Shown: one piece after another, positions 1-64,000 of the stretch | Layout: each line of letters opens with the position of its first letter | How positions within the stretch are numbered: the first letter of the stretch is position 1 | From: a virus | Taxonomy: Duplodnaviria; Caudoviricetes | Direction: 5' to 3' (one strand) | Length of the DNA stretch: 64,000 nucleotides | Virus record (IMG/VR): IMGVR_UViG_2974528084_000001 | Coordinates: 13,355-77,354 of that record | Position numbers and translations under genes: made by a program | The notes under the pieces: generated by a model | The model's input: the letters and a program-made list of their open reading frames with translations, nothing else | What the model was told of the DNA's origin: nothing | Databases searched by the model: none

Positions 1-31
1 GAATCAATTCAGCATCATTCTGGAGGAAGAC

Positions 32-628
32 ATGGGACCGACGCCCAACAACCCCAACCCGCCTGTTCCCAACGAACAGGGCGGCAGCGGGGATCAGAAC
101 AACAACGGTGGTGCGAGCAACCACAGCGCACCGACCCCCACCCCGGCCCCGGCTGCTCCGGCATTCTCGTTCAGCATCGGCGGCCAGCAGACCACCGACT
201 TCTCCGCCGTGCAGGCCCACATCACCAACATCGAGACCGAGAACAACTCGCTGAAGCAGTTCAAGCGGGAGTCGGTCGAGGCCGGCCGAGTCGCGTTCGT
301 CAATGGCCTCGTCAAGGCGAACAAGATCTCCGCCGCCGACGAAGACAAGTGGGTCGAGTACGCGAAGAAGCAGGACGACGAAGGCTTCGCGCAGTGGAAG
401 GCTCTCATGGAGGGCGTGCCCGCAATGCCGGTCACCAACCCCCAGGGTGCCGGGTTCTCGCAGAGCCACGACCAGACCCAGCAGACCGATGCCAAGACCG
501 AGCGCATCGACGTGCTCAAGTCCATCGTGTCGGCGCACCAGATGGGCAACCGCATGACGACCGCCCAGATCATGGAGCAGCCCTCGTACAAGGAGCTGCT
601 GCAGCTCGAGCCGTCCTTCACCCTCTAG
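32..628 (+). CDS. Capsid scaffolding protein (probable)
   Basis: GGAGG RBS. Low-complexity N-terminus then helical body. Lies just upstream of decoration and major capsid genes. Confidence 0.65.
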   Translation: MGPTPNNPNPPVPNEQGGSGDQNNNGGASNHSAPTPTPAPAAPAFSFSIGGQQTTDFSAVQAHITNIETENNSLKQFKRESVEAGRVAFVNGLVKANKISAADEDKWVEYAKKQDDEGFAQWKALMEGVPAMPVTNPQGAGFSQSHDQTQQTDAKTERIDVLKSIVSAHQMGNRMTTAQIMEQPSYKELLQLEPSFTL

Positions 629-664
629 GTTCGCGGCCACCCTCAACAAGAAGGAAGAAACACA

Positions 665-1135
665 ATGGCTGATTTCGTCAAGGGTCGCGAAGAGTACGCG
701 GTCCACGGCAAGCGCCAGATCCTCCGGCACGCTCACCCCGGCTCGTTCACGGTGGTCTCCAAGACCATCTCGCACGAGGCTTTCCCGGTGGCCGAGGACG
801 CGGACGGCAACCCCGACTACGTGCTGCAGGAGGGCGAGGTCCTCGTCAACCTGACCTCCGGCCCGCACGCGGGCAAGTGCGTTCCGTTCCAGCTGGACCC
901 GACGACGCCCTTCACCGACGGACGCTCGACCACCGCCAACCTGGTCGGCGTCTGCAAGGACTACTTCGGCTGGGAGCTCTCCGAGCGCGATGTCGAGGCG
1001 GGCGTTCTGGATCGGGGTCACCTGGTGCAGAACTGGTGCACCATCCGCGATGCAGATGGGAACCGGGTCACCCTGACCAACACGGTAGCCGACGCGCTCC
1101 GTAGCAAGAAGAACCTCGACATCCTCTTCTCGTAA
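665..1135 (+). CDS. Capsid decoration / head protein (lambda gpD-like position)
   Basis: 156 aa, beta-rich, between scaffold and major capsid. Strong GC3 bias. Confidence 0.6.
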   Translation: MADFVKGREEYAVHGKRQILRHAHPGSFTVVSKTISHEAFPVAEDADGNPDYVLQEGEVLVNLTSGPHAGKCVPFQLDPTTPFTDGRSTTANLVGVCKDYFGWELSERDVEAGVLDRGHLVQNWCTIRDADGNRVTLTNTVADALRSKKNLDILFS

Positions 1136-1147
1136 GGAGACGAACAA

Positions 1148-2347
1148 GTGACCGCATCACTGGGCATGTTCAACAAGCCCCAGCCCAACGCCTACGGCGC
1201 GCAGCCGCTGGACAAGCTCATCCGCAAGGAGGTGGCGCTCGGCGTCATCAAGGAGATTGTCAAGCCCGAGGATCACCTCGGCCTGACCCTCTTCCCCTTC
1301 AAGGACGTGCCGACCGACGACTACATCTTCTCGTATGTCAAGGGTCTGACCACCGGCCTGGCCCCCGCCATCGCCGAGTCGGCCGAGTCGGAACTGGCCC
1401 AGAAGGACAGCGGCCTGGCCAACCAGGGCCGCGCGTCGATCATCGACTGGCGCCTCAAGGATCACTACGACGCCGCCGACGTGCAGCGTTTCCTGGACCT
1501 GCAGCTCCTGGCTGAGGCCAACCAGTTCGGACCCTACGGTCTGCCGAACACCCTGATGGGTGACATCAACCAGCTGCCGCAGCGGATGCAGCGCGACACC
1601 GAAGAGCGTCGCCGCCGCCTCGACAACCGAGCCGAGTGGCTCATCATGCAGTCGCTGTCCAACGGCGGCATCGCTTACAACGACGGGAACATCAAGTTCT
1701 CCGTCGACTGGAAGCGTCCGGTCGACCAGCAGGCGCAGGCCCCGTCCTCGGGCACCTACGCCTCGACCACCCACGATCCCATCGGTGACATCAACAAGAT
1801 CAAGCGACTGATCTACAACCGCTACGGCGTCCTGATCACTCGCGCGATCTGCTCGAACAAGTTCCTGTTGAGCCTCATCAACTCGGACAAGTTCATCCTC
1901 CGTGCAGGACTGGGAACCGCAGCGAACTCGGGCATCGGTCAATCGGACATCCCCTACCTGATCAACGGCTGGGGTCCGCAGGTTGCCATCGACATCGTCG
2001 AGCAGCAGACCGGCATCAAGTTCATCGAGTACGATTCGGGCTACCGCAGCAAGCCAGACTTTGCTCAGGGGCCGGTGACCTTCAACCGGTACCTGCCCGA
2101 GACGCGCGTCATCTTCATGCCGGACGACAACGCGATGGCCGAGTACGACTCCTCGGACATCGGCCTCGGCAAGATGCTGACCAGCCCGCACAGCATGGGC
2201 AACGGGTCCGCAGGGTTCTACATGTGGGAGCAGGACACCACGGACCCCTGGGGCAAGAACGTGGGCACCGGGATCAAGATGTTCCCGCTGTTCCCGCACA
2301 TGGAGCTCACGTACACAATGGACGTGACCCTCCCCGCCGATCTCTGA
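1148..2347 (+). CDS. Major capsid protein (HK97 fold, Phage_cap_E-like)
   Basis: 399 aa, GTG start after AAGGAG. Pattern RLDNRAEWLIMQSL...IKFSVDW...HDPIGDI typical of gpE-like capsids. Strongest codon bias in the window. Confidence 0.85.
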   Translation: MTASLGMFNKPQPNAYGAQPLDKLIRKEVALGVIKEIVKPEDHLGLTLFPFKDVPTDDYIFSYVKGLTTGLAPAIAESAESELAQKDSGLANQGRASIIDWRLKDHYDAADVQRFLDLQLLAEANQFGPYGLPNTLMGDINQLPQRMQRDTEERRRRLDNRAEWLIMQSLSNGGIAYNDGNIKFSVDWKRPVDQQAQAPSSGTYASTTHDPIGDINKIKRLIYNRYGVLITRAICSNKFLLSLINSDKFILRAGLGTAANSGIGQSDIPYLINGWGPQVAIDIVEQQTGIKFIEYDSGYRSKPDFAQGPVTFNRYLPETRVIFMPDDNAMAEYDSSDIGLGKMLTSPHSMGNGSAGFYMWEQDTTDPWGKNVGTGIKMFPLFPHMELTYTMDVTLPADL

Positions 2348-2365
2348 TCGAAAGGAGTTAGCGAC

Positions 2366-2560
2366 ATGGCCTCGAAGAGCACCGTCGTCGTGAAGAAGAA
2401 GGGCGCCCGAGGTGGCGTCAACCCCGGCACTGCGGGCACCGGGGCAGGCCTCCTGCCCTACGGCGCGCAGACCGGTGGACAGTCCAGCGCCGATCCGGTC
2501 AAGTCGGTGAAGGCAACGCAGGACAAGAACCGCCGGGCCATCGGGTACGGCGAGCGCTGA
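2366..2560 (+). CDS. Small basic Gly-rich protein
   Basis: AAGGAG RBS, 64 aa, follows the capsid gene. Confidence 0.65.
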   Translation: MASKSTVVVKKKGARGGVNPGTAGTGAGLLPYGAQTGGQSSADPVKSVKATQDKNRRAIGYGER

Positions 2561-2566
2561 CAGACT

Positions 2567-2609
2567 CTACGCCGACCGAGTGGCCTTCCCTAGCACTCGG
2601 TCGGCGTAG
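2567..2609 (+). terminator. 16-bp perfect stem-loop, probable intrinsic terminator/attenuator
   Basis: CTACGCCGACCGAGTG / CACTCGGTCGGCGTAG, 11-nt loop, intergenic, no U-tract. Confidence 0.65.
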
Positions 2610-2632
2610 TCTCGCATCCGCAAAGGAGAATC

Positions 2633-2950
2633 ATGGCAGAGAACACCGAGGCTTCGGTCAAGGCCGAAGCCGACGACAACAAGCCGATCGGCCGTCCCGA
2701 CTCGCCGAACGCCGAAGAGCCCGCCAACGAGGTAGACGCCATCGTCTACTCGGACGAGGAGCGCGAGGACTACGAGCGCTTCGGGGCAACTCCGCCGCCC
2801 GAGCATCCGAACTTCGGAGCTACGTACTTCGACAACAAGTCGGAGGACGAGGACTCGGACGAGGGAAAGAAGAAGGAAGAGCCGAAGCAGTCCACGCCGT
2901 CGAGCCCGACTGCGCCGCCTGCTCCGCCCGCTCCGAGCGCAAAGGCCTGA
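2633..2950 (+). CDS. Acidic Pro-rich low-complexity protein
   Basis: AAGGAG RBS, 105 aa, in the head-tail region. Confidence 0.65.
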   Translation: MAENTEASVKAEADDNKPIGRPDSPNAEEPANEVDAIVYSDEEREDYERFGATPPPEHPNFGATYFDNKSEDEDSDEGKKKEEPKQSTPSSPTAPPAPPAPSAKA

Positions 2951-2957
2951 TACAGAA

Positions 2958-3476
2958 ATGCCGGCAAACCGCCCCGTGTACTGCACGACAGCGTCTATCC
3001 AGACTCACGTGCAGAATATCAAGCTGCCTCAGGGTGCTACCTGGGACAGCTTGGCCGAGACCGCTTCCAACGAGGTGGACTCGAATCTCGGTGTGCGGTA
3101 CGTCACTCCATTTCAGGTCTCGCCCAGTGATCCAGCTCAGCGCGCCGCCGCCTTCTGGTTGCAGAACGTAACCAGTATGATTGCGGCGGCGCGCCTGATG
3201 CTGTCGATCTCGGCGCCCGGTTCGCAAGACAACGCAAACAGCTACGGTCAGTACTTGCTGCAGAATGCAACGCGACTGATGAACGATGTCATCAGCGGCA
3301 AGGTTGATCTCGCAGGAGTAGAAGAGATCGGAGCGAATGACTCCGTCATTCAGGGTCCGACGATTCTAAATGAAGACGCATTCTCTCAGGTCGATGTCTT
3401 CTATGACAACTTCGCACCAGAGGGAATCATGCCCGGCCTTCGGCCCCGCGAGAAGGGTACGCCGTGGCCGAGATAG
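2958..3476 (+). CDS. Head-to-tail adaptor (probable)
   Basis: 172 aa starting with a YCT motif. Helical adaptor-like pattern. Position after capsid. Confidence 0.6.
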   Translation: MPANRPVYCTTASIQTHVQNIKLPQGATWDSLAETASNEVDSNLGVRYVTPFQVSPSDPAQRAAAFWLQNVTSMIAAARLMLSISAPGSQDNANSYGQYLLQNATRLMNDVISGKVDLAGVEEIGANDSVIQGPTILNEDAFSQVDVFYDNFAPEGIMPGLRPREKGTPWPR

Positions 3477-3961
3477 TTCTCGAGACGATCGTTGACGTAA
3501 GCCGTCCGACTCTCAGAATCAAGGCTTACCAGGACAGGGTAGAGGGCGCATCCCTTGCTGCATTCATGCAGGGATTCGCAGCCCCACTCCTCCAGGACCG
3601 TGCACATGACCGCTTCGAAGGTGAAGGCGATTCGGCGTCGGGGAAGTGGAAGCCACTGCAGCCCTCGACCATCGCCCGCCGTGAGAAGGCTGGGCAGGTG
3701 CCAATCAAGATCAACGACAGGACCGGCACCATGCGGGCCTGGGTGGAGAGCGCGCAGGGTAGGATCACCGCCGTCAAGTATGCGGCAGTGCTTGAGTGGC
3801 CAGGCACTCCGTCCAACCGGACGATCGGCAAGAAGCTCAAGGTTGCGCAGATGGGCTTGCCTACTCCGTACACGCCGCCTCGTCCTGTAGTGGCAATCGA
3901 GGGTGAGGACTTGCTAACCATCCTCGTCGCAATGGAGAACTGGATTGGAGCAGTGCCGTGA
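3464..3961 (+). CDS. Tail completion / virion morphogenesis protein (Mu gpG-like)
   Basis: FEGEG...GKWKPLQPSTIARR...INDRTGTMR pattern typical of this family. Confidence 0.65.
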   Translation: MAEIVLETIVDVSRPTLRIKAYQDRVEGASLAAFMQGFAAPLLQDRAHDRFEGEGDSASGKWKPLQPSTIARREKAGQVPIKINDRTGTMRAWVESAQGRITAVKYAAVLEWPGTPSNRTIGKKLKVAQMGLPTPYTPPRPVVAIEGEDLLTILVAMENWIGAVP

Positions 3962-4443
3962 TCGAGAGTCCCGGCGATACTTTCTTTCCGTACAACGCGA
4001 TCGAGGCTCTCGAGAATGGAACTCGAGCCTACATCGACCCGACGCTGACGTTCGAGCGTCGCAGACTTCTGGTGACGGACCCCAATGACACTGTTGGCAT
4101 TGTTCCAATCAGTTGGAATCCGGCAGCAGGAGAGATCGGAAGGGTTGAATCTTCGATCCAGCTTTACACGATCTACATTCAGACGTTGATCGTTGATCCC
4201 GACGAGGCACGAGGACTGCAGACGCACTCCTACTTCGCGAAGCGCATGAGGGAAATGCTTGTGCGCAACCCGGTCCTTCGTGTAGCGTTGGGGAAACTCG
4301 AGACGGTTGACCCGGCGGGCGTGAAAGAAAAGACTTCAAACGTCACTGTTGGCGAGCAAGTCTTCCACAACCAGGAGACCGACGGTAACTGGCGGTACCT
4401 GAGTACGCTTGAGCTTCGGCTCGAAACCCAGATCAGTAACTAG
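3958..4443 (+). CDS. Tail terminator (probable)
   Basis: 161 aa, GTGA-coupled, two genes upstream of the major tail gene. Confidence 0.5.
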   Translation: MIESPGDTFFPYNAIEALENGTRAYIDPTLTFERRRLLVTDPNDTVGIVPISWNPAAGEIGRVESSIQLYTIYIQTLIVDPDEARGLQTHSYFAKRMREMLVRNPVLRVALGKLETVDPAGVKEKTSNVTVGEQVFHNQETDGNWRYLSTLELRLETQISN

Positions 4444-4456
4444 TAAGGGAGTTGTA

Positions 4457-4807
4457 ATGGCTGAAGCGCCAACCCCCGAAGAGCTCGCCGCCAAGCGCCG
4501 CGAGCTCCAGGAGCTGCGGCAGCAGAACGCTGACACGCAGTCCGGTCGGGACCAGAAGGCTGCCGAGGAGCGTCGTCGTCGTGAGTACGAGGCGATCCAG
4601 GCGGACATCAACTACGAACTCCAGGCCCAGGCGATCCTCGAAGGCAAGCCGCTGCCGGACTTCAACGAGCCGCCCACCAACGAGCCACCGGACACCGCGA
4701 GCGTCCCGGCCAACACCGACCAGACCCCCGATCAGTCGGCACCTCAGACGCCGACTCCTCCGCAGGTCAACCTCGGCGGGGACGACGACAACCAGGAAGG
4801 GGCGTAA
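4457..4807 (+). CDS. Hypothetical coiled-coil / acidic Pro-rich protein
   Basis: ATG at 4457 after AAGGGAG. The ORF-track start at 4409 is less likely. Confidence 0.6.
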   Translation: MAEAPTPEELAAKRRELQELRQQNADTQSGRDQKAAEERRRREYEAIQADINYELQAQAILEGKPLPDFNEPPTNEPPDTASVPANTDQTPDQSAPQTPTPPQVNLGGDDDNQEGA

Positions 4808-4810
4808 GTC

Positions 4811-5830
4811 ATGGGCGTCAGTTCACAGCAGGGCGTCTTCGGGCTGAAGACCCAGACCTCTCGTGGCGTCGCTGCCACCAATATCGGGACCACCGGCCTC
4901 GCGATGTATCGCACCGGCGGCTCGATGACTCCGAACCGGGAACTCATGATCCCGGACGCAGAGATCGGCGGCGGTCGCGACGTGCCCGACGCGCTGCTCG
5001 GACCCATCTCGTTCGGCGGCGACATCGAGTACTACACCCGATTCAACTCCATCGGCATCCTGTTGAAGGCCGCCCTCGGTGCCCCGGTCAGTGCAGCGGG
5101 CACTGCCACCGGCACCAACGTGCATACCTTCACTCCGACGGATGCAACCACGCTTCCGTTCCTGACGGTGTACGAGCGCATCGGTGCAGACCTCGAGCGC
5201 ATTCTGTACACTGATGTCGTGGTGAACACCCTGCACCTCGAGTCGGATGCCGACGGCTACCTCACCGGCACCGCAGGTCTCATCGCCTGCCGTGGCCTGT
5301 TCGGCACCCCGGACGTGGACGTCTCGGACGTGCTCGACGAGACCACGATCACGGTCGGCACGAACATCCAGGTGCTCTACGACGGCGCGAACATCAAGCC
5401 GAAGTCGTTCAGCATCGACATCAACAACAACTTCGAGGACGACGACTTCCGTCTCGGCTCCTTCTACCTGGAGGACCTCACCCCGAAGCGCCGCGAGGTC
5501 AACGGGTCGCTCACCCTGCGGCACGAGACCAAGGACCTCATGCGGCAGGCCCTGCTCGGCTCGTCCTCGGCCACCCTGGCCGGCGGTCTCACCACCAAGA
5601 AGCCGATCGAGATTCAGATCGACACCTACGGTGAGATCGAGGGATCGGCTCCGGCCACCCCGTACTCGCTGAACCTGGAGTTCGGCAAGACGGTGTTCGA
5701 GCCCTTCGGGTTCGAGCCCTCGGGCGATGACATCCTGGAGTCGGATGTCACCTTCCAGGCCCTGCGCCCGGTCGCCACCGATCCGGTGATGACTGCGACC
5801 CTGACCAACGGGCTCGCAGCCATCCCGTAA
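4811..5830 (+). CDS. Major tail (tube) protein
   Basis: 339 aa beta-rich with HTFTP and REVNGSLTL patterns. Upstream of chaperones and tape measure. Confidence 0.85.
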   Translation: MGVSSQQGVFGLKTQTSRGVAATNIGTTGLAMYRTGGSMTPNRELMIPDAEIGGGRDVPDALLGPISFGGDIEYYTRFNSIGILLKAALGAPVSAAGTATGTNVHTFTPTDATTLPFLTVYERIGADLERILYTDVVVNTLHLESDADGYLTGTAGLIACRGLFGTPDVDVSDVLDETTITVGTNIQVLYDGANIKPKSFSIDINNNFEDDDFRLGSFYLEDLTPKRREVNGSLTLRHETKDLMRQALLGSSSATLAGGLTTKKPIEIQIDTYGEIEGSAPATPYSLNLEFGKTVFEPFGFEPSGDDILESDVTFQALRPVATDPVMTATLTNGLAAIP

Positions 5831-5856
5831 GCACCCCGGTTACCTCCTGGGGGAAC

Positions 5857-5902
5857 CAGGCTCCCGCATCGAGACCGGCGAACCTCTCGGTGCGGGAGCC
5901 TG
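5857..5902 (+). terminator. 18-bp stem-loop after major tail gene
   Basis: CAGGCTCCCGCATCGAGA / TCTCGGTGCGGGAGCCTG (one G-U pair). Ends 4 nt before the tRNA. Confidence 0.6.
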
Positions 5903-5906
5903 TCCA

Positions 5907-5980
5907 TGATCCATAGCTCAATTCGGCAGAGCGCCCGACTGTTAATCGGGTGGTTGTAGGTTCAAGTCCTACTGGGTCAG
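5907..5980 (+). tRNA. trnN: tRNA-Asn (anticodon GTT), CCA not encoded
   Basis: Acceptor TGATCCA/TGGGTCA, D-arm GCTC/GAGC, anticodon arm CCCGA-CTGTTAA-TCGGG, T-arm GTAGG-TTCAAGT-CCTAC, discriminator G. Confidence 0.95.
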
Positions 5981-6020
5981 CGCAGTACAGATGTCAACTA
6001 AGACCAGTGAAAGGGTCACC

Positions 6021-6614
6021 ATGACACACGCAGGAATCCCGACCGCCACGCAGGACACCAGCGACTTCGACGGTCGCCCCGAGGTGGAGCGCGCCAATGC
6101 GGCAGCCGTCGCCGCCGGGGAGAAGATCGAGGAGAAGCAGTTCGTCGATTACTTCGCCGCGCCCCTTCCGCAGCGCTGGTACCTGCCCGATGGCGTCCAG
6201 TACTTCGAGTTCCAGGAACTCCGCGAGGGTGGCAAGTCGGCTTACGAGAAGCTGACCAACAAGGACATCCGCGTCCAGCGCTCCACCGGCGACGCGCGCC
6301 TGTCGGTCGATCCGGCGATCCAGCGCCAGTCACTGATCCGCCTGTCGGTCACCGATGTGTACCTCCTACAGAAGGACTCGGGCGGGCAGCCGCAGCCCAT
6401 GCCCTTCAACAAGGAGCGACCCGGCAAGTTCTGGGAGAACCTGTTCACGTTCTTCCCCGCCGCCCTCATCGACAAGCTCCACCGCGAGATCGTCGACATC
6501 AACGCCTGGCTCGCCGCCGACGACGATGTCGATGCACTCAAGGAGGAGCGCGAGCGTCTCGATGAGCGCATCGCCAAGGCCGAAGAGGAGCAGGCAAAAA
6601 AGCTCTCCTTGTAG
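6021..6614 (+). CDS. Tail assembly chaperone, short form (gpG-like)
   Basis: Between major tail and tape measure. ATG 6021 has a GAAAGGG RBS (5991 is an alternative start). Ends just after a slippery site. Confidence 0.85.
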   Translation: MTHAGIPTATQDTSDFDGRPEVERANAAAVAAGEKIEEKQFVDYFAAPLPQRWYLPDGVQYFEFQELREGGKSAYEKLTNKDIRVQRSTGDARLSVDPAIQRQSLIRLSVTDVYLLQKDSGGQPQPMPFNKERPGKFWENLFTFFPAALIDKLHREIVDINAWLAADDDVDALKEERERLDERIAKAEEEQAKKLSL

Positions 6615-6889
6615 AACAGGCCGCCGACTTCGTCAAGGGAAATCGGATAGCCAACCCTCACCCCGCCCTGCTTATCTACGGCAGACTCGAGGCGATGAAG
6701 TGGTCGATACCCTACACGCCAGGTGGGCTTGAGGATCAGAGCGTGATGCTGCTGAGATGCTTCGATGTCATTAACCGCGTCAAGGCAGAGCACGAGCGAC
6801 AAGAACAAAAGAAACGCGAACAGGAATCCAAGTCGAAACGACCCAACCCAAGGGGCGGGTCTCGACCAACGGGCCGTCGCAAGAAGTAA
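6021..6889 (+). CDS. Tail assembly chaperone, long form (gpGT-like) by -1 frameshift
   Basis: A-AAA-AAG at 6596-6602. The -1 frame is open from the slip to TAA at 6889 and contains the track ORF 6695-6889. Confidence 0.85.
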
Positions 6890-6926
6890 CAACGAGGGCG
6901 GTGCTTGCGGGCACCGCCCTCGTTGT
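6889..6926 (+). terminator. 16-bp perfect stem-loop between chaperone and tape measure
   Basis: ACAACGAGGGCGGTGC / GCACCGCCCTCGTTGT, loop TTGCGG. Confidence 0.6.
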
Positions 6927-6933
6927 GTATTAT
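6905..6933 (+). promoter_or_regulatory. Candidate SigA-like promoter for tape measure
   Basis: TTGCGG-N17-TATTAT. The -35 is the loop of the hairpin. Confidence 0.4.
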
Positions 6934-6994
6934 GATCAGCACTCAACGGGCACACGAGGCCCATACTATTGGACCTCGAAGTCTGGAGTAAGCG

Positions 6995-9900
6995 TTGAAC
7001 ACGACTGCGGCGAATATCCTCGTCACCGCACAGGCCCGCCAGGCTCAGGCAGTTCTGGCTCGCGCACAGGCTGCGCTTCGGGGTCTGCAGTCTACCGCAC
7101 AAGGTGCGAACGCTGCCCAGGCTACCGCCGCGAACGCTGCTGCAAAGCAGATCGACGCGGCCGAGGCACGCAAGGCTTCGGCGGCTGCCAAGGCATCTCT
7201 GGCAATTGAACAGGCGAATCTTCGCCAGATCAAATCTGAACAAGCGGCGTCTGTAGCCGCGGCCAGATCGGCAGCCGCCATATCTCTCTCTCAAACAAAG
7301 GCGGCCGGTGCCGCCGAAGCGTCCGCCGCCAAGCAGGCGGCAGCGGCAGCGAAGATGTCGGCGGCAATGGAGCTCTCCGCCATGAAGCAGCAGGCTGCTA
7401 TGGCGCAGCTCACGCTGGTTCAAATGCGTCAGCTCGCGCAGATGGAAGCGGCCTCGGCTCGTCAGATCGCCGCCGACAACCGCGCCGCGATGTCTGCAGC
7501 CAAGTCCGCTGCGCAGCAGGCTGCCGCACGCGAGTCGCTCACCATCGCTACACTCCGTGCAGTCGCCCGCGAAGAGGCTGCATCGGCACGCAAGATCGCT
7601 GCCGATGCACGGGCTGCACTGCAGGCACAGGTGCTGGCGAATGCCGAGACCGGCAATCAGAATCGAGTAGTCACCGCCCGCCTTCGCGCCGCAGCGCAGA
7701 CCGCGTCTGCCAACGCAGCGAAGATCAACTCGGACAACGGCGCTGCCATCGCTGCCGAGGTTGCCGCCAACCGCGAGATGAGGGCAGCTCGCGAGGCTTC
7801 GCTCGCCGACATGGATCGCGCCATGAAGGCGCAGGCTGCGAACGCACGTAAGGCGGCATCGGACGCGCAGGCTGCAGTTAACGCGCAGGCAAACGCGATC
7901 AAGGAAGCTGCGGCAATGTCTGTCGCCGACACCGCGCGCATCAAGAGTGCCGCAGTAGCCGCAGCCGAGAACGCACGTAAGATTGCATCAGACGCCGCCG
8001 TGGCAAACACGGCGGCTATGACCGCTGGCCGCGAGTCGGTTGCGAACGCGCAGGCCGCTGCATCCGCCCGCATCGGCGCGCAGCAGAAGGTTGTCGCTGA
8101 CGCACAGGCCAACGCCTCGCGAATGAATGCAGCAGCCGTTGCCGCCGCCGAGGCTTCGAAGATCGCTGCCGCCGAGGCGCGCGCCGCCGCCGCAGCCGAG
8201 AAGGCTGCTATCCAGATCACCGCCGCCAAGCAGCGCGAGATCGCAGCGAACTCTGCGGCTACCGCATCCAACCGCTCCTGGTCGGCGAGCATGACGGCCT
8301 CCGGTTCTCGTATGCAGTGGATCGGTCGCCAGCTGTCGCAGAACTTCACGGCACCGATGCTGCTCGCTACGGGCATTGGCGTCAAGTTCGGGCTGGACAT
8401 GGAGAAGTCCATGACCCGGCTCGAGAAGGTGTACGCCGACCAGGCGCTCATCCGCGAGGCGGAAGCCAAGGGGATCAACCTCGTCAAGAATGAGACCGAG
8501 GCTCTCGAGAAGGCGTTCATTGCACTCTCGAACAAGTACGGAGTGCAGGCCGACGAGGTTGCCAACGTCGCTGCCGAGTGGGCTGCGGCTGGCGCATCGG
8601 GCAAGGCGCTGGCAACCCAGACTGACCTGACAATGAAGACGATGGTCCTTGGTGAGATGGATGCCGAGGAAGCCACCAAGGCTCTCATCGCAATTCAGGC
8701 ACAGTGGGGCGCTGTCACCGAGACCAACCTGGATCAGCAGAACAAACTCTCTCTCGGCACCTCTGGTCTAGCCAACGATCAGCTCAGCCTTACCTCGATT
8801 CTCCGACAGCTCAACGCAGTGGAGAACGAGACCGGCACCACAATGAATGACCTCGTCGTTGCGTTCTCTCGCGCATCGGGTGTCGCTCGAAGTGCCGGCT
8901 TTGATACGGCCCACCTTGCTGCCGCCGTTGCTGCACTCGTTCCCGCCGCAGGCAGTGCGGCCGAAGCAGGTAACGCACTCAAGACAATCATCAGCCGTAC
9001 TCTGACGCCTACTCGTGAGGCTTCTCAGATCATGGAGCTGATGCAGATACAGACCGAAAAGGCCGCATGGCAGAGCATGAACGCTGGCCAGCGTCTCGAG
9101 GAACTGGCTAAGCGATTCGGCACATTGACCGGCGCACAGAAGGCGCAGGTTGCTGCGTCTCTCGGTTCGCGCTACCAGGTTAACAAGCTCGAGGTTCTGT
9201 TCTCCTCGATCGCAAACAAGGCCGGCTACTACCACAAGGCTTTGGAGAAGCTCGCCAACGAAGCCGACGTGGTGAAGATCGCCGAGGACGAGCTCAACAC
9301 CGTCCTCGAGTCGCAGCCTCAGATGCTCAAGCAGGCTGGCGTCATCATTCAGAATAGTCTCATGAAGACTATGGTTCCTCTGATTCCGGTTGTCATTCAG
9401 ATAACCCAGTGGATCGGCAAGGCGTTTGATGCCTTTGCTAATCTGCCGACCGGCGTGCGAACCACCCTTATTGGACTCGGACTGTTCCTTGCGACAGTCG
9501 GTCCCATCATCATCTTCCTGGGAATCTTTAAGCTGGCACTCGGTCAGCTCACTCCAGTGTTCTTGATGCTCGCTCGGGCGATGCTGTTCCCAATCACTAT
9601 CTTCGGCAAGTTCGGCGCATTGCTGCTGAAACCGATAATGGGTCTCGCGAAGCTGCGCGCTGCACTTGCACTGACTGCGCGTGCGTTTGCCCTGATCCCA
9701 GCCGCAGCCGTACTCATGACGCGGATCGTTTCGTTCGCCCTCATGGGAATGCAGGCCACAGTCGTAGTCGGCATGGCGGGACTGCGTGCATCATGGACTG
9801 CAGCCTGGGTCGCAATGGTCGCAGTCCAGACTGTATCTGGCGTCGCAATGACCACGACCCAGAAGGTCATGTTCATGGTGATGCTCACCGCACAGAAAGT

Positions 9901-12900
9901 GTGGGCTGGAGCATCACTACTCATTCAGCGTGCGTGGGCTACCGCCAGTGTTGCAGTACATGCAGCCTGGGGCGCAGCCGCAGCGATGGTCACTGCAGTC
10001 GGGCAGGCTATCATGCTCGCCCGCCAGCGCGCCTGGGCGGCGGCATGGCTTGCGATAACTGTCGGGTGGGCCACCGCTAGCCTCCTGCTTCAGAAGACCT
10101 GGGCCGCAGCCTCGATCCTGCTGTCCGGCGCTTACTGGAAGCGCATGTTCGCGATCTTCGCGGCAGGTAACAAGGGTCTGCTTGCAATACTTGCAGCGGG
10201 TGGCAAGGCGATCGTCGCGCTATTCTCTTCGCCCTGGGCTATTGCGATTGCAATTGTCATCGGACTTATCGTCATGTTCCGTGAGCAGATTGCTCAGGCG
10301 TGGAACAACGTCGTCAATTACTTCAGGAACATTCCGAAGGAAACTTCGGCAGCCCTGTCGCCGCTGACAAACATCTTTGTTCGGGCGCGCAACGCTGTTG
10401 TTGGTGCGTTCAACTCCCTGCCTGAGGGTGTCAAGGGTGCACTGCTCAAGGTGGTTGCGATCGTTCGCGCAGCCGCTATGAAGGTGTACGAACTCTTCAG
10501 CTACCTCAACCCGTTCGCGCGTCACTCGCCTTCGCTGGTGGAGAATGTCACGAACGGCATGGCTGTCGTCAACGCTCAGTTTGCCAACGCGTCTCGCAAC
10601 GCACAGAAGCATGTCGGGCAGCTGCACAAGTCGATCAACAAGTTGCAGAGTCTTTCCGCGCCCATGACTGCGCAGAACGACAAGGCGAAGGACGACGAGT
10701 TCCGTCAGACTGCAACCAAGGCGGGCGCGGCCAGTTCACTGCCTGCGTACGACGCACTCAACGCTGATGTCAAGGCAGCGAAGAGTTACATGGACCAGCT
10801 CAACAAGTCCATGGAAGCTCACGAGGCGCAGCTGAAGAACATCAAGGCTGGCGTCGAGGCGTACGACGCCGCTATCGAGCAGATGAACTCTGCTCTCGAG
10901 GTCACCAAGGCTATCCAGTCGGACGTGAACCGCGCCCTGGATGGAGCGAAGGCTCGGTTCGACCGCTACTCCAACGCGCAGATCAAGGGTACGCGCGCTG
11001 CTGAAGATGCCATCTTCGATAACGAGATGGCACAGAAGCGGCTGCAGCTGCAGATCGCGAAGATGGAGGAAGAGGCTGGCACTGTTGACAGTGTCACCGA
11101 CTCGTATTCAAAGCTGCAGGGCGAGATCGAATCGCTGACCGCCAAGCAGACTGAACTTCGCAAGGCTGGCGCAGGGTCGGACGTGCTCGGCACGTACGAC
11201 AAGATGATTGCCGACCTGAAGAGTCAGCAGTCGGGACTGATGACCGGCGGTACCGACAGTCCAGCCGGCAAGATAGCTGCACTCAACACATCGCTTCAGG
11301 CTCTGCAGAAGCAAGCGGACATCATGGACCTCGAGAAGTCCTTGAAGTTCGATTCACTCAATCGGAAGATTGAGCAGTTCAGCAGCAATGTTGAAGAGAT
11401 GCCGTACGGTCAGATCATGTCTGGCATGGACTCTTCGCGCACCTCGATCAATGCATTGCAGTACTCGTATGACCAGCTCGACATGGTCATGGCGGGGCAG
11501 CAGGCTCGCATCGACGCCACCCAGGCCCAGCGCGACGCACTGCAGCAGACCTACGACTCCGAGGCTAAGCGACTCGAGACCGTTCGTGCTAAGTACGAAG
11601 AGGTAGAGCAGGCCGTTCGCAGCGGCGAGGAAGCTCTCGAATCATTCTCGTCGGCATCCGAAGAGGTTGTGCGACGCCAGGAAGAAGCTGCGCGTGCCGC
11701 GGAAGAGGCAAGCAAGAAGCTCAAGAAGAAGAAGGGCGGCGGCGCTGGTAGCGGAGACGAGCTCACCCCTGGCGCTCAGAACTTCATCGACGGCGCGGCG
11801 GGAGACTTCGAGACCTTCGGTGGCACCGACACGATCGGTCGCGAGGGTGCTGGCCTGGATCAGTCTTCACAGATCGACGAGTTCACCAAGGGGCTGACCG
11901 ACGACCTCGAGAAGCAGCTCGGTGGGCTCAACCCGTTCTCGGGATTGAAGAACGCTTGGAACCGAACCGTCAACTGGTTCAAGGGTATGATGCCTGGGTT
12001 CGGCGACATCTTCAAGAACGTCGGCAATGGTATCGGTTCTGCATTCTCGTCCGACAAGAACGAGAACGTCAAGCGCTTTGGTGATACCATATCAAAGGGT
12101 GTCGAGTCTCTTCGTAACATCTGGGGCTGGATTCAGAAGGTCGGCCAGATCATAGGTAAGCTGTTCGGGCCTGATCTGCAGTCTACCATGCAGGGCCTCG
12201 GTGACGGATTCAAGACCGTCATGGACAAGATCAGTGGCCCACTGTCTGAGCTCGGCAAGACTGTTATGCCGTTCTTACAGACTGCGTTCACTCATCTCAT
12301 GCCGGTGATCGCACTGTTCGTTGGTGCACTTGAGGTTGTCTGGGAAGTTATCAACGGGGCTATCGGTCCGGTATTCAGCTGGCTTGGCGACATCATTGGC
12401 GCGGTTATCACCGTAATCACTGGAATAATGAAGGTCTTCATGGGACTCATGAAGGTCATCCAGGGCGTGGTTATGGTTGTGGTGAATATACTCAAGGGTA
12501 TATTCACCTTCATCAAGGGACTGTTCTCCCTCAAGTTTGACTTGTCAGGGTTCGGCGGAATTGGTGAAGCTCTCAAAAAGATCTTCGGCGGGTTCGGAGA
12601 CATGTTCGGCGGCATCGTCGACATCGTCAAGGGAATCTTTGTTGCCATCTGGAGTACGATCAAGAACTCTGTCAAGCTGATCTGGAATGTAGTCTGGGGT
12701 CTCGTCAAGGGTATCATCGACTTCTTTAAGACCTTGTGGGATGTCCTCGTCGGACACTCGATCGTGCCCGATACGATCAACTCGATCATTGACTGGTTCA
12801 AGGAGCTGCCCGGCAAGCTGCCCGGCATGGTGTGGGGTCTCATCACCTCGCTCATTGGCTTCTTCCTGAAGATGCCGATCATGATTGGCCAGGCGCTGCT

Positions 12901-15900
12901 CAAGCTCGGCGGGTTCCTGTTCGGAGCGTTCACGTCTGCAATGGCGTGGCTTCTGCCGAAGCTTCCGGGGTTCATCTGGAATATCGTCAAGTTCTTCGCG
13001 ACCTTGCCGTTCAAGATCATCGGCGCACTCGTTGGGTTCGGCGCGAAGCTCCTCGGCTGGCTCGGTCAGGCCATCGCCTGGCTGGTGCCCCAGCTCCCAG
13101 GCATCGTCTGGGACATCATCACCTTCTTCGCAACGCTCCCGTTCAAGATCATTGGAGCACTGCTCGGGTTCGGCGCAAAGCTGTTCGAGTGGGCTAAGAA
13201 CGCATTCATCTGGCTCGCACAGAACTTGCCTGGTGTGATCGGCAACGTAATCAGCTTCTTCGCTGGCCTGCCAGGGAAGCTGATCGGAGCACTCCTTGGA
13301 CTCGGCTCGAAGCTGTTCGAGTGGGCGAAGAATGGGTTCATCTGGCTAGCTCAGAACCTGCCGAATGCCATCGGCGCAGTGCTTGACTTCGCCAAGGAGT
13401 TCCCCGGTCGAGTCATCCGAGGGTTTGGCAAGTGGGGTTCCTTCATCTGGGAGTGGATGAAGAAGGGCTGGGACTTCCTGGTCAACGAGATGCCAGGTAT
13501 CGTCGCTGGATTCCTGAAGTGGATCGGCGGCATTCCCGGAATGCTGCTCGGCAAGCTGGGTGACGGCGCCAAGGTGCTGTACGACTACGGCAAGGACATG
13601 ATCCAGGGCCTGATGAATGGCACCGCGGGTCTGCTCAAGAAGCTCGGCGACTGGTTCCTCGACAAGATTCCAGGCTGGATCAAGACGCCGTTCAAGAAGG
13701 CGCTCGGCATCGCATCGCCTTCGAAGGTCTTCGCTGGCTACGGCGTGAACATCGGCGAAGGTCTCGTCAAGGGCATTGGTAGCATGGAGGGCCAGGTCGA
13801 GCAAGCCTCGATCGCAATGGCTGCCGCAGCCGACAAGGGCGAAGTCGGAGGCATGGCTATCTCGGCCGTTGCTGACACTTCATCGGTGGGTGGCTCCGTG
13901 TCCGCACTAGGGGACGCCGTTGCAGCATCCGGGCCGGTGGCGGTCGATACGGCGGCGGAACCGACCGCCGACATCCAACCGATGCTCGACGCAGCCGAAG
14001 CAGCGTTCGACGCTTTCGATGCATCTATGCAGACGAAGATGGCAGCCTTCACTGCCGCAGTGACTCTTATGTTCGCTGCAATGGTGACGGGCATTTTGTC
14101 GTCCCTCGATCAGGTTACGATCGGAAGCGGTACCTCGTTTGCCGCAATGCAGGCGACTGTCGTCGGAATCGTGACCGCGATGGTGGCAGCTGTTCAGGCG
14201 CAGCTCGCGCTACTGATCAGCCACGTTACTCAGTTCGGACTTGCATTCACTGCGGCGTGGGCTGAAGCTTGGAACGCATGGAAGTCCGAGACCAGCCTCG
14301 GCGTCGATCACACTCTGTCCGAGTGGGAACGCATGGCGCAGGGTATGCGCGACATCTTCGACGGCGGCATCGCGCCGATCTTTGAAGACATGGCAAAGAT
14401 GTACACCACCCTGGAGGGTGCAACTAAGACGACCGTCGATAACGTCGGTACGACTTGGGCTGACATCGAACCCAAGACAAAGCGCCCCGCCGGTATCGTC
14501 ATTAACGAGGTCTACAACAACGGCCTGCGCGGAGCGTGGAACAAGTTCAACAGCTTCCTTGGTGTCGCAGAACTCCCGGCGTTCACCGTCGCATACGCAA
14601 CAGGTGGTCCCGTCCACGGACCCGGCACCGAGACCTCGGACAGCATTTACGCGAAGCTGTCGCGCGGTGAGCACGTCATTACCGCCGCCGAGGTTCGAGG
14701 CGCGGGCGGACACCAGGCCATCATGGCGCAGCGTCAGGTGTGGGCCGGACGTAAGCGGATGCAGGGTGTGGATCAAAGTATGCCAGCATTCGCTCGCGGC
14801 GGTCCGGTCGACCCGAAGGCTCCGCCGTGGCCCGGTGAGTCGAATCTGAAGCCTGCGGCTATTCTGGCTCGACGCAACATCCACAAGTACTGGCCGATGA
14901 TCGGCGAGATCGGCGGCTACCGCCCGAGTGACCCGTATCCAGACCATCCGTCGGGCCTTGCGCTCGACGTCATGGTCGGAGTCGGCAACCCGGTTGGCGA
15001 CGAGGTCAACGACTGGCTCCACAGGAACATGGTTCCGCTGGCGCTGAACTACACCATCTGGAAGCAGTTCTACAAGCCAGCCGGTGGTGGCGGTAACCTC
15101 ATGGGCGACCGAGGCGACCCGACGCAGAACCACATGGATCACGTGCACGCCTTGTTCAACAACAACGGCGTTCCCGGTATCACGACTGGTGGTATCGGTG
15201 GTTCGAGTGGTGGCGCTCCTATCGACTACAAGAAGATAGTCCAGGAGTCCTTTAAGGCGGACATGGACGAGGTTCGCAAGAACCTCCCGGCTATCCCCGG
15301 CGGCATCGGCCAGTGGCCGAAGATCAGCGCCGATGTAGCCGAGAAGATGGCGCTGAAGAAGCTCCTCCCGCTCGCGGAGAAGATGAGCATCTCCAGCGGG
15401 TCGGCTGCGTCCGCCTGGGCGGGAGCGCCTGACGCCTCCGTTGTGACTAAGGTCAAGGAGGCGATGAAGACTTATGGCTGGGACCAGGGCGCTGAATGGG
15501 AAGCACTCAACCAGCTGATCGGCCACGAGTCTTCGTGGAACCCGAACGCGCAGAACCCGAGTTCTACCGCGTACGGTCTGTTCCAGTTCCTCGATTCTAC
15601 CTGGGCAAGCGTCGGCGGTTCCAAGACCAGCGACCCCTACCAGCAGGCAATCTACGGCGGACGCTACATTAAGAACCGCTACGGCTCGCCGTCTGCAGCG
15701 TGGGCATTCTGGCAGAACCCGCAGCCGAATCCTTATGGTGGCAACTGGTACGACAATGGTGGAGTTCTTCCGCCCGGGCTCACGCTGGCCAACAACCAGA
15801 CTGGCGGACCTGAGGCTATCCTCACGGCGGCTCAGTGGAGCGCGATGTTCGACATCGCCACCAAGCCACCGCTTGACGAGGACACCATCCAGGGCGCGGT

Positions 15901-16954
15901 CGAGGCTGCCAACATCGCGACGGGCAACACTGACGATGCGACCACCGCAGCAATTATGAAGGGCATGGATGTCTGGTCCGCGGCCTGGACGCCAGCGATG
16001 GTAGACTCTACCGATGCAGCTACGGCGGCGTCGGAGAAGGTTGCAGATGCTGCCGACAAGCAGAGCTCCAGCACGGTCCTACTGAGTAAGAGCCTGGGCA
16101 AGTACGATCAGCAGATCGCATCGCTGTCTAAGGTGCTCACGGCGTTCTCGAACAGTGCACAGCAGTCGGTCAAGGTTACGGTCAACGTGACCAATGGCAC
16201 CGCTACGACTGGCAACACCTCAACCGTCGGCACGAACGAGAAGGGTGAGCAGACCATCACGGTCGAGCAGCCCACGTTCGAGCAGTGGGCACCCACCCTG
16301 AACGCACTGGCGGACTTCTTCGACACGCTCCCGTATGCAGAACGGGACTGGCTGGCAGACAACCCGGTCGCAGGCGAAACCGAGCAGCAGCGCAAGATGC
16401 GTCTGGCGCAGAACAACCTGACCAACTTTGCAAAGGGCGGCTACAATGTCCTGCGCGATGTCGGCCCGGTAATGCTGCGTCACACTGCAATCATCGGCAC
16501 CGCAGTCGAACGCCTGGTAAAGGAAGATGGACCGGCCTGGAGTGCAGCGCTGGCAGCTATCGCGTCGAACAACCCAGCGGGTTACGCTGTTGCCGTGATG
16601 CTAGTACTGAAGGAAGTGGCAACCTTGCTACCCTTGATCCTAGCTGCCATCATGGACATTGTGCCCGCGTTGATCCGTGCTATCGTTAGGTTCCTCACCC
16701 AGTTCATGCCGGATTCAGTGTTCGCCTATGCGGACATGGCAGCTGCCGAAGCTGCGGTTACCGAGCAGCAGGCTGGTGGAGCGGTCGCGATGGGCCAGGG
16801 TCAGCGGTACCCGACTGATGCAATGTCAACTACGAGTGGCAACGAAAGTATCACATTGAACATGTACGGAGACTTGGTCATGCCGAACGTCAGCGATGGC
16901 AGTGATGCAAACGACTTCGTCGAGCAGCTCAAGCTGTTGGCGGCGGGCTCATGA
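6995..16954 (+). CDS. Tape measure protein with C-terminal M15-like peptidase and SLT-like transglycosylase domains
   Basis: 3319 aa, TTG start after GGAG. Ala-rich N-terminus, TP901-like core, Trp-periodic repeats, coiled coils. HPSGLALD...HMDHVH and ESSWNPNAQN...AYGLFQF motifs. Confidence 0.95.
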   Translation: MNTTAANILVTAQARQAQAVLARAQAALRGLQSTAQGANAAQATAANAAAKQIDAAEARKASAAAKASLAIEQANLRQIKSEQAASVAAARSAAAISLSQTKAAGAAEASAAKQAAAAAKMSAAMELSAMKQQAAMAQLTLVQMRQLAQMEAASARQIAADNRAAMSAAKSAAQQAAARESLTIATLRAVAREEAASARKIAADARAALQAQVLANAETGNQNRVVTARLRAAAQTASANAAKINSDNGAAIAAEVAANREMRAAREASLADMDRAMKAQAANARKAASDAQAAVNAQANAIKEAAAMSVADTARIKSAAVAAAENARKIASDAAVANTAAMTAGRESVANAQAAASARIGAQQKVVADAQANASRMNAAAVAAAEASKIAAAEARAAAAAEKAAIQITAAKQREIAANSAATASNRSWSASMTASGSRMQWIGRQLSQNFTAPMLLATGIGVKFGLDMEKSMTRLEKVYADQALIREAEAKGINLVKNETEALEKAFIALSNKYGVQADEVANVAAEWAAAGASGKALATQTDLTMKTMVLGEMDAEEATKALIAIQAQWGAVTETNLDQQNKLSLGTSGLANDQLSLTSILRQLNAVENETGTTMNDLVVAFSRASGVARSAGFDTAHLAAAVAALVPAAGSAAEAGNALKTIISRTLTPTREASQIMELMQIQTEKAAWQSMNAGQRLEELAKRFGTLTGAQKAQVAASLGSRYQVNKLEVLFSSIANKAGYYHKALEKLANEADVVKIAEDELNTVLESQPQMLKQAGVIIQNSLMKTMVPLIPVVIQITQWIGKAFDAFANLPTGVRTTLIGLGLFLATVGPIIIFLGIFKLALGQLTPVFLMLARAMLFPITIFGKFGALLLKPIMGLAKLRAALALTARAFALIPAAAVLMTRIVSFALMGMQATVVVGMAGLRASWTAAWVAMVAVQTVSGVAMTTTQKVMFMVMLTAQKVWAGASLLIQRAWATASVAVHAAWGAAAAMVTAVGQAIMLARQRAWAAAWLAITVGWATASLLLQKTWAAASILLSGAYWKRMFAIFAAGNKGLLAILAAGGKAIVALFSSPWAIAIAIVIGLIVMFREQIAQAWNNVVNYFRNIPKETSAALSPLTNIFVRARNAVVGAFNSLPEGVKGALLKVVAIVRAAAMKVYELFSYLNPFARHSPSLVENVTNGMAVVNAQFANASRNAQKHVGQLHKSINKLQSLSAPMTAQNDKAKDDEFRQTATKAGAASSLPAYDALNADVKAAKSYMDQLNKSMEAHEAQLKNIKAGVEAYDAAIEQMNSALEVTKAIQSDVNRALDGAKARFDRYSNAQIKGTRAAEDAIFDNEMAQKRLQLQIAKMEEEAGTVDSVTDSYSKLQGEIESLTAKQTELRKAGAGSDVLGTYDKMIADLKSQQSGLMTGGTDSPAGKIAALNTSLQALQKQADIMDLEKSLKFDSLNRKIEQFSSNVEEMPYGQIMSGMDSSRTSINALQYSYDQLDMVMAGQQARIDATQAQRDALQQTYDSEAKRLETVRAKYEEVEQAVRSGEEALESFSSASEEVVRRQEEAARAAEEASKKLKKKKGGGAGSGDELTPGAQNFIDGAAGDFETFGGTDTIGREGAGLDQSSQIDEFTKGLTDDLEKQLGGLNPFSGLKNAWNRTVNWFKGMMPGFGDIFKNVGNGIGSAFSSDKNENVKRFGDTISKGVESLRNIWGWIQKVGQIIGKLFGPDLQSTMQGLGDGFKTVMDKISGPLSELGKTVMPFLQTAFTHLMPVIALFVGALEVVWEVINGAIGPVFSWLGDIIGAVITVITGIMKVFMGLMKVIQGVVMVVVNILKGIFTFIKGLFSLKFDLSGFGGIGEALKKIFGGFGDMFGGIVDIVKGIFVAIWSTIKNSVKLIWNVVWGLVKGIIDFFKTLWDVLVGHSIVPDTINSIIDWFKELPGKLPGMVWGLITSLIGFFLKMPIMIGQALLKLGGFLFGAFTSAMAWLLPKLPGFIWNIVKFFATLPFKIIGALVGFGAKLLGWLGQAIAWLVPQLPGIVWDIITFFATLPFKIIGALLGFGAKLFEWAKNAFIWLAQNLPGVIGNVISFFAGLPGKLIGALLGLGSKLFEWAKNGFIWLAQNLPNAIGAVLDFAKEFPGRVIRGFGKWGSFIWEWMKKGWDFLVNEMPGIVAGFLKWIGGIPGMLLGKLGDGAKVLYDYGKDMIQGLMNGTAGLLKKLGDWFLDKIPGWIKTPFKKALGIASPSKVFAGYGVNIGEGLVKGIGSMEGQVEQASIAMAAAADKGEVGGMAISAVADTSSVGGSVSALGDAVAASGPVAVDTAAEPTADIQPMLDAAEAAFDAFDASMQTKMAAFTAAVTLMFAAMVTGILSSLDQVTIGSGTSFAAMQATVVGIVTAMVAAVQAQLALLISHVTQFGLAFTAAWAEAWNAWKSETSLGVDHTLSEWERMAQGMRDIFDGGIAPIFEDMAKMYTTLEGATKTTVDNVGTTWADIEPKTKRPAGIVINEVYNNGLRGAWNKFNSFLGVAELPAFTVAYATGGPVHGPGTETSDSIYAKLSRGEHVITAAEVRGAGGHQAIMAQRQVWAGRKRMQGVDQSMPAFARGGPVDPKAPPWPGESNLKPAAILARRNIHKYWPMIGEIGGYRPSDPYPDHPSGLALDVMVGVGNPVGDEVNDWLHRNMVPLALNYTIWKQFYKPAGGGGNLMGDRGDPTQNHMDHVHALFNNNGVPGITTGGIGGSSGGAPIDYKKIVQESFKADMDEVRKNLPAIPGGIGQWPKISADVAEKMALKKLLPLAEKMSISSGSAASAWAGAPDASVVTKVKEAMKTYGWDQGAEWEALNQLIGHESSWNPNAQNPSSTAYGLFQFLDSTWASVGGSKTSDPYQQAIYGGRYIKNRYGSPSAAWAFWQNPQPNPYGGNWYDNGGVLPPGLTLANNQTGGPEAILTAAQWSAMFDIATKPPLDEDTIQGAVEAANIATGNTDDATTAAIMKGMDVWSAAWTPAMVDSTDAATAASEKVADAADKQSSSTVLLSKSLGKYDQQIASLSKVLTAFSNSAQQSVKVTVNVTNGTATTGNTSTVGTNEKGEQTITVEQPTFEQWAPTLNALADFFDTLPYAERDWLADNPVAGETEQQRKMRLAQNNLTNFAKGGYNVLRDVGPVMLRHTAIIGTAVERLVKEDGPAWSAALAAIASNNPAGYAVAVMLVLKEVATLLPLILAAIMDIVPALIRAIVRFLTQFMPDSVFAYADMAAAEAAVTEQQAGGAVAMGQGQRYPTDAMSTTSGNESITLNMYGDLVMPNVSDGSDANDFVEQLKLLAAGS
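12860..13520 (+). repeat. About five 132-bp (44-aa, 4x11) internal tape measure repeats
   Basis: FFATLPFKIIGAL at 12992 and 13124, FFAGLPGKLIGAL at 13256, degenerate copies either side. Confidence 0.8.
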
Positions 16955-19482
16955 GTCGCATCATCCATCGGCCGAACCAGGCTGTAGACTACGGCACGGT
17001 CGAGACGAACGGTTCTGGCAACGTACTCGGCGACAACAACAATGACACTCGGAAGCAGTATTACGAGGACTCGGGCAGCATCCTGCTGTACCCGACCTTC
17101 GATCCGACTGTCATCCCGCCGGGCCGGGAGATCATCGCAGTGCGCGAAGGTCACCGGCACGAGCAGGGTGGGTCGCTGATCGCACTGCACAACGGCTGGG
17201 TCATGGGGTTCCTGCGCATCTCCAACCAGCGGCTGGCCAACTCGCGAGGCTACAAGCAGGACGGGTACAGTACCACAGCTCGTGCCGTCGAGGGTCCGGC
17301 GATCTACAACTCGGCCTTCAAGCCCTGGGCGGCGTCCGACATCAACAAGATGACCACCGATGTCGGCGCAGCCACCGGCGAGTTCGGGCCGAACAAGAAG
17401 AAGCTGTGGTGCATCGCCACCGAGGCGTACATCGTTCTCGTCCTGAACGATGATGTCGCAGTGCCGACGATCAACTACCCAGCGAACAACGCGACCATTG
17501 CGACCAGCTCGGTGGACTTCAAGGGTAACGTCACAGTCACCCAGGAAGAGCAGCCTGTCGCTTGCGTGTTCCAGGTCAGTCGTTCGTCGAGTTTCGATGA
17601 CGACACTGTGGACACCTTCGTTGGCGGCTTGGTGCAGACCGCAGGCCAGACGAGCAACTACGACTCGATCGTAGGCAGGGACTCGTACACAAACCTCGGT
17701 CCCGGCAAGTGGTACATACGAGTCAAGGGCAAGGACTACCGTGGAGTAGAGTCGGCGTGGGGTGCAACGACTTCGTTCACCATCACTCACGCTGCGCTGC
17801 CTGCTCCGCAGATGACCAACCCTGCTGACGACGCTGTTCGCAATACTCCGTACGGCTATCGCGAGGCGAACATTCCGAGCACGCCGCCGGGTGAGCGCTA
17901 CGTTGGCATCGAGTGGCAGTTCTGTCAGGCGTCCGACTTCACCGGCACGATCGTGTCGTGGAAGAACAACAAGGTTGGGCGCTACAACGCAGGCGTCATC
18001 GGATACTTCTCCGACCCTGATCCCGAGGTACAGCCGGGACAGAACGGCGACAAGGTATCGACCGACGACCCGGATCAGTACCTGAAGCAGGGCACTTGGT
18101 ACGCGCGTGCCAGGTGTGTTGACGTGTGGAATCAGTCGGGAGCCTGGTCTACGGTCATCGACTTCACCGTCTCGCACCCTCCGGTTGTGAACGAGCCCTG
18201 GCCCAGCGGTGGCGCAGGCTTCGATGACGACGCGTTCCCTGTGCGGTGGCAGTTCGGCGACGCATGGAAAGGTGATACGCAGAGCGCCTACCGTGTGATC
18301 GTTCGCGACCCCTCGAACACCACAGTCATTCACGACACCGGCAAGGTTGAAAGCCCTTTCAATAACGTGAAGGTGGTCATCCCCGACAACTGGAAAGAGC
18401 AGACGCTCAACCTGTCTATCCAGCTGTGGGATCGAGATGGTGTTGCCAGCCCGGTGTGGACCGGCACCTTCCGTCACTCGACCGCGCCAGTCATCACGCT
18501 GCCGTACCCAGCCGCCGACGAAGTCGTAATCACCGGCCAGCCGAACCTAACCTGGTCGGCGGTCTACGCTCCGGGGCAGTCGCAGAAGTCTTACCACATC
18601 GCGTTCATTCGGCGTGACACTGGTGTTGTCGAGTGGAAGACAACCACTCATCAGCTGTCGACGAACAACTTCTGGAATGCGCCTTCGGTCGTACTCAAGA
18701 ACGTCTCGGCATACCAGCTGGCACTGACGATCACCGATACGCAGGACTTGTACACCACCCTGCTACGGAACTTCAGTACGGACTACGTCCGGCCTCCGAT
18801 GATCTACTGCTCGGCGTACATCAGCAACTACGAAGAGGATGGCTACGTCAACATACTGTGGCCAGCTACTGAGGTTGCTCCGCAGTTCGTTGAGTTCCGT
18901 TTGTACAGGCGAAACGTCGACATCCCCGGCTCGGACTGGGAACAGATCGGAACGGTCACCGACCCCGAGGTGTGGGAGTTCCACGATTGGAGCAGCTCGG
19001 GCCACTACCGCTACCAGTACTCGATCACGCAGGTGGTCATGCTGTATGGCGCGCTCGTCGAATCCCTGCCGGATGAGTACGGTGAGATACTTCAGATTCA
19101 GTCGAGTCATTACTGGTTGATCGCGCCGGATAACGAGTCGCTCAATACCAAACTGTACCACATCACTGACGACAAGTACGTTCGTAAGATCGAGAAGAGT
19201 CGGCACACCATCATCGGTGGTGGCGAGCGATTCAACTTCGGCAAGCCCATCGGCATCGAGGGTACGCTGTCGGGCCAGATCAAGGGTGGCTCGCCGGTGA
19301 CCGTGCGCCAGGCTCGTGAGCGAATCGAGCGTATGCAGCTGGAGATGAAGTACTGCTACCTTCGCGACCCATTCGGCAACTTCACTAAGATTGTGATTGA
19401 CGATGTCTCGGTCGGCCGCATTGCAGGTGTTGGCACCTCAGAGTTCGTTGACATCGAGATTCCTTACATCGAGGTGAAGTGA
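16951..19482 (+). CDS. Minor tail protein with Ig/FN3-like repeats (distal-tail-like)
   Basis: 843 aa, ATGA-coupled to tape measure. Repeated P-x-I-x-x-P / WY-R-V beta-sandwich patterns. Confidence 0.8.
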   Translation: MSRIIHRPNQAVDYGTVETNGSGNVLGDNNNDTRKQYYEDSGSILLYPTFDPTVIPPGREIIAVREGHRHEQGGSLIALHNGWVMGFLRISNQRLANSRGYKQDGYSTTARAVEGPAIYNSAFKPWAASDINKMTTDVGAATGEFGPNKKKLWCIATEAYIVLVLNDDVAVPTINYPANNATIATSSVDFKGNVTVTQEEQPVACVFQVSRSSSFDDDTVDTFVGGLVQTAGQTSNYDSIVGRDSYTNLGPGKWYIRVKGKDYRGVESAWGATTSFTITHAALPAPQMTNPADDAVRNTPYGYREANIPSTPPGERYVGIEWQFCQASDFTGTIVSWKNNKVGRYNAGVIGYFSDPDPEVQPGQNGDKVSTDDPDQYLKQGTWYARARCVDVWNQSGAWSTVIDFTVSHPPVVNEPWPSGGAGFDDDAFPVRWQFGDAWKGDTQSAYRVIVRDPSNTTVIHDTGKVESPFNNVKVVIPDNWKEQTLNLSIQLWDRDGVASPVWTGTFRHSTAPVITLPYPAADEVVITGQPNLTWSAVYAPGQSQKSYHIAFIRRDTGVVEWKTTTHQLSTNNFWNAPSVVLKNVSAYQLALTITDTQDLYTTLLRNFSTDYVRPPMIYCSAYISNYEEDGYVNILWPATEVAPQFVEFRLYRRNVDIPGSDWEQIGTVTDPEVWEFHDWSSSGHYRYQYSITQVVMLYGALVESLPDEYGEILQIQSSHYWLIAPDNESLNTKLYHITDDKYVRKIEKSRHTIIGGGERFNFGKPIGIEGTLSGQIKGGSPVTVRQARERIERMQLEMKYCYLRDPFGNFTKIVIDDVSVGRIAGVGTSEFVDIEIPYIEVK

Positions 19483-21710
19483 TGCCGCAGCCACCTCGGG
19501 AAGATATTCAGCGGGCATTTGTTGCGCCTACAGTTCAGGTCATTCGACGTATCGAGATCTATGAAGAGGATGGTACGACACCCTGGAAGCAGGAGCTCTG
19601 GGATGACATACTTATCAACGGTACAGTGAGTCTCGACTACAACCGTGACGAGCGCCGCGCACTGGATTGTGAGCTCGACAACTCCTATGGCGACCTCGAT
19701 CCGCAGCACGGTGGGCTGTGGTACGACAAGCGATTCAAGCTGTTCTACGGCATAGAGCTCGACCAGGATGACCGTGGAGTTCGGGCGGTGATCGTGGAGG
19801 AGTACCTCGCACCCGGCCAGGCGGCGGCATTGAAGCAGCACCTGTCAGCGCATGGGATCAGCGAGGTTCACTTCCTGCCTTCGGCCACTGACTATGCGCA
19901 CGTTCAAGATTACGACGTGATCGTCGCCATCTCTTCGACGAGCCTGCAGAAACTTTCCCTACTTAATCAGTGTTACAGCAAGGGTAAAGGAATTGTTACC
20001 TTTGCTAATGACCAGACATCCGCGTCGATGCCGTCTATGATAGGTAGTGCGGGCGCGGCAACGGTCCTCGCTGGCCAACAGCTTGCCTATGCTCCAATCA
20101 ACGGGGCATCCGACCTATCCGTGGGGTGGGACGGTTGGAGTTCGAGTGACGATTCAGAGAACCTGGTCACATGGGGTGGTAAGGGGTTCGAGGATTTCAA
20201 CCTTGGATTCCCAGGGGCAGGCGGGGCTGGCGCAACTATTGTGCAGATTCCCGATGGTCCTTTCGGGAATACCACAAAGGTGTATAACACTCCCTCAGCG
20301 GGGGCTTACGTCTCGAGCCCGGCACTGTTCACCTACAACGGACTCTCGAGTGACACATTTTACTTTGAGGCGTGGGTAAGAAAGACGACACCTGGGGTCA
20401 CCGGCGGCATTGCGCTTGTCCGCAGGACGACAGAGCCTGGCGGTGCGAACCCTAACTACTCTGCTATCGGCATGAACCTGAGCGCTATGGTTCAGAATCA
20501 GTGGTACAAGTTGTCGGGTACTGTGTCGATGAGTGTGACACGCACAGTCCTGAACCCTTATGTTCAGGTGGGGAACAACGTTCCGGCGGGCGAGATCATT
20601 CAATGGGATGACGTTTTCGTGAAGAAGATTGATCCCGAGGATTCGTACCGTAAGATTCTGTCACCGGCCGCAGGGGCGCAGACCGTCGCAACACTGAGTG
20701 ATAGCGTCAACGGAGACTCCGTTGGAGCTGTGTCAAGGATTGGCTCAGCGGGGCAACGCTGGGTCCACACTGTCGCGTCGGACTTCACCGCACCCACCCT
20801 GGCTGGAGACTACGAGAGCTTCGGCCGCTATGTTTCACGCATCGTGTCGTGGGCCTCGTCATACGAGGCGCTCGATTACTGGGAGATTCAGCTCGGCGAG
20901 TTCATGGCCGACTCTATCTCACTCGGAGGTTCCTATGCAACGGTCTCGATCTCAGGACGCGATCTCACCAAGCTGTGCCAGCAGTCGAAGTTTGTAGCCT
21001 CGACTACGTTCACCAAGAACACGCCTATTGAGAGCGTCGTCAAGACCGTCGCAACGAACGCAGGGATTTCCAAGTTCAAGCTGCCGATCACCGGCAAAGT
21101 CCTAGATAAGGATATGACTTGGGAGCGAGACACTGCTCGCTGGGATGTGATTCGTGATGTATCAAACTCAAACAGCTACGAGGTATTCTTCGATAATGAA
21201 GGCTATCTTGTTATGCGTGAGTTCCGTGATCCACTCACCACTCCGGCCACTCTTGAGCTTAGCGTTGGTGTGGGAGGTAATCTCATATCTCGTGGTGGGA
21301 AGACCTCCGACGCAAATCTTTTCAATCACATTGTTGTTGTTGGCGAATCTTCTGATTCATCGACTCCACCTGTCTACGCAGAGGCAATTAATACTGCAGC
21401 GACTTCGCCAACCAGTGTGCAAGAGATTGGCGACCGGGTCTCCATAATCACATCGAGCCTGGTTACCAGCATCGCGAAAGCTCAAGAGTACGCCAATGCA
21501 CTCCTCGCCGTGTCGGCGCTGGAGGAGTTCGAGCTCTCTTTTGAGTCGACCCTTCTTCCGTGGATTGAGGTCGGCGACATAGTCGAGATGAAAAATTCTG
21601 ATGATCGTTACTGGGGACCAGACCGTTACTTGATGACAAGTCTGACGTTCCCGCTTGACCTGAATCCCATGTCAGGTGCAGGTAAGAGAACGGAAAAGGT
21701 GGAGGGGTAG
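19479..21710 (+). CDS. Baseplate hub / minor tail protein with internal carbohydrate-binding insertion
   Basis: Hub-like termini (GTVSLD...RRAL; ISGRD...YFDNEG-like VFFDNEG; NHIVVVGE) flanking an inserted block with a CBM-like FEAWVRK...QWYKLSGT...WDDVFV pattern. Confidence 0.75.
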   Translation: MMPQPPREDIQRAFVAPTVQVIRRIEIYEEDGTTPWKQELWDDILINGTVSLDYNRDERRALDCELDNSYGDLDPQHGGLWYDKRFKLFYGIELDQDDRGVRAVIVEEYLAPGQAAALKQHLSAHGISEVHFLPSATDYAHVQDYDVIVAISSTSLQKLSLLNQCYSKGKGIVTFANDQTSASMPSMIGSAGAATVLAGQQLAYAPINGASDLSVGWDGWSSSDDSENLVTWGGKGFEDFNLGFPGAGGAGATIVQIPDGPFGNTTKVYNTPSAGAYVSSPALFTYNGLSSDTFYFEAWVRKTTPGVTGGIALVRRTTEPGGANPNYSAIGMNLSAMVQNQWYKLSGTVSMSVTRTVLNPYVQVGNNVPAGEIIQWDDVFVKKIDPEDSYRKILSPAAGAQTVATLSDSVNGDSVGAVSRIGSAGQRWVHTVASDFTAPTLAGDYESFGRYVSRIVSWASSYEALDYWEIQLGEFMADSISLGGSYATVSISGRDLTKLCQQSKFVASTTFTKNTPIESVVKTVATNAGISKFKLPITGKVLDKDMTWERDTARWDVIRDVSNSNSYEVFFDNEGYLVMREFRDPLTTPATLELSVGVGGNLISRGGKTSDANLFNHIVVVGESSDSSTPPVYAEAINTAATSPTSVQEIGDRVSIITSSLVTSIAKAQEYANALLAVSALEEFELSFESTLLPWIEVGDIVEMKNSDDRYWGPDRYLMTSLTFPLDLNPMSGAGKRTEKVEG

Positions 21711-23707
21711 TGGCTACAGGGTTTGGCGACTGGGGTAACAGCGTCAAGGTTCATAGTGTACTGCGCGAGATTGCCAGGAAGGAAGTGGAGCGACTCCGTC
21801 CTGCACCACGCCTCGCTGAGGTTGTGAGTATTGACCATGATGAAAAGAAAGTCATGGTCAAGTTCATTGGCGAGACAAACGTGGTGCCCGTTCCATACAC
21901 CTCTACAGCCCCGGCTAACAATGGGCAGTGGGTTCGAGTCAACGGTACAACGCACGACCGATACATAGAAGATGTCATCGGCCAGAGCGACACCGACCGC
22001 CGACTAGAGTTTGCCGAGGGCCAGATCGACGAGCTACTCAAGCAGGTCGTCGGGCCGGATTGGAAAGAAGAGGATGACGGTCAGCTCGGCGTAACGATCG
22101 GAGACTTCTTCGAGAGCATAGGCGGCGAGGCCGACCTGGGTGGACTCGAGCAGGCTGTCGATGGCTCGTACGAGGGCGAAGATGAAAACCTGAACAACAT
22201 TCAGGGCGTCATTGCTCGACTACGCAGGCTTGCGGGCGGCATTATCAACCCGAGTCGTGTGCCACAGTTGCCTGTTGGTTCTATCTCAAACGAGCCCGGA
22301 CCCAACCTGCTGTCGAGCTTTGGTGGATTCAGCTCGGCTGATACAATCAGTGGCGACGGCATTTGGACTTACGATGCCACGACTGGAAACACTGCACCGG
22401 GTTCAGCGAAGGCTGTAGCTGACGGCACCCTCAAGATACTCTCGTCTGAGGCGATCGCAGTGGGCGCAGGGCAGACACTTCAGATTGGGGGCTGGGTTCG
22501 ATGGTCTGGTGTTGCAGCCACGGGGTCAGCGTTTCGGCTCTTGGTGATACCCTATGTCGATGGTGCCGCCCAGTCCCCGGCGGAGATTGCCAAGGTAGAC
22601 TCGCCGGCCGCGAGCGGGCAGACTACCCTTGGCCTCGTCAACTGGGTGGTACCGGCGAGCATCACCTTCGTTCGAGTACGCGTCACCATTGAAGCTGTCG
22701 TTACTGCCGGCGAGGTGTGGTGGGATGACCTCGTGCTTCGCAAGGCAGGCACAACAATACCACAGACCTTCGTCGGCGGACTCGCGCAGAAGCTGACCGA
22801 CCTCGATGAGAACGACACCGGTCTCGACGACTCTATTGGGAACCTTGCTAAGAATATCAACGACGCTGTGACCGCTACGGTCGAGGATATTGGCGAGGGT
22901 GCGGGAGATATTCTCAACGCATTCTTTACCATCTTTGATCTCAACCGCACAACCCAGGCGGCCGAGAAGGCTGCGCTTGAGGCAAAGCAAATTCTCGCCG
23001 CGATGAACAACCAGGAAGATACCGGCGGTGACGGTATGTCTTGGTCGACAGACTTTGATGCAGCGAACGGTCAGCCCCTGAATCCTGCCGATTGGCAGAA
23101 CGTGAACAACATCTTGCAGCGACAGGGTGGTGCGGGTGTGCCGGACTCGGGCGGGACCTTTGGTGCTACTGCGGTGACGGTTCGCAACACCAACTCAGAC
23201 TCGCAGAAGTGTTCGTTCATTATCTCTAGGATTCATGGACAGAACGCTTACTCGGGCGCGTACGTGAGGGCCTCGGCCACCCTGTCCTCGGGTGTGAGGT
23301 GTATTGTCAACGAGAACGGAGACCTTCAGCTCTCGCGTGTTGGGGGTTCCACCTTTTTGAGTGTTAACCACGCAGCAGGCTTCAAGGTTGGCGATCAGAT
23401 CGAGGTAAGATGTAATAGTACTTACTACTACATTTACAAGAATGGCAAACAGATCTACTCGTACAACGACGTTGCGAACTCGGTTCCGACTGGAGCTTTG
23501 TATCGTTTCTGTGCTATGTACATGTCTCGAACTGGAAATGTTCTGTACTACTACGAGTCGCCGCGCTTCGCTTCGTTCTATATGTCGGACTGGTATATCC
23601 CTCCGGGTGGGCCGGTCAACGCCTTTTGGCAAGGCACTTTGATTCAGTACAATTCGCTTGCCACCAAGCTGGATAACGCCGTCTACTTCATACTTCCGGC
23701 GACGTAG
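21710..23707 (+). CDS. Minor tail / receptor-binding protein (OB-like N-term, CBM-like middle, lectin-like C-term)
   Basis: 665 aa. NLL...GGF...W and GEVWWDDLVLRK are CBM-like patterns. Confidence 0.7.
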   Translation: MATGFGDWGNSVKVHSVLREIARKEVERLRPAPRLAEVVSIDHDEKKVMVKFIGETNVVPVPYTSTAPANNGQWVRVNGTTHDRYIEDVIGQSDTDRRLEFAEGQIDELLKQVVGPDWKEEDDGQLGVTIGDFFESIGGEADLGGLEQAVDGSYEGEDENLNNIQGVIARLRRLAGGIINPSRVPQLPVGSISNEPGPNLLSSFGGFSSADTISGDGIWTYDATTGNTAPGSAKAVADGTLKILSSEAIAVGAGQTLQIGGWVRWSGVAATGSAFRLLVIPYVDGAAQSPAEIAKVDSPAASGQTTLGLVNWVVPASITFVRVRVTIEAVVTAGEVWWDDLVLRKAGTTIPQTFVGGLAQKLTDLDENDTGLDDSIGNLAKNINDAVTATVEDIGEGAGDILNAFFTIFDLNRTTQAAEKAALEAKQILAAMNNQEDTGGDGMSWSTDFDAANGQPLNPADWQNVNNILQRQGGAGVPDSGGTFGATAVTVRNTNSDSQKCSFIISRIHGQNAYSGAYVRASATLSSGVRCIVNENGDLQLSRVGGSTFLSVNHAAGFKVGDQIEVRCNSTYYYIYKNGKQIYSYNDVANSVPTGALYRFCAMYMSRTGNVLYYYESPRFASFYMSDWYIPPGGPVNAFWQGTLIQYNSLATKLDNAVYFILPAT

Positions 23708-23709
23708 TC

Positions 23710-24312
23710 ATGGCAGCACCAATCGAGACCGGTTCACGTACCACAGCGGGAGCGTACTCGTTAGCTGTTCCCTCGTGGGCTTCGGTGATAGACTACTTCC
23801 TACTCGGGGGTGGCAAGTCGGGTAGCGATGGAAGCAACTACGGCTCAGGCAGTAAAGGCGACGATGGCAAGTTTGTTTCTGGTTCGGTCAGGGTTAAGCC
23901 AGGCTCGTCGCTGTCGTGTTCTATAGCTGGAGCAAGCGCCGAAACTACTATCAATCTCGGCGGGACCGTGTTTACTTCAGGAACTGGGACAACCAAGCCA
24001 TCCAACAACACGCTGTCCAGATCAACACTTGTCGAGGGCGACCCCGCCGTGGCATCACCCTGGTCGGTGAGTGTAGGTTCTCGCGGTGACGGTGGTGCGG
24101 GTGGCAGTAGAGGTTATACAACCACTGATCCGCCCACCCCTCCGGGGGAGGGCGAGCCTGGTACAGGCGGCGGACTGTACTGGCGCTTTAGGCAGGCCGC
24201 TCAGATACCTCGCATTGGAAACATACCAGCCGTTGACGTCAAGAGCGGAACAAAGCAGGTTCAGGCCATATACATAGGCACCAAAAAGGTCTGGGACAAG
24301 TCAGCAAACTAG
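23710..24312 (+). CDS. Gly-rich minor tail protein
   Basis: YSLAVPSW...GGGKSG motif. Paralogous to the C-terminal domain of 24486-25388. Confidence 0.65.
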   Translation: MAAPIETGSRTTAGAYSLAVPSWASVIDYFLLGGGKSGSDGSNYGSGSKGDDGKFVSGSVRVKPGSSLSCSIAGASAETTINLGGTVFTSGTGTTKPSNNTLSRSTLVEGDPAVASPWSVSVGSRGDGGAGGSRGYTTTDPPTPPGEGEPGTGGGLYWRFRQAAQIPRIGNIPAVDVKSGTKQVQAIYIGTKKVWDKSAN

Positions 24313-24321
24313 GAGGTAGCA

Positions 24322-24489
24322 ATGACAGACATCAACTTCACTCATCCCGATGCTCCGGGTGTGACGTTTACGCTCAGCTCGTTGGGCACTGGGGCAGATA
24401 TGTTCACGCTTCTCGCACACAGCGACACAATCACTGACGATCTCGGCAACCCGAAGCTGCTCACCGACGTGGGGTTCCCGAGGCCATGA
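24322..24489 (+). CDS. Small hypothetical protein (55 aa), not in ORF track
   Basis: AGGAGG RBS, ATG 24322, stop overlaps next ATG (ATGA). Confidence 0.6.
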   Translation: MTDINFTHPDAPGVTFTLSSLGTGADMFTLLAHSDTITDDLGNPKLLTDVGFPRP

Positions 24490-25388
24490 CAGGATGGTCA
24501 CCAGAGGGGCCGCCAATTGAAGGATACAGTGCAACCTGGGCTGCAGGAGAGGGGCCGGGCGAGGTAGGGTGGGAAGTCGGCTGGGGTAACATCTTTCCCG
24601 CCACGGCCTCCGACGAGTTCGTAATCGAGGATGACGTCTCAATCAGGGGCAAGGTGTCCATTGTAGACGAGATTGTATTCGAGGACCTTGTGTGGATCAG
24701 TCGTATGCCATCATCGTTCTTGGAAGAGATCTTGTTTGAAGACTCGGTATCAGCCTACATCTCTCGACTGCCTTCGTACTTCGAAGACGAGTTTGTAATC
24801 GAGGATTCCGCCAGCGCTCAGTTTACGCCGATGGCTCCGCAGTCCACCACTTACTCTACCGTTGGCACTTTCACCTACACCATACCACCTTGGTGCAGGT
24901 ATATCGACGGAGTGGGAATAGGTGGAGGCAAGGGCGGGCAGACCGGCAACGGAGCAAACAGCGCCGTGGGGCGCGGTGGACTTCCCGGCCAGTGGGCGGC
25001 CACCACCCTTGAGCGTGGGGTTCATATTCCCTGGAGTGAATCACAGCTTACAATAGTCGTTGGCGCAGGTGGGGCTGGCGGTGCTAACTCGGATCACGCA
25101 GCAGGCCAGAATGGATCACCCTCTTCTATCACCTCGTCAGCTGGAACACTCACCGCTCCTGGAGGTACCGGAACCAGTAGCGCAACACTTGCGCGCGATG
25201 GTGTGGCCGCTGGAGACTATACCTATCTTGGAATCACCTACACCGGAGGCGGCACGGCAGGTGAGAATGGCGAAGCTGGAAAGCCGCCCGGAGGAGGCGG
25301 TGCCGGTGGCAACGGTGGTATCTTTGGCATGAGAACCCGTGGCGGCGCGGGCGCGAGGGGGCAGGTCAACATGAGGGCGTACCAGTGA
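24486..25388 (+). CDS. Gly-rich minor tail protein
   Basis: Acidic N-terminal repeats (DEFVIEDD/DEIVFED), then FTYTIPPW...GGGKGG Gly-rich domain. Confidence 0.7.
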   Translation: MTGWSPEGPPIEGYSATWAAGEGPGEVGWEVGWGNIFPATASDEFVIEDDVSIRGKVSIVDEIVFEDLVWISRMPSSFLEEILFEDSVSAYISRLPSYFEDEFVIEDSASAQFTPMAPQSTTYSTVGTFTYTIPPWCRYIDGVGIGGGKGGQTGNGANSAVGRGGLPGQWAATTLERGVHIPWSESQLTIVVGAGGAGGANSDHAAGQNGSPSSITSSAGTLTAPGGTGTSSATLARDGVAAGDYTYLGITYTGGGTAGENGEAGKPPGGGGAGGNGGIFGMRTRGGAGARGQVNMRAYQ

Positions 25389-25633
25389 TAGTATCTGGCA
25401 TAGCTGTTATGGACGCGAGCTATGGTCCCATCATAATCCCACTTGGCTCTGCGCTTGTAGGCTCAAGCCATCCTGAGTTTTCCATTCAGTTCGAGTATGA
25501 CTACGGACCCTTCATAAACCCCGACGCGCCAGCCTTCGAGTTTCTAGCAGACAGGCTCGAGGTAGATGGAACAATCACACGTAACCTGGAGTGTATCAGC
25601 TACCCAGGGCGATACACAGTAGAGAAGGTATGA
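25385..25633 (+). CDS. Small hypothetical tail-region protein
   Basis: GTGA-coupled, 82 aa. Confidence 0.5.
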   Translation: MIVSGIAVMDASYGPIIIPLGSALVGSSHPEFSIQFEYDYGPFINPDAPAFEFLADRLEVDGTITRNLECISYPGRYTVEKV

Positions 25634-25634
25634 G

Positions 25635-26000
25635 ATGGCAAAAACGAATGCCCACAAGCGATCACTGGCGGACGCCGCAGCGGCGCTAGGCAACAGGGTC
25701 AAGCTGCACTCGGGCGACCCAGGCACCAATGGGGCTAACCTTATCACCACGAGCCCGGCCTACGCCAATACCACCTGGCCGGCGGCTGTCGATGGCTCTG
25801 GCGGAGATGCCGGCAAGGCTGTTGTCGTGGGCTCGGCGGTGAGCTTGCAGATTCCGGTCAGCACGACCGCAACTCATTACGGGATATACTCTTCGGGAGA
25901 CGTATTCCTGCGTGGAGGCCCACTTGCGAATGGCCCCATTTCATCCACCTCGGCCGGGGCTGTCACCATCGACGTAACACCAGTACTCAAGGTCTCGTAG
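25635..26000 (+). CDS. Tail-associated protein
   Basis: VKLHSGDPGTNGAN...THYGIYS pattern common in actinophage tail-end genes. Confidence 0.6.
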   Translation: MAKTNAHKRSLADAAAALGNRVKLHSGDPGTNGANLITTSPAYANTTWPAAVDGSGGDAGKAVVVGSAVSLQIPVSTTATHYGIYSSGDVFLRGGPLANGPISSTSAGAVTIDVTPVLKVS

Positions 26001-26017
26001 CCAGTAGAGTTTAATGC

Positions 26018-26047
26018 TTGACCTGTAGTACCAATGCCTGCTATCAT
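26018..26047 (+). promoter_or_regulatory. SigA-like promoter of holin/lysis genes with TAGTACCA in the spacer
   Basis: TTGACC-N18-TATCAT with TGC extended -10, intergenic. Confidence 0.6.
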
Positions 26048-26071
26048 GGGCAGATCTTACCAGGAGGTAGT

Positions 26072-26539
26072 ATGACCAACAACTTGCCACAGGCTCCCGG
26101 TTCGGTGCCGGTTGTCGGACCGAACATCTTCAACATCCGCTCGAAGAACGACTTCATCGGGCTGATGTACTACGTCATCCCACTCGTCATGGGACTGCTC
26201 GTTCTCTACGGAGCGCTCGACAACAATACGGCGCTCTTCTGGGGCGGCGCAGCCACCTCGCTGATCCAGCTGGTGTTCCAGTACACCCGCACACAGGAGT
26301 TCGCAAGACGTGCGATCTACCTGGTGCTGAACCTCGTGAACGCCGGACTGCTGATCTACGTCGCGGGCTGGAGCCCGCAGCATCTCGAGAACCTCATGCC
26401 CCTTCTGTCCCTCATCCTGGGCGGCAGCGCCGCAGGTATCGCCAGCCAGAACGTGAACACCTCCGGTGACGGCACTGTCGTCCGCGTGGTCGAGGGTTCA
26501 GTGGTCGACGAGCCCCCGAACGCCTCCGGACTGTACTAG
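26072..26539 (+). CDS. Holin-like 4-TM membrane protein
   Basis: AGGAGG RBS before ATG 26072. Four hydrophobic segments. Upstream of lysins. Confidence 0.65.
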   Translation: MTNNLPQAPGSVPVVGPNIFNIRSKNDFIGLMYYVIPLVMGLLVLYGALDNNTALFWGGAATSLIQLVFQYTRTQEFARRAIYLVLNLVNAGLLIYVAGWSPQHLENLMPLLSLILGGSAAGIASQNVNTSGDGTVVRVVEGSVVDEPPNASGLY

Positions 26540-26551
26540 TCAAGAGGTACC

Positions 26552-26594
26552 GAACAATCGCGGATCAGGTCCCCTCCCTGATCCGCGATTGTTC
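26552..26594 (+). terminator. 18-bp perfect stem-loop between holin and lysin genes
   Basis: GAACAATCGCGGATCAGG / CCTGATCCGCGATTGTTC, 7-nt loop. Confidence 0.6.
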
Positions 26595-26616
26595 TATCAA
26601 CAGCTAGGACAAAGAC

Positions 26617-26940
26617 ATGATCGTCTATCACAGAAACAACTACAAGCCGGACTCGTACCCCGAGACCGAGGATCACGTTCGCCAGCACATCTCGTCGGTG
26701 GCCAGCGAGACGGATGATCCGCGAGAGTTCTACGACGATGTCGAGATCGAGACCAGCGAGCTCGACGGCGGTGGCATCCGTGTCTACGGACAGCTCGACC
26801 GCGATCCTGCCTGCGACTACAGCGTGCCGGATGACTTCGAGATGCCCGACGAGTCCCAATACCAACAGGGCTTCGGCGTTCGCGAGATGACTCCGGTCGA
26901 ACTCGAACAGCACTTGATCGAGAAGGAGAACCGCAAGTGA
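26617..26940 (+). CDS. Acidic hypothetical protein preceding lysin
   Basis: 107 aa, GTGA-coupled to the amidase. Confidence 0.65.
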   Translation: MIVYHRNNYKPDSYPETEDHVRQHISSVASETDDPREFYDDVEIETSELDGGGIRVYGQLDRDPACDYSVPDDFEMPDESQYQQGFGVREMTPVELEQHLIEKENRK

Positions 26941-27569
26941 ACGGAGTCGCAATCGTCGGCGCCATCGCGCGCAGGTTTGTCGAGCTTGGCGGCAAGTCCG
27001 TCTACACGCGGGGCTGGGAAGGTCGAGGTAACGGACAGTCACCCGCATACAAGGGCCTCGTTATTCACCACACTGCCGGAGGTCGCAATGTCAACATCGA
27101 CCAGATCCTCATCGACGGACGCTGGGACCTTCCCGGTCCGCTTTGCAACTTCTGTATCATGTATGACGGAGACCTTGGCGTCATCGCTGCGAACCCTGCG
27201 AACCACGCTGGTGCGAGCGGCGGCTGGGATACTGCGCCGCTACCGCGAACAGGGCTCTTCAATCGGGAAGTTCTGGGTTGCGAAGTCCAGTACCCAGGCG
27301 TCGAGCCGATGGCCCAGGTTCAGTACGAGTCGGCCAAGCGTCTCTCCGTTGCAACGATGGAGGTGCTCGGTCGCCCCGGCCAGTTCGACCGGGTGAAGTT
27401 CCACCAGGGCACATCCATCGAAGGAAAGTGGGATCCTGGTTACGCAAACGGGAAGACCTACGGCATCACCCAGTTCCGCAACGATTGCCGAGGTATGCGT
27501 CAGGGCGAAGACGAGAACAGCGCAGACTGGCTTGACAATCAGCGTCAGCTGTTCGGGTACCCGCAATGA
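26937..27569 (+). CDS. Endolysin, N-acetylmuramoyl-L-alanine amidase (Amidase_2)
   Basis: VIHHTAG, ANHAG and FHQ...KWDPG Zn-amidase motifs. Confidence 0.9.
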   Translation: MNGVAIVGAIARRFVELGGKSVYTRGWEGRGNGQSPAYKGLVIHHTAGGRNVNIDQILIDGRWDLPGPLCNFCIMYDGDLGVIAANPANHAGASGGWDTAPLPRTGLFNREVLGCEVQYPGVEPMAQVQYESAKRLSVATMEVLGRPGQFDRVKFHQGTSIEGKWDPGYANGKTYGITQFRNDCRGMRQGEDENSADWLDNQRQLFGYPQ

Positions 27570-28402
27570 CCACGCGCTACCACCCCCTAAAGAAAGGGTA
27601 CGTGGTAACCAGCCCGTTCGGCTGGCGTGCATGGGACAACGCAGTGCATTACGGAATCGACTTCGGAGCCTCTAACGGCACCGCCGCCGGATGGGACGTG
27701 TATGCCATACAGGCTGGCACGGTGTTGCATTCGGGCGCAGCGATCGGCTACGGTGGCCCGGACCCGGCAGGCTGGATCGTGATTGATTCGGACGACTCGC
27801 AGGGCAGTGGCGTGTTCGAGTACGGCCACATCATTCGCGAGAGCTGGGTCAGGCCAGGAGCCAGGGTCTCTGCCGGTCAGAAGATCGGCCGGGTCAACGG
27901 ATCGAAGCTGACCAACGGCAACGTTGACCCTCATCTCCACGTCTCGTACATGCCCTACGAGTACAACCCGAGCAAGAAGAAGGACTTCGCCCCGCTACTG
28001 CGTGAAGCGAAGTACGCGGGCACCGCGCCCGCTCCAGCGCCAGCTCCCAAGCCGGTGCCGAACGAAGGAGGAACCGTGAGTCATGCATCGGATGTTCGCA
28101 TCCAGCTCCGAGGACCAGGCGACAACGGGTGGACCGGTCTGGCTCCACAGCCCGACGAACAGGGCAACCGTTTCAGCATCTTCAAGGGCAAGAACGTCAC
28201 CGCCCAGACGGTGGTCGAGGGTCTCGCGACCGTGATCTTCGAGCTCACCTACCGACTGCCCAAGGCAGGCCGGGGCTTCGACGACTACAGCAAGCGCAAG
28301 GGTGACACCGTCCTCGGCCTGGCCGGAAATGCCGCAGCCATCGCTGCCGAGAACCAGGTGATCCTCAAAGACATCCAGCGCAAGCTCGACACGCAGGGGT
28401 AA
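27566..28402 (+). CDS. Endolysin, M23 peptidase + linker + putative wall-binding C-terminus
   Basis: HYGIDFG (HxxxD) and PHLHVS (HxH). PAPAPAPKP linker. QLRGP...GW tail. Confidence 0.9.
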   Translation: MTTRYHPLKKGYVVTSPFGWRAWDNAVHYGIDFGASNGTAAGWDVYAIQAGTVLHSGAAIGYGGPDPAGWIVIDSDDSQGSGVFEYGHIIRESWVRPGARVSAGQKIGRVNGSKLTNGNVDPHLHVSYMPYEYNPSKKKDFAPLLREAKYAGTAPAPAPAPKPVPNEGGTVSHASDVRIQLRGPGDNGWTGLAPQPDEQGNRFSIFKGKNVTAQTVVEGLATVIFELTYRLPKAGRGFDDYSKRKGDTVLGLAGNAAAIAAENQVILKDIQRKLDTQG

Positions 28403-28405
28403 GGG

Positions 28406-28852
28406 GTGGCCAGGGGGGTTGGGCCATTCAAGAAAGTCCCGGAGGCTCGCGATAAGGTAGACGCCATGCGGGTCTTTCTCGTGATCGAGGCCTATGCACT
28501 TTGCCTGTTCGCCATTTACTACGGCATACTGACATTCAGGTTTAGCGATAGCCTGTGGCCTCCGAATAGGAGTGCATCGTCAGTGCCGTGGGCCCCAGAG
28601 TCTTGGGGTACTGCGGTAATCATCATCGCCGTGCTTACCATGATCGCCTCCTCGCGGAGGTTGAAGTGGTCTAAGTACGTGTCATGGACAATGAGAACGA
28701 TGTGTCTCGTGTGGGGAACCTTCTCCATCACGTTCTTCATTGACATCATGGATGGAGCGCCACCAACAGCTTACCCGCCAATGGGATCGTACCTCCTCCT
28801 GGCAGTGGTGTGCGCTAACAGAGCAAGCCTGGAGGATCAATGGAGAGAATGA
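28406..28852 (+). CDS. 4-TM membrane protein (lysis-associated)
   Basis: Four hydrophobic segments, downstream of lysins. Confidence 0.65.
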   Translation: MARGVGPFKKVPEARDKVDAMRVFLVIEAYALCLFAIYYGILTFRFSDSLWPPNRSASSVPWAPESWGTAVIIIAVLTMIASSRRLKWSKYVSWTMRTMCLVWGTFSITFFIDIMDGAPPTAYPPMGSYLLLAVVCANRASLEDQWRE

Positions 28853-29391
28853 AGCGCGCCATACGTGCTGGCGCAGGTACATTTCGCAAGACAATACGAG
28901 CTGTATTTGGTCACACGAGGATCGTTGCTTCAGGCTCATACCCGCTGTACAGATTGATCTGCATTGCGGGAATTGTTTCAGCTGTACTCACCTTTTCATA
29001 CAGGTCATGGCCCGCCTCGTTCACCGAGACGACAGATGGCAACGTGGTCGCCGGGATACTGTTCGGTGCGATGCAGCTGATCGGATGCTTGTCGGTGCTC
29101 ACCGGCATGTACTTCCATGCAGACACTGATCCGCTGCCGTCGAAGGTGCAGACGTCACTCGCGATCGAGCGATTCGGAACCTGGCTTCTGATTCCAGTGA
29201 TTGCGGTGTACACCTACGGGGTAGCCAAGTCCAACGGTGGACCACCCACCACTTGGGCAACGCTTGCTTTGTTTGCCTTCGGTGTTTACCTAGTGCTCCG
29301 ATCCATCGAGATCAAGGGGGCGCTCGAGGAGGTGCAGCGTCCAATTGAACAGTGCGACGGACACGACTGCAAGGAGCTGAGGAGTGAATGA
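28840..29391 (+). CDS. 4-TM membrane protein (lysis-associated)
   Basis: Four hydrophobic segments, similar topology to the previous gene. Confidence 0.65.
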   Translation: MERMKRAIRAGAGTFRKTIRAVFGHTRIVASGSYPLYRLICIAGIVSAVLTFSYRSWPASFTETTDGNVVAGILFGAMQLIGCLSVLTGMYFHADTDPLPSKVQTSLAIERFGTWLLIPVIAVYTYGVAKSNGGPPTTWATLALFAFGVYLVLRSIEIKGALEEVQRPIEQCDGHDCKELRSE

Positions 29392-29716
29392 CATCATCAC
29401 TTTGCTGCTTGGCGGGGGGCTTGCCGCGAGTGTCATCGAAGCAATCAAGTTCGTTACAACACGCAGACAGGTAAAGCGCAAGGATGAGGCCGCTTCCCAG
29501 AACGAGGAGGCCTCAGCTCAGGCCACCATCGGTGGGGCGTGGAAAGATCTTTGGCAGACCAACGATCAGTGGAACCAGCAGCTGAACGGTTTGCTGCAGA
29601 AGGAAAGGGAGAAGGGCGAGCTGTACGTGGATATTATCCAGGCAGCAGCCGACCTTCTCCCTCCCGATAAAGCTGATCCGATACTCGATCGGATGTACGC
29701 AGTGCGTCGGACCTAG
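29384..29716 (+). CDS. Single-TM coiled-coil membrane protein (holin-like)
   Basis: N-terminal IITLLLGGGLAASVI helix, then coiled coil. Last plus-strand gene. Confidence 0.6.
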   Translation: MNDIITLLLGGGLAASVIEAIKFVTTRRQVKRKDEAASQNEEASAQATIGGAWKDLWQTNDQWNQQLNGLLQKEREKGELYVDIIQAAADLLPPDKADPILDRMYAVRRT

Positions 29717-29952
29717 TATTCAGAATCCAGTTGATGGCGAGGCCGAGGGGTCTCGTCTCGAACGAGCGGGCCACGGCGGCTGAAGTCGTGGCCCGCTTCT
29801 TCTGTGCACGGCTTCTCGGTACCCTCGATCCGGCCGCAGTGGCTGCAGTACTTCTTCATAACTGTCACCCCCAATGCCCGGTTGAGGAACGTACCAAGGA
29901 CGCACATGCCTCCGATGATACAGGCATAGAGTACGACGGTGTACCAGTTCAT
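29713..29952 (-). CDS. Membrane-anchored small Zn-finger protein
   Basis: N-terminal TM, then CSHC...C...GH. Its stop overlaps the convergent stop within CTAG. Confidence 0.55.
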   Translation of the reverse strand: MNWYTVVLYACIIGGMCVLGTFLNRALGVTVMKKYCSHCGRIEGTEKPCTEEAGHDFSRRGPLVRDETPRPRHQLDSEY

Positions 29953-29954
29953 TA

Positions 29955-31160
29955 CTACTCCTTGATGAGCCGCTGCACAATCTTTGGCTTTGGCTCGCCG
30001 ATGCTCTCCTGGACGGACGATCGTAGCCTGGACTTCTGGGCTGCGTTCAGGGCGTTACCATTCAAGAGCTTGTCAATTTCACTGTTGTTGATCTTGCCAA
30101 GTGAAGCGAAGAGGTTATCCCCGATTATCTCTCGCACCGTCGCTGGATCGTAAGACTTCCGGCGGGACGACTTGAACACGACATGGTAGTCATCCGTATC
30201 GTATTCGATCTCGTCGTTCTCCATTGCATCTTCGAGCAGCTTTTCCATCACTTCTTCGATGGCGTACTTGATGGCCTTCTGGGCTCCCTCAAGTTCCACG
30301 TAACGCTTCGCCATCTCGTTGCGGTCGCCAGCCAGGGCCATGACCCCGCCTGCCTGTACGTTCTTCGTGAGAACGGGGCACGTAGCTTTCACTACGCAGA
30401 ACTGGCATTCCGAGTTGAGCGTGCGCTTGCCGGGCACAGGCTCGGCAATGATACGCTCGGCCACCTTGCGAACGTACTTCCAGGTGGCGACGTTGTCGTC
30501 GCGGGTGAACTTCACCTCGACGGGATCGTATCGGAGCTGATCGAAGCACACCCAGACCTCGTCGGGGTTGAGCTCGAACCCCAGCTCCTTGGCGATCTCT
30601 GCCTTGGCGAGCATGATAGCCAGACCGTACAGTCGGCCTTGCGCTTTCTGTCGCAAACCCTGCGGGGTGAGATGCTGACGCCAGGTCTTGTAGTCCACCA
30701 CGCGGACGATGGTCTTGCCGTTCTCCTCGAACATATCGAGACGATCGAAGATGAATGTGTACGGCACCTCGCCGATGGAGGTCTTGATGGTGACCCGAAT
30801 CTTGCGCTCGACCATGAGCACCTGAACCTTGTCGAGGTCGGTGCGTGCGAACCAGCGTTCGAGCATCTCAATGCCGTCGTTGTACAGGTCGTCCTTGGCA
30901 TCTGGAATGCGCATGAACTGCTTCATGAACTCTTGCTTGAAGTAAGCGACGAGTACATTCCAGTCTAGTTCCTCGCGGGTCTTGCTGATGTATACCTCGT
31001 CGACAATCCGCTCGAGTGAATCGTGCACGGCGGTGCCCAGCTTGGCTGGGTCCGAGCTACCCCCTGGGCTCGGCGTACGTTCAACCATCTCGGCGTGGTA
31101 CCTGAAGGTGCAACCCTCGAACACCTGGATGGAGGATGCCGAGATGGTTCTGAGTTCCAC
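29955..31160 (-). CDS. Cas4/RecB-family PD-(D/E)XK exonuclease with Fe-S cysteines
   Basis: ISASSI...CTFRY, GTAVH, FIFDRLD, VVDYKT, CQFCVVKATC. Likely GTG start at 31160 overlapping the WhiB stop (TAGTG). Confidence 0.88.
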   Translation of the reverse strand: MELRTISASSIQVFEGCTFRYHAEMVERTPSPGGSSDPAKLGTAVHDSLERIVDEVYISKTREELDWNVLVAYFKQEFMKQFMRIPDAKDDLYNDGIEMLERWFARTDLDKVQVLMVERKIRVTIKTSIGEVPYTFIFDRLDMFEENGKTIVRVVDYKTWRQHLTPQGLRQKAQGRLYGLAIMLAKAEIAKELGFELNPDEVWVCFDQLRYDPVEVKFTRDDNVATWKYVRKVAERIIAEPVPGKRTLNSECQFCVVKATCPVLTKNVQAGGVMALAGDRNEMAKRYVELEGAQKAIKYAIEEVMEKLLEDAMENDEIEYDTDDYHVVFKSSRRKSYDPATVREIIGDNLFASLGKINNSEIDKLLNGNALNAAQKSRLRSSVQESIGEPKPKIVQRLIKE

Positions 31161-31504
31161 TACTTGCTTCCCCTCTTCGTAGTAATGCCGCCCCATATGC
31201 CATCGGTCGAACCAGTGCGCTCGCGATAGTCGAGGCACTCGAGCTTAACGGGGCAGCTCATGCAAATCTTCTTCGCGCGATTAGCGCGGGCCGCTTGTCC
31301 CCGGCCAGGGAAGAACGCGTCTGGGTCGTGATACCCTACACAGAGGGCGCGTCGGGTCCACTCTTCGGGGACGAGACTGAAGGAGGCTTCGGGGGCGTCG
31401 GCGCCTGGGTCTCCGTACTCTTCTCCTTCTCCGCAGTCGCAAGGCTCTCCGGTTCGGTCGGGTCGAAGAGCGAGGGCTGCGCAGATTCCGTTGCACCTAA
31501 AGGG
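31160..31504 (-). CDS. whiB: WhiB-family Fe-S transcription factor domain lacking its own start codon; probable -1 frameshift product of 31336-31758
   Basis: Manual translation gives WTRRALC...DAFFP...KKICMSCPVKLEC...GIWGG. The frame is open from 31573 to TAG 31160 with no ATG/GTG/TTG before the domain. Missed by the ORF track. Confidence 0.8.
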   Translation of the reverse strand, partial: PFRCNGICAALALRPDRTGEPCDCGEGEEYGDPGADAPEASFSLVPEEWTRRALCVGYHDPDAFFPGRGQAARANRAKKICMSCPVKLECLDYRERTGSTDGIWGGITTKRGSK

Positions 31505-31758
31505 AGGCGCCCCCCGGACATCTCGAGCTCGAAAGCCGTCGTCGGCTCTTCGCCATCGAGCAGTTCGTCGGCGTCAGCTTGCGCATCAGCCTTGGCCTTC
31601 TGCTCCGACTGGAATGCCGTCTGCTGTAGGTGTGCTTCGAAGGCGGTCTGCGTGGGGGCCTTGGCTCGAAAGTCTTGGAACCCTTCCTGATCCATCCCTC
31701 CGCGCACCGGGTGCAACTCGTTGGGGCCAGCGGGCATTTTGAACTGCTGTTCAGTCAC
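31336..31758 (-). CDS. Hypothetical acidic protein (zero-frame partner of WhiB)
   Basis: AAGGAG RBS, GTG 31758. Contains C-CCT-TTA at 31504-31498 and QPSLF in its tail. Confidence 0.75.
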   Translation of the reverse strand: MTEQQFKMPAGPNELHPVRGGMDQEGFQDFRAKAPTQTAFEAHLQQTAFQSEQKAKADAQADADELLDGEEPTTAFELEMSGGRLPLGATESAQPSLFDPTEPESLATAEKEKSTETQAPTPPKPPSVSSPKSGPDAPSV

Positions 31759-31801
31759 TGCATTCTCCTTGTAGGTAGTGCTAGGCGGCGTGCTATACGT
31801 T

Positions 31802-31830
31802 AGCATACCGCACGGGTTTTACCCCGTAAA
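31802..31830 (-). promoter_or_regulatory. SigA-like promoter
   Basis: TTTACG-N17-TATGCT upstream of the 31758 gene. Confidence 0.5.
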
Positions 31831-31950
31831 CGCGGCGCGTCGCTCTACGATGTCCCAGAAATACTCTTGCATGAAGGCGGTGACCATGACCTTGGCCCGC
31901 CTCTCTGGCGAGGTCCACCAGTGCTGCTTGTGCTTGTGTCGTCTGAACAT
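31819..31950 (-). CDS. Small basic protein (43 aa)
   Basis: TAATG coupling to upstream gene. MFRRHKHKQHWW... Confidence 0.5.
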   Translation of the reverse strand: MFRRHKHKQHWWTSPERRAKVMVTAFMQEYFWDIVERRAAFTG

Positions 31951-32330
31951 TACTTCGCTTTCGATACGCCCGACGGCCCCTTTGGGGGACGACGGTTTGG
32001 CCCTGGGGGAGGGTTGTGTGTGGGGAACTTGAACAAGGTGAAGCGTCCGTTGATATTGATATTGCGACTGTTCATGTACTTCTTGCGCAGTCGCCTGGCC
32101 TTGCGACGATCTCGCCAGGTCATCTCCGACTCGTGCCACCATTCGCCCTTGGCGATGAACACTGACCCGCACTCGGGGCACAGCCAGAACGAATCACGCG
32201 GAGCCTTGGGCTCAAAGAACGGGTGCCACAGTCCGAACTCGTCTTCAGCTTTGTCGCCCCACGTTGGCGGCTTGCAGTTCTCGCCTGGGTAGCGCTCTAC
32301 CTTCTTTTCGGGTGACCATACGATAGGCAT
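31950..32330 (-). CDS. Hypothetical Zn-ribbon protein
   Basis: ATG 32330, CPECG motif, basic Pro-rich tail. Confidence 0.55.
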   Translation of the reverse strand: MPIVWSPEKKVERYPGENCKPPTWGDKAEDEFGLWHPFFEPKAPRDSFWLCPECGSVFIAKGEWWHESEMTWRDRRKARRLRKKYMNSRNININGRFTLFKFPTHNPPPGPNRRPPKGPSGVSKAK

Positions 32331-32332
32331 GA

Positions 32333-32428
32333 TTACTTCCAAGCGGAGACAGCCAGGCCCACGCAGATAGCTGCGACGAGCATCAGCACACTCAGCTTGA
32401 GGACCACGCCCCATGTCAACCAGTCCAT
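32333..32428 (-). CDS. 31-aa membrane peptide
   Basis: GGAGG RBS, TAATG coupling, single hydrophobic helix. Confidence 0.55.
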   Translation of the reverse strand: MDWLTWGVVLKLSVLMLVAAICVGLAVSAWK

Positions 32429-32607
32429 TACAACCTCCCCATCTTTCGTAGTCGTTCGATCTCGAACACGCCGAGCTGTCGCCAGCCCGCCATGCGCTTC
32501 CAGTGGGAACCGCAGACGGGGCACTCAACTACAGTGCCCTCATCCTCAGTCTCGCGTGCCATGACTACCTTGTCACAGCACTCACGCAAAGTCGGCGAAC
32601 ATGTCAT
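32428..32607 (-). CDS. Small Zn-finger protein
   Basis: CC...CPVCG...W motif. Start uncertain (32607 or 32562). Confidence 0.5.
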   Translation of the reverse strand: MTCSPTLRECCDKVVMARETEDEGTVVECPVCGSHWKRMAGWRQLGVFEIERLRKMGRL

Positions 32608-33304
32608 CGCCTTCTTCCTCCAGCTTCTTAGCGGACTCAAGGAAGTTGCGCTCGTCTAGCTCGATCGCAACGGCATTGCGACCACAGTTGCGAGCGGCTC
32701 GCACGAGGCTTCCTGACCCACCGAAGGGGTCCACGAGGAACGCACCCTCCTGGGTGGAGTGCTTGATAAGAGTCTCCAGCAAAGCCGGTGGCTTCTCGTG
32801 CGGATGAATGAGCTCATTCGGCCGGAGCTGCGAGAAATGCAGTACACCGTTGCGTCGCTTGGCGTAGCGAGGCGCACGACCCTTCTTGAAGAAGATGATG
32901 AACTCATGACCCTGTCCCCATGATTCAAGATCGCCCATTCCAGGGCCATCTTTCTCCCATACCAGGACAGCCTTGCGAACAAAGCCGAACTGCGCACAGA
33001 ACTCGTCGAGCATGACCAGCCAGTCCGAGAGGACCTGGTACGCAGTAAAGACGTAGAGGTCGCAGTCGGGCTTGGTCTTGGTGAGCAGGACCGACATGAC
33101 CTCCTTGAACACCTTGATTGCGATCTCGGGGGACTCGTCATTGGCGATCTTGCGTGCATACTTCTTGCCGCCCTCCGTGACGGCCATGTTGGAGAGGTTG
33201 TCTACCCCAAAGGGTGGGTCAGTGATGATACAATCCACCGACTCCTCCTTGAAGCGCTGGCACATCTCGACGGAATCGCCGTGCCAGATCTGATGAATCT
33301 TCAT
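32582..33304 (-). CDS. Orphan N6-A/N4-C DNA methyltransferase (beta class)
   Basis: DCIITDPPF (motif IV) precedes HPHEKP and VDPFGGSGS (motif I). Confidence 0.92.
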   Translation of the reverse strand: MKIHQIWHGDSVEMCQRFKEESVDCIITDPPFGVDNLSNMAVTEGGKKYARKIANDESPEIAIKVFKEVMSVLLTKTKPDCDLYVFTAYQVLSDWLVMLDEFCAQFGFVRKAVLVWEKDGPGMGDLESWGQGHEFIIFFKKGRAPRYAKRRNGVLHFSQLRPNELIHPHEKPPALLETLIKHSTQEGAFLVDPFGGSGSLVRAARNCGRNAVAIELDERNFLESAKKLEEEGDDMFADFA

Positions 33305-33396
33305 ATCACCTTCTCGTTATAAGTGGTATGTGCCGGCCTTGCCCCTACCGGCTCGTGTGTACCCTCAACTTCCACTTTACACACCGCCCAGCACGA

Positions 33397-33675
33397 TCAG
33401 TCGTCGATCTCGATCTCTTCGTCTTCTTCGATCTCGAGCTCGACGAGCTTGAACTCGGCGACCTGTCCGCCGAGGTAGTCGGTGAGCGACTCGGTGATCT
33501 CCGGACCTTCGCTGTCGAGGAAGTCCTCGAGCGTAGCGGTCGCGACCTCCACCTTCTGGTCGGTGGTCAGCTCGTCGGTGTCCTCGATGTCGTTCTCGGC
33601 CATGAGGTCCTCGAGCAGGTCGTCATCGAGGGTGATGGCGCCTTCTTCGACCTTGATCTTCAGGGTGACAATCAT
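33397..33675 (-). CDS. Extremely acidic 92-aa protein (DNA-mimic candidate)
   Basis: AGGAGG RBS. By hand count 33 D/E, 4 K, 0 R. Confidence 0.7.
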   Translation of the reverse strand: MIVTLKIKVEEGAITLDDDLLEDLMAENDIEDTDELTTDQKVEVATATLEDFLDSEGPEITESLTDYLGGQVAEFKLVELEIEEDEEIEIDD

Positions 33676-33676
33676 T

Positions 33677-33904
33677 TCAGTTACCTCCTGTGTTGGTTGC
33701 GATCTCGTCAACAGACAAGACCTTTACGGTGACATCGCCACCGAAGTTGTAGATGACATCTTCGAGCGCCACTTCGCCAGCCTCGAACATGTCGAGGTCG
33801 TACTTGACGGCCTCTTCCGGGGTTGTGATCGGAGTCTCCGAGCACTTGTAATGGTCGAGGTCGATCTTCGGCTCGTCGATCTCGACAATCAGGTTGATCT
33901 TCAC
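33677..33904 (-). CDS. Small acidic hypothetical protein
   Basis: GTG overlapping the cutinase stop (TAGTG), 75 aa. Confidence 0.55.
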   Translation of the reverse strand: MKINLIVEIDEPKIDLDHYKCSETPITTPEEAVKYDLDMFEAGEVALEDVIYNFGGDVTVKVLSVDEIATNTGGN

Positions 33905-34761
33905 TAGAGCTCCTTGGGTTCCATGTCTGCGAGCTTGCGTGCGATGTCGTTGGCGATCCACTCGGGGACCGTTACGCCGTCCACCTTGTACTTGCCGTAC
34001 GAAGTATGCACGTTGCTCGTTATGTACTTGATCCCCCGGTCAATGGTGCGCTTGAGCTTGGACCTGAATCGCAGGTAGCCGCCCAAGCCTTTGTATCCGT
34101 ACTCGTCGCGAATCTTCTTCTGGAAGCTCGCACTGTTTAGAACGGACAGCGAGTACCCAACCCAGCCGAGCACGTCACCAACCCAGAACTTGTTGGTGAA
34201 CACGCTGATCTCCTGGAACAGGTCCAGGCCTGGGTCCGAGCTGGCGATGATGTCGCCCGGTGCGCAGAACTGGAACACCCGCCCGCGTGCCCAGCGCCAG
34301 TCTCCGCGCTCCCCGGTGATACCCTGCCCGCCAGGGTCCGGGCCGACGACCTTGTCGTTGTGGTTTCGGCGCGGGTCCGAGATGCCATAGTAGGAGACGA
34401 GGTTGTTGTCGAGCTCGGGGTCCGGGTGACTGTCCAGAACCCACTCCATGAACACGTCTCCGCCGATGGTGGCACCTTGCGAATATCCCACGATGAAGAC
34501 TGGAACATTCGGCGGGATGGCCCTGAGCATCTTGCGCAGGTTTGTCACGCCCTTGTGAACCGAGCTCTCGTAGCTCGCCTTGTCGCCGTATCCCGAGGTG
34601 TACGGCACAGACCAGTGCGTGATTGCCCACTTGTGGTCCGTCTCCATGAGGCGACCGAGCGCGGAGCTGATCAGCTTGGTCATCCCGGTGGGCGGCAATG
34701 GACTCGGAGCGTCATGCGTCTCTGAAGTGCCGGGCACCAGGATCAGATACGCCTCTCTCAT
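33904..34761 (-). CDS. lysB: LysB-like cutinase / serine esterase
   Basis: VPGT...FIVGYSQGA nucleophile elbow...ISDPRR...FCAPGDII...HTSY. Typical cutinase/PE-PPE fold pattern. Confidence 0.78.
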   Translation of the reverse strand: MREAYLILVPGTSETHDAPSPLPPTGMTKLISSALGRLMETDHKWAITHWSVPYTSGYGDKASYESSVHKGVTNLRKMLRAIPPNVPVFIVGYSQGATIGGDVFMEWVLDSHPDPELDNNLVSYYGISDPRRNHNDKVVGPDPGGQGITGERGDWRWARGRVFQFCAPGDIIASSDPGLDLFQEISVFTNKFWVGDVLGWVGYSLSVLNSASFQKKIRDEYGYKGLGGYLRFRSKLKRTIDRGIKYITSNVHTSYGKYKVDGVTVPEWIANDIARKLADMEPKEL

Positions 34762-35279
34762 GCGATCTTGCCGTGCTTGAAGGGGCGCGACTGGTTGTAG
34801 CGCAGCTTGTAGATCACCGCTTCCGCCAGTGAGGCGTTGGCACCGGAGCGCTGGAGCTCCTCGGCCGAGTCTCCGAGGCGGATGATGATGTCTGCGAACT
34901 CGGAGAAGATGCCTTCGGCCTTGCGGATGGTGCCATCGGAGTTGTACGGGTCGGGATGACGAGCCTCGTCCTTCTTGACGCCGACCTTCTTGTCATTGAA
35001 CCAAAGCGGCGGCTCGTTCTCGCGCCATGATTCGAGGCCTTCGCTGACCTCGGAGTGGAGTAGTGCGGTGACCAGGCCGAAGTTGCGGGGCTCGCCGTTT
35101 TCCTCGTGGAAGCCGTGGGCATCGGTCGCTGTCCAGCAGCAGGCCTGAATCAGGTCCAGCGCTGTGGCGATCAGCGACTCGCCCTCGGTGGTCAGCTGCC
35201 CCGTCTGGTGGTTGTACAGATGGTCGACGGGCTGACCTGCCAAGAACGCCTCGGCCTGATCATGGGTGGGGTATGTCAT
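34758..35279 (-). CDS. MazG-like NTP pyrophosphohydrolase
   Basis: HGFH...HSEVSEGLE...SEFADIIIR...KLRYNQSRPFKHGK (ExxE / ExxD). Confidence 0.85.
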   Translation of the reverse strand: MTYPTHDQAEAFLAGQPVDHLYNHQTGQLTTEGESLIATALDLIQACCWTATDAHGFHEENGEPRNFGLVTALLHSEVSEGLESWRENEPPLWFNDKKVGVKKDEARHPDPYNSDGTIRKAEGIFSEFADIIIRLGDSAEELQRSGANASLAEAVIYKLRYNQSRPFKHGKIA

Positions 35280-35281
35280 TC

Positions 35282-35446
35282 TTACTTCTCCTTAATCACA
35301 ACGTGTCCGTTGATCCTGTTGAGGTATCTCTTCTGCCCCTTGTAGATGCCGTGCATTACGTCACCCTCGGGAGCCAGTAGCCACCGATGCAGAAACTCGA
35401 AGCGTTGCAAGAACATTCCAAGTCGATCGCGCTTCGAGTACGGCAT
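35282..35446 (-). CDS. Small basic protein (54 aa), not in ORF track
   Basis: TGATG coupling. MPYSKRDRLG...KEK. Confidence 0.5.
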   Translation of the reverse strand: MPYSKRDRLGMFLQRFEFLHRWLLAPEGDVMHGIYKGQKRYLNRINGHVVIKEK

Positions 35447-36009
35447 CAGGGCTCCCACTCGTTGTTGGCGATTTCTCCACCGCCGAGCTCATTCTTCAGC
35501 ATGGCTTCCCATGCCTCCTGTCCCTCCGGGGAGAACAGTTCTTCGATCGGACAGATCGCTGTTTCCTTCGGACGGAAGCCTTCGATGCTGTGGCGTATCT
35601 CAATCACCACATAGGGCCAAGTCGTAATCTCTTGCGACGACACCAGGCGCGACATGTTTTGGATGACCGCGCGGTCGTTGGGCAGGAACACCCCCTGCAG
35701 GGCGTCCTCCGTTCCCTTTTGCATGTTGGTCACATCGGCCCAATTGCGGGTTACAGTTTTCGAGCGCGTCTCGTATTGGGTGCGCTGTCGGCTAAACGAG
35801 TACCGAATTGAGTAGTACGGACCCGGCAGACTTTCCGCACCGCCCTCGAGTAGCTCCGCAACCAGCGCGTCCTGGTAGGACTTGAGGGTTTTGTTCGGTG
35901 TCACCTTAGGCCAGGGCTTGCGACCCTTGGTGATGACCTGAACATCTCCCATTGCCCACGGCTCAGGATTGAGATTCAGTGCCGCTGCCACGATGTTCGG
36001 GTAGCCCAC
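35446..36009 (-). CDS. rusA: RusA-like Holliday junction resolvase
   Basis: ADVTNMQKGTEDALQGVFLPNDRAV matches the RusA DxxN..K...DAL.G....xD motif. Confidence 0.8.
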   Translation of the reverse strand: MGYPNIVAAALNLNPEPWAMGDVQVITKGRKPWPKVTPNKTLKSYQDALVAELLEGGAESLPGPYYSIRYSFSRQRTQYETRSKTVTRNWADVTNMQKGTEDALQGVFLPNDRAVIQNMSRLVSSQEITTWPYVVIEIRHSIEGFRPKETAICPIEELFSPEGQEAWEAMLKNELGGGEIANNEWEP

Positions 36010-36110
36010 TGTTCACCTCCTTCTCCGCAAGGAATCTTGCATATCCCTGCGGGTACTCGTCGGGCATACTCAGGGCGATCTCTCGAACGCGTTGCTCAAA
36101 CTCATCTTCA

Positions 36111-36473
36111 TTAGACACGAGTGTCTCCGTACTGTGTGCGCACGAGCTTGAAGGTCTCGTTGATCTTCCATACACGCATGTGCAGAAAGACTGCGATGTC
36201 GAGTTCCATCTTCGCCCCCCGCGAAGCACCCCAGCCAGGCATGAGGACGAGGTCGGTGCACTCCAGCATGGCCTTGAGATCGGCGCGAACGTAGTCCTGG
36301 TAGGGCAGATCGCCGGGTTCGCCGGGAAGTGTGCGCGCAACCTCTGCTGGGCTGACCACATCGTAGCCCTGATTGCGCAGTTCCTTGGCGAACAGGTCAA
36401 ACTTGGCGAAGTTGTGCCCTTCGATGCCGGTCATCGGACCTGCGATGTAGAACTTCCGCAGCAATTCAACCAT
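36111..36473 (-). CDS. DUF4406 / nucleoside deoxyribosyltransferase-like protein
   Basis: YIAGPMTG...N...F...VVSPA...DL..ML.C..L..MPGW..SRGA.ME. Confidence 0.8.
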   Translation of the reverse strand: MVELLRKFYIAGPMTGIEGHNFAKFDLFAKELRNQGYDVVSPAEVARTLPGEPGDLPYQDYVRADLKAMLECTDLVLMPGWGASRGAKMELDIAVFLHMRVWKINETFKLVRTQYGDTRV

Positions 36474-37606
36474 TACTTGTCGCCCCTATCTTTCGGAATG
36501 TCAACGCGAGGCATAACGCACGCCTCGAACCCCTCGTCGGCCGTGAACTTGACCATCGACGTGGTCTTAGAGGGGTTGTAATGCAGTGTGATTGTCTTGC
36601 CTGGCGCCTTGGAGACGACATCGGTGAAGGTCTCGAGTGAGAACAGATACTTCACCGGATCATGAGTCGATTCAACCTCAAGCATCAGGGACTCTTCGAT
36701 CTCTTCCGCAGAATCGCGGTCCTTGATTGCGAGTGTCAGCATGTCTCCGGCGATCCACACGTCTAGTGCGATCTGCCGATCAGACGAGCCGATCTTCGAC
36801 ACCCTAGATAGTACACCGACGATAGTTTCTTTGTCAAACGAACACGAGTCCTCGTGCGGTTTGTCCATCATCCGACTGACCGGGTCGAACTTCTCCTCGA
36901 ACAACGAGCACTTGATGTAGATGTCCTCGGTTGGTGAGATGACGAGGTTCGGACCGAGCACTCCGACCTCGCACTCCTCAATTGAACGCAGGATCGGGCC
37001 GATGAGGTGATAGGGAATCACTACATTGTTGCGTCCGTCTGCAAACTTGTAGTCGTTCGGCACCCGCATGGCGACCTTGCCGTTCGAGGAGCACAGGTAC
37101 TCCTCGTCCATGTAGAGGCCGGCCCTGGGCGGAAGGCCGTCGTTGTTCACTCCCCACCCGATCAGTTCCATTCGAGCCCCGAGACCCTTTGTTGGGTACA
37201 TTCCGTCAGGATCGAACATGAACTCCTCGCGACTCGGGTAGTCGCCACCCCTGAGGAAGGGTGTGCTAGCCCTCATGCGTCCGCTTGTGATGCGGAGCTT
37301 GCCGCCCTCGTCAATGAACTTGGACTTGCCCGACAGCGGAAGTGCAGTCACGATGCCATGAGTCGAGATCGAGGACACCCGCCAGGTGACCGGGGCTTCG
37401 CACTCGATGGAGAGGGGGTAGAGGAACTCGGTGTAGTACAGCGAGCCGTTGGTTGTCCTCAGGGTTACGTACTCATCGACCGGATTGGCGTCGATAACGA
37501 ACCCCTTGAACAGATCGAAGTCACGACCGCGAGTCGGGGCCACGATATTCGCACGCTTGAAGGCATCCGCAAGCGTTGCGTTGTTGAACTCGATTGTGGT
37601 TCCCAC
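36473..37606 (-). CDS. dnaN: DNA polymerase III beta sliding clamp-like protein
   Basis: 377 aa (clamp size) with three-domain pattern. PPRAGLYM...CSSNGKVAMR resembles RPILTG...ATDGHRL. Confidence 0.75.
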   Translation of the reverse strand: MGTTIEFNNATLADAFKRANIVAPTRGRDFDLFKGFVIDANPVDEYVTLRTTNGSLYYTEFLYPLSIECEAPVTWRVSSISTHGIVTALPLSGKSKFIDEGGKLRITSGRMRASTPFLRGGDYPSREEFMFDPDGMYPTKGLGARMELIGWGVNNDGLPPRAGLYMDEEYLCSSNGKVAMRVPNDYKFADGRNNVVIPYHLIGPILRSIEECEVGVLGPNLVISPTEDIYIKCSLFEEKFDPVSRMMDKPHEDSCSFDKETIVGVLSRVSKIGSSDRQIALDVWIAGDMLTLAIKDRDSAEEIEESLMLEVESTHDPVKYLFSLETFTDVVSKAPGKTITLHYNPSKTTSMVKFTADEGFEACVMPRVDIPKDRGDK

Positions 37607-38233
37607 TCAGGCTCCCGTCAGGTCAGCGCACGCAGCCGCTGGGCCGGTGATCCACTTCTCGATGCGGCGCTCCATGTCGATGGAGTGCATGAGATCCTCG
37701 AGCGCGCGGTGTGTTGCCTTGTCGGGCGGGCTGACGTACTTCGTAGGATCGGTGTCGATCTTCTTCCACAGATCAGGACGCGTTGCCTTGAGCCGCTCCA
37801 TGTCCGAGCTCGAGTCGACCACCCGGTAGTGGAAATACTCGTTGAGCTTGGGCATCTTCTGCTCGAGGAACTTGCGATCGAAGTGCACCGAGCTACCCCA
37901 CACCGGCAGGCCCTTGATCTGGAACCCGCTGATGGCATCGAGAATGCGTGTCTCGATCTCCTCGTACTCGCGGGTCGGGAGTTTGCGCTCCATGAACCCG
38001 CGCAGCTTGGGGAACAGTCCATTCTTGTTGTGCATCTCACGCACAGGCTTGACGAAGCTGTTGTCGGCTAGGCGCTGGACGACCTGCGGGGTATAGAGGA
38101 TGCCCGACAGAGTCTTGCCTTCGACCGGCGTCCAGGTCGTCGTGTCCACCACCACGATGGCGAACTCGATGATCTCCTCTGTAACCGGGTTCAGGCCGGT
38201 GGTCTCGAGGTCGATGAATACTGCATTGCTCAT
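37607..38233 (-). CDS. DEDDh 3'-5' exonuclease (oligoribonuclease/DnaQ-like)
   Basis: FIDLETTGL, GSSVHFDRKFL, HYRVVDSSS, HRALED. AAGGAG RBS. Confidence 0.88.
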   Translation of the reverse strand: MSNAVFIDLETTGLNPVTEEIIEFAIVVVDTTTWTPVEGKTLSGILYTPQVVQRLADNSFVKPVREMHNKNGLFPKLRGFMERKLPTREYEEIETRILDAISGFQIKGLPVWGSSVHFDRKFLEQKMPKLNEYFHYRVVDSSSDMERLKATRPDLWKKIDTDPTKYVSPPDKATHRALEDLMHSIDMERRIEKWITGPAAACADLTGA

Positions 38234-38692
38234 TGGGTCTCCTTCTCTCGGCTGACGATGTAGTTGTGCACGTCCTGGCGTGGGATCAGGTACCCCTTGC
38301 CCGGACGGTGGGCGTTCGGGAACTTCCCCGCCTTCACCAACTCCCGAACGTGGTTGACTGTCACCAGCAGGATCGCCGCCACCTGGTCGGTCGTCAGGTT
38401 GTCGTTCTCTGGCGCGATGTTCACGGTCACTTCTTTCGTAGTATCTGTCTATCAAGGCAGATTCCTTGATGTCGCTCTCGGCAAGGACTTCTACTTGATC
38501 CACACAGTTCTCGCATATGGATCGAGTTCGTATCTGAGACGGCGCATTCCTGTAGTGCCTGTCATACTCGATCCAGTATGTGAACTGAAACACACCTGCA
38601 TGATACTCGATACGAGCTGGGGTTATTTCTGCGTACCGATCACGCGGAAACTTGCAACCCCTGCGTTTCCACGCGCAGCCCGCAGCCCTCAT
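37607..38692 (-). CDS. Cys-rich Zn-binding ORF reading through the HTH gene into the exonuclease (361 aa)
   Basis: ATGA-coupled start at 38692. GC...GC...CENC. No in-frame stop until 37607. Confidence 0.5.
   Translation of the reverse strand: MRAAGCAWKRRGCKFPRDRYAEITPARIEYHAGVFQFTYWIEYDRHYRNAPSQIRTRSICENCVDQVEVLAESDIKESALIDRYYERSDREHRARERQPDDRPGGGDPAGDSQPRSGVGEGGEVPERPPSGQGVPDPTPGRAQLHRQPREGDPMSNAVFIDLETTGLNPVTEEIIEFAIVVVDTTTWTPVEGKTLSGILYTPQVVQRLADNSFVKPVREMHNKNGLFPKLRGFMERKLPTREYEEIETRILDAISGFQIKGLPVWGSSVHFDRKFLEQKMPKLNEYFHYRVVDSSSDMERLKATRPDLWKKIDTDPTKYVSPPDKATHRALEDLMHSIDMERRIEKWITGPAAACADLTGA
38230..38430 (-). CDS. Excisionase/MerR-like HTH DNA-binding protein
   Basis: LTTDQVAAILLVTVNHVRELVKAGKFPNA...YLIP (HTH_17-like). 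Confidence 0.8.
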   Translation of the reverse strand: MTVNIAPENDNLTTDQVAAILLVTVNHVRELVKAGKFPNAHRPGKGYLIPRQDVHNYIVSREKETQ

Positions 38693-38973
38693 GCCCCCGC
38701 ATGAACTCGCTGCATGATGGCATTGAGGTCTTTCTGTAGCGAATCAACCACCTTCAGGGTGGCCTTGTGCACCTCGTACTTCTCCAGGGCTTGGTCGATC
38801 TTCACCTTCGACTGGCTTTCCTTGGAGGCCTTTCTGAGATCTGCTTCAGCTTGTTCTACGTGCGCCCGGCTGTCGATCAGCAGGTCCATGAGGCGCTGCT
38901 CGAACAGGTCGAGCACCCGTCTGTTGCGGTCCTCGAACAGCTTGCCAACGTTGACCAGTACAGTACGAATCAC
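38689..38973 (-). CDS. Coiled-coil hypothetical protein
   Basis: GTGA-coupled to the helicase stop, 94 aa, helical. Confidence 0.6.
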   Translation of the reverse strand: MIRTVLVNVGKLFEDRNRRVLDLFEQRLMDLLIDSRAHVEQAEADLRKASKESQSKVKIDQALEKYEVHKATLKVVDSLQKDLNAIMQRVHAGA

Positions 38974-40538
38974 AGTGTGCCCTCCAGTGCATCGTTGAGC
39001 TTCTCCATGAAGCTCGCGTCCACGGAACCCTTGGCTCCGTTGCGAATGATAGTATCGAACGAGAACTCTTTGTCTTTGATGATCTGTTCGACACGGTACT
39101 CGGCTGAGTTCTTCACCATGTAGTCGAACACCTGGATCGAAGGGTGATGCTCCGATCCGACTCGGCGCATACGGCCAACACACTGGTCGTTCAAGCCGGG
39201 GCTGAACTCCTTGCCGATGAACTGCCCGTGATTAGCGGCAGTCATGTTAAGGCCCACGCCCATAGCTTTGATGATCCCGATGATGACTCCCGGCTCCCTG
39301 TCCGCCGTCCAGTCCTTCACCACCTGCTGACGCTTGTCCTTGTTTACCTTGCCGTGAATCTGGTAGACCGGCGTGCCGGGCCGAGCCTCCTCGAGGCGCC
39401 GCATGTAAGCGGTGATGATCGGCATGAACTGGGTGAACACAATGAGCTTGTGTCCGTTGTCCAGTATCTCGCACGCGTCCTCGATGGCGAGGTCTAGCTT
39501 GGGCGACTCGTCCCAGTCCGGGAGCAGTGTGCATGTGGATGCACAGATCTGACGCAGGCGCAGCTGCCGAACCATCGGCCACTCGAGCGCTTCGTCCTGT
39601 TCGTCGGTGAACGAGGGGACGTACTTCTGTAGCTTGTGTTCGGTAGCCAGGTAGTTGTACATCTCACGAGGCTTGTCCACCAGCGACACCATGCGCTTGA
39701 TAACCTGCACCTCGGGCAGGTCGATCACGTTGTCGATCTCACGACGCAGCATGACCTGAGACAGACGAGCCGCCAGCTGTCGTTCGTTCTTGACTGCCGT
39801 GACCTGCTTGCCGTTGAACCCACCGAGTACACAGTACTTCGCCTTGAAGCCTGCGAACGTGCCCCATTGACCGGGGGTCACCCAGTCGAGGAGAGTCCAT
39901 AGATCGTCCACTTGGTTGGTCATCGGCGTCCCACTCATGGCGAGGCGACGACCGGAGGCCAGCTGACTGATGTTCTTGTACGCGTTGGTCTCGCGGTTCT
40001 TGATGATGTGAGCTTCGTCGGCCACGAGGTAGTCGATGTTCAGCGAATTGAGCTGCTGGATGTGATCTTCAAGCGCCTCGTAGTTGATGACCAGAATCTT
40101 GTGGTTGTCGATGCGCTTGAACTCTTCAATCTGCTTGAAGCGATCAATGAGCGTGCCGGTCGCTACGCAGTAGTCGAGCTTGGTGAACTTCACGATCTCG
40201 TCGGCCCAGTTCATGCGCAAGGAAGCTGGCACAACGGCGATCATAACGCACCGCTTCTGTGGGTCCTTCTTCACCGACGACCAGATGTGCATACCGAAGG
40301 TGAACAGCGCCTGGATGGTCTTGCCGAGACCCATCTCGTCGCCAAGGATCGCACCCTTCTTGTTCTTCAGCCACCGAACGCCCTCCTCCTGGTAGGGCTT
40401 GAGCTCAATCTCGGGGCGAATCCAGTAGTCGAGTGATCCTCTACTGCGTGGGCCCTGCGTACCCGAGAGCGTGTTCAGTTTTTTCGCTGAACCTGCGCTC
40501 AAGGGTACTGACGAAGGGCGTTCGTTCACCGTTGTCAC
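38970..40538 (-). CDS. SNF2-family helicase (start uncertain)
   Basis: LKPYQ, GDEMGLGKT, ADEAH, SGTPMTN, GVGLNM, QCVGRMRR. Nearest start with an RBS is GTG 40538 (GGGAG). Confidence 0.88.
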   Translation of the reverse strand: MTTVNERPSSVPLSAGSAKKLNTLSGTQGPRSRGSLDYWIRPEIELKPYQEEGVRWLKNKKGAILGDEMGLGKTIQALFTFGMHIWSSVKKDPQKRCVMIAVVPASLRMNWADEIVKFTKLDYCVATGTLIDRFKQIEEFKRIDNHKILVINYEALEDHIQQLNSLNIDYLVADEAHIIKNRETNAYKNISQLASGRRLAMSGTPMTNQVDDLWTLLDWVTPGQWGTFAGFKAKYCVLGGFNGKQVTAVKNERQLAARLSQVMLRREIDNVIDLPEVQVIKRMVSLVDKPREMYNYLATEHKLQKYVPSFTDEQDEALEWPMVRQLRLRQICASTCTLLPDWDESPKLDLAIEDACEILDNGHKLIVFTQFMPIITAYMRRLEEARPGTPVYQIHGKVNKDKRQQVVKDWTADREPGVIIGIIKAMGVGLNMTAANHGQFIGKEFSPGLNDQCVGRMRRVGSEHHPSIQVFDYMVKNSAEYRVEQIIKDKEFSFDTIIRNGAKGSVDASFMEKLNDALEGTL

Positions 40539-40764
40539 TGAGGATCTCCCACTTGATTGGAACTGATTCACCGAGATCGTTGGTGCCTTCGATGAACTCA
40601 ATGCGACAGTCAGGGAAGTGCCGCTCGACCCAAGCGATGTAGGCGATTGCTTCGCTAACTGTTCGGGGGACAGAAGTGTTCCAGACTTCGGACAGACCTG
40701 CCTCACGATAGCGGTAGGCCTTGTAGGTACGGTGTACGTCTTCTGCTTTCGGAACAAACTTCAC
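40441..40764 (-). CDS. Hypothetical protein overlapping helicase 5' end
   Basis: GTGA-coupled start 40764. Globular-looking 107 aa; the helicase frame over the same DNA is S/T/P-rich. Confidence 0.6.
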   Translation of the reverse strand: MKFVPKAEDVHRTYKAYRYREAGLSEVWNTSVPRTVSEAIAYIAWVERHFPDCRIEFIEGTNDLGESVPIKWEILSDNGERTPFVSTLERRFSEKTEHALGYAGPTQ

Positions 40765-41435
40765 CCCCACTTCGTCTTGTTCTGACACCCCTTGCACCCC
40801 CCATCTCGGTCGATATGCTCTCGCATGTCCGCGACCGAGGCGTATGGCTTCTCGCAGGCCGCACACTTGAGTGGTTGCTTGCCGACCTTGACTCCGGTCA
40901 CGCCGTGATTGAAGCTGTAGGTCTCTGTTTCCGGCGGCTGCGATACAGCCATCAGCGGCTTGGGCTTGGGCAGTACCTCGCCGATGTCGATGTCGCTCTC
41001 CGAGAACTCGCCCGCAAGTCCGCCGATGTAGTTTAGTCCAGACTCGGCTTCGCTTGGCTCGCCCTCGGGTAGCTCGTCGATCGCCTTCATGATGTTGTCG
41101 TAGACGTGGGGGTCTGGGTCTTCCTCGCCTCCGTCCAGGCCTAGGGCAGCCTCGTAGGTCTGCCCGTCCACCATGCGGCCTCGGCGGTAGACCCGAGCTC
41201 CGACGATGATGCCCTGGAGCTTGAAGGCATACGCCGTTTGCCCGAGCTCGCCGATCAGCTCGTGCACGAAATCCATCTGGTCATCGGTGAGCTCGTCGAT
41301 GAACGACGTGAAGGCAGCGAGGTCAGCGTTGTGACTCTCCTCCTTCTTGCGCGCGTTCTCCTCGTACTGCTTCTGCTGGAACTTCTGGAATTGCAATGCT
41401 TGCCGGAACTCTTCGGGCAGGTCTTCGTCGGGCAT
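40761..41435 (-). CDS. Acidic protein with C-terminal Zn finger
   Basis: ATG 41435 after AGGAAGGA. CAAC...H...CKGC. Confidence 0.65.
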   Translation of the reverse strand: MPDEDLPEEFRQALQFQKFQQKQYEENARKKEESHNADLAAFTSFIDELTDDQMDFVHELIGELGQTAYAFKLQGIIVGARVYRRGRMVDGQTYEAALGLDGGEEDPDPHVYDNIMKAIDELPEGEPSEAESGLNYIGGLAGEFSESDIDIGEVLPKPKPLMAVSQPPETETYSFNHGVTGVKVGKQPLKCAACEKPYASVADMREHIDRDGGCKGCQNKTKWG

Positions 41436-41459
41436 GTGTTGTTCCTTCCTGTGGGCACC

Positions 41460-41501
41460 ATAGTAAGGGGGCTGCAACCACAGTAGCAGCCCCCTTACTA
41501 T
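41460..41501. terminator. 16-bp perfect stem-loop downstream of SSB-like gene
   Basis: ATAGTAAGGGGGCTGC / GCAGCCCCCTTACTAT, 10-nt loop. Confidence 0.65.
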
Positions 41502-41552
41502 CCTGGCCCTTCTGATCGACGGGTGATTGGCACCCTAGCAGGGGAAGCTCGA

Positions 41553-42656
41553 TCAGAAGGGGGGTTCTTCGTCCTCGTCGATCTGCACGGTGCCTGCGGC
41601 AGGTGCGGTGTTCGACAGAGGCTTGACCTTGCCCTTGGTGGAGATGACCTGCTCCTCGGCAGGCGGTGAGGGCGGGGTCGGCTCGGGCGTCGGCTCCGGC
41701 TGGACCCGAGTCTGCGCTTGCGGCGGTGCCGGTTGCGCGGGCTGCGGGGTAGGAGTCGGCGTCGACTCCTCCGGCACCACGTCAGCGTCGATGACGTTGC
41801 CCTCGATGTCGCCGTCCGGGACGGTGGCAGCAGCCTTCGCGGCAGCTGCTTCCTTGTCCTCGTCATCCCTCGGCATCGGGTACTGCAGCAGGAACCCCTG
41901 CGCCGACTTGAAGGAATCGAAGTAGTCCTGGTAGGACTCGGGGTTGGTCTTGGCGACCTTGGTGAAGATCGGCGTGCAGAACTTCACCATGCCACGCTTG
42001 TTCACGTCGAGCGTGAGCTTGGTTGCGACCGTGAAGATCGGGGTCTTCTTGGAGGCGAACGGCGTGACGTACTGACGAGCCGGCTTGATACCCGACCGGC
42101 GGATGGTGAACAGGGCGGGCACCCAGACCTCGGGGTCCTCCGGGTCCTGGTACAGGAGGGGGAAGGTCCACTCCTCGGAGCACCAGGGCTTCTTGCCCGA
42201 CGGGTCGGTGTTCCACTCCTTGAAGTGGCAGTCCTTGCACCCGATGCTGGGCATCGTGAGCAGGTTCTGTTCCGGCCCGACGAACAGAGGCGATGCATCG
42301 TCCGGCCCGTAGACATCCTGAGCTTCCCAGGGGAACTGCTTGCTCGTGGGCAGCTCGGTGTCCATGTTCGGAAAGCCGTTGCGCATGTCGGGCGACTTGC
42401 AGAGCGGCGGGTCTTGGTCATCGCCGTCGCTCATCTCGCCCCACATGATGCGAGACTTGTGGAGGCCGAGGAGGATCACGGTGAGCTCGTTGAAGAGCTC
42501 GTCGGTCTGACTGTTCTTGAATGCCGCCTCGGGATGGTCGATCGAGAGGCGGGGCATCGTCAGGTCGTTGGTATCGAAGTCCTCGAGGCCGGTCTCCATA
42601 CCGTCCCAAGCCACGACATCGGTACCAGTCGTCTGACTGGGCTGCAAAGAAGTCAT
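41553..42656 (-). CDS. ssDNA-binding / annealing protein (probable)
   Basis: MPRLSI, PLCKSPD, CKDCHF, PWC Zn cysteines. Long Pro-rich linker and acidic aromatic end DEDEEPPF like SSB tails. Strong codon bias, own promoter. Confidence 0.6.
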   Translation of the reverse strand: MTSLQPSQTTGTDVVAWDGMETGLEDFDTNDLTMPRLSIDHPEAAFKNSQTDELFNELTVILLGLHKSRIMWGEMSDGDDQDPPLCKSPDMRNGFPNMDTELPTSKQFPWEAQDVYGPDDASPLFVGPEQNLLTMPSIGCKDCHFKEWNTDPSGKKPWCSEEWTFPLLYQDPEDPEVWVPALFTIRRSGIKPARQYVTPFASKKTPIFTVATKLTLDVNKRGMVKFCTPIFTKVAKTNPESYQDYFDSFKSAQGFLLQYPMPRDDEDKEAAAAKAAATVPDGDIEGNVIDADVVPEESTPTPTPQPAQPAPPQAQTRVQPEPTPEPTPPSPPAEEQVISTKGKVKPLSNTAPAAGTVQIDEDEEPPF

Positions 42657-42735
42657 GTAGGTAGACTCATTTCTTTGTTGTCTTGCAGGTTCATCGGTTC
42701 GCTGTTTTGCTATCGGTATCCCTACCGATCTCTAC

Positions 42736-42764
42736 ACATTACTACATATGCGGATCGTTGTCAA
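42736..42764 (-). promoter_or_regulatory. SigA-like promoter of SSB-like gene
   Basis: TTGACA-N17-TAATGT. Confidence 0.65.
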
Positions 42765-43084
42765 CCGAATCTTTGTGGACGTTTCTTTGCCATCAATCGC
42801 GCGTTGCGCTGCTCGCTAAACCTGATCCCCTTCGTCTTGAGCCAGAGCTTGAAGTCCGTTTCCGACACACGCCAGATAGGCTTCTCGTCCGGGGCCGATA
42901 TGTTGACGACCCTGATCCTGCCCTTCATCGAGCCAGTCGATCGGCCGGCGAAGTACAGGACACGTTCCTCGAGGTACGACCGAGAACAGTCCAGCATCAG
43001 GGCCACCTGCTGCACTGTGTAGAAGAACTCCCGCGCAGGGAAGTGCACCTCGGAGGTCATGATGTCCTCTTGGAACGAGCTCAT
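42761..43084 (-). CDS. HTH DNA-binding protein
   Basis: FFYTVQQVALMLDCS...WRVSETDF (MerR/Xis-like winged HTH). Confidence 0.7.
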   Translation of the reverse strand: MSSFQEDIMTSEVHFPAREFFYTVQQVALMLDCSRSYLEERVLYFAGRSTGSMKGRIRVVNISAPDEKPIWRVSETDFKLWLKTKGIRFSEQRNARLMAKKRPQRFG

Positions 43085-43434
43085 CGGATAATCGCGGACT
43101 GGTCGGCAGTACGAATCGGAGTCCAGTTCCGTGAGCGCACCTCGTCCATGATCGAGCCACCCTTGGTGACACCAAACATGAGCGCATTGCAGTACGACTT
43201 GATCTGTTCCGCCACCCAGGGGTTGACGAGCAGGGCGTACGCGCCGTGCCCGGTCTCGCGAAGGCCCTTGTTGTGGATGCCGTGAAGCTCGACCATCATG
43301 TCGACGATTGACTGCGGCGCACCGAGTGCCACTGCGTGCGACTCGAAGCGCACGTACACGTACTTGCAGTCGAGGAACGTCTCGGTGCCAGACCAGACCA
43401 CATTGTCGGGCGCCTGGGGAATGGTGAGTGTCAT
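43081..43434 (-). CDS. Hypothetical protein
   Basis: AGGAGG RBS, 117 aa, GC3 bias. Confidence 0.65.
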   Translation of the reverse strand: MTLTIPQAPDNVVWSGTETFLDCKYVYVRFESHAVALGAPQSIVDMMVELHGIHNKGLRETGHGAYALLVNPWVAEQIKSYCNALMFGVTKGGSIMDEVRSRNWTPIRTADQSAIIR

Positions 43435-43446
43435 ACTGATTACCTC

Positions 43447-43710
43447 CTAGTTGACGTACTTGGCTGCGTTTGAAGGGGTAGACGTGAAGGCGAGGGACTT
43501 ATCGCGTGGTGTTGCGCCGATCAGCCACTGGAAAGACTCGGGCGTGTCGGGTAGCAGCGCATCCACCGACTCGACGGCCTGCTTGGGACTGTCGAACGAA
43601 CCGACTGACTCGGCCTGTCCGTTGCCCTTTGCGTCGGTGATCCGCCAGTACCAGCGGTGAGCGGCGGGTCGGCTGTGAGTGCCACCCCGCTCGATCCGCA
43701 CCCGCCTCAT
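43447..43710 (-). CDS. DUF1508/YegP-like protein
   Basis: RWYWRITDAKGNGQAES...F.S...A pattern. Confidence 0.55.
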   Translation of the reverse strand: MRRVRIERGGTHSRPAAHRWYWRITDAKGNGQAESVGSFDSPKQAVESVDALLPDTPESFQWLIGATPRDKSLAFTSTPSNAAKYVN

Positions 43711-43841
43711 CGACCCGTCCGCTTCCGCTTGGCCCGAGCCTTGCGCTTCTTTTTGAAGAACCGTTCGGCCCGCTGCTCGGTCTTGCGGTCCTCCTTTTCG
43801 ATCTTCTTGATGTACTCGTCGTAATCGCCATCAAAGCTCAT
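43707..43841 (-). CDS. Small highly charged protein (44 aa)
   Basis: ATGA-coupled. Acidic N-terminus, K/R-rich C-terminus. Confidence 0.5.
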   Translation of the reverse strand: MSFDGDYDEYIKKIEKEDRKTEQRAERFFKKKRKARAKRKRTGR

Positions 43842-44464
43842 CGGGACTTCGCCTTTCGTCGGAGGGCTTCGAGCCCGTCGCGCATACCCTCGACGGTGTA
43901 GTGCTGGAAGTACAAGGGCTTGCGGTGAATCTTGGCGTAGCCGATGGTCTCCCAGCGATTGAACACTGCGCCGATAGCTCCGGTGCTCGGCGGGTTGTCC
44001 GGGTTGATCAGCAGTGCGATCGCTTGCGGCGTCATGAGCTCGTCGAACTCGCCCATCATGGCTCGATGACACACGGCCTGCACTTCGGATTCCAGCTGTC
44101 CACGTTGGCGCTGCCCGGTCGGCGTGCCGGTGTAGACGGGTGCTAATTCCAATAGGCCAGGAGCCGATTCGCTCGGACGTTCGCGGGGCACGCGGGTCGG
44201 TGCACCCCCCACCAATGAAGCACCCTCGAGTTCGACTGTTGGCCTCAGGTACTCCGACATGTCCGGGTACTGATACGGCACGTAGTTGGGGTTCTCGTGG
44301 AGCCTTCGCTCCGCGTTCGCCATCTTGTACATGCGATCGAACTTGGCATGGCACTCGCACTTGCACAGCTCATGTGCGGTGCACACCTTCATCGGCTTGC
44401 CGGACGGGCTGACCGGCGCAGTGCCTTCGCAGTGGCCGATGCCACAGAAGCCTGTCTTGTACAT
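43838..44464 (-). CDS. Zn-finger + winged-HTH DNA-binding protein
   Basis: FCGIGHC...C..H..CKCECH, then MTPQAIA...PPSTGAIGAVF...GYAKI. Confidence 0.65.
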   Translation of the reverse strand: MYKTGFCGIGHCEGTAPVSPSGKPMKVCTAHELCKCECHAKFDRMYKMANAERRLHENPNYVPYQYPDMSEYLRPTVELEGASLVGGAPTRVPRERPSESAPGLLELAPVYTGTPTGQRQRGQLESEVQAVCHRAMMGEFDELMTPQAIALLINPDNPPSTGAIGAVFNRWETIGYAKIHRKPLYFQHYTVEGMRDGLEALRRKAKSR

Positions 44465-44476
44465 CAAGCCTCCTTT

Positions 44477-45034
44477 CTAATCGTCATCCTCTGGGGAGTC
44501 GGCGAACCCGGTGTCTTCATCCAGGTCCTGACTGACGGTGGTCTGGTACACGACAGGTGCGTGCGACTTGGACACTACCTCGGGGTGCGGACCCTCCCAT
44601 CGCTCGTCAAGGTAAGCATACTCGGCAGACCATCGCTCACCTTCCCGCTTCCATAGCACAGCCGGGTCACGGAAGGATCGCGAGTAGTCAGCTTCACCAC
44701 TCTCGAGCGCTTGCATTGCGTGCTGATCTCGGATCGCGCAGGTGCGGTACGCGTGTGCGAAGGCGAGATCGAACACACCCTTCAGTGCGGTGAGCTCATC
44801 GACACGCAGTCCGGTCAGCTCTAGCGTTGTCTTGCCGAACTGATTGCCGACCTCGATCTTCACATCGGGGCCGGGCTCCACTCCACCAGGCTCAGGGAAG
44901 AGCTTCATCACCGCCTGGGTGGTGAACACCTTCGTCCAAGCCCGCCGAGTCTGGCCGAACACACCAGGCGCGTGACCCTTACGCTTGATCGAGTCGGCTT
45001 TCTTTTTCCCTGGCCCTCGCTGCAGCGGCGGCAT
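44477..45034 (-). CDS. Hypothetical protein
   Basis: ATG 45034 after GAAAGGA. Basic N-terminus, acidic C-terminus. Confidence 0.55.
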   Translation of the reverse strand: MPPLQRGPGKKKADSIKRKGHAPGVFGQTRRAWTKVFTTQAVMKLFPEPGGVEPGPDVKIEVGNQFGKTTLELTGLRVDELTALKGVFDLAFAHAYRTCAIRDQHAMQALESGEADYSRSFRDPAVLWKREGERWSAEYAYLDERWEGPHPEVVSKSHAPVVYQTTVSQDLDEDTGFADSPEDDD

Positions 45035-45242
45035 TGCGCATCCTTTCTGCGCGCGAGACATCGCGCGGGTAGTTGTAGTCAGGGTCTTTGCCGAGGCAAG
45101 AGTCGCACAGCCAGTCGACCACCCTTGATCTGAACACGGTCGTGGCATTGCCGATGCCTGCGAATAGAACCTTCTTACTCGAGAGCTGATCTCTCGGAAG
45201 GTCCTTGCCGCACCGAGTGCAGGCATACATTGGTTCGGGCAT
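44979..45242 (-). CDS. Small Zn-finger protein
   Basis: CTRCG...LCDSC. Confidence 0.6.
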   Translation of the reverse strand: MPEPMYACTRCGKDLPRDQLSSKKVLFAGIGNATTVFRSRVVDWLCDSCLGKDPDYNYPRDVSRAERMRNAAAAARAREKESRLDQA

Positions 45243-45253
45243 GATCTCTCTTT

Positions 45254-46126
45254 CTACCAGGGTTGGGGTACTGAACTAGGGAACTTCGGGGGCTCCATCT
45301 CCAGGCACACCCGACATACTCCCATCGTCGACAGCAAGGCGCGGTCGCTACTGGCTGCATCGAGCGCAGAGTAACTGACGTTACACTTGCTGCAATCGTA
45401 CTCGAAGCCGATGCCCAGGTCGATCACTCCGTCCAGGGCCGCAATGTAGCCTCTGATCAGGAGGTCGGAGGTTACCCAGAAGTCCAGGGGAAACTCGCCG
45501 ATATTGAGCGTGATCGTATCAACCACCTGGATCGGAGCCGACGGGGGCTGTGGGTCTTCGAAGGTCGGGCGACACAGTGCAATGATCTTGCACGTCTTGC
45601 TATCCCAGTTGATCTTGGCGCGGAAGCGCGCATACCCTGTTGCGTTGTTGCCGTAGATGTCGCGACCAGATGCGACAGGCCAATCGAAGAAGCACTCACT
45701 GGCGATCATCCCCTTGATTGCCAGGTTAGATAGCGGCGCCCACTCGCCACCGTTCTGGAGGAGGTCGCAGGAGAATATGGGCACACCCGCTGCGTGCCCA
45801 AACGCTCGGGGGTACATATCTGCAATGAACTTCTTGTTCACCCCGGTGTGCATCACTCTACCCAGACTCATGATGCACTGGGGTCTGCTGTTGGTGGTGG
45901 TCAGTGTTATGGAACCATCACCAACGGAAGTTTCTTTTCGGTGACGCTCGACAGGTCCGCTGCCAAGCTCTTCCTTCACAGAGATCGTTGCGCCAGTATC
46001 GGGCGCATGTTTCTTCATGAAGCCCACAAGCGTGGAGATAACCCCGGACGCCTCGTGGTGCTCGCGCACATCGTAGAGCGGCTCCTCAAGACGGGCTATC
46101 GCTTTCTTCAGTCCATCTATCGACAT
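45254..46126 (-). CDS. Hypothetical protein with C-terminal Zn ribbon
   Basis: AGGAGG RBS before ATG 46126. CSKC...CRVC. Weaker codon bias. Confidence 0.6.
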   Translation of the reverse strand: MSIDGLKKAIARLEEPLYDVREHHEASGVISTLVGFMKKHAPDTGATISVKEELGSGPVERHRKETSVGDGSITLTTTNSRPQCIMSLGRVMHTGVNKKFIADMYPRAFGHAAGVPIFSCDLLQNGGEWAPLSNLAIKGMIASECFFDWPVASGRDIYGNNATGYARFRAKINWDSKTCKIIALCRPTFEDPQPPSAPIQVVDTITLNIGEFPLDFWVTSDLLIRGYIAALDGVIDLGIGFEYDCSKCNVSYSALDAASSDRALLSTMGVCRVCLEMEPPKFPSSVPQPW

Positions 46127-46550
46127 GTTCGTCACCTCCTTCGATGTGTGCTGCGACAAGTCCCCCTGATAGGGGAGGGGAGAGACAGTCACTGAACCGT
46201 CTCTGCTCACCGCTGTCAAGTAGCCCTGATAAGTTAAGATTTTGTATTGCTCGTAGCTCCGCAATGGGTCTACCCCCGCGACGACGGGAGCGCCTTGATG
46301 TAGTCCTGCTATTATCGGACCAGAGGTTGGATCCCACTTCCTCAACTGCTGGTTCCGGTTGGACTTGTCCGCCTTCTTCTTGCGGGGCTTCTTCTTTTGT
46401 TTCTCCCCCTCTAGCAGGCGCTCTCTTTCCTGCTGCCTTTGTTGCGCGCTTTCTTGGAGCTGCTTTCTTCGCCTTCGGTTTGGCGACCCCATCGCATTCA
46501 CAGGGCGCCGCCTCGCAGAACATGCATAGCTCCGGACCTTTCTTCGGCAT
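46086..46550 (-). CDS. Cys-cluster / Lys-Ala-rich hypothetical protein
   Basis: TGATG-coupled. CMFCEAAPCEC, then KAKKAAPRKR. Confidence 0.5.
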   Translation of the reverse strand: MPKKGPELCMFCEAAPCECDGVAKPKAKKAAPRKRATKAAGKRAPARGGETKEEAPQEEGGQVQPEPAVEEVGSNLWSDNSRTTSRRSRRRGGRPIAELRAIQNLNLSGLLDSGEQRRFSDCLSPPLSGGLVAAHIEGGDEHVDRWTEESDSPS

Positions 46551-46720
46551 CACTCTACCGGCTTGATGAGTGCTACGTTCTTGCCGTCGATCCGCTTGAA
46601 GTCTCCGGTGGGCTCGAATACCTCGTTGTTCTCTGCGTCCACCAGATACACCGGCTCGGTTCCCGAGCGATGCTTGCAGGCGAGCTTGACCAGCTCCTCC
46701 TTGAAGTCGAACAGTCTCAT
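46550..46720 (-). CDS. Small hypothetical protein (56 aa), not in ORF track
   Basis: GGGAGG RBS, coupled on both sides, GC3-biased. Confidence 0.55.
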   Translation of the reverse strand: MRLFDFKEELVKLACKHRSGTEPVYLVDAENNEVFEPTGDFKRIDGKNVALIKPVE

Positions 46721-46962
46721 GCTGGCCCTCCCATCTGCATCGTGTGGTACCCGGCTGCATACCCAGCCAGGCCTACAGCCTCCGCGTGCGTGCCTCCGAT
46801 CAGTGTCGATCGGTACTGCTCCTGCGTGTCGAACGGGGACGACAGTCGCAGCGAGATCACCATGCTGGCAATCACATGCGAGTCGTCGGCAGCCTCTGCT
46901 GCCATGAGGTATGCGTGCACCGCTTCTTGCACCTTGCGCTCGTGCTCTTCCAGGTTACTCAA
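46717..46962 (-). CDS. Small hypothetical protein
   Basis: AAGGAGG RBS before TTG 46962, directly downstream of a promoter. Confidence 0.55.
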   Translation of the reverse strand: MSNLEEHERKVQEAVHAYLMAAEAADDSHVIASMVISLRLSSPFDTQEQYRSTLIGGTHAEAVGLAGYAAGYHTMQMGGPA

Positions 46963-46992
46963 GTGTATGGCCTCCTTCAAGTCGGTAAGTGA

Positions 46993-47022
46993 ATGGTACC
47001 ATACGCGGTACTAGTTTGTCAA
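46993..47022 (-). promoter_or_regulatory. SigA-like promoter with TAGTACC in the spacer
   Basis: TTGACA-N18-TACCAT with TGG extended -10. Confidence 0.7.
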
Positions 47023-47026
47023 ATCG

Positions 47027-47755
47027 TCAGAGCTTGCTGACCTCGTGGTCGTACTGCTCCTGGCTGATCTTCAGCATCCCGATGATCGCACCAGCGGGAA
47101 TACCCTTCGCGTGCATGTTGGTCAGGTGCGTGCGCTCGTCGTCGGTCAGCGCCTTGAACTTGCCCGTCTTGGGGTCCGACGCAGGCGAGCTGGCCTTGGG
47201 CTGCGGTCGCGCCGACTTGATCTCCCTGGATGGAGGGGGCATCGGGTTGTACCCCTGACACCCCGGCGTATCCATGAAGTCCATCTCGCCGGTGTTCATG
47301 CGGTACCGCTTGAGCGACCACTTGCTTACTTCGCCGACGTTCGCGAAGTGTGGGAAGCTCATCATCTGAATTGCGATGGCAAGTCCCATTGCCTGGCCCT
47401 GGAGTTTGAAGTAACCCTCGAGTTCCTCGGCAGTCATCTCGTCGTTCTTGAACCGGGGTCGCTGCTCCATGATGCCCTTGGTCACACGGTCCAGCTCATC
47501 CCACATCTTCTCCAAGATGCTTGGTCCTCTTGCCACCAGCTTTCCCTCCTCGCCTATTGTGTACACCGGACCGAGGTACGGGCACTGGTCATTGTCGTGA
47601 TGGCGCTTCTTCTCTGCGCGAGCGCCTTCCTTGCTGCGGTGGTAGGTCATCCACCGGCAACCGGGAGCACCACACTCGAAGGTGTAATCGAGGTGGTGCT
47701 CATGGTCCGGTTGGTTCAGGGTTGGATAAACCTCCGGCCAGGTGGGGTACGTCAC
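47027..47755 (-). CDS. C2H2-like Zn-finger + C-terminal HTH protein
   Basis: CGAPGC...HH...C. C-terminal LTDDER...GIPAGAIIGMLKIS. Confidence 0.6.
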   Translation of the reverse strand: MTYPTWPEVYPTLNQPDHEHHLDYTFECGAPGCRWMTYHRSKEGARAEKKRHHDNDQCPYLGPVYTIGEEGKLVARGPSILEKMWDELDRVTKGIMEQRPRFKNDEMTAEELEGYFKLQGQAMGLAIAIQMMSFPHFANVGEVSKWSLKRYRMNTGEMDFMDTPGCQGYNPMPPPSREIKSARPQPKASSPASDPKTGKFKALTDDERTHLTNMHAKGIPAGAIIGMLKISQEQYDHEVSKL

Positions 47756-47764
47756 CGTCCTCCT

Positions 47765-47908
47765 TTACCAGAGCTCGTTGATGATCTCTTCCTCGTCTGG
47801 CGTGAGCGGGACGCTCAGGTCACCCCAGTACTCGGAGTGCCTGAGCATCTCGCCGTCGAACTCCCACTCCTCTTCGGTAAGAGGATAGTAGTAGTCAGGC
47901 CCCAGCAT
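47765..47908 (-). CDS. Small acidic aromatic peptide (47 aa), not in ORF track
   Basis: TAATG coupling. MLGPDYYYPLTEEEW... Confidence 0.5.
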   Translation of the reverse strand: MLGPDYYYPLTEEEWEFDGEMLRHSEYWGDLSVPLTPDEEEIINELW

Positions 47909-48330
47909 TAGATGCAGTAGGTGAACTCGCCGCCACTGCCGCCGATGTCGCTGGACTCGCTGACCATCCGCCCGTTCTGGTAGATCGCGCAGTAGATCTT
48001 GCCCGGCTTGAACGACTCGATGCTCGCCGAGAGCCCACCGAACCCGCCGTCAGCGGCGACGGTGTAGTCCCAGGTCGCACACTTCCAGCCGGGGATCGAG
48101 GTGCTGCCGATGATGTCGACGTGATCGGTCTCGTCGTTGCCGTACTGGTTCGTGCGCTCGAGGACCACCGGGTTGGTGCGTGCCTCGGTGCAGGTGACGA
48201 TGCGGATGCTGTCCCACTCGTCGACGATGACTGCCTCGGCGGGCGCGCTGACGAGGGATGCCCCGGCCAGGACGCCCACGAGAGCACCGGCGGTGACGAG
48301 ATGGGTCTTCATGTTCTTCAGGATGCTCAT
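47908..48330 (-). CDS. Secreted protein, MmpS-like C-terminal pattern
   Basis: Signal peptide ending AEA. C-terminal KIYCAIYQNGRMVSE...YC resembles the MmpS disulfide fold. Confidence 0.6.
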   Translation of the reverse strand: MSILKNMKTHLVTAGALVGVLAGASLVSAPAEAVIVDEWDSIRIVTCTEARTNPVVLERTNQYGNDETDHVDIIGSTSIPGWKCATWDYTVAADGGFGGLSASIESFKPGKIYCAIYQNGRMVSESSDIGGSGGEFTYCI

Positions 48331-48376
48331 TGTGTACCTTCTTTCAGTTGGTGTGGATCAGTACCGGGGCGAGGTG

Positions 48377-48682
48377 TCAGTCCTCGGCCGGCTCGTCGGT
48401 CTCGGGCTCGTCGAAGTAGGTCGGGGCTTCGTAGGTGTACTCAGGTCCGTCGAAGGGCAGGTCGCCCATGTTGATCGGCTCGCTGTTCGCGTCTCCACCG
48501 ATGGGCTGGCCACTGGTGGAGACGATCGGCGGCGGGCAGGGTGCGTTGCCGGTGGGAGTGACGATGGTGCAGCCGACGTTGACCTGGGCCGGAGCCGGGG
48601 TCGGGCTGGCGATTGCTGCTGCGGGTGCGCCGAGTGCGAGGGCGAATGCCGATGCGAGTGCTGCCTTCTGGAAGACGTTCAT
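48377..48682 (-). CDS. Secreted Pro-rich/acidic protein
   Basis: AAGGAG RBS. Signal peptide, Cys pair, acidic tail. Confidence 0.6.
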   Translation of the reverse strand: MNVFQKAALASAFALALGAPAAAIASPTPAPAQVNVGCTIVTPTGNAPCPPPIVSTSGQPIGGDANSEPINMGDLPFDGPEYTYEAPTYFDEPETDEPAED

Positions 48683-48734
48683 GTGGTACTCCTTTGTTCG
48701 GTGGATGAGATAGAACTGGTACTACTAGGTGGCG

Positions 48735-48777
48735 GAACTAAGCCCGAGCCGTGATCCATACGGCTCGGGCTTAGTTC
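48735..48777. terminator. 18-bp perfect stem-loop
   Basis: GAACTAAGCCCGAGCCGT / ACGGCTCGGGCTTAGTTC. Confidence 0.65.
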
Positions 48778-48832
48778 ACCCTGACACAGACTCGCGAGTG
48801 TACCAATTGGGAGTGACTCGCAAGTACTGCGG

Positions 48833-49261
48833 TCAGCCTTGGGCTGACTCTTCCTTGGCCTTGGCCTCGTCCTTGTTGGCGGGCGGGTCCGCATGGAAGT
48901 GAGACAGCGGAGTGTGGTCGATGCTGTCGTGGAAGCCGAGTGCCTGCTCCGGGGCCATCGCATTGATGTCTGCGAGAGCGTAGCCGTGGCGGTCCACGAG
49001 GTGACGCTTGACCGAGTCGAGGTTGACGAGGTTGAGGCGGCGCGCCTTCATGTCCACCTCCGCCTCGGGTGCGATGCGGATGTCTGCGATCTGCTCGGCA
49101 GGCACGAGGGTTAGGGACGAGCGCCCCTTCTCCTTGAATGCGATTGCCTGCGGCGAGGCCGAGGCGACGGTGCCGATGACCGCTTCCTCTGCGCCGACGG
49201 TGAGAAGTTCGACACGCTTGTCTGCGTAGTCGGCGAGCGCGAGCTCGGTTGCTGCGGTCAT
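48833..49261 (-). CDS. Hypothetical protein (abundant-type codon bias)
   Basis: AGGAGG RBS, downstream of a promoter. Sm/SH3-like beta N-terminus is possible. Confidence 0.7.
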   Translation of the reverse strand: MTAATELALADYADKRVELLTVGAEEAVIGTVASASPQAIAFKEKGRSSLTLVPAEQIADIRIAPEAEVDMKARRLNLVNLDSVKRHLVDRHGYALADINAMAPEQALGFHDSIDHTPLSHFHADPPANKDEAKAKEESAQG

Positions 49262-49317
49262 TGTGTCCTCCTATGGTGCGTTTCCGGTGGTCAGGGCGGT
49301 GTGCGCCGTACCCGTTC

Positions 49318-49347
49318 ATAGTACCACGGGCACGGCGCCACCCGCAA
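49318..49347 (-). promoter_or_regulatory. SigA-like promoter overlapped by a hairpin
   Basis: TTGCGG-N18-TACTAT with TGG extended -10. Confidence 0.55.
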
Positions 49348-49382
49348 CCCCCGAAAACCCCTCAACTTTCGGGGGGACGAAC

Positions 49383-49946
49383 TCACACGCCGCGCAGGAC
49401 CTCGAGAGTCTTGAGACCTTCGAGCCCCATGAACTTCACGAGCTCGGCCCACGGCATGGGCGCGGTCGTACGTCTGCCCGACGAGACGTACCACATCTGC
49501 CGGAACTTGTAGATGTTCAGGTACGGACTGTCTGGGTTCTGGGTCACGTACTCCTCGGCGATCCCGACGGCGACGAAATCGTAGAGCTTCCCGGACTTGT
49601 CATTGGAGTAACGCTTGCTGAACGCAACGACCGGGGTCTGGCCGGAGGTGTTGGGCTTCGGCTCGCGGCTGAGCATCTCCCGCGTCAGCGCTTCCTGCGC
49701 CATCTCGGCGTTGCGCTGGTGCTCCTCGACCCGCGCCTCGGCGTAACGAAGGGAGTCGAGCGACGACGCCAGCAGGTTGGCGAGCTGTCCGATGCTCATG
49801 CCGTCGCCGGTGGTATTCATGCCCACCTCGGCGGTAGCCATCTGCTCCTTCTCCTCCTTGAAGGTGTGCTTCGCCTTGCACTTGGCACGCTCGTGCGAGG
49901 TTGCGGGGTGCTTGCAGTCCTTGTGACTCATTCGTTTGGTTGCCAT
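49383..49946 (-). CDS. Actinophage HxxCxHPxTxxxRxxC motif protein
   Basis: SHKDCKHPATSHERAKC at the N-terminus. AAGGAGG RBS. Confidence 0.65.
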   Translation of the reverse strand: MATKRMSHKDCKHPATSHERAKCKAKHTFKEEKEQMATAEVGMNTTGDGMSIGQLANLLASSLDSLRYAEARVEEHQRNAEMAQEALTREMLSREPKPNTSGQTPVVAFSKRYSNDKSGKLYDFVAVGIAEEYVTQNPDSPYLNIYKFRQMWYVSSGRRTTAPMPWAELVKFMGLEGLKTLEVLRGV

Positions 49947-49952
49947 GTGTGG

Positions 49953-50174
49953 TTACCTCCTTGGTCGTTCGGCCTGGAGTCTGATCTTCAGACCCAGGTA
50001 TTCACTCGACGGGAGCTCTTCATACTTCCCCGTCTCGTCGTTCTTCTTCTCGATGATCGTGAAGATGTAGCGGTCATCTATCTCAATCATCGCACGCACA
50101 GCATCTTCAAGCTCCGGCCAGGTGTTCGGGGTCACGAGCTTGTAGGGAGTGTGCGTGATGGCGCAGCGGTACAT
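49953..50174 (-). CDS. Small hypothetical protein
   Basis: 73 aa, within a coupled gene run. Confidence 0.55.
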   Translation of the reverse strand: MYRCAITHTPYKLVTPNTWPELEDAVRAMIEIDDRYIFTIIEKKNDETGKYEELPSSEYLGLKIRLQAERPRR

Positions 50175-50178
50175 CAGT

Positions 50179-50367
50179 TCAGTTATCCGTAATCATCTTC
50201 GCAGTGGCAGCTGCCCTCTCTTCCTTGGTCTGGAGTGCGGCGAGATTCCCCATCACACTGGCACCCAGCCTGATCAGATCGTCCGAGCTCAGGTCTTTGC
50301 GGCTGCTGAACAGCTCGACCCGGAACTCGTCGTCGCTGTCGTCTTCCATCTCAAACGTGATTCGCAT
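50179..50367 (-). CDS. Small hypothetical protein
   Basis: GAGGAG RBS, 62 aa. Confidence 0.55.
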   Translation of the reverse strand: MRITFEMEDDSDDEFRVELFSSRKDLSSDDLIRLGASVMGNLAALQTKEERAAATAKMITDN

Positions 50368-50880
50368 TCAGTTCTCCTCGATTCGTCTTGTCTGGTTGCG
50401 GTACTCAGGTGGTGGTAACAGGCGCTCGTCGTTAGGATCAACACGCCGAGGCCAGGGCTTGATGCCAGGTCCGGTGATTGGGCCACCGATGGGATAGCTG
50501 CCCACCAAGGCTTCTTTCTTCTTGCGCCTGGCAATGATCCGCCTGCCCCGCTTGTTCCTGCCCTGCTCGGCATTCATTCGCCTGAGCCATTGGCTTTCGG
50601 TCTCGTCATACCAGCGACCGATCTCCTTTGGTCCCACCCAGATGGTGTGCTCTGGCAGGCGATGGCCTCGCCTCAGGTTGCACAGCATGTGGGTTGGTCT
50701 CAGGTTTGACTTGCTGTCGGTGCCTCCGAGAAACCTGGGAATGTAATGATCAGCGTTGAAGTACCAATACCCACCCTTGAGTGTGTAGTCAATCTCCTCT
50801 CCGCATATCCAGCATGGCGGCTTGAGTATTCGACACTCACGCTTGAAGCTCAGTATCGCCATGCGGTCAACCGAAGCCAC
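50368..50880 (-). CDS. HNH endonuclease
   Basis: CWICG...DHYIPRFLGGTDSKSNLRPTHMLCN. Confidence 0.9.
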   Translation of the reverse strand: MASVDRMAILSFKRECRILKPPCWICGEEIDYTLKGGYWYFNADHYIPRFLGGTDSKSNLRPTHMLCNLRRGHRLPEHTIWVGPKEIGRWYDETESQWLRRMNAEQGRNKRGRRIIARRKKKEALVGSYPIGGPITGPGIKPWPRRVDPNDERLLPPPEYRNQTRRIEEN

Positions 50881-51154
50881 CGGACTCCATCACCTTCAGT
50901 CGGACCTTGCCACGCTGCGCGCGATCAAGTCCACCCTTGATGTGGTAGCCCTTGGGGTAGGTGTAGGTGCGGTTCTTGATGTAGCCAGTGCGACGCTCGA
51001 CCAGCGCCCGGCGACGCAGCCCACACCGCAGGCACCCGAGCGTTTCCCAGTACCCCTCGGCATTGAAGATGATGTCGCCCACTGCATCCCAGGCGTGGCC
51101 GTAGATACGGCAGCGTGCGTGGTCATCATCGAGGTTGACCTTACCTATCTTCAT
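50867..51154 (-). CDS. Small Zn-finger protein
   Basis: CRIYGHAW...CLRCG. GGAGG RBS. Confidence 0.6.
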   Translation of the reverse strand: MKIGKVNLDDDHARCRIYGHAWDAVGDIIFNAEGYWETLGCLRCGLRRRALVERRTGYIKNRTYTYPKGYHIKGGLDRAQRGKVRLKVMESGGFG

Positions 51155-51157
51155 GCA

Positions 51158-51502
51158 TCACCTCCATTCTTTGCTTGGCTCGTCCCACACCTTCACGCCC
51201 GAGTCGGGGTGATCCAGATATGTGTCGAGCCTCTCGTGGTAGTCGTACTCGGCGGTGACTACCTGCCCCTGGTTGAGTACCACCAGCCCAGCGTTGCCGT
51301 GAGGGGTGGGCGGGAACAGATGGGCGATGCGCAGCTCGCCGATCTCGCAGCTGTCTACGTCGGCTCCGTCGAGGACGATCTCGTAATCGTCGGGCACGTT
51401 GGCGAGTGCGGCCTTCATCTCGCCAACCGAAGCGGACCACTTGTTGGACCACTTCATGTTCTCCGGATCATTGCCCACAGGCTCGGGCATGAACATTCCC
51501 AT
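51158..51502 (-). CDS. Hypothetical protein
   Basis: TGATG-coupled ATG 51502, GGAGG RBS. Confidence 0.55.
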   Translation of the reverse strand: MGMFMPEPVGNDPENMKWSNKWSASVGEMKAALANVPDDYEIVLDGADVDSCEIGELRIAHLFPPTPHGNAGLVVLNQGQVVTAEYDYHERLDTYLDHPDSGVKVWDEPSKEWR

Positions 51503-51741
51503 CAGTCCTCCTTGTACTTGACCTCGGCGTTGTAGAATCCGTACCCCTGACCACTCATGTATGCCTCCAATGCGTCCACCTGTCGACCGCCTCGATGGTA
51601 GACCATCCCAGCCTTGCGAGCGTAGGCCTCGATCGTTGAGAGTGCTCGGAACTTCTCGAAGTTGCAATACCCACACCCTCCTTCCAGGCAGGTGGCGTCT
51701 GGGTTGGGCCAGCAGATACGACGTGCGACTATCTGTGACAT
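51502..51741 (-). CDS. Small Cys-rich protein
   Basis: CWP...CLEGGCGYC. GGAGGAGG RBS. Confidence 0.55.
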   Translation of the reverse strand: MSQIVARRICWPNPDATCLEGGCGYCNFEKFRALSTIEAYARKAGMVYHRGGRQVDALEAYMSGQGYGFYNAEVKYKED

Positions 51742-51815
51742 CAGTCTTCCTCCTCCTTCAGGGGCCTGAGTCCACCGACGATGATGTACCACTCAAGTAT
51801 CATTGCATCACCTTC

Positions 51816-51989
51816 TTACAGTACGTGTACGAACAGCGCCGTGACGCCGATGATGACTCCCATCACCACTGCCCACCACACAAGCATGGTGAACACAAAC
51901 CTTCCGGCAAACTTCCAGAAGCCTCCCGACTCCGGCGGGCCGAACGTCCGATGGAACCAGGGGCAGAACACCTGACGAAACCAGTTCAC
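51816..51989 (-). CDS. Small membrane protein (57 aa), not in ORF track
   Basis: GTGA-coupled to the VWA stop. One long hydrophobic helix. Confidence 0.55.
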   Translation of the reverse strand: MNWFRQVFCPWFHRTFGPPESGGFWKFAGRFVFTMLVWWAVVMGVIIGVTALFVHVL

Positions 51990-53899
51990 TTCAACCTCTT
52001 CCCCAGGTGCTGCACTACCTTGCGGTAGTCCTCCGGCCCGTCCACCTGGCAGGTGTCGAAGCCGTGCTCACGAGGGGTGTCTACCCCCATCCCTACTGCC
52101 ATCAGTGTGATGTTGTTCTTGTTGCAGTATGCGATCTCGGACTTGAGAACCTTGAGCTCCTCGGTGTAGTTCGAGGCGGGCATCGCGCCGTCTGTGTAGT
52201 ACATGAGGATGCGCTCGGTTGCACGCAAGGTCTCGAGTCGCTTGCGGTAGAACTGCAGCGTGTGTCCGTCCAGGTTGCCCGACGAGGAGTCGATCAACCT
52301 CAGTGCGTTCACCTGCTCCTTGCCCCAGGGCTCGTCGCCCATCTTGATCTTGTACAGGGCGGGTCGGTCCTGGTAGTTGGTGCCGTACTCCGAGGTGTGT
52401 GCCCACACCTCGAACTTGATACCGAGCCGGCTCAGTACATCAGCCATTGCCATGACTGCGAACTTCTCCTCGACAATGGTGTGCCCACCTGTCGAGCCGG
52501 AGATGTCCATTCCGATCACGACTGCGTAGTCCTTCTTGTCAGGCGTGATCCGCTTGGCGAACAGCCTGTCGTCACCGAAGGGCACACGCTTGGCGAGCGT
52601 CTTGCCCGACACCCGACCGCTCCGCTGGTTGCGGATGCGCTGGCTGCGTGCGTTGTCGCCGAAGGCGACGCGTGCCTGTGTCAGTGCAGGTGTGAGGTTG
52701 CGCTCGTTGGACGCGAACAGCGTTGCACTGAGCGGTCGGCTGTACCCACCGTGGTATGCCTGGCCCTGGAGTCGCTCGTGGATAGCAGGCGATCCAATAT
52801 TCTCGGGCACATGATCGAGATGCTTGAGTGACTCGAGTGCATCCTTCACGTCCTCGGGACGCAGCCCCTGTGCACCACCAGCACTCTCGCCCGAGCCACC
52901 GATGTGCTTGTTGCCCTCGAACTCCTCGTCGGACTCGTCCGGCCCCTTCATATGGATGCCGTGACCGAAGATCGCTTTCAGCAATTCCTGGATTGCCTTG
53001 AGCAACTCGGCCAGCTCCTCGTCGGTGTCAGGCTTGGCGAGGTACCCCGCCTTGCGGAACATCATGAGTGCGTTGGCTGCGAACGCGAAGGTCTCGACCG
53101 TGTCGATTGCCTCGCACGAGCCCTCGATGATGGTGCGCACCTGCTTGGTGTCGATGACTTCGAGGAGTTCCTCCTTGAAGTATCCTTCGAGTTCATCGAC
53201 CGTGAACCGTGATGCGAACAGGTATGCCATGCACAACTGCTGGTCATCTTCCATGTCGATGTAGTGCTTGGTCTCGCCGGTCTCGATCTTGGTCACACCG
53301 TTGATCAGGTAGCTCAACGACAGGGCATCGAACACGTCCTGCTCAGCCGGATCAAAGTTCATCCGTGCTGTATCGCAGCGCATGTCCTCGCCAATGAGCA
53401 TGAGCATCGACAGCCAGGGGTCGCGTGCGCTGTTGACAGCCGAGACCATCGTCGAGCCTGCTCGGTATATACCGTTGTTGATTGCCGCAGCTGTGTCTGT
53501 GTCGAGGTCATGGACGTACCCACGGCGGCGAGCGACGACATCGAACGCTCGAGCCTTGTCGTACTGGGCAAACGAGCCGTGCACAATGTGTCCGATCTCG
53601 TGGTTGAGTACCTCCATCACCTCCTCCTGGGTGGCGCACGCAGGACACACAGACATGCCGTCTGCCCTGCTGTTGCACATTCCATTGTGCCGCTGCACCA
53701 GGCCCAGCTTGACGGGCGGCTCGATCCAGATTGTCTTGCCGTCCGTCAAGCTGTTCGGTCCTGCCTCGAGCTTGAGGTTGGGATTGCCGGAGACCCTGCG
53801 TGCATGGCTGCGCAGCGCAGGGATCATGCGCTTGAACTTACGAACCGCTGCCTCGGCTTGCTTCTTGCGGGCCAGGTCCTGTGCTTCAGTCACACCCAC
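51986..53899 (-). CDS. VWA-domain protein (CobT-like) with N-terminal HExxH
   Basis: NHEIGHIVH near the N-terminus. MIDAS motif VIGMDISGS, ...NLDG, MYYTDGMP at the C-terminus. Confidence 0.85.
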   Translation of the reverse strand: MGVTEAQDLARKKQAEAAVRKFKRMIPALRSHARRVSGNPNLKLEAGPNSLTDGKTIWIEPPVKLGLVQRHNGMCNSRADGMSVCPACATQEEVMEVLNHEIGHIVHGSFAQYDKARAFDVVARRRGYVHDLDTDTAAAINNGIYRAGSTMVSAVNSARDPWLSMLMLIGEDMRCDTARMNFDPAEQDVFDALSLSYLINGVTKIETGETKHYIDMEDDQQLCMAYLFASRFTVDELEGYFKEELLEVIDTKQVRTIIEGSCEAIDTVETFAFAANALMMFRKAGYLAKPDTDEELAELLKAIQELLKAIFGHGIHMKGPDESDEEFEGNKHIGGSGESAGGAQGLRPEDVKDALESLKHLDHVPENIGSPAIHERLQGQAYHGGYSRPLSATLFASNERNLTPALTQARVAFGDNARSQRIRNQRSGRVSGKTLAKRVPFGDDRLFAKRITPDKKDYAVVIGMDISGSTGGHTIVEEKFAVMAMADVLSRLGIKFEVWAHTSEYGTNYQDRPALYKIKMGDEPWGKEQVNALRLIDSSSGNLDGHTLQFYRKRLETLRATERILMYYTDGAMPASNYTEELKVLKSEIAYCNKNNITLMAVGMGVDTPREHGFDTCQVDGPEDYRKVVQHLGKRLK

Positions 53900-55446
53900 A
53901 CCTTGCCCTTCACGTTCTGGCTCACGACGTTGCCGACCATCGACTTCGTCTCCGGCTCGAGGTAGTCAAGCACCGCCAGGTTGTACGCCTTCTCGATCGG
54001 GAACCAGGCGGTAGCTCGTGCGACCTTGATCTGGTTGCGGATACCCCAGGTCAGTGGCACCTCGTCGTTGTTGCTCATCTCGCGGATGATTGCGGCAATG
54101 CTCATGATCGAGTCGAGCACCTGCTTGGGGATGTCGTACCCGTCGAGCTTGCAGCGCTCCTCGATGATCTGCCGTTCGAGCTGCTCGGGTGGCATGTCCA
54201 CGAAGATGTGCATGAGGCGTGACCCGTCAGCGTCACCGATGACCTGAGCGCCGACGTTGCGATGATCCCAGGCAGGGTTCATCGCCATGCCGAGGAAGCA
54301 GAACTGGTTGCGCGGCACCGCCTCGCCCTCGTTCGCATCGTTGATCAGCTGCTTGCTGTTGTCCGTGAGCGGACGGATGAACTGCCACACCTCGGGCGGC
54401 CCTGTGTTGGGCTCGTCGAGCACAACCACGTTGGGCTTCTTCCAGGCAGCCACGATGCGCCCGTCCTTGAACACGGTCTCGTTGTCCTCGAAGAACATCT
54501 TGCCGGCCAGGTCGTCCTTCTCTGACTCACCGGTAATAGAGATGCGCTCGAAAGGAATCTGCATGAGCCATGCCATGTACCGGAAGAACTCCGTCTTGCC
54601 TGTGCCTGCCTTGCCATGCAGTGCCGGGGTCTCGTCGAGCATCAGCCACAGTGCGGCGACGGTGAACGTCAGCCCCATGTGGTCGATGTAAGTCTCGGGA
54701 TGTTCCTGGTCACCAGTCGCAGGGATCTTGGCCTGTTCCTCCGGCGAGAAGATCTCACGCTTGAACACCGGCAGGTACACCTCGCGGCCGTCCTGTGTGA
54801 CCTTGCGCCACGCCCGGATGCCCGCCTTGTCCTGCGCAGGACTGACCGGCTTGTCGGTGGGGTAGGTGCTCGGCTCGATAGTGGTGTCCACCGAGTCCTT
54901 GTTCCACAGCTTCGCGCCACCCGGCACGTCGTGCGGGGTGAGGTACTTGGCCAGGCCGGGGTCGAGCGTGATCGAGGACAGCATCGCTTCACGGTGCTGA
55001 TCCACGTCGGTGACCTCGCCACGCTTGGCTTCGCTGCAGCCTCGTGCGATGTCCGCTGCCCGCATGTCCGGGATCAGCTTACCAAAGAAGGCGCACGCGC
55101 CCATCGGGATGCTGAACTTGTTCGACACGGCGACGGGTGCGATGTAGAAGTAGCAGGCCTTGCAGGTCTTGGCGACGCCACTCGATGCAACAGGTCCGTT
55201 GGGTGTGCCCACTCCAATGGTCGTAGCGATAATGAACTCGCTCGTGTCCTTGCTGTGCATCGAGCAGGTGCTGCCGACTTCGGTCATCCGATCGTTGATC
55301 TGGCCAGAGGTCATGGACTGCGTGCCGAGCAGTATGCCTCGGGCTCGGCAGGTAATCAGCGATGTGGGCTTGCCGTAGATTCGGGTCTGCTGTGCTGCGT
55401 CAGCAGCCTCGATGAGGTGGGGACAGGTTCCGCATGATCTTGTCAT
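53890..55446 (-). CDS. MoxR/CobS-like AAA+ ATPase with Cys-rich N-terminal domains
   Basis: Walker A HGKAGTGKT, Walker B VVVLDEPN, MAMNP, DADGSRL. Confidence 0.9.
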   Translation of the reverse strand: MTRSCGTCPHLIEAADAAQQTRIYGKPTSLITCRARGILLGTQSMTSGQINDRMTEVGSTCSMHSKDTSEFIIATTIGVGTPNGPVASSGVAKTCKACYFYIAPVAVSNKFSIPMGACAFFGKLIPDMRAADIARGCSEAKRGEVTDVDQHREAMLSSITLDPGLAKYLTPHDVPGGAKLWNKDSVDTTIEPSTYPTDKPVSPAQDKAGIRAWRKVTQDGREVYLPVFKREIFSPEEQAKIPATGDQEHPETYIDHMGLTFTVAALWLMLDETPALHGKAGTGKTEFFRYMAWLMQIPFERISITGESEKDDLAGKMFFEDNETVFKDGRIVAAWKKPNVVVLDEPNTGPPEVWQFIRPLTDNSKQLINDANEGEAVPRNQFCFLGMAMNPAWDHRNVGAQVIGDADGSRLMHIFVDMPPEQLERQIIEERCKLDGYDIPKQVLDSIMSIAAIIREMSNNDEVPLTWGIRNQIKVARATAWFPIEKAYNLAVLDYLEPETKSMVGNVVSQNVKGKVWV

Positions 55447-55501
55447 GTGTTGGTGCACTCCTTACGGTAGTGAGAATGTATTGGTCAGCTGCACGGCGGT
55501 G

Positions 55502-55531
55502 ATACTACCATGTTTGACAGCTATTGTCAAA
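55502..55531 (-). promoter_or_regulatory. Consensus SigA promoter with an inverted repeat over the -35
   Basis: TTGACA-N17-TAGTAT with TGG. TTTGACA-N5-TGTCAAA at 55513-55531. Confidence 0.75.
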
Positions 55532-56183
55532 TGTTTTCTTGTTCGCGGTTCCTCTGCTGCTCGTAGTTGCGCTTGCGCTCGTGCCGTTGACACATGGGCA
55601 CGACTCGTTTCGGATTCACCTGCACCAGCGGGCAACCCGTCTCGATCTCGGCGTGGTCGATGTCCATGACCTGCTCGCCGGCCTCGACGAACTGCTCAGC
55701 GATCTCACGCACGCACTCGACACACTTGCGCGAGGGATGCACGAGCATGTAGCTGAACTTCTTCTCGGCAGCATAGATCGGGTTGACCATGAGCTCGTAC
55801 GGGTACGTGCCCTGGTAGGAGGCGAGCGAGTTGAGGATGCGCTTCACCCGACTGATCTTGACGTAGTAGTCTTGCCACACCGCCTCACCCTCACTCGACA
55901 CCAGTCCAGCCACGGTGACCGGGAACACAGGCTCGCGGTCCTCTGTGTGCAGTGATCCGTTGAACAGGCGGGCGCACTCGGTGGTGTCCTCGTCGTCCCA
56001 GGTGTCATTGAAGATGGACTGCAACCAGTGGTAGTGAGTGATGGTGTAGTCTCCGACGTTCACCTCCGTGAAGGTCGGCTCGACTGGCATGTCCATGACC
56101 ATGATCTCGAGTCGTGCGGGCTGTGTGTAGTCGCCGGACAGCGCCGGGTCATACACCTCCGCAGCCGTAACGCTCAGTCCCAT
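55527..56183 (-). CDS. Hypothetical protein with C-terminal Zn finger
   Basis: CVEC...CP...CQRH. Confidence 0.65.
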   Translation of the reverse strand: MGLSVTAAEVYDPALSGDYTQPARLEIMVMDMPVEPTFTEVNVGDYTITHYHWLQSIFNDTWDDEDTTECARLFNGSLHTEDREPVFPVTVAGLVSSEGEAVWQDYYVKISRVKRILNSLASYQGTYPYELMVNPIYAAEKKFSYMLVHPSRKCVECVREIAEQFVEAGEQVMDIDHAEIETGCPLVQVNPKRVVPMCQRHERKRNYEQQRNREQENI

Positions 56184-56320
56184 CCCTCTTCATCCTCCTC
56201 TTTGTCGGTGCACTGGTTGCCACGGCGGTCGATGTGGTTGCCCTCGTGTCCGTCCTCGAGCTTGCACACCGAGACGTAGGGCCAGGTGCCTGGGTTCCAC
56301 TCCCTGTGACAGGTGCTCAT
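56174..56320 (-). CDS. Small Cys/His peptide (48 aa), not in ORF track
   Basis: ATGA-coupled. C...CKLEDGHEGNH motif. Confidence 0.55.
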   Translation of the reverse strand: MSTCHREWNPGTWPYVSVCKLEDGHEGNHIDRRGNQCTDKEEDEEGWD

Positions 56321-56520
56321 CCCGACATCGCCTCCCGTACCACCTCGACCTTGCCCTCGCGTACGAGGTGGAACCAGGTCACTTCACGCCTGTCGTTGTC
56401 GGTCGGCTGCGTGCAGGGCTTGCCCGCCCGAGCGAAGCACGCCTCGCACTCGAAGTTGAGCGGCGTGATCTCGGTGCCGTCAGGCATGGTGTACTTCTTC
56501 ACCGTCTTGTGTAGCGTCAC
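56317..56520 (-). CDS. Small Zn-finger protein
   Basis: AGGAGG RBS, GTG 56520. CEACFARAGKPC...FHLVR. Confidence 0.65.
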   Translation of the reverse strand: MTLHKTVKKYTMPDGTEITPLNFECEACFARAGKPCTQPTDNDRREVTWFHLVREGKVEVVREAMSG

Positions 56521-56528
56521 TGTTCCTC

Positions 56529-56951
56529 CTACTTGAGACATGGGTTGCCGTCCTCCTTGTACCTGTCTAGCTTTGAGTTGGCATCGCCAATCGCAACCCA
56601 GGCGTTGTTCATCTGGTTCTGAACACTACTCATCTTGCCTTGAAGTTCCTTGATCTTGAATGGGTCTTGCGTGAAGACGTTCACCTGCATCTCGTCAAGC
56701 ATCTGCTTCATGCGACCCTTCGCAAGCGACAGCTCCCACTGCCCATCGACTAGGTTGTCGACCTCCTCAAGGTACCACTTGCATTCCTCGCTAGCCTTAC
56801 GAGGTACTTCCACCTCCACTTGCTCAGTAACGTACACCTGCGTCGGCTGTTGGGGGTCGTTGTCCATGACTGCACTGGAGGACTCGGCCACCCAGATAGC
56901 TCCTATCATGGACGCACCGAGTACAAACCCCAGTAGCTTCTGCTTGTTCAT
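56529..56951 (-). CDS. Membrane-anchored/exported coiled-coil protein
   Basis: N-terminal hydrophobic helix, two Cys flanking a coiled coil. Confidence 0.6.
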   Translation of the reverse strand: MNKQKLLGFVLGASMIGAIWVAESSSAVMDNDPQQPTQVYVTEQVEVEVPRKASEECKWYLEEVDNLVDGQWELSLAKGRMKQMLDEMQVNVFTQDPFKIKELQGKMSSVQNQMNNAWVAIGDANSKLDRYKEDGNPCLK

Positions 56952-56954
56952 AGC

Positions 56955-57851
56955 TCAGTCTCGGGATGCAGCTCCGGGTGTCCACGCTCCGAAGTTGTCA
57001 TCGACGTACTCGACCACGTCGTGCCGACGAGTGATGCACTCGGAGCCGAGCCTGTAGTACCGTGACTTGTCATCGGTCAGCTCCCTTCCGCAGTTCACGC
57101 ACTCCTTGAAGCGCTCGCCGTACCGATCAGCGCACCCGCCCTTGTCCATCATGACCTGCACCAACAGGTCAGCGACCACCGAGCCATGCACCTCGTTACG
57201 CCCGGTCACCATGCCCGACTGGTAGAACTTCTGCAGTTCGAGCCAGTCATCGCTGGACTTGTAGCGCAGGTCACGAAACTCCTCGTTCGAGCCCTTGATC
57301 GTACGCGTAGCCAGCTTGAGGAACACTGTCTGCTTGCCGTCGTCCGAGGTCACCGCATACCTGCCGTCAGGTATCATGCGCAGAACATTCATATCCAGCT
57401 TGTCGGTGACTGGCTGCGCTGGTTGCGGCGTGCCCGAGCCGATCGCACCTGTGTAGTCCCGGTCCTCCTCGGCCACGTTGCCCAGCACCTTGAGCTCTGC
57501 GATGACCTGGCTGGCTTCCAGCATGGTGCTGATCGGCGGGTCAACGCGTGCGAACTTCTCGTCGCACAGCTTCTCGATGAAGTTGCGCTGCTTGCTGGTC
57601 ACCGAGAACCTGCTGCGTCCGTCGGTGGGATTGATCGGACCAGCGCTCACGATACGCTGGCGTACCTTCGTACCAGCTGCGGGCGTCGGTGCCACGCTAC
57701 CTTGTAGCGCGAGCTTCGCCGCCCAGGTTTCCAGCGTGTCAATGCTGATCAGTACCGAGGACAGGGCTGCTGTGTGCCGCTTCTGCTCAGCGACGACTTC
57801 CTTCTTGAGTGCTTCGATCTGGTTCTGCACCGAGGTGTACGGGTCAGTCAT
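56955..57851 (-). CDS. DUF6011-like Zn-finger protein
   Basis: CVNCGRELTDDKS...GSEC at the C-terminus. VTSKQRNFIEKL...ASQVIAEL motif. Confidence 0.7.
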   Translation of the reverse strand: MTDPYTSVQNQIEALKKEVVAEQKRHTAALSSVLISIDTLETWAAKLALQGSVAPTPAAGTKVRQRIVSAGPINPTDGRSRFSVTSKQRNFIEKLCDEKFARVDPPISTMLEASQVIAELKVLGNVAEEDRDYTGAIGSGTPQPAQPVTDKLDMNVLRMIPDGRYAVTSDDGKQTVFLKLATRTIKGSNEEFRDLRYKSSDDWLELQKFYQSGMVTGRNEVHGSVVADLLVQVMMDKGGCADRYGERFKECVNCGRELTDDKSRYYRLGSECITRRHDVVEYVDDNFGAWTPGAASRD

Positions 57852-58191
57852 GGTACTTGACCTCCGTGATCGAAGCGGAGCCGATTGCCCGTCCGTCGTG
57901 GTCGGTCACCTCGAACTCACAGAAGCTGTCCGTCTCGAGGACCAGCCGGAGTCCCACGTTGTCGCCGAGTCGGGTCATCAGGTGGTCGAGCAGCGCACGC
58001 TTGGCCGCGCGGTAGTCGTGATGTCCGCTCGTCATGAAGTCATGCGCGTTGTTGGAACCAGCGTGCTCCAGGCTGGTCGCTTCACCGCACCACGTCGGTG
58101 ACATGTGAACCGCTAGAGCATCCGGCTCCGTGCCAGCGGGGGTGCAGCGATCGGCGTCGGTGCCGTCGGTCGGTTCGGGTTGGTCGTTCAT
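57844..58191 (-). CDS. Hypothetical protein
   Basis: AAGGAG RBS within a conserved leader. Confidence 0.6.
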   Translation of the reverse strand: MNDQPEPTDGTDADRCTPAGTEPDALAVHMSPTWCGEATSLEHAGSNNAHDFMTSGHHDYRAAKRALLDHLMTRLGDNVGLRLVLETDSFCEFEVTDHDGRAIGSASITEVKYHD

Positions 58192-58226
58192 TGGATGCAC
58201 TCCTTGCGGTAGTGAGATGTGTAGTT

Positions 58227-58349
58227 CTAGTCAGCGATTGGATGCACTGCTTCGAGGCATTCATCGCACAGGTACTGCTGCTCGTGGTCGCACCAATCAA
58301 AGATCGGATGGACTGGTTCGAGGCACTCGTTGCAGACGACGCTGCGCAT
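58227..58349 (-). CDS. 40-aa Cys peptide with internal duplication
   Basis: CNECLEPVHPI...CDECLEAVHPI. Confidence 0.5.
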   Translation of the reverse strand: MRSVVCNECLEPVHPIFDWCDHEQQYLCDECLEAVHPIAD

Positions 58350-58354
58350 TGAGG

Positions 58355-58459
58355 CTACCCCTTCTTGTAGTTCACCTTGCTGCCGACACGCTTGGTGTAG
58401 TCGATGGTCGTCGGTCGCTTGCGCAGGTTGACCTTCTTGGTCAGGTTCACGTTGCTCAT
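58355..58459 (-). CDS. 34-aa basic peptide, not in ORF track
   Basis: CACCGAAAGGG leader. MSNVNLTKKVNLRKR..., GC3-biased. Confidence 0.6.
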   Translation of the reverse strand: MSNVNLTKKVNLRKRPTTIDYTKRVGSKVNYKKG

Positions 58460-58488
58460 GGTGCACCCCCTTTCGGTGGTGGTGGTGG

Positions 58489-58656
58489 TCAGTCGGTTGA
58501 CTGTTTGCGGATACCGAGGAGGCGCTCGTGCCTGATGTCGGCGACACGCTTCGACTCAACCTCGGCGACGTGACGCCGCTCGTCGAGGTCGTCCTGAAGT
58601 GTGGCGAGCTGGTGATCGGTGAGCCGATTGAGCTCGCGCTTGGTGCGTGGTGGCAC
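58489..58656 (-). CDS. 55-aa helical peptide, not in ORF track
   Basis: CACCGAAAGGG leader, GTG start. Confidence 0.6.
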   Translation of the reverse strand: MPPRTKRELNRLTDHQLATLQDDLDERRHVAEVESKRVADIRHERLLGIRKQSTD

Positions 58657-58743
58657 GGTGCATCCCCTTTCGGTGGTGGTATGGCATGGAAACAGGCCGG
58701 GTCACTGTTACGTGACCCGGCCTGTGTCGGTGTGACCTCGCGG

Positions 58744-59712
58744 TCAGTTCTTCGTGGCGCCCTTGGTCCCGGCCTCGTTGGTGCCGGGGGTGATGCCCTC
58801 GACGTTGCACTTGGACGGGTCACCCTGCGGGAACAGTCGGGCCGACACGGCGCCCGAGCTGGGTGCGTCGTCGCCGTACTCCTCCGAGCGGTGCTTCACG
58901 ATCTCGGACACGGTCAGGAACCGTCCCGACTCCACGCCCTCGAATGCGCTCGTGATGTGCGCACCGACGTTGCGGCGAGTCCCGGTGAAGGGTGCACGCG
59001 GCGCGCTGGTCCCGGCCCGGCGACCGCCGATGCCCTTGCCCTGGAACACCTTCACCGCTGCCGCTGCGATCGGCGACAGCTCCGGCTCCTCGCCACGCGT
59101 GGCCTCGTCGGCCTCGATCCAGTCGAGGTAGGCGCTGGCCTGGTGGTAGGCGGCGTCTACCGAGGGGACCTCGTAGTCCTCGGCCTCGGTCGGGACACGG
59201 TCGGTCAACAGCGACAGCCCGAGCTCCAGGATCGCGACGCGCTCGCCGAACGCCTCCTTCGGGTCGACCTTCGGGGCGCTGGCCTTCGGCGCAGCCTTCG
59301 TGGTGCGCAGCTTCTCGGACACCTCGTTGTACGAGACGGCCTTGATGTACTCACCGGCAGGCAGCGCCGCCTTCATCGACTCGTCGACGAAGTCCTTCGC
59401 CAGGTTCTTGTACTTGATGCCACCGGTCACGCCACGGTAGGCCTCGGCCACCTTGTCGAGGTCGGCCTCGGACACGGTGCCCGTGCTGGGGTCGGCAGCC
59501 TCGACGGCTGCGGTCACGACGGACTTGAAGGTCTCGACGTTGGGCAGGTGCTCGGCGTCGGCTGCGGCCTGCTTGGCGGCCTTGTCCACGTCGCTCTCGG
59601 TGGCCTTGGTCTCGGTGGTCGGTTCGGTCACGGTGTCCTCCTGGTTGGTCTCGGTGGCGACGACGGTGTCGGCGTCGGTGGTGGTCTCGTCGAAGATGTC
59701 GGTGCGTGCCAT
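58744..59712 (-). CDS. Abundant-type DNA-binding protein with C-terminal winged HTH
   Basis: AGGAGG RBS, own promoter, very strong codon bias. LTVSEIV...APSSGAVSARL. Confidence 0.7.
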   Translation of the reverse strand: MARTDIFDETTTDADTVVATETNQEDTVTEPTTETKATESDVDKAAKQAAADAEHLPNVETFKSVVTAAVEAADPSTGTVSEADLDKVAEAYRGVTGGIKYKNLAKDFVDESMKAALPAGEYIKAVSYNEVSEKLRTTKAAPKASAPKVDPKEAFGERVAILELGLSLLTDRVPTEAEDYEVPSVDAAYHQASAYLDWIEADEATRGEEPELSPIAAAAVKVFQGKGIGGRRAGTSAPRAPFTGTRRNVGAHITSAFEGVESGRFLTVSEIVKHRSEEYGDDAPSSGAVSARLFPQGDPSKCNVEGITPGTNEAGTKGATKN

Positions 59713-59770
59713 GATGATTACCTCCTGGTTGGTTGGGCCGGTCGGCCCGTTGTGTTTTTCGTGATGGTTC

Positions 59771-59800
59771 ACCCTACCCTGGCGAGTAGGGGCAATGCAA
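59771..59800 (-). promoter_or_regulatory. SigA-like promoter, TAGTACC 7 nt upstream of -35
   Basis: TTGCAT-N18-TAGGGT. Confidence 0.55.
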
Positions 59801-59826
59801 CTGCTTCGGTACTAGTTCGATGTGAT

Positions 59827-60117
59827 CTACGTCACACGGTCGTCGGTCACGTATGCCACCGTGTCACCCTCCCTCCATACAGCGAACGAGAGCTTCAGCT
59901 CCTTGCCCAGCCGCGTCCACACCAGCTCCCGCGTCGTGTTCGGGTTGCACAGGCGGATCCAGGCCTCGGTGCCACCTAGTGCGCCCGCGAGCGTCTCGTA
60001 GGTGTCCGACTGGATCAGTTGCCCGTTGCGCCACGTTGCCACGCGGTAGCGCCCGGTGGTCGGCCAGTCATCCGGGACTAGGTACTCGGGCAGTTTCGCC
60101 ACGTTCGGCAGTGCCAC
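59827..60117 (-). CDS. Hypothetical protein
   Basis: 96 aa, Trp-rich. Confidence 0.55.
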   Translation of the reverse strand: MALPNVAKLPEYLVPDDWPTTGRYRVATWRNGQLIQSDTYETLAGALGGTEAWIRLCNPNTTRELVWTRLGKELKLSFAVWREGDTVAYVTDDRVT

Positions 60118-60118
60118 G

Positions 60119-60403
60119 CTAGATCACCGCCAACAGTTCGCCAATGGACGCGAGCTCGCCGTCGAGCTGCCACAGGATCACGTTGTCACCCTGGAGCCAG
60201 GCGATCAGGTCGCGCGTGTTGTCAAACCACGCGTACTGTTCACGGTCACCCTTGTTGGTTGTCCACGCCGACCAGCCCGTACGCCAACCGTACTCGTACC
60301 AGGTCAGGTTCACGTCCTGGTCGGGACTGCCGTAGTCGCTGTTTCGACGCGCGAACGCGTAGGTGACCGTGGCAGTCAGTTTCACGGTCGTTTCGGTAGA
60401 CAT
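60119..60403 (-). CDS. Hypothetical protein
   Basis: 94 aa, Trp-rich, AAGGGA RBS. Confidence 0.6.
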   Translation of the reverse strand: MSTETTVKLTATVTYAFARRNSDYGSPDQDVNLTWYEYGWRTGWSAWTTNKGDREQYAWFDNTRDLIAWLQGDNVILWQLDGELASIGELLAVI

Positions 60404-60405
60404 TG

Positions 60406-60498
60406 TCAGTTTCCCTTCTTTGCACAGCAGGCGTACACAATCACAGCGATGACAGCCACCATGAACAGGTGGCCTCCGTTGAAGATGATGGTTGGCAT
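60406..60498 (-). CDS. 30-aa membrane peptide
   Basis: GGGGAG RBS, single TM with basic tail. Confidence 0.5.
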   Translation of the reverse strand: MPTIIFNGGHLFMVAVIAVIVYACCAKKGN

Positions 60499-60499
60499 G

Positions 60500-60652
60500 T
60501 CACAGCTCCCCTGGCATCTTGGCGTTGGGACCACACACGCCGTTGCCCATTGTGGCGCAGTCCCAGAACAGGTTATCTTCGTAGATGGTCGGATCACCAT
60601 TCTGGGTGACAATCGCATACCACGTCGACAGCACCTCCCACACGGCGCTCAT
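60500..60652 (-). CDS. Small protein with WDCATMGNxxCGP motif
   Basis: ATGA-coupled. Motif recurrent in actinophage small genes (recollection). Confidence 0.55.
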   Translation of the reverse strand: MSAVWEVLSTWYAIVTQNGDPTIYEDNLFWDCATMGNGVCGPNAKMPGEL

Positions 60653-60813
60653 GCGTTGCCACCACGGGCGCTGGTGCGAACCCACCCGACAATCGGTGCC
60701 ACCCCGACTGCGGACATGCGATCGAGCTCACGCTGTTCGGACGCGCGTAGGCGTCGACCACGGTGGAGCTGGTTGTTGGTACGGGTTGCGTTGCGCTTGA
60801 TTGTCTTGCCCAT
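60649..60813 (-). CDS. 54-aa basic peptide, not in ORF track
   Basis: CACCGAAAGGG leader. MGKTIKRNATR... Confidence 0.55.
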   Translation of the reverse strand: MGKTIKRNATRTNNQLHRGRRLRASEQRELDRMSAVGVAPIVGWVRTSARGGNA

Positions 60814-60912
60814 TGTGCTGCCCTTTCGGTGCTGGTTGGTTGAGCCGGGTGACTCCCACGGTCACACGCGTGATTGCCACGCGCGTGCCGGTGGTACATC
60901 CGGGCCAGTCGG

Positions 60913-61266
60913 TCAGAATGCCTGCCGATCGCCCACGTAGTAAACGACCCACGACTGCTGCCCGTTGGTTGCGTTCTGGTTGTGTGTCCAGTCGCGGTCC
61001 TGGTCCGACTGCACGATGCCCTCGGCGTCGATCCACACGCGCGCGGACTGAATCTCGAACTCGCCGTTTCGGTAGAACTCCATCACGATGCATCGACCAT
61101 CGCCGACTTTGAGGTCGTCGATGTAACCGTGGTTGACCGCTTCCAGTTCCCAACCCACGTTGGTCATGTATTCCAAACATGCGACCACGCGGTAGGTCTG
61201 CGGCTCGGTACGCGTTTCCGCGAACGCGTCGATGATCAGTTCACGCTTGGCATTGAAATCGAACAT
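60913..61266 (-). CDS. Hypothetical protein
   Basis: CACCGAAAGGG leader, 117 aa. Confidence 0.65.
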   Translation of the reverse strand: MFDFNAKRELIIDAFAETRTEPQTYRVVACLEYMTNVGWELEAVNHGYIDDLKVGDGRCIVMEFYRNGEFEIQSARVWIDAEGIVQSDQDRDWTHNQNATNGQQSWVVYYVGDRQAF

Positions 61267-61305
61267 TGTGCAACCCTTTCGGTGCTGTTGGTTGGTAGTG
61301 CTAGG

Positions 61306-61494
61306 TTACCACGCGGTCAGCGTGGACACTTCTTCTAGGTCGTTGAATGACGGTTCACCACGACGCGTCCACCGTACGGTAGCCAGGTCATCGTGCGCTT
61401 GCCCTTCCGGGTCGACTGCGGGGTGTTCGATCACCACGCCTATGATGTCGGGCTCGTTCGGGTCGCAGACGATTGTGCCTTGTGTGATTGCCAC
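61306..61494 (-). CDS. Small SH3-like hypothetical protein (start uncertain)
   Basis: IGVVIE...ATVRW beta pattern. Confidence 0.45.
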   Translation of the reverse strand: MAITQGTIVCDPNEPDIIGVVIEHPAVDPEGQAHDDLATVRWTRRGEPSFNDLEEVSTLTAW

Positions 61495-61498
61495 GGTT

Positions 61499-61840
61499 CT
61501 ACCCGATCCGAACGTAGGTGTGTGCATCGGACTCGGCCAACACTAGGGTTGTGTTGCCACATACCACGTTCCATGTGATGACTTCCACCGGTCCGCGTTT
61601 CAGTTCCACCGTATGAAATTCATAGGTCACGTCGTCGACTTCGTGCACGTTCGGCGGAACCGTGGCGTACGGGCCGGTGGACGCGCGGTAGTTCGATATG
61701 GCTTGGATGACCATACCGGCCTCGATGTCGCACGCGCGCAATGTGGCGCCGACTTCGGGCGTGTCACAACCACACTCACAGTCGTTCGCGACTCCGCGAC
61801 ACGTTTCGGTCGGTGTGGTCCGGGGCGTGGTATCGAACAT
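61499..61840 (-). CDS. Hypothetical protein with Cys cluster
   Basis: GAAAGG RBS, ATG 61840. CRG...CECGC. Confidence 0.55.
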   Translation of the reverse strand: MFDTTPRTTPTETCRGVANDCECGCDTPEVGATLRACDIEAGMVIQAISNYRASTGPYATVPPNVHEVDDVTYEFHTVELKRGPVEVITWNVVCGNTTLVLAESDAHTYVRIG

Positions 61841-61883
61841 AGTTTCGTGCCTTTCGTGGGTTGGTACGGGTTGGTTGGTGGGT

Positions 61884-62195
61884 CTAGCGGGCGCGGCGAC
61901 GCGCCAGTTTTGCGGCTGCCCGTGCGCGCTTTTGTTCGGCCAATTCACGGGCACTACGTTGTGCGGACTTCGGTGCGTTCGGTCGGACGGGTACGGTGGT
62001 CAGTTTCGGTGCGCGGAATTGCGTAGCGTTCAATTCTTTCAATTCTTTTTCCGCGTAGTATTCACGCCAGTTGGTGTCCGGGTCGGTGCATTCAATCGGA
62101 CCATCGACGTGCCAATTGTCGTCATTAGGCGATTCGTCGCGATTGACGTCAATTTGATTCAGTTGTGCGCCAGTGTTTCCTAGGTTGGCAGACAT
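61884..62195 (-). CDS. Hypothetical protein, acidic N-half / basic C-half (start uncertain)
   Basis: First minus-strand ORF after the non-coding region. Weak codon bias. Confidence 0.4.
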   Translation of the reverse strand: MSANLGNTGAQLNQIDVNRDESPNDDNWHVDGPIECTDPDTNWREYYAEKELKELNATQFRAPKLTTVPVRPNAPKSAQRSARELAEQKRARAAAKLARRRAR

Positions 62196-62309
62196 CGCGG
62201 TGCCACGCGTAGCGGTCAATGACTTTCGTTCGGTTACGCGAACGTCGTGCATGATTCCGTATCCGCGTGATGTGATGTTATGTTTCATGTCTTTCCCCTA
62301 ATGTGTCGC

Positions 62310-62394
62310 GAATGTTTCACGCTAACTATTCCGCGATTCTTTTTCGGAATCGTTAGCGCGAAACATTCAATTAATGGATCTAATTGAATGTTTC
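62310..62394. repeat. Two overlapping, mutually exclusive inverted repeats
   Basis: GAATGTTTC at 62310 and 62386; its complement GAAACATTC at 62360. Confidence 0.8.
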
Positions 62395-63022
62395 CACTTT
62401 TAAATTAGTCATAAACAATAGTCGCATTATGTGGTACTAGTTCTAATTCCACATCTATTGCCTACCATTCCGTAACGTAACCCGTTCACGATTATGGGGA
62501 CACGTCTACCCATAGTTGCCGCTATCTATGAAACGCTACGGTTAATTTTTCGCACCCTATCCGCGTGACCGCTATCGACATCTAACATCGGTGGTCATCC
62601 AATTTTTCGGAATCGGCTATGCGATTGTCCTATACCGCGTAGGCGTATGGATCGCGCCCCGTGGTACTAGGTTGTTAGTGGTCGCTAGCGGTGGCGCGTG
62701 CCCGGACCGGGACCGCCGCGCGCGGCCCGACCGGACCGCCACCGAACTAACTAACGACTAACACCTATGAATCTACGGTAGTGGTACTACGTTGTCTATA
62801 ATCAAATCGTTATGATCGGAAGTCGGAAAAACCTTGACCTAGTGGTACTAGTTGTGGTATCACGCGCACATCGCGGTATAGAAACGTAGGCGGCTTTTGT
62901 ACCAGCCGTTGTACCAACGCCGACTGGCCGGCCTCCCCAACAAACCCTAGATTCACTATGGCAAAGATTTTGTTGGTGTGAATCTACGGTTTGAGATAGC
63001 AAAGAATTTGCTAGGGTAAAGA

Positions 63023-63157
63023 TTCTTTGTGATACTGAATAATCTTTGTGATAGTGAATGTTCTTTACTACAGTGAATTAAATGTGTGATAGTGAACTTA
63101 ATTGTAGATAGTGAATGTTCTTTGTGATAGTGCACAATGTGCACGATAGCAAAGAAT
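63023..63157 (+). repeat. Seven degenerate 19-bp tandem repeats (iteron-like)
   Basis: GATA(G/C) core at 63031, 63050, (63069), 63088, 63107, 63126, 63145. Consensus approx. TTCTTTGTGATAGTGAAT. Confidence 0.85.
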
Positions 63158-64000
63158 AGGTAAGCCTTACCTATGTGTAGGGTGCATATGTACTAGGGCA
63201 TGTAGTGCTACAATGACTGGTACAATGACTGATAGTTGAATGGTGCAACTAATAATATGCGGGCATGTTAGGTAAGGCTAACCTTAGTTGGTACAATGGT
63301 TGGTACAAAGTAGACATGTGTCTAGACATCCGTCCAGGTGGTACAACGCATGGTACAAAGACGAGAATCGTGGGAGTGTACACCATGAATCGCGATTCAC
63401 CTAATCGCGAGTCCCAACATGTGGGATTAGAACGTGTTCATCGCATGTTACCGAGTCGCATGTGTAACGACTAAACGTCGTGGTCAACGTGGTACTAGGT
63501 GGTTACCGGACCGGTCTGTATCGAACGCTAGCGGCCGAAAATTGGGTTAGTGGTACTAGGATGACCAAACTGGGGTACAACGCGTCTACGGGCGTTCTAG
63601 GGGCCAGAGCACACGAAGACGTTTTTGTCAAATCGGCCCGCAAACCCTAGATGTAGGGTTGAGGGTTGACATGGCTCGAATTGTGTGCATAGGGCGGAAA
63701 GGTTAGCCTTGGCTAAATATGCCCTAGCGAAGTCGTGGTGTGCCAGCGTGAATTGTTGGCGATGTCGAAAGATCGACTTTAGGATCGCAAATTCATAGTA
63801 TGCGTCGTAGTGCATCTTTATTCAGACCTCACCCGTTGTCAGATAACGAAAGCGTAACATTTTGTTGCGTGTTGCATCTGATAACGTTGCAAGTCGCAAC
63901 TAAATCGACGCCGACCAGAGCAAGGTAAGGCTATGCTAACTTTGCTAGCGTGGACGTGGGATGCAACTTTGGAAAAGGGATGTGCTAGCGTGAAGCTCTC

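Follow-up and report, generated by a model that had tools for sequence, protein, structure and literature searches.

On the minus strand of the window (the whole 64,000-nucleotide stretch of Gordonia phage DNA analysed here), an upstream open reading frame, a WhiB coding region lying in the -1 frame relative to it and a Cas4-family nuclease gene overlap in that order (Table 1). The GTG with which the upstream, or zero, frame opens is also the start annotated in relatives, and it is preceded by the AAGGAG ribosome-binding site named in a first, sequence-only reading of this DNA; the promoter which that reading placed upstream of the gene remains unverified, as a simple scan for sigma-70-type promoters there gave nothing. 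The zero-frame ORF matches PHROG 6890 (E 6e-67) and no Pfam family. Its codons 1-87 specify the N-terminal part common to both predicted products, and the codons after 87 specify a tail rich in P, S, T, E and K. The WhiB frame is open from 31573, after a TGA at 31576-31574, to a TAG at 31162-31160, and the first ATG, GTG or TTG in it is the ATG at 31261, which lies inside the WhiB domain and past two of its four Cys. This TAG and the GTG of the nuclease gene (31160-31158, the start as annotated in relatives) have one G in common, at 31160, and thus form the overlap that had been described from the letters alone. Between the heptamer and the zero-frame stop the two frames overlap for 162 nt, and the predicted fusion comes by arithmetic to 87 + 112 = 199 aa, which, with the 140 aa of the zero-frame ORF, reproduces the pair of lengths first proposed; the coordinates given in that reading proved right wherever they were checked.

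Table 1. Features of the WhiB locus, in coordinates of the window.
Feature	Position	Strand	Remarks
Shine-Dalgarno AAGGAG of the zero-frame gene	31765..31770	(-)	6 nt before GTG; read from sequence
Zero-frame ORF	31336..31758	(-)	GTG 31758-31756 to TAG 31338-31336; 140 aa + stop
G6 run	31510..31515	(-)	5 nt upstream of heptamer; possible Shine-Dalgarno-like stimulator, function inferred
Slippery heptamer C CCT TTA (X XXY YYZ)	31498..31504	(-)	Proposed -1 shift site
-1-frame coding part	31163..31498	(-)	112 codons; Cys4 module, acidic linker and WhiB domain
Cys4 module	31424..31495	(-)	C-x-G-x-C and, 13 residues on, C-x-C-G-E-G; -1 frame only
WhiB domain (PF02467)	31175..31360	(-)	Four Cys and GIWGG turn
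33-aa stub from internal ATG	31160..31261	(-)	Labelled 'WhiB family transcription factor' in relatives' public records
Cas4-family (PD-(D/E)XK) nuclease gene	29955..31160	(-)	Downstream; PF12705 recorded on homologues

The heptamer C CCT TTA stands in the register expected of a tandem-slippage -1 site, in which XXY and YYZ are zero-frame codons: CCT and TTA are codons of the ORF that starts at GTG 31758, and in this respect the sequence bears out what had been proposed. We observed a canonical heptamer at the same place in all of the approximately 16 lineages examined, which comprise Gordonia, Tsukamurella and Rhodococcus phages and uncultivated contigs. It reads CCCTTTA in Monty-, Woes-, TIN-, GMA7/GTE7- and Demosthenes-like phages and in contigs L090, L092 and L095, CCCAAAA in the distant lineages (ReqiDocB7, Gmala1, Orchid, GMA3, Jumbo, Mbo2, L039 and L048) and CCCTTTC in a single lineage (L094). 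The exchange of TTT for AAA alters the residue in both frames and keeps the slipperiness, and across the relatives Pro at the site is always CCC, Phe TTT, Lys AAA and Arg AGR. In this phage TTA, the A-site codon that had been called very rare, proved to be the rarest Leu codon (12 of 17,537 codons, 0.68 per 1000), TTC is about ten times as frequent as TTT, and the 77,354-bp genome has a single CCCTTTA on its two strands taken together. Fixed rare codons at the heptamer, set against synonymous variation elsewhere, point to a constraint beyond the need of either protein. The sequence-only reading had suggested an alignment of relatives as a check on the heptamer and the two open frames, and both were found to be kept in all related lineages; the locus combines a slippery site and two frames conserved beyond protein needs in some 16 lineages with an overlapping -1 ORF that stays open from the site onward and lacks an initiation codon upstream of 31261.

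Conservation of the -1 frame is evident at the protein level from the heptamer onward. No stop interrupts this frame between the heptamer and the WhiB stop in any of 24 sequences, and the +1 frame over the same stretch contains 2-14 stops, with 13 in the Orchid locus (48% G+C); a tblastn search with the -1-frame product returned 106 phage records covering at least 80% of it in one frame. The conserved sequence begins at the heptamer with P.R..C.G.C and continues through C.CGEG into WhiB, and P1, R3, C4, G6, C8, C22, C24, G25, E26 and G27 are invariant in 11 lineages, so that the additional Cys4 site which had been noticed ahead of WhiB consists of invariant -1-frame Cys. Third codon positions at the invariant Cys and Gly vary synonymously (TGC/TGT and GGA/GGC/GGG/GGT). 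Changes at the three codon positions number 19/16/73 in the WhiB domain, which indicates strong purifying selection, and 64/57/132 in the zero frame upstream of the heptamer, again with a peak at position 3. In five lineages (Gmala1, Orchid, GMA3, Jumbo and L048) a -1-frame stop lies 0-1 codon upstream of the heptamer, so that the frame can be entered only at the heptamer; in Gmala1 the zero frame terminates before the C.CGEG motif, which thus cannot be a by-product of zero-frame coding. In 11 of 18 lineages, this phage included, the stretch from the heptamer to the first WhiB Cys is free of ATG, GTG and TTG. In some of the distant lineages an in-frame ATG or GTG stands 5-10 residues ahead of that Cys, and these phages may also make a free-standing WhiB.

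Our data suggest a model, which we hold to be very probably correct although no proteomic, ribosome-profiling or reporter data bear on it, whereby a programmed -1 ribosomal frameshift at C CCT TTA joins the upstream ORF to the Cys4 module and WhiB, as the sequence-only reading had put forward and as the comparison of relatives supports. Ribosomes would initiate at GTG 31758 and read 87 codons of the upstream gene, whereupon a fraction of them, of a size that can only be inferred, would slip one base back on the heptamer, either with both the P-site and the A-site tRNA re-pairing in tandem (CCU to CCC and UUA to UUU) or by P-site slippage while the rare UUA codon awaits its tRNA. The slipped ribosomes would continue in the -1 frame through the four-Cys module, the acidic linker and the complete WhiB domain to the TAG that overlaps the nuclease start, and those that do not slip would make the 140-aa zero-frame protein, with the same N-terminus as the fusion. 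In the clade of this phage a WhiB with its full set of four cluster Cys can be made in no other way; that recoding sets the dose of the regulator, as first suggested, is an inference.

That the shift is made by the ribosome is itself an inference, since comparison establishes the joining of the frames at this site but is silent on the step at which it happens. The same fusion could arise by RNA polymerase slippage or another change in the transcript near the heptamer or the G-rich run, and a G6 run, confirmed on the minus strand, does lie just upstream in this phage, as had been pointed out; however, it is not a conserved homopolymer, the homologous stretch in relatives reading GGTGG, GGAGG, GGGGG or GAAGA. 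The A or T runs known to give productive transcriptional slippage are about 7 or more bases long, and the T3 and A4 runs at the site are far shorter. In addition, the X XXY YYZ pattern, which is specific to tRNA re-pairing, has been kept even through the exchange of TTT and AAA, and we leave a transcript-level event only a small chance. Under the frameshift model, the G-rich stretch might act on the ribosome: its pairing with the anti-Shine-Dalgarno sequence has an energy of -9.4 kcal/mol, which places it among the lowest 3% of the 16-nt windows at this locus, and a G-rich stretch with such pairing is present in 15 of 15 lineages, with a median in the lowest 5% of windows and a spacing that is variable and short. 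This inferred role as a stimulator is uncertain, because the stretch lies 3-11 nt from the heptamer, closer than the Shine-Dalgarno-like stimulator of dnaX (roughly 10 nt from the slippery site), and because a conserved Gly-Gly is encoded by the same bases. A further expected feature, an RNA structure 5-9 nt downstream that stimulates the shift, was not found in a search that left out pseudoknots: RNAalifold gave no conserved stem-loop (-2.2 and -0.2 kcal/mol), and folding energies downstream of the heptamer were not better than those of shuffles (single-sequence z-scores +0.4 to -1.8). Such structures are common, but not obligatory, at bacterial frameshift sites.

A start within the -1 ORF would make a shift unnecessary, and the ATC at 31486, with AGGTG 8 nt before it, had been named as a possible non-canonical one whose use would refute the frameshift. 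Non-canonical starts occur in actinobacteria; nevertheless, initiation there cannot explain why P1, R3, C4 and G6, which are encoded upstream of this ATC, are invariant in all lineages, and the homologous codon in relatives is GTC, ATA or GCC. In the five lineages with a closed -1 frame, moreover, the frame opens only at the heptamer, with the codons CCC AAA AGA, and for re-initiation past the zero-frame stop the sole start within reach is ATG 31261, with the loss of two cluster Cys; independent translation of the -1 ORF is accordingly a slim prospect. We find it hard to credit that the 33-aa product from ATG 31261 is the real one and that the -1-frame sequence upstream of it is untranslated. 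It is the only canonical ORF, several GenBank records name it a WhiB family transcription factor and PHROG 11832 has been built from such stubs, but the first two Cys of the cluster-binding four are missing from it, the domain sequence ahead of the ATG has the same codon-position-3 bias and invariant residues as the rest, and the Cys4 extension is conserved at the protein level. Finally, the comparative data exclude a sequencing indel or recent pseudogenisation of one continuous ORF, for which there is nothing more than the frame offset itself: the same offset recurs in about 100 phage records that were sequenced independently of one another and in several metagenome contigs obtained by different laboratories on different continents, strong purifying selection acts on the WhiB domain, no relative shows the single continuous ORF that would have overturned the frameshift, and no in-frame fused homologue is present among annotated proteins of 77-245 aa.

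The domain reached by the shift belongs to the WhiB-like (Wbl) family by its profile score, which lies above the curated cut-off (E 2.7e-16; 60.3 bits versus 23.6), and by the family pattern of four Cys (C...C-x2-C-x5-C) and a G[IV]WGG turn, with C55, C81, C84, C90 and G102-W104-G106 invariant in the alignment. The Pfam match and the frame reading thus agree with the initial description of an intact WhiB domain without ATG, GTG or TTG upstream. The nearest solved chains are Streptomyces WhiB (8dy7_H, E 2.3e-13) and WhiB1 (6ono_A), and it is only from homology to 8dy7 and 6ono that a 4Fe-4S cluster and sigma-A binding are inferred; the fusion is presumably a WhiB-type Fe-S regulator that binds region 4 of host sigma-A, and it presumably adds a metal-binding module and an N-terminal peptide to WhiB. 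The fold of the Cys4 module was resolved neither by AlphaFold2 models nor by Foldseek. The model of the -1-frame product (114 residues, 17 sequences) had a mean pLDDT of 55, with the extension below 50, and that of the Gmala1 homologue (15 sequences) a mean of 67, with a beta-hairpin insert between the Cys pairs at a pLDDT of about 80 and poorly placed Cys residues; the only PDB matches given by Foldseek were WhiB3 and WhiB1, both to the C-terminal domain and with E values above 0.1. The Cys4 extension is absent from the best-covering 10 of 46 database homologues, and no annotated protein carrying it was found.

As a speculation that we regard as unlikely, the shift may be a regulatory sensor rather than a fixed-ratio device. 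With either heptamer type the A-site codon (UUA or AAA) is one that is very rare in the host, and the amount of WhiB fusion made would therefore follow the availability of the matching tRNA, in a manner similar to the bldA-dependent control through UUA in Streptomyces; the Cys4 module, present only in the frameshift product, would act as another metal or redox site and modify the action of WhiB on host RNA polymerase, and takeover of host transcription would be coupled to host physiology through recoding.

The tail of the unshifted protein shows no codon-position signature and no purifying selection of its own among the relatives compared, and it is apparently unconstrained. Thus, the suggestion of about 160 nt of dual-coding sequence stands as regards the overlap, but independent selection on the zero-frame tail has not been shown. 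A beta-clamp-binding motif, QPSLF, was considered in this tail; it is kept only in the closer clades and absent in GMA7/GTE7, Demosthenes and all CCCAAAA lineages, and since the tail also lacks a codon-position signature this reading is unlikely, although not excluded for the clade of this phage.

To our knowledge, programmed frameshifts in tailed phages have been annotated almost only in tail chaperone genes. The one proposed here would lie in an early regulatory gene, and a large group of Gordonia, Tsukamurella and Rhodococcus phages would have no other way to make a WhiB-type regulator. None of the relatives' records examined annotates a frameshift at the locus, and a full-text literature search, which did not cover subscription journals, retrieved no publication describing a WhiB frameshift; it is unmentioned in PRFect, in the Streptomyces UUA recoding paper and in the Monty/Woes/Hotorobo and Katyusha genome announcements. 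Some 100 public records, now with a 33-aa 'WhiB' stub or no WhiB gene, would be corrected, and a WhiB architecture invisible to gene callers (N-terminal peptide, Cys4 module and WhiB) would be defined. The site itself is compact, occurs in nature with two different heptamers and has no RNA stimulator in evidence, and it may be useful for studies of recoding in high-G+C actinobacteria and of how phages dose a factor that binds host sigma.

Several known systems share parts of this arrangement. The OrfAB transposases of the IS3 family (IS911 and IS150) likewise have a startless downstream frame whose functional domain is made only as a fusion, through a -1 slip on a heptamer in the overlap, and an unshifted product with the same N-terminus; as is generally known of the family, however, the site there is A AAA AAG, accompanied by a structure downstream and a Shine-Dalgarno-like stimulator upstream, and the product is a transposase, whereas this locus uses C CCT TTA or C CCA AAA, without a downstream structure that we could find, for a transcription regulator. 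The tail assembly chaperones G/GT of lambda and actinophages, the only frameshift that we know to be routinely annotated in actinophage genomes, also have a conserved -1 shift and short and long products with a common N-terminus, but they are a late structural gene pair whose product ratio serves tail assembly, and here the gene lies in the early/replication arm and the extension is a WhiB domain. E. coli dnaX (tau/gamma), likewise a bacterial -1 shift, has its slippery site preceded by a Shine-Dalgarno-like element, as may be the case here; there, A AAA AAG with that element about 10 nt upstream and a strong downstream hairpin leads to truncation of the protein, in contrast to an extension from a site with a nearer G-rich stretch and no evident hairpin. 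Re-pairing of an A-site UUA to UUU is shared with HIV-1 gag-pol (U UUU UUA) and with Giardia lamblia virus, whose heptamer C CCU UUA we take to be identical to that of this phage, yet these are eukaryotic viruses with a downstream pseudoknot or stem-loop, and the heptamer alone is comparable. Among Wbl regulators (Streptomyces WhiB 8dy7, Mycobacterium tuberculosis WhiB1 6ono and the WhiB of mycobacteriophage TM4), the C-terminal 62 residues of the fusion match PF02467 and the solved WhiB and WhiB1 chains, with four Cys and GIWGG; the known proteins are free-standing, 66-130 aa long and translated from their own start, whereas the WhiB of this phage is predicted to carry an 87-aa N-terminal peptide and an extra C.G.C...C.CGEG module.

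The phage genome from which the window comes is 77,354 bp long and has terminal repeats; its nearest relatives infect Gordonia terrae and belong to the genus Montyvirus (Diabla, 94% identity across the locus). Here a sequence-only reading had proposed that a WhiB protein lacking a start codon is made by a programmed -1 frameshift, and all of its coordinates were borne out when the sequence was re-read; only its promoter remains unverified, as a promoter scan called no sigma-70-type promoter upstream of the zero-frame ORF. No ATG, GTG or TTG occurs in the WhiB frame before ATG 31261, which is located past two of the four cluster cysteines, and the closest solved structures for the domain are Streptomyces WhiB and M. 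tuberculosis WhiB1. A shift at C CCT TTA would give 87 + 112 = 199 residues, with an overlap of 162 nt between the zero-frame tail and the -1 frame, and the WhiB TAG overlaps by one base the GTG of the Cas4-family nuclease gene that follows. Between the preceding gene and the ribosome-binding site, ~45 nt 5' of the latter, lies an inverted repeat that may serve as an operator or as a weak terminator.

Features of the WhiB locus, with selected features elsewhere in the window and in relatives
Feature	Position	Strand	Remark
Inverted repeat ACGGG-GTAAAA-CCCGT	31812-31827	-	
Shine-Dalgarno AAGGAG	31770-31765	-	5' of GTG 31758
Zero-frame ORF, 140 codons	GTG 31758 to TAG 31338-31336	-	
Shared N-terminal part	31499-31758	-	three TAF[EQ] repeats (QTAFE, QTAFQ, TTAFE)
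-1 (WhiB) frame	TGA 31576-31574 to TAG 31162-31160	-	closed by the TGA, open thereafter to the TAG; one base behind zero frame
Heptamer C CCT TTA	31504-31498	-	zero-frame codons CCT and TTA
WhiB domain		-	complete, in -1 frame; four Cys and GIWGG; PF02467, E 2.7e-16
Annotated 33-aa stub	31160-31261	-	from internal ATG
tRNA-Asn (GTT)	5907-5981	+	sole tRNA gene in window
Locus with in-frame WhiB start, Demosthenes	L010:777-977		
Locus with in-frame WhiB start, Gmala1	L012:773-991		
Relative with CCCTTTC	L094:1055-1315		

The locus was compared across Monty-, Chelms-, Woes-, TIN2/3/4-, GMA7/GTE7/HayZem- and Demosthenes/Katyusha-like phages, the distant loci of ReqiDocB7, Gmala1, Orchid, GMA3, Jumbo and Mbo2, two IMG/VR contigs and four metagenome contigs, the latter reached via homologues of the zero-frame protein. 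In every lineage collected, a canonical heptamer occupies the homologous position in the correct register (CCCTTTA in the closer lineages, CCCAAAA in the distant ones), and the -1 frame has no stop from the heptamer to the WhiB stop in 24/24 sequences, against 2-14 stops in the +1 frame; an alignment of related phages, proposed in the sequence-only reading, thus finds both the site and the open WhiB frame conserved. Five lineages have a -1-frame stop lying 0-1 codon ahead of the heptamer. Only one relative, an ENA metagenome contig (L094, coverage 1.8x), has CCCTTTC in place of CCCTTTA; the Cys4 module is retained in its -1 frame, but the reading degenerates into nonsense ahead of the WhiB domain, close to the end of the contig, reflecting either an assembly error or a decayed copy.

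With TTT exchanged for AAA, both frames encode a different residue (Leu or Phe versus Lys), and the site stays slippery. Heptamer codons show no synonymous variation (Pro only CCC, Arg only AGR) and the invariant -1-frame Cys and Gly after the site use TGC/TGT and all four GGN; constraint therefore falls on the nucleotide sequence within the site and on the encoded protein beyond it. Invariant -1-frame residues start at the heptamer (P1, R3, C4, G6, C8, C22, C24, G25, E26, G27, then WhiB residues). Counting both strands, the genome contains a single CCCTTTA. Because 16 canonical heptamers of any kind lie on the same strand as the locus, one would fall in the correct register between the upstream -1-frame stop and the first conserved Cys, a stretch of 75 nt, with a chance of ~0.005.

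Minimum changes at codon positions 1/2/3 were 64/57/132 upstream of the heptamer (zero frame counted), 19/16/73 in the WhiB-only part and 38/38/56 in the overlap (-1 frame counted in both). The most variable position of the overlap is the third of the -1 frame, that is, the second of the zero frame, so that constraint in this region lies on the -1 frame. The zero-frame tail is P/S/T-rich and variable in length (overlap 99 to ~240 nt) and leaves no selection signature of its own in these counts, so that the dual coding inferred for the overlap has not been demonstrated. Either the 140-aa product works through the shared N-terminal part, or it may be a mere non-shifted by-product.

This comparative pattern points to ribosomal -1 slippage, albeit without protein or RNA evidence. 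Slippage could instead occur in the transcript, and a G6 run does lie near the heptamer; however, relatives have GGTGG or GGAGG there, and the lack of any conserved homopolymer makes this rival unlikely. The comparative pattern rules out sequencing error, pseudogenisation, the annotated 33-aa stub and initiation of WhiB at ATC 31486. Ribosomal slippage may be promoted by the rarity of the A-site codon itself. Among Leu codons TTA is the least used (0.68 per 1000 codons), and TTC exceeds TTT ~10 to 1. The window encodes no phage tRNA for UUA or AAA. A G-rich stretch able to pair with the anti-Shine-Dalgarno lies 3-11 nt 5' of the heptamer in 15/15 lineages tested (median among the lowest 5% of windows at the locus), but it codes for Gly-Gly as well, and it sits close to the heptamer; no conserved RNA structure was found downstream of the heptamer.

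No canonical start occurs anywhere before the first WhiB Cys in 11/18 lineages. In some distant lineages an in-frame GTG or ATG, annotated as the WhiB start, lies 5-10 residues ahead of that Cys, with weak Shine-Dalgarno pairing except in Demosthenes (-5.9 kcal/mol). Such phages may make both free and fused WhiB; unlike them, the window's clade would, judging from sequence, depend on the shift for WhiB.

The N-terminal 87 residues match only PHROG 6890, and share with distant lineages a motif H/N-P-[VIL] followed by D-F-R/S/T-P/A-K. A PAGPNELHP...DFRAK motif in the shared N-terminal part likewise recurs in distant lineages. RefSeq and PHROG 6890 label the zero-frame protein 'endonuclease'; no Pfam family matches it. 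The Cys4 module, absent from the ten best-covering of 46 annotated homologues found, is putatively metal-binding, as inferred from its four invariant Cys, its fold being unresolved. In Gmala1 the zero frame terminates ahead of C.CGEG. The CCCAAAA lineages (relative L035:857-1288; Gmala1, GMA3, Jumbo, Orchid) carry between the Cys pairs a ~30-residue insert, a predicted beta-hairpin (pLDDT about 80), which the window's clade lacks.

By tblastn, 106 phage records cover at least 80% of the -1-frame product in a single frame. No homologue with the frames fused in-frame was found among annotated proteins, nor any description of a WhiB frameshift in the literature searched; the mechanism is of a known kind, and what is new is the gene, the architecture of its product and how widely annotation has missed it. 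The stub is annotated as a 'WhiB family transcription factor' in Diabla gp44, Breezic gp41, BenoitCattle gp41 and Ekhein gp42, and its interval is left unannotated in the TIN2/3, GMA7, HayZem and Orchid records.
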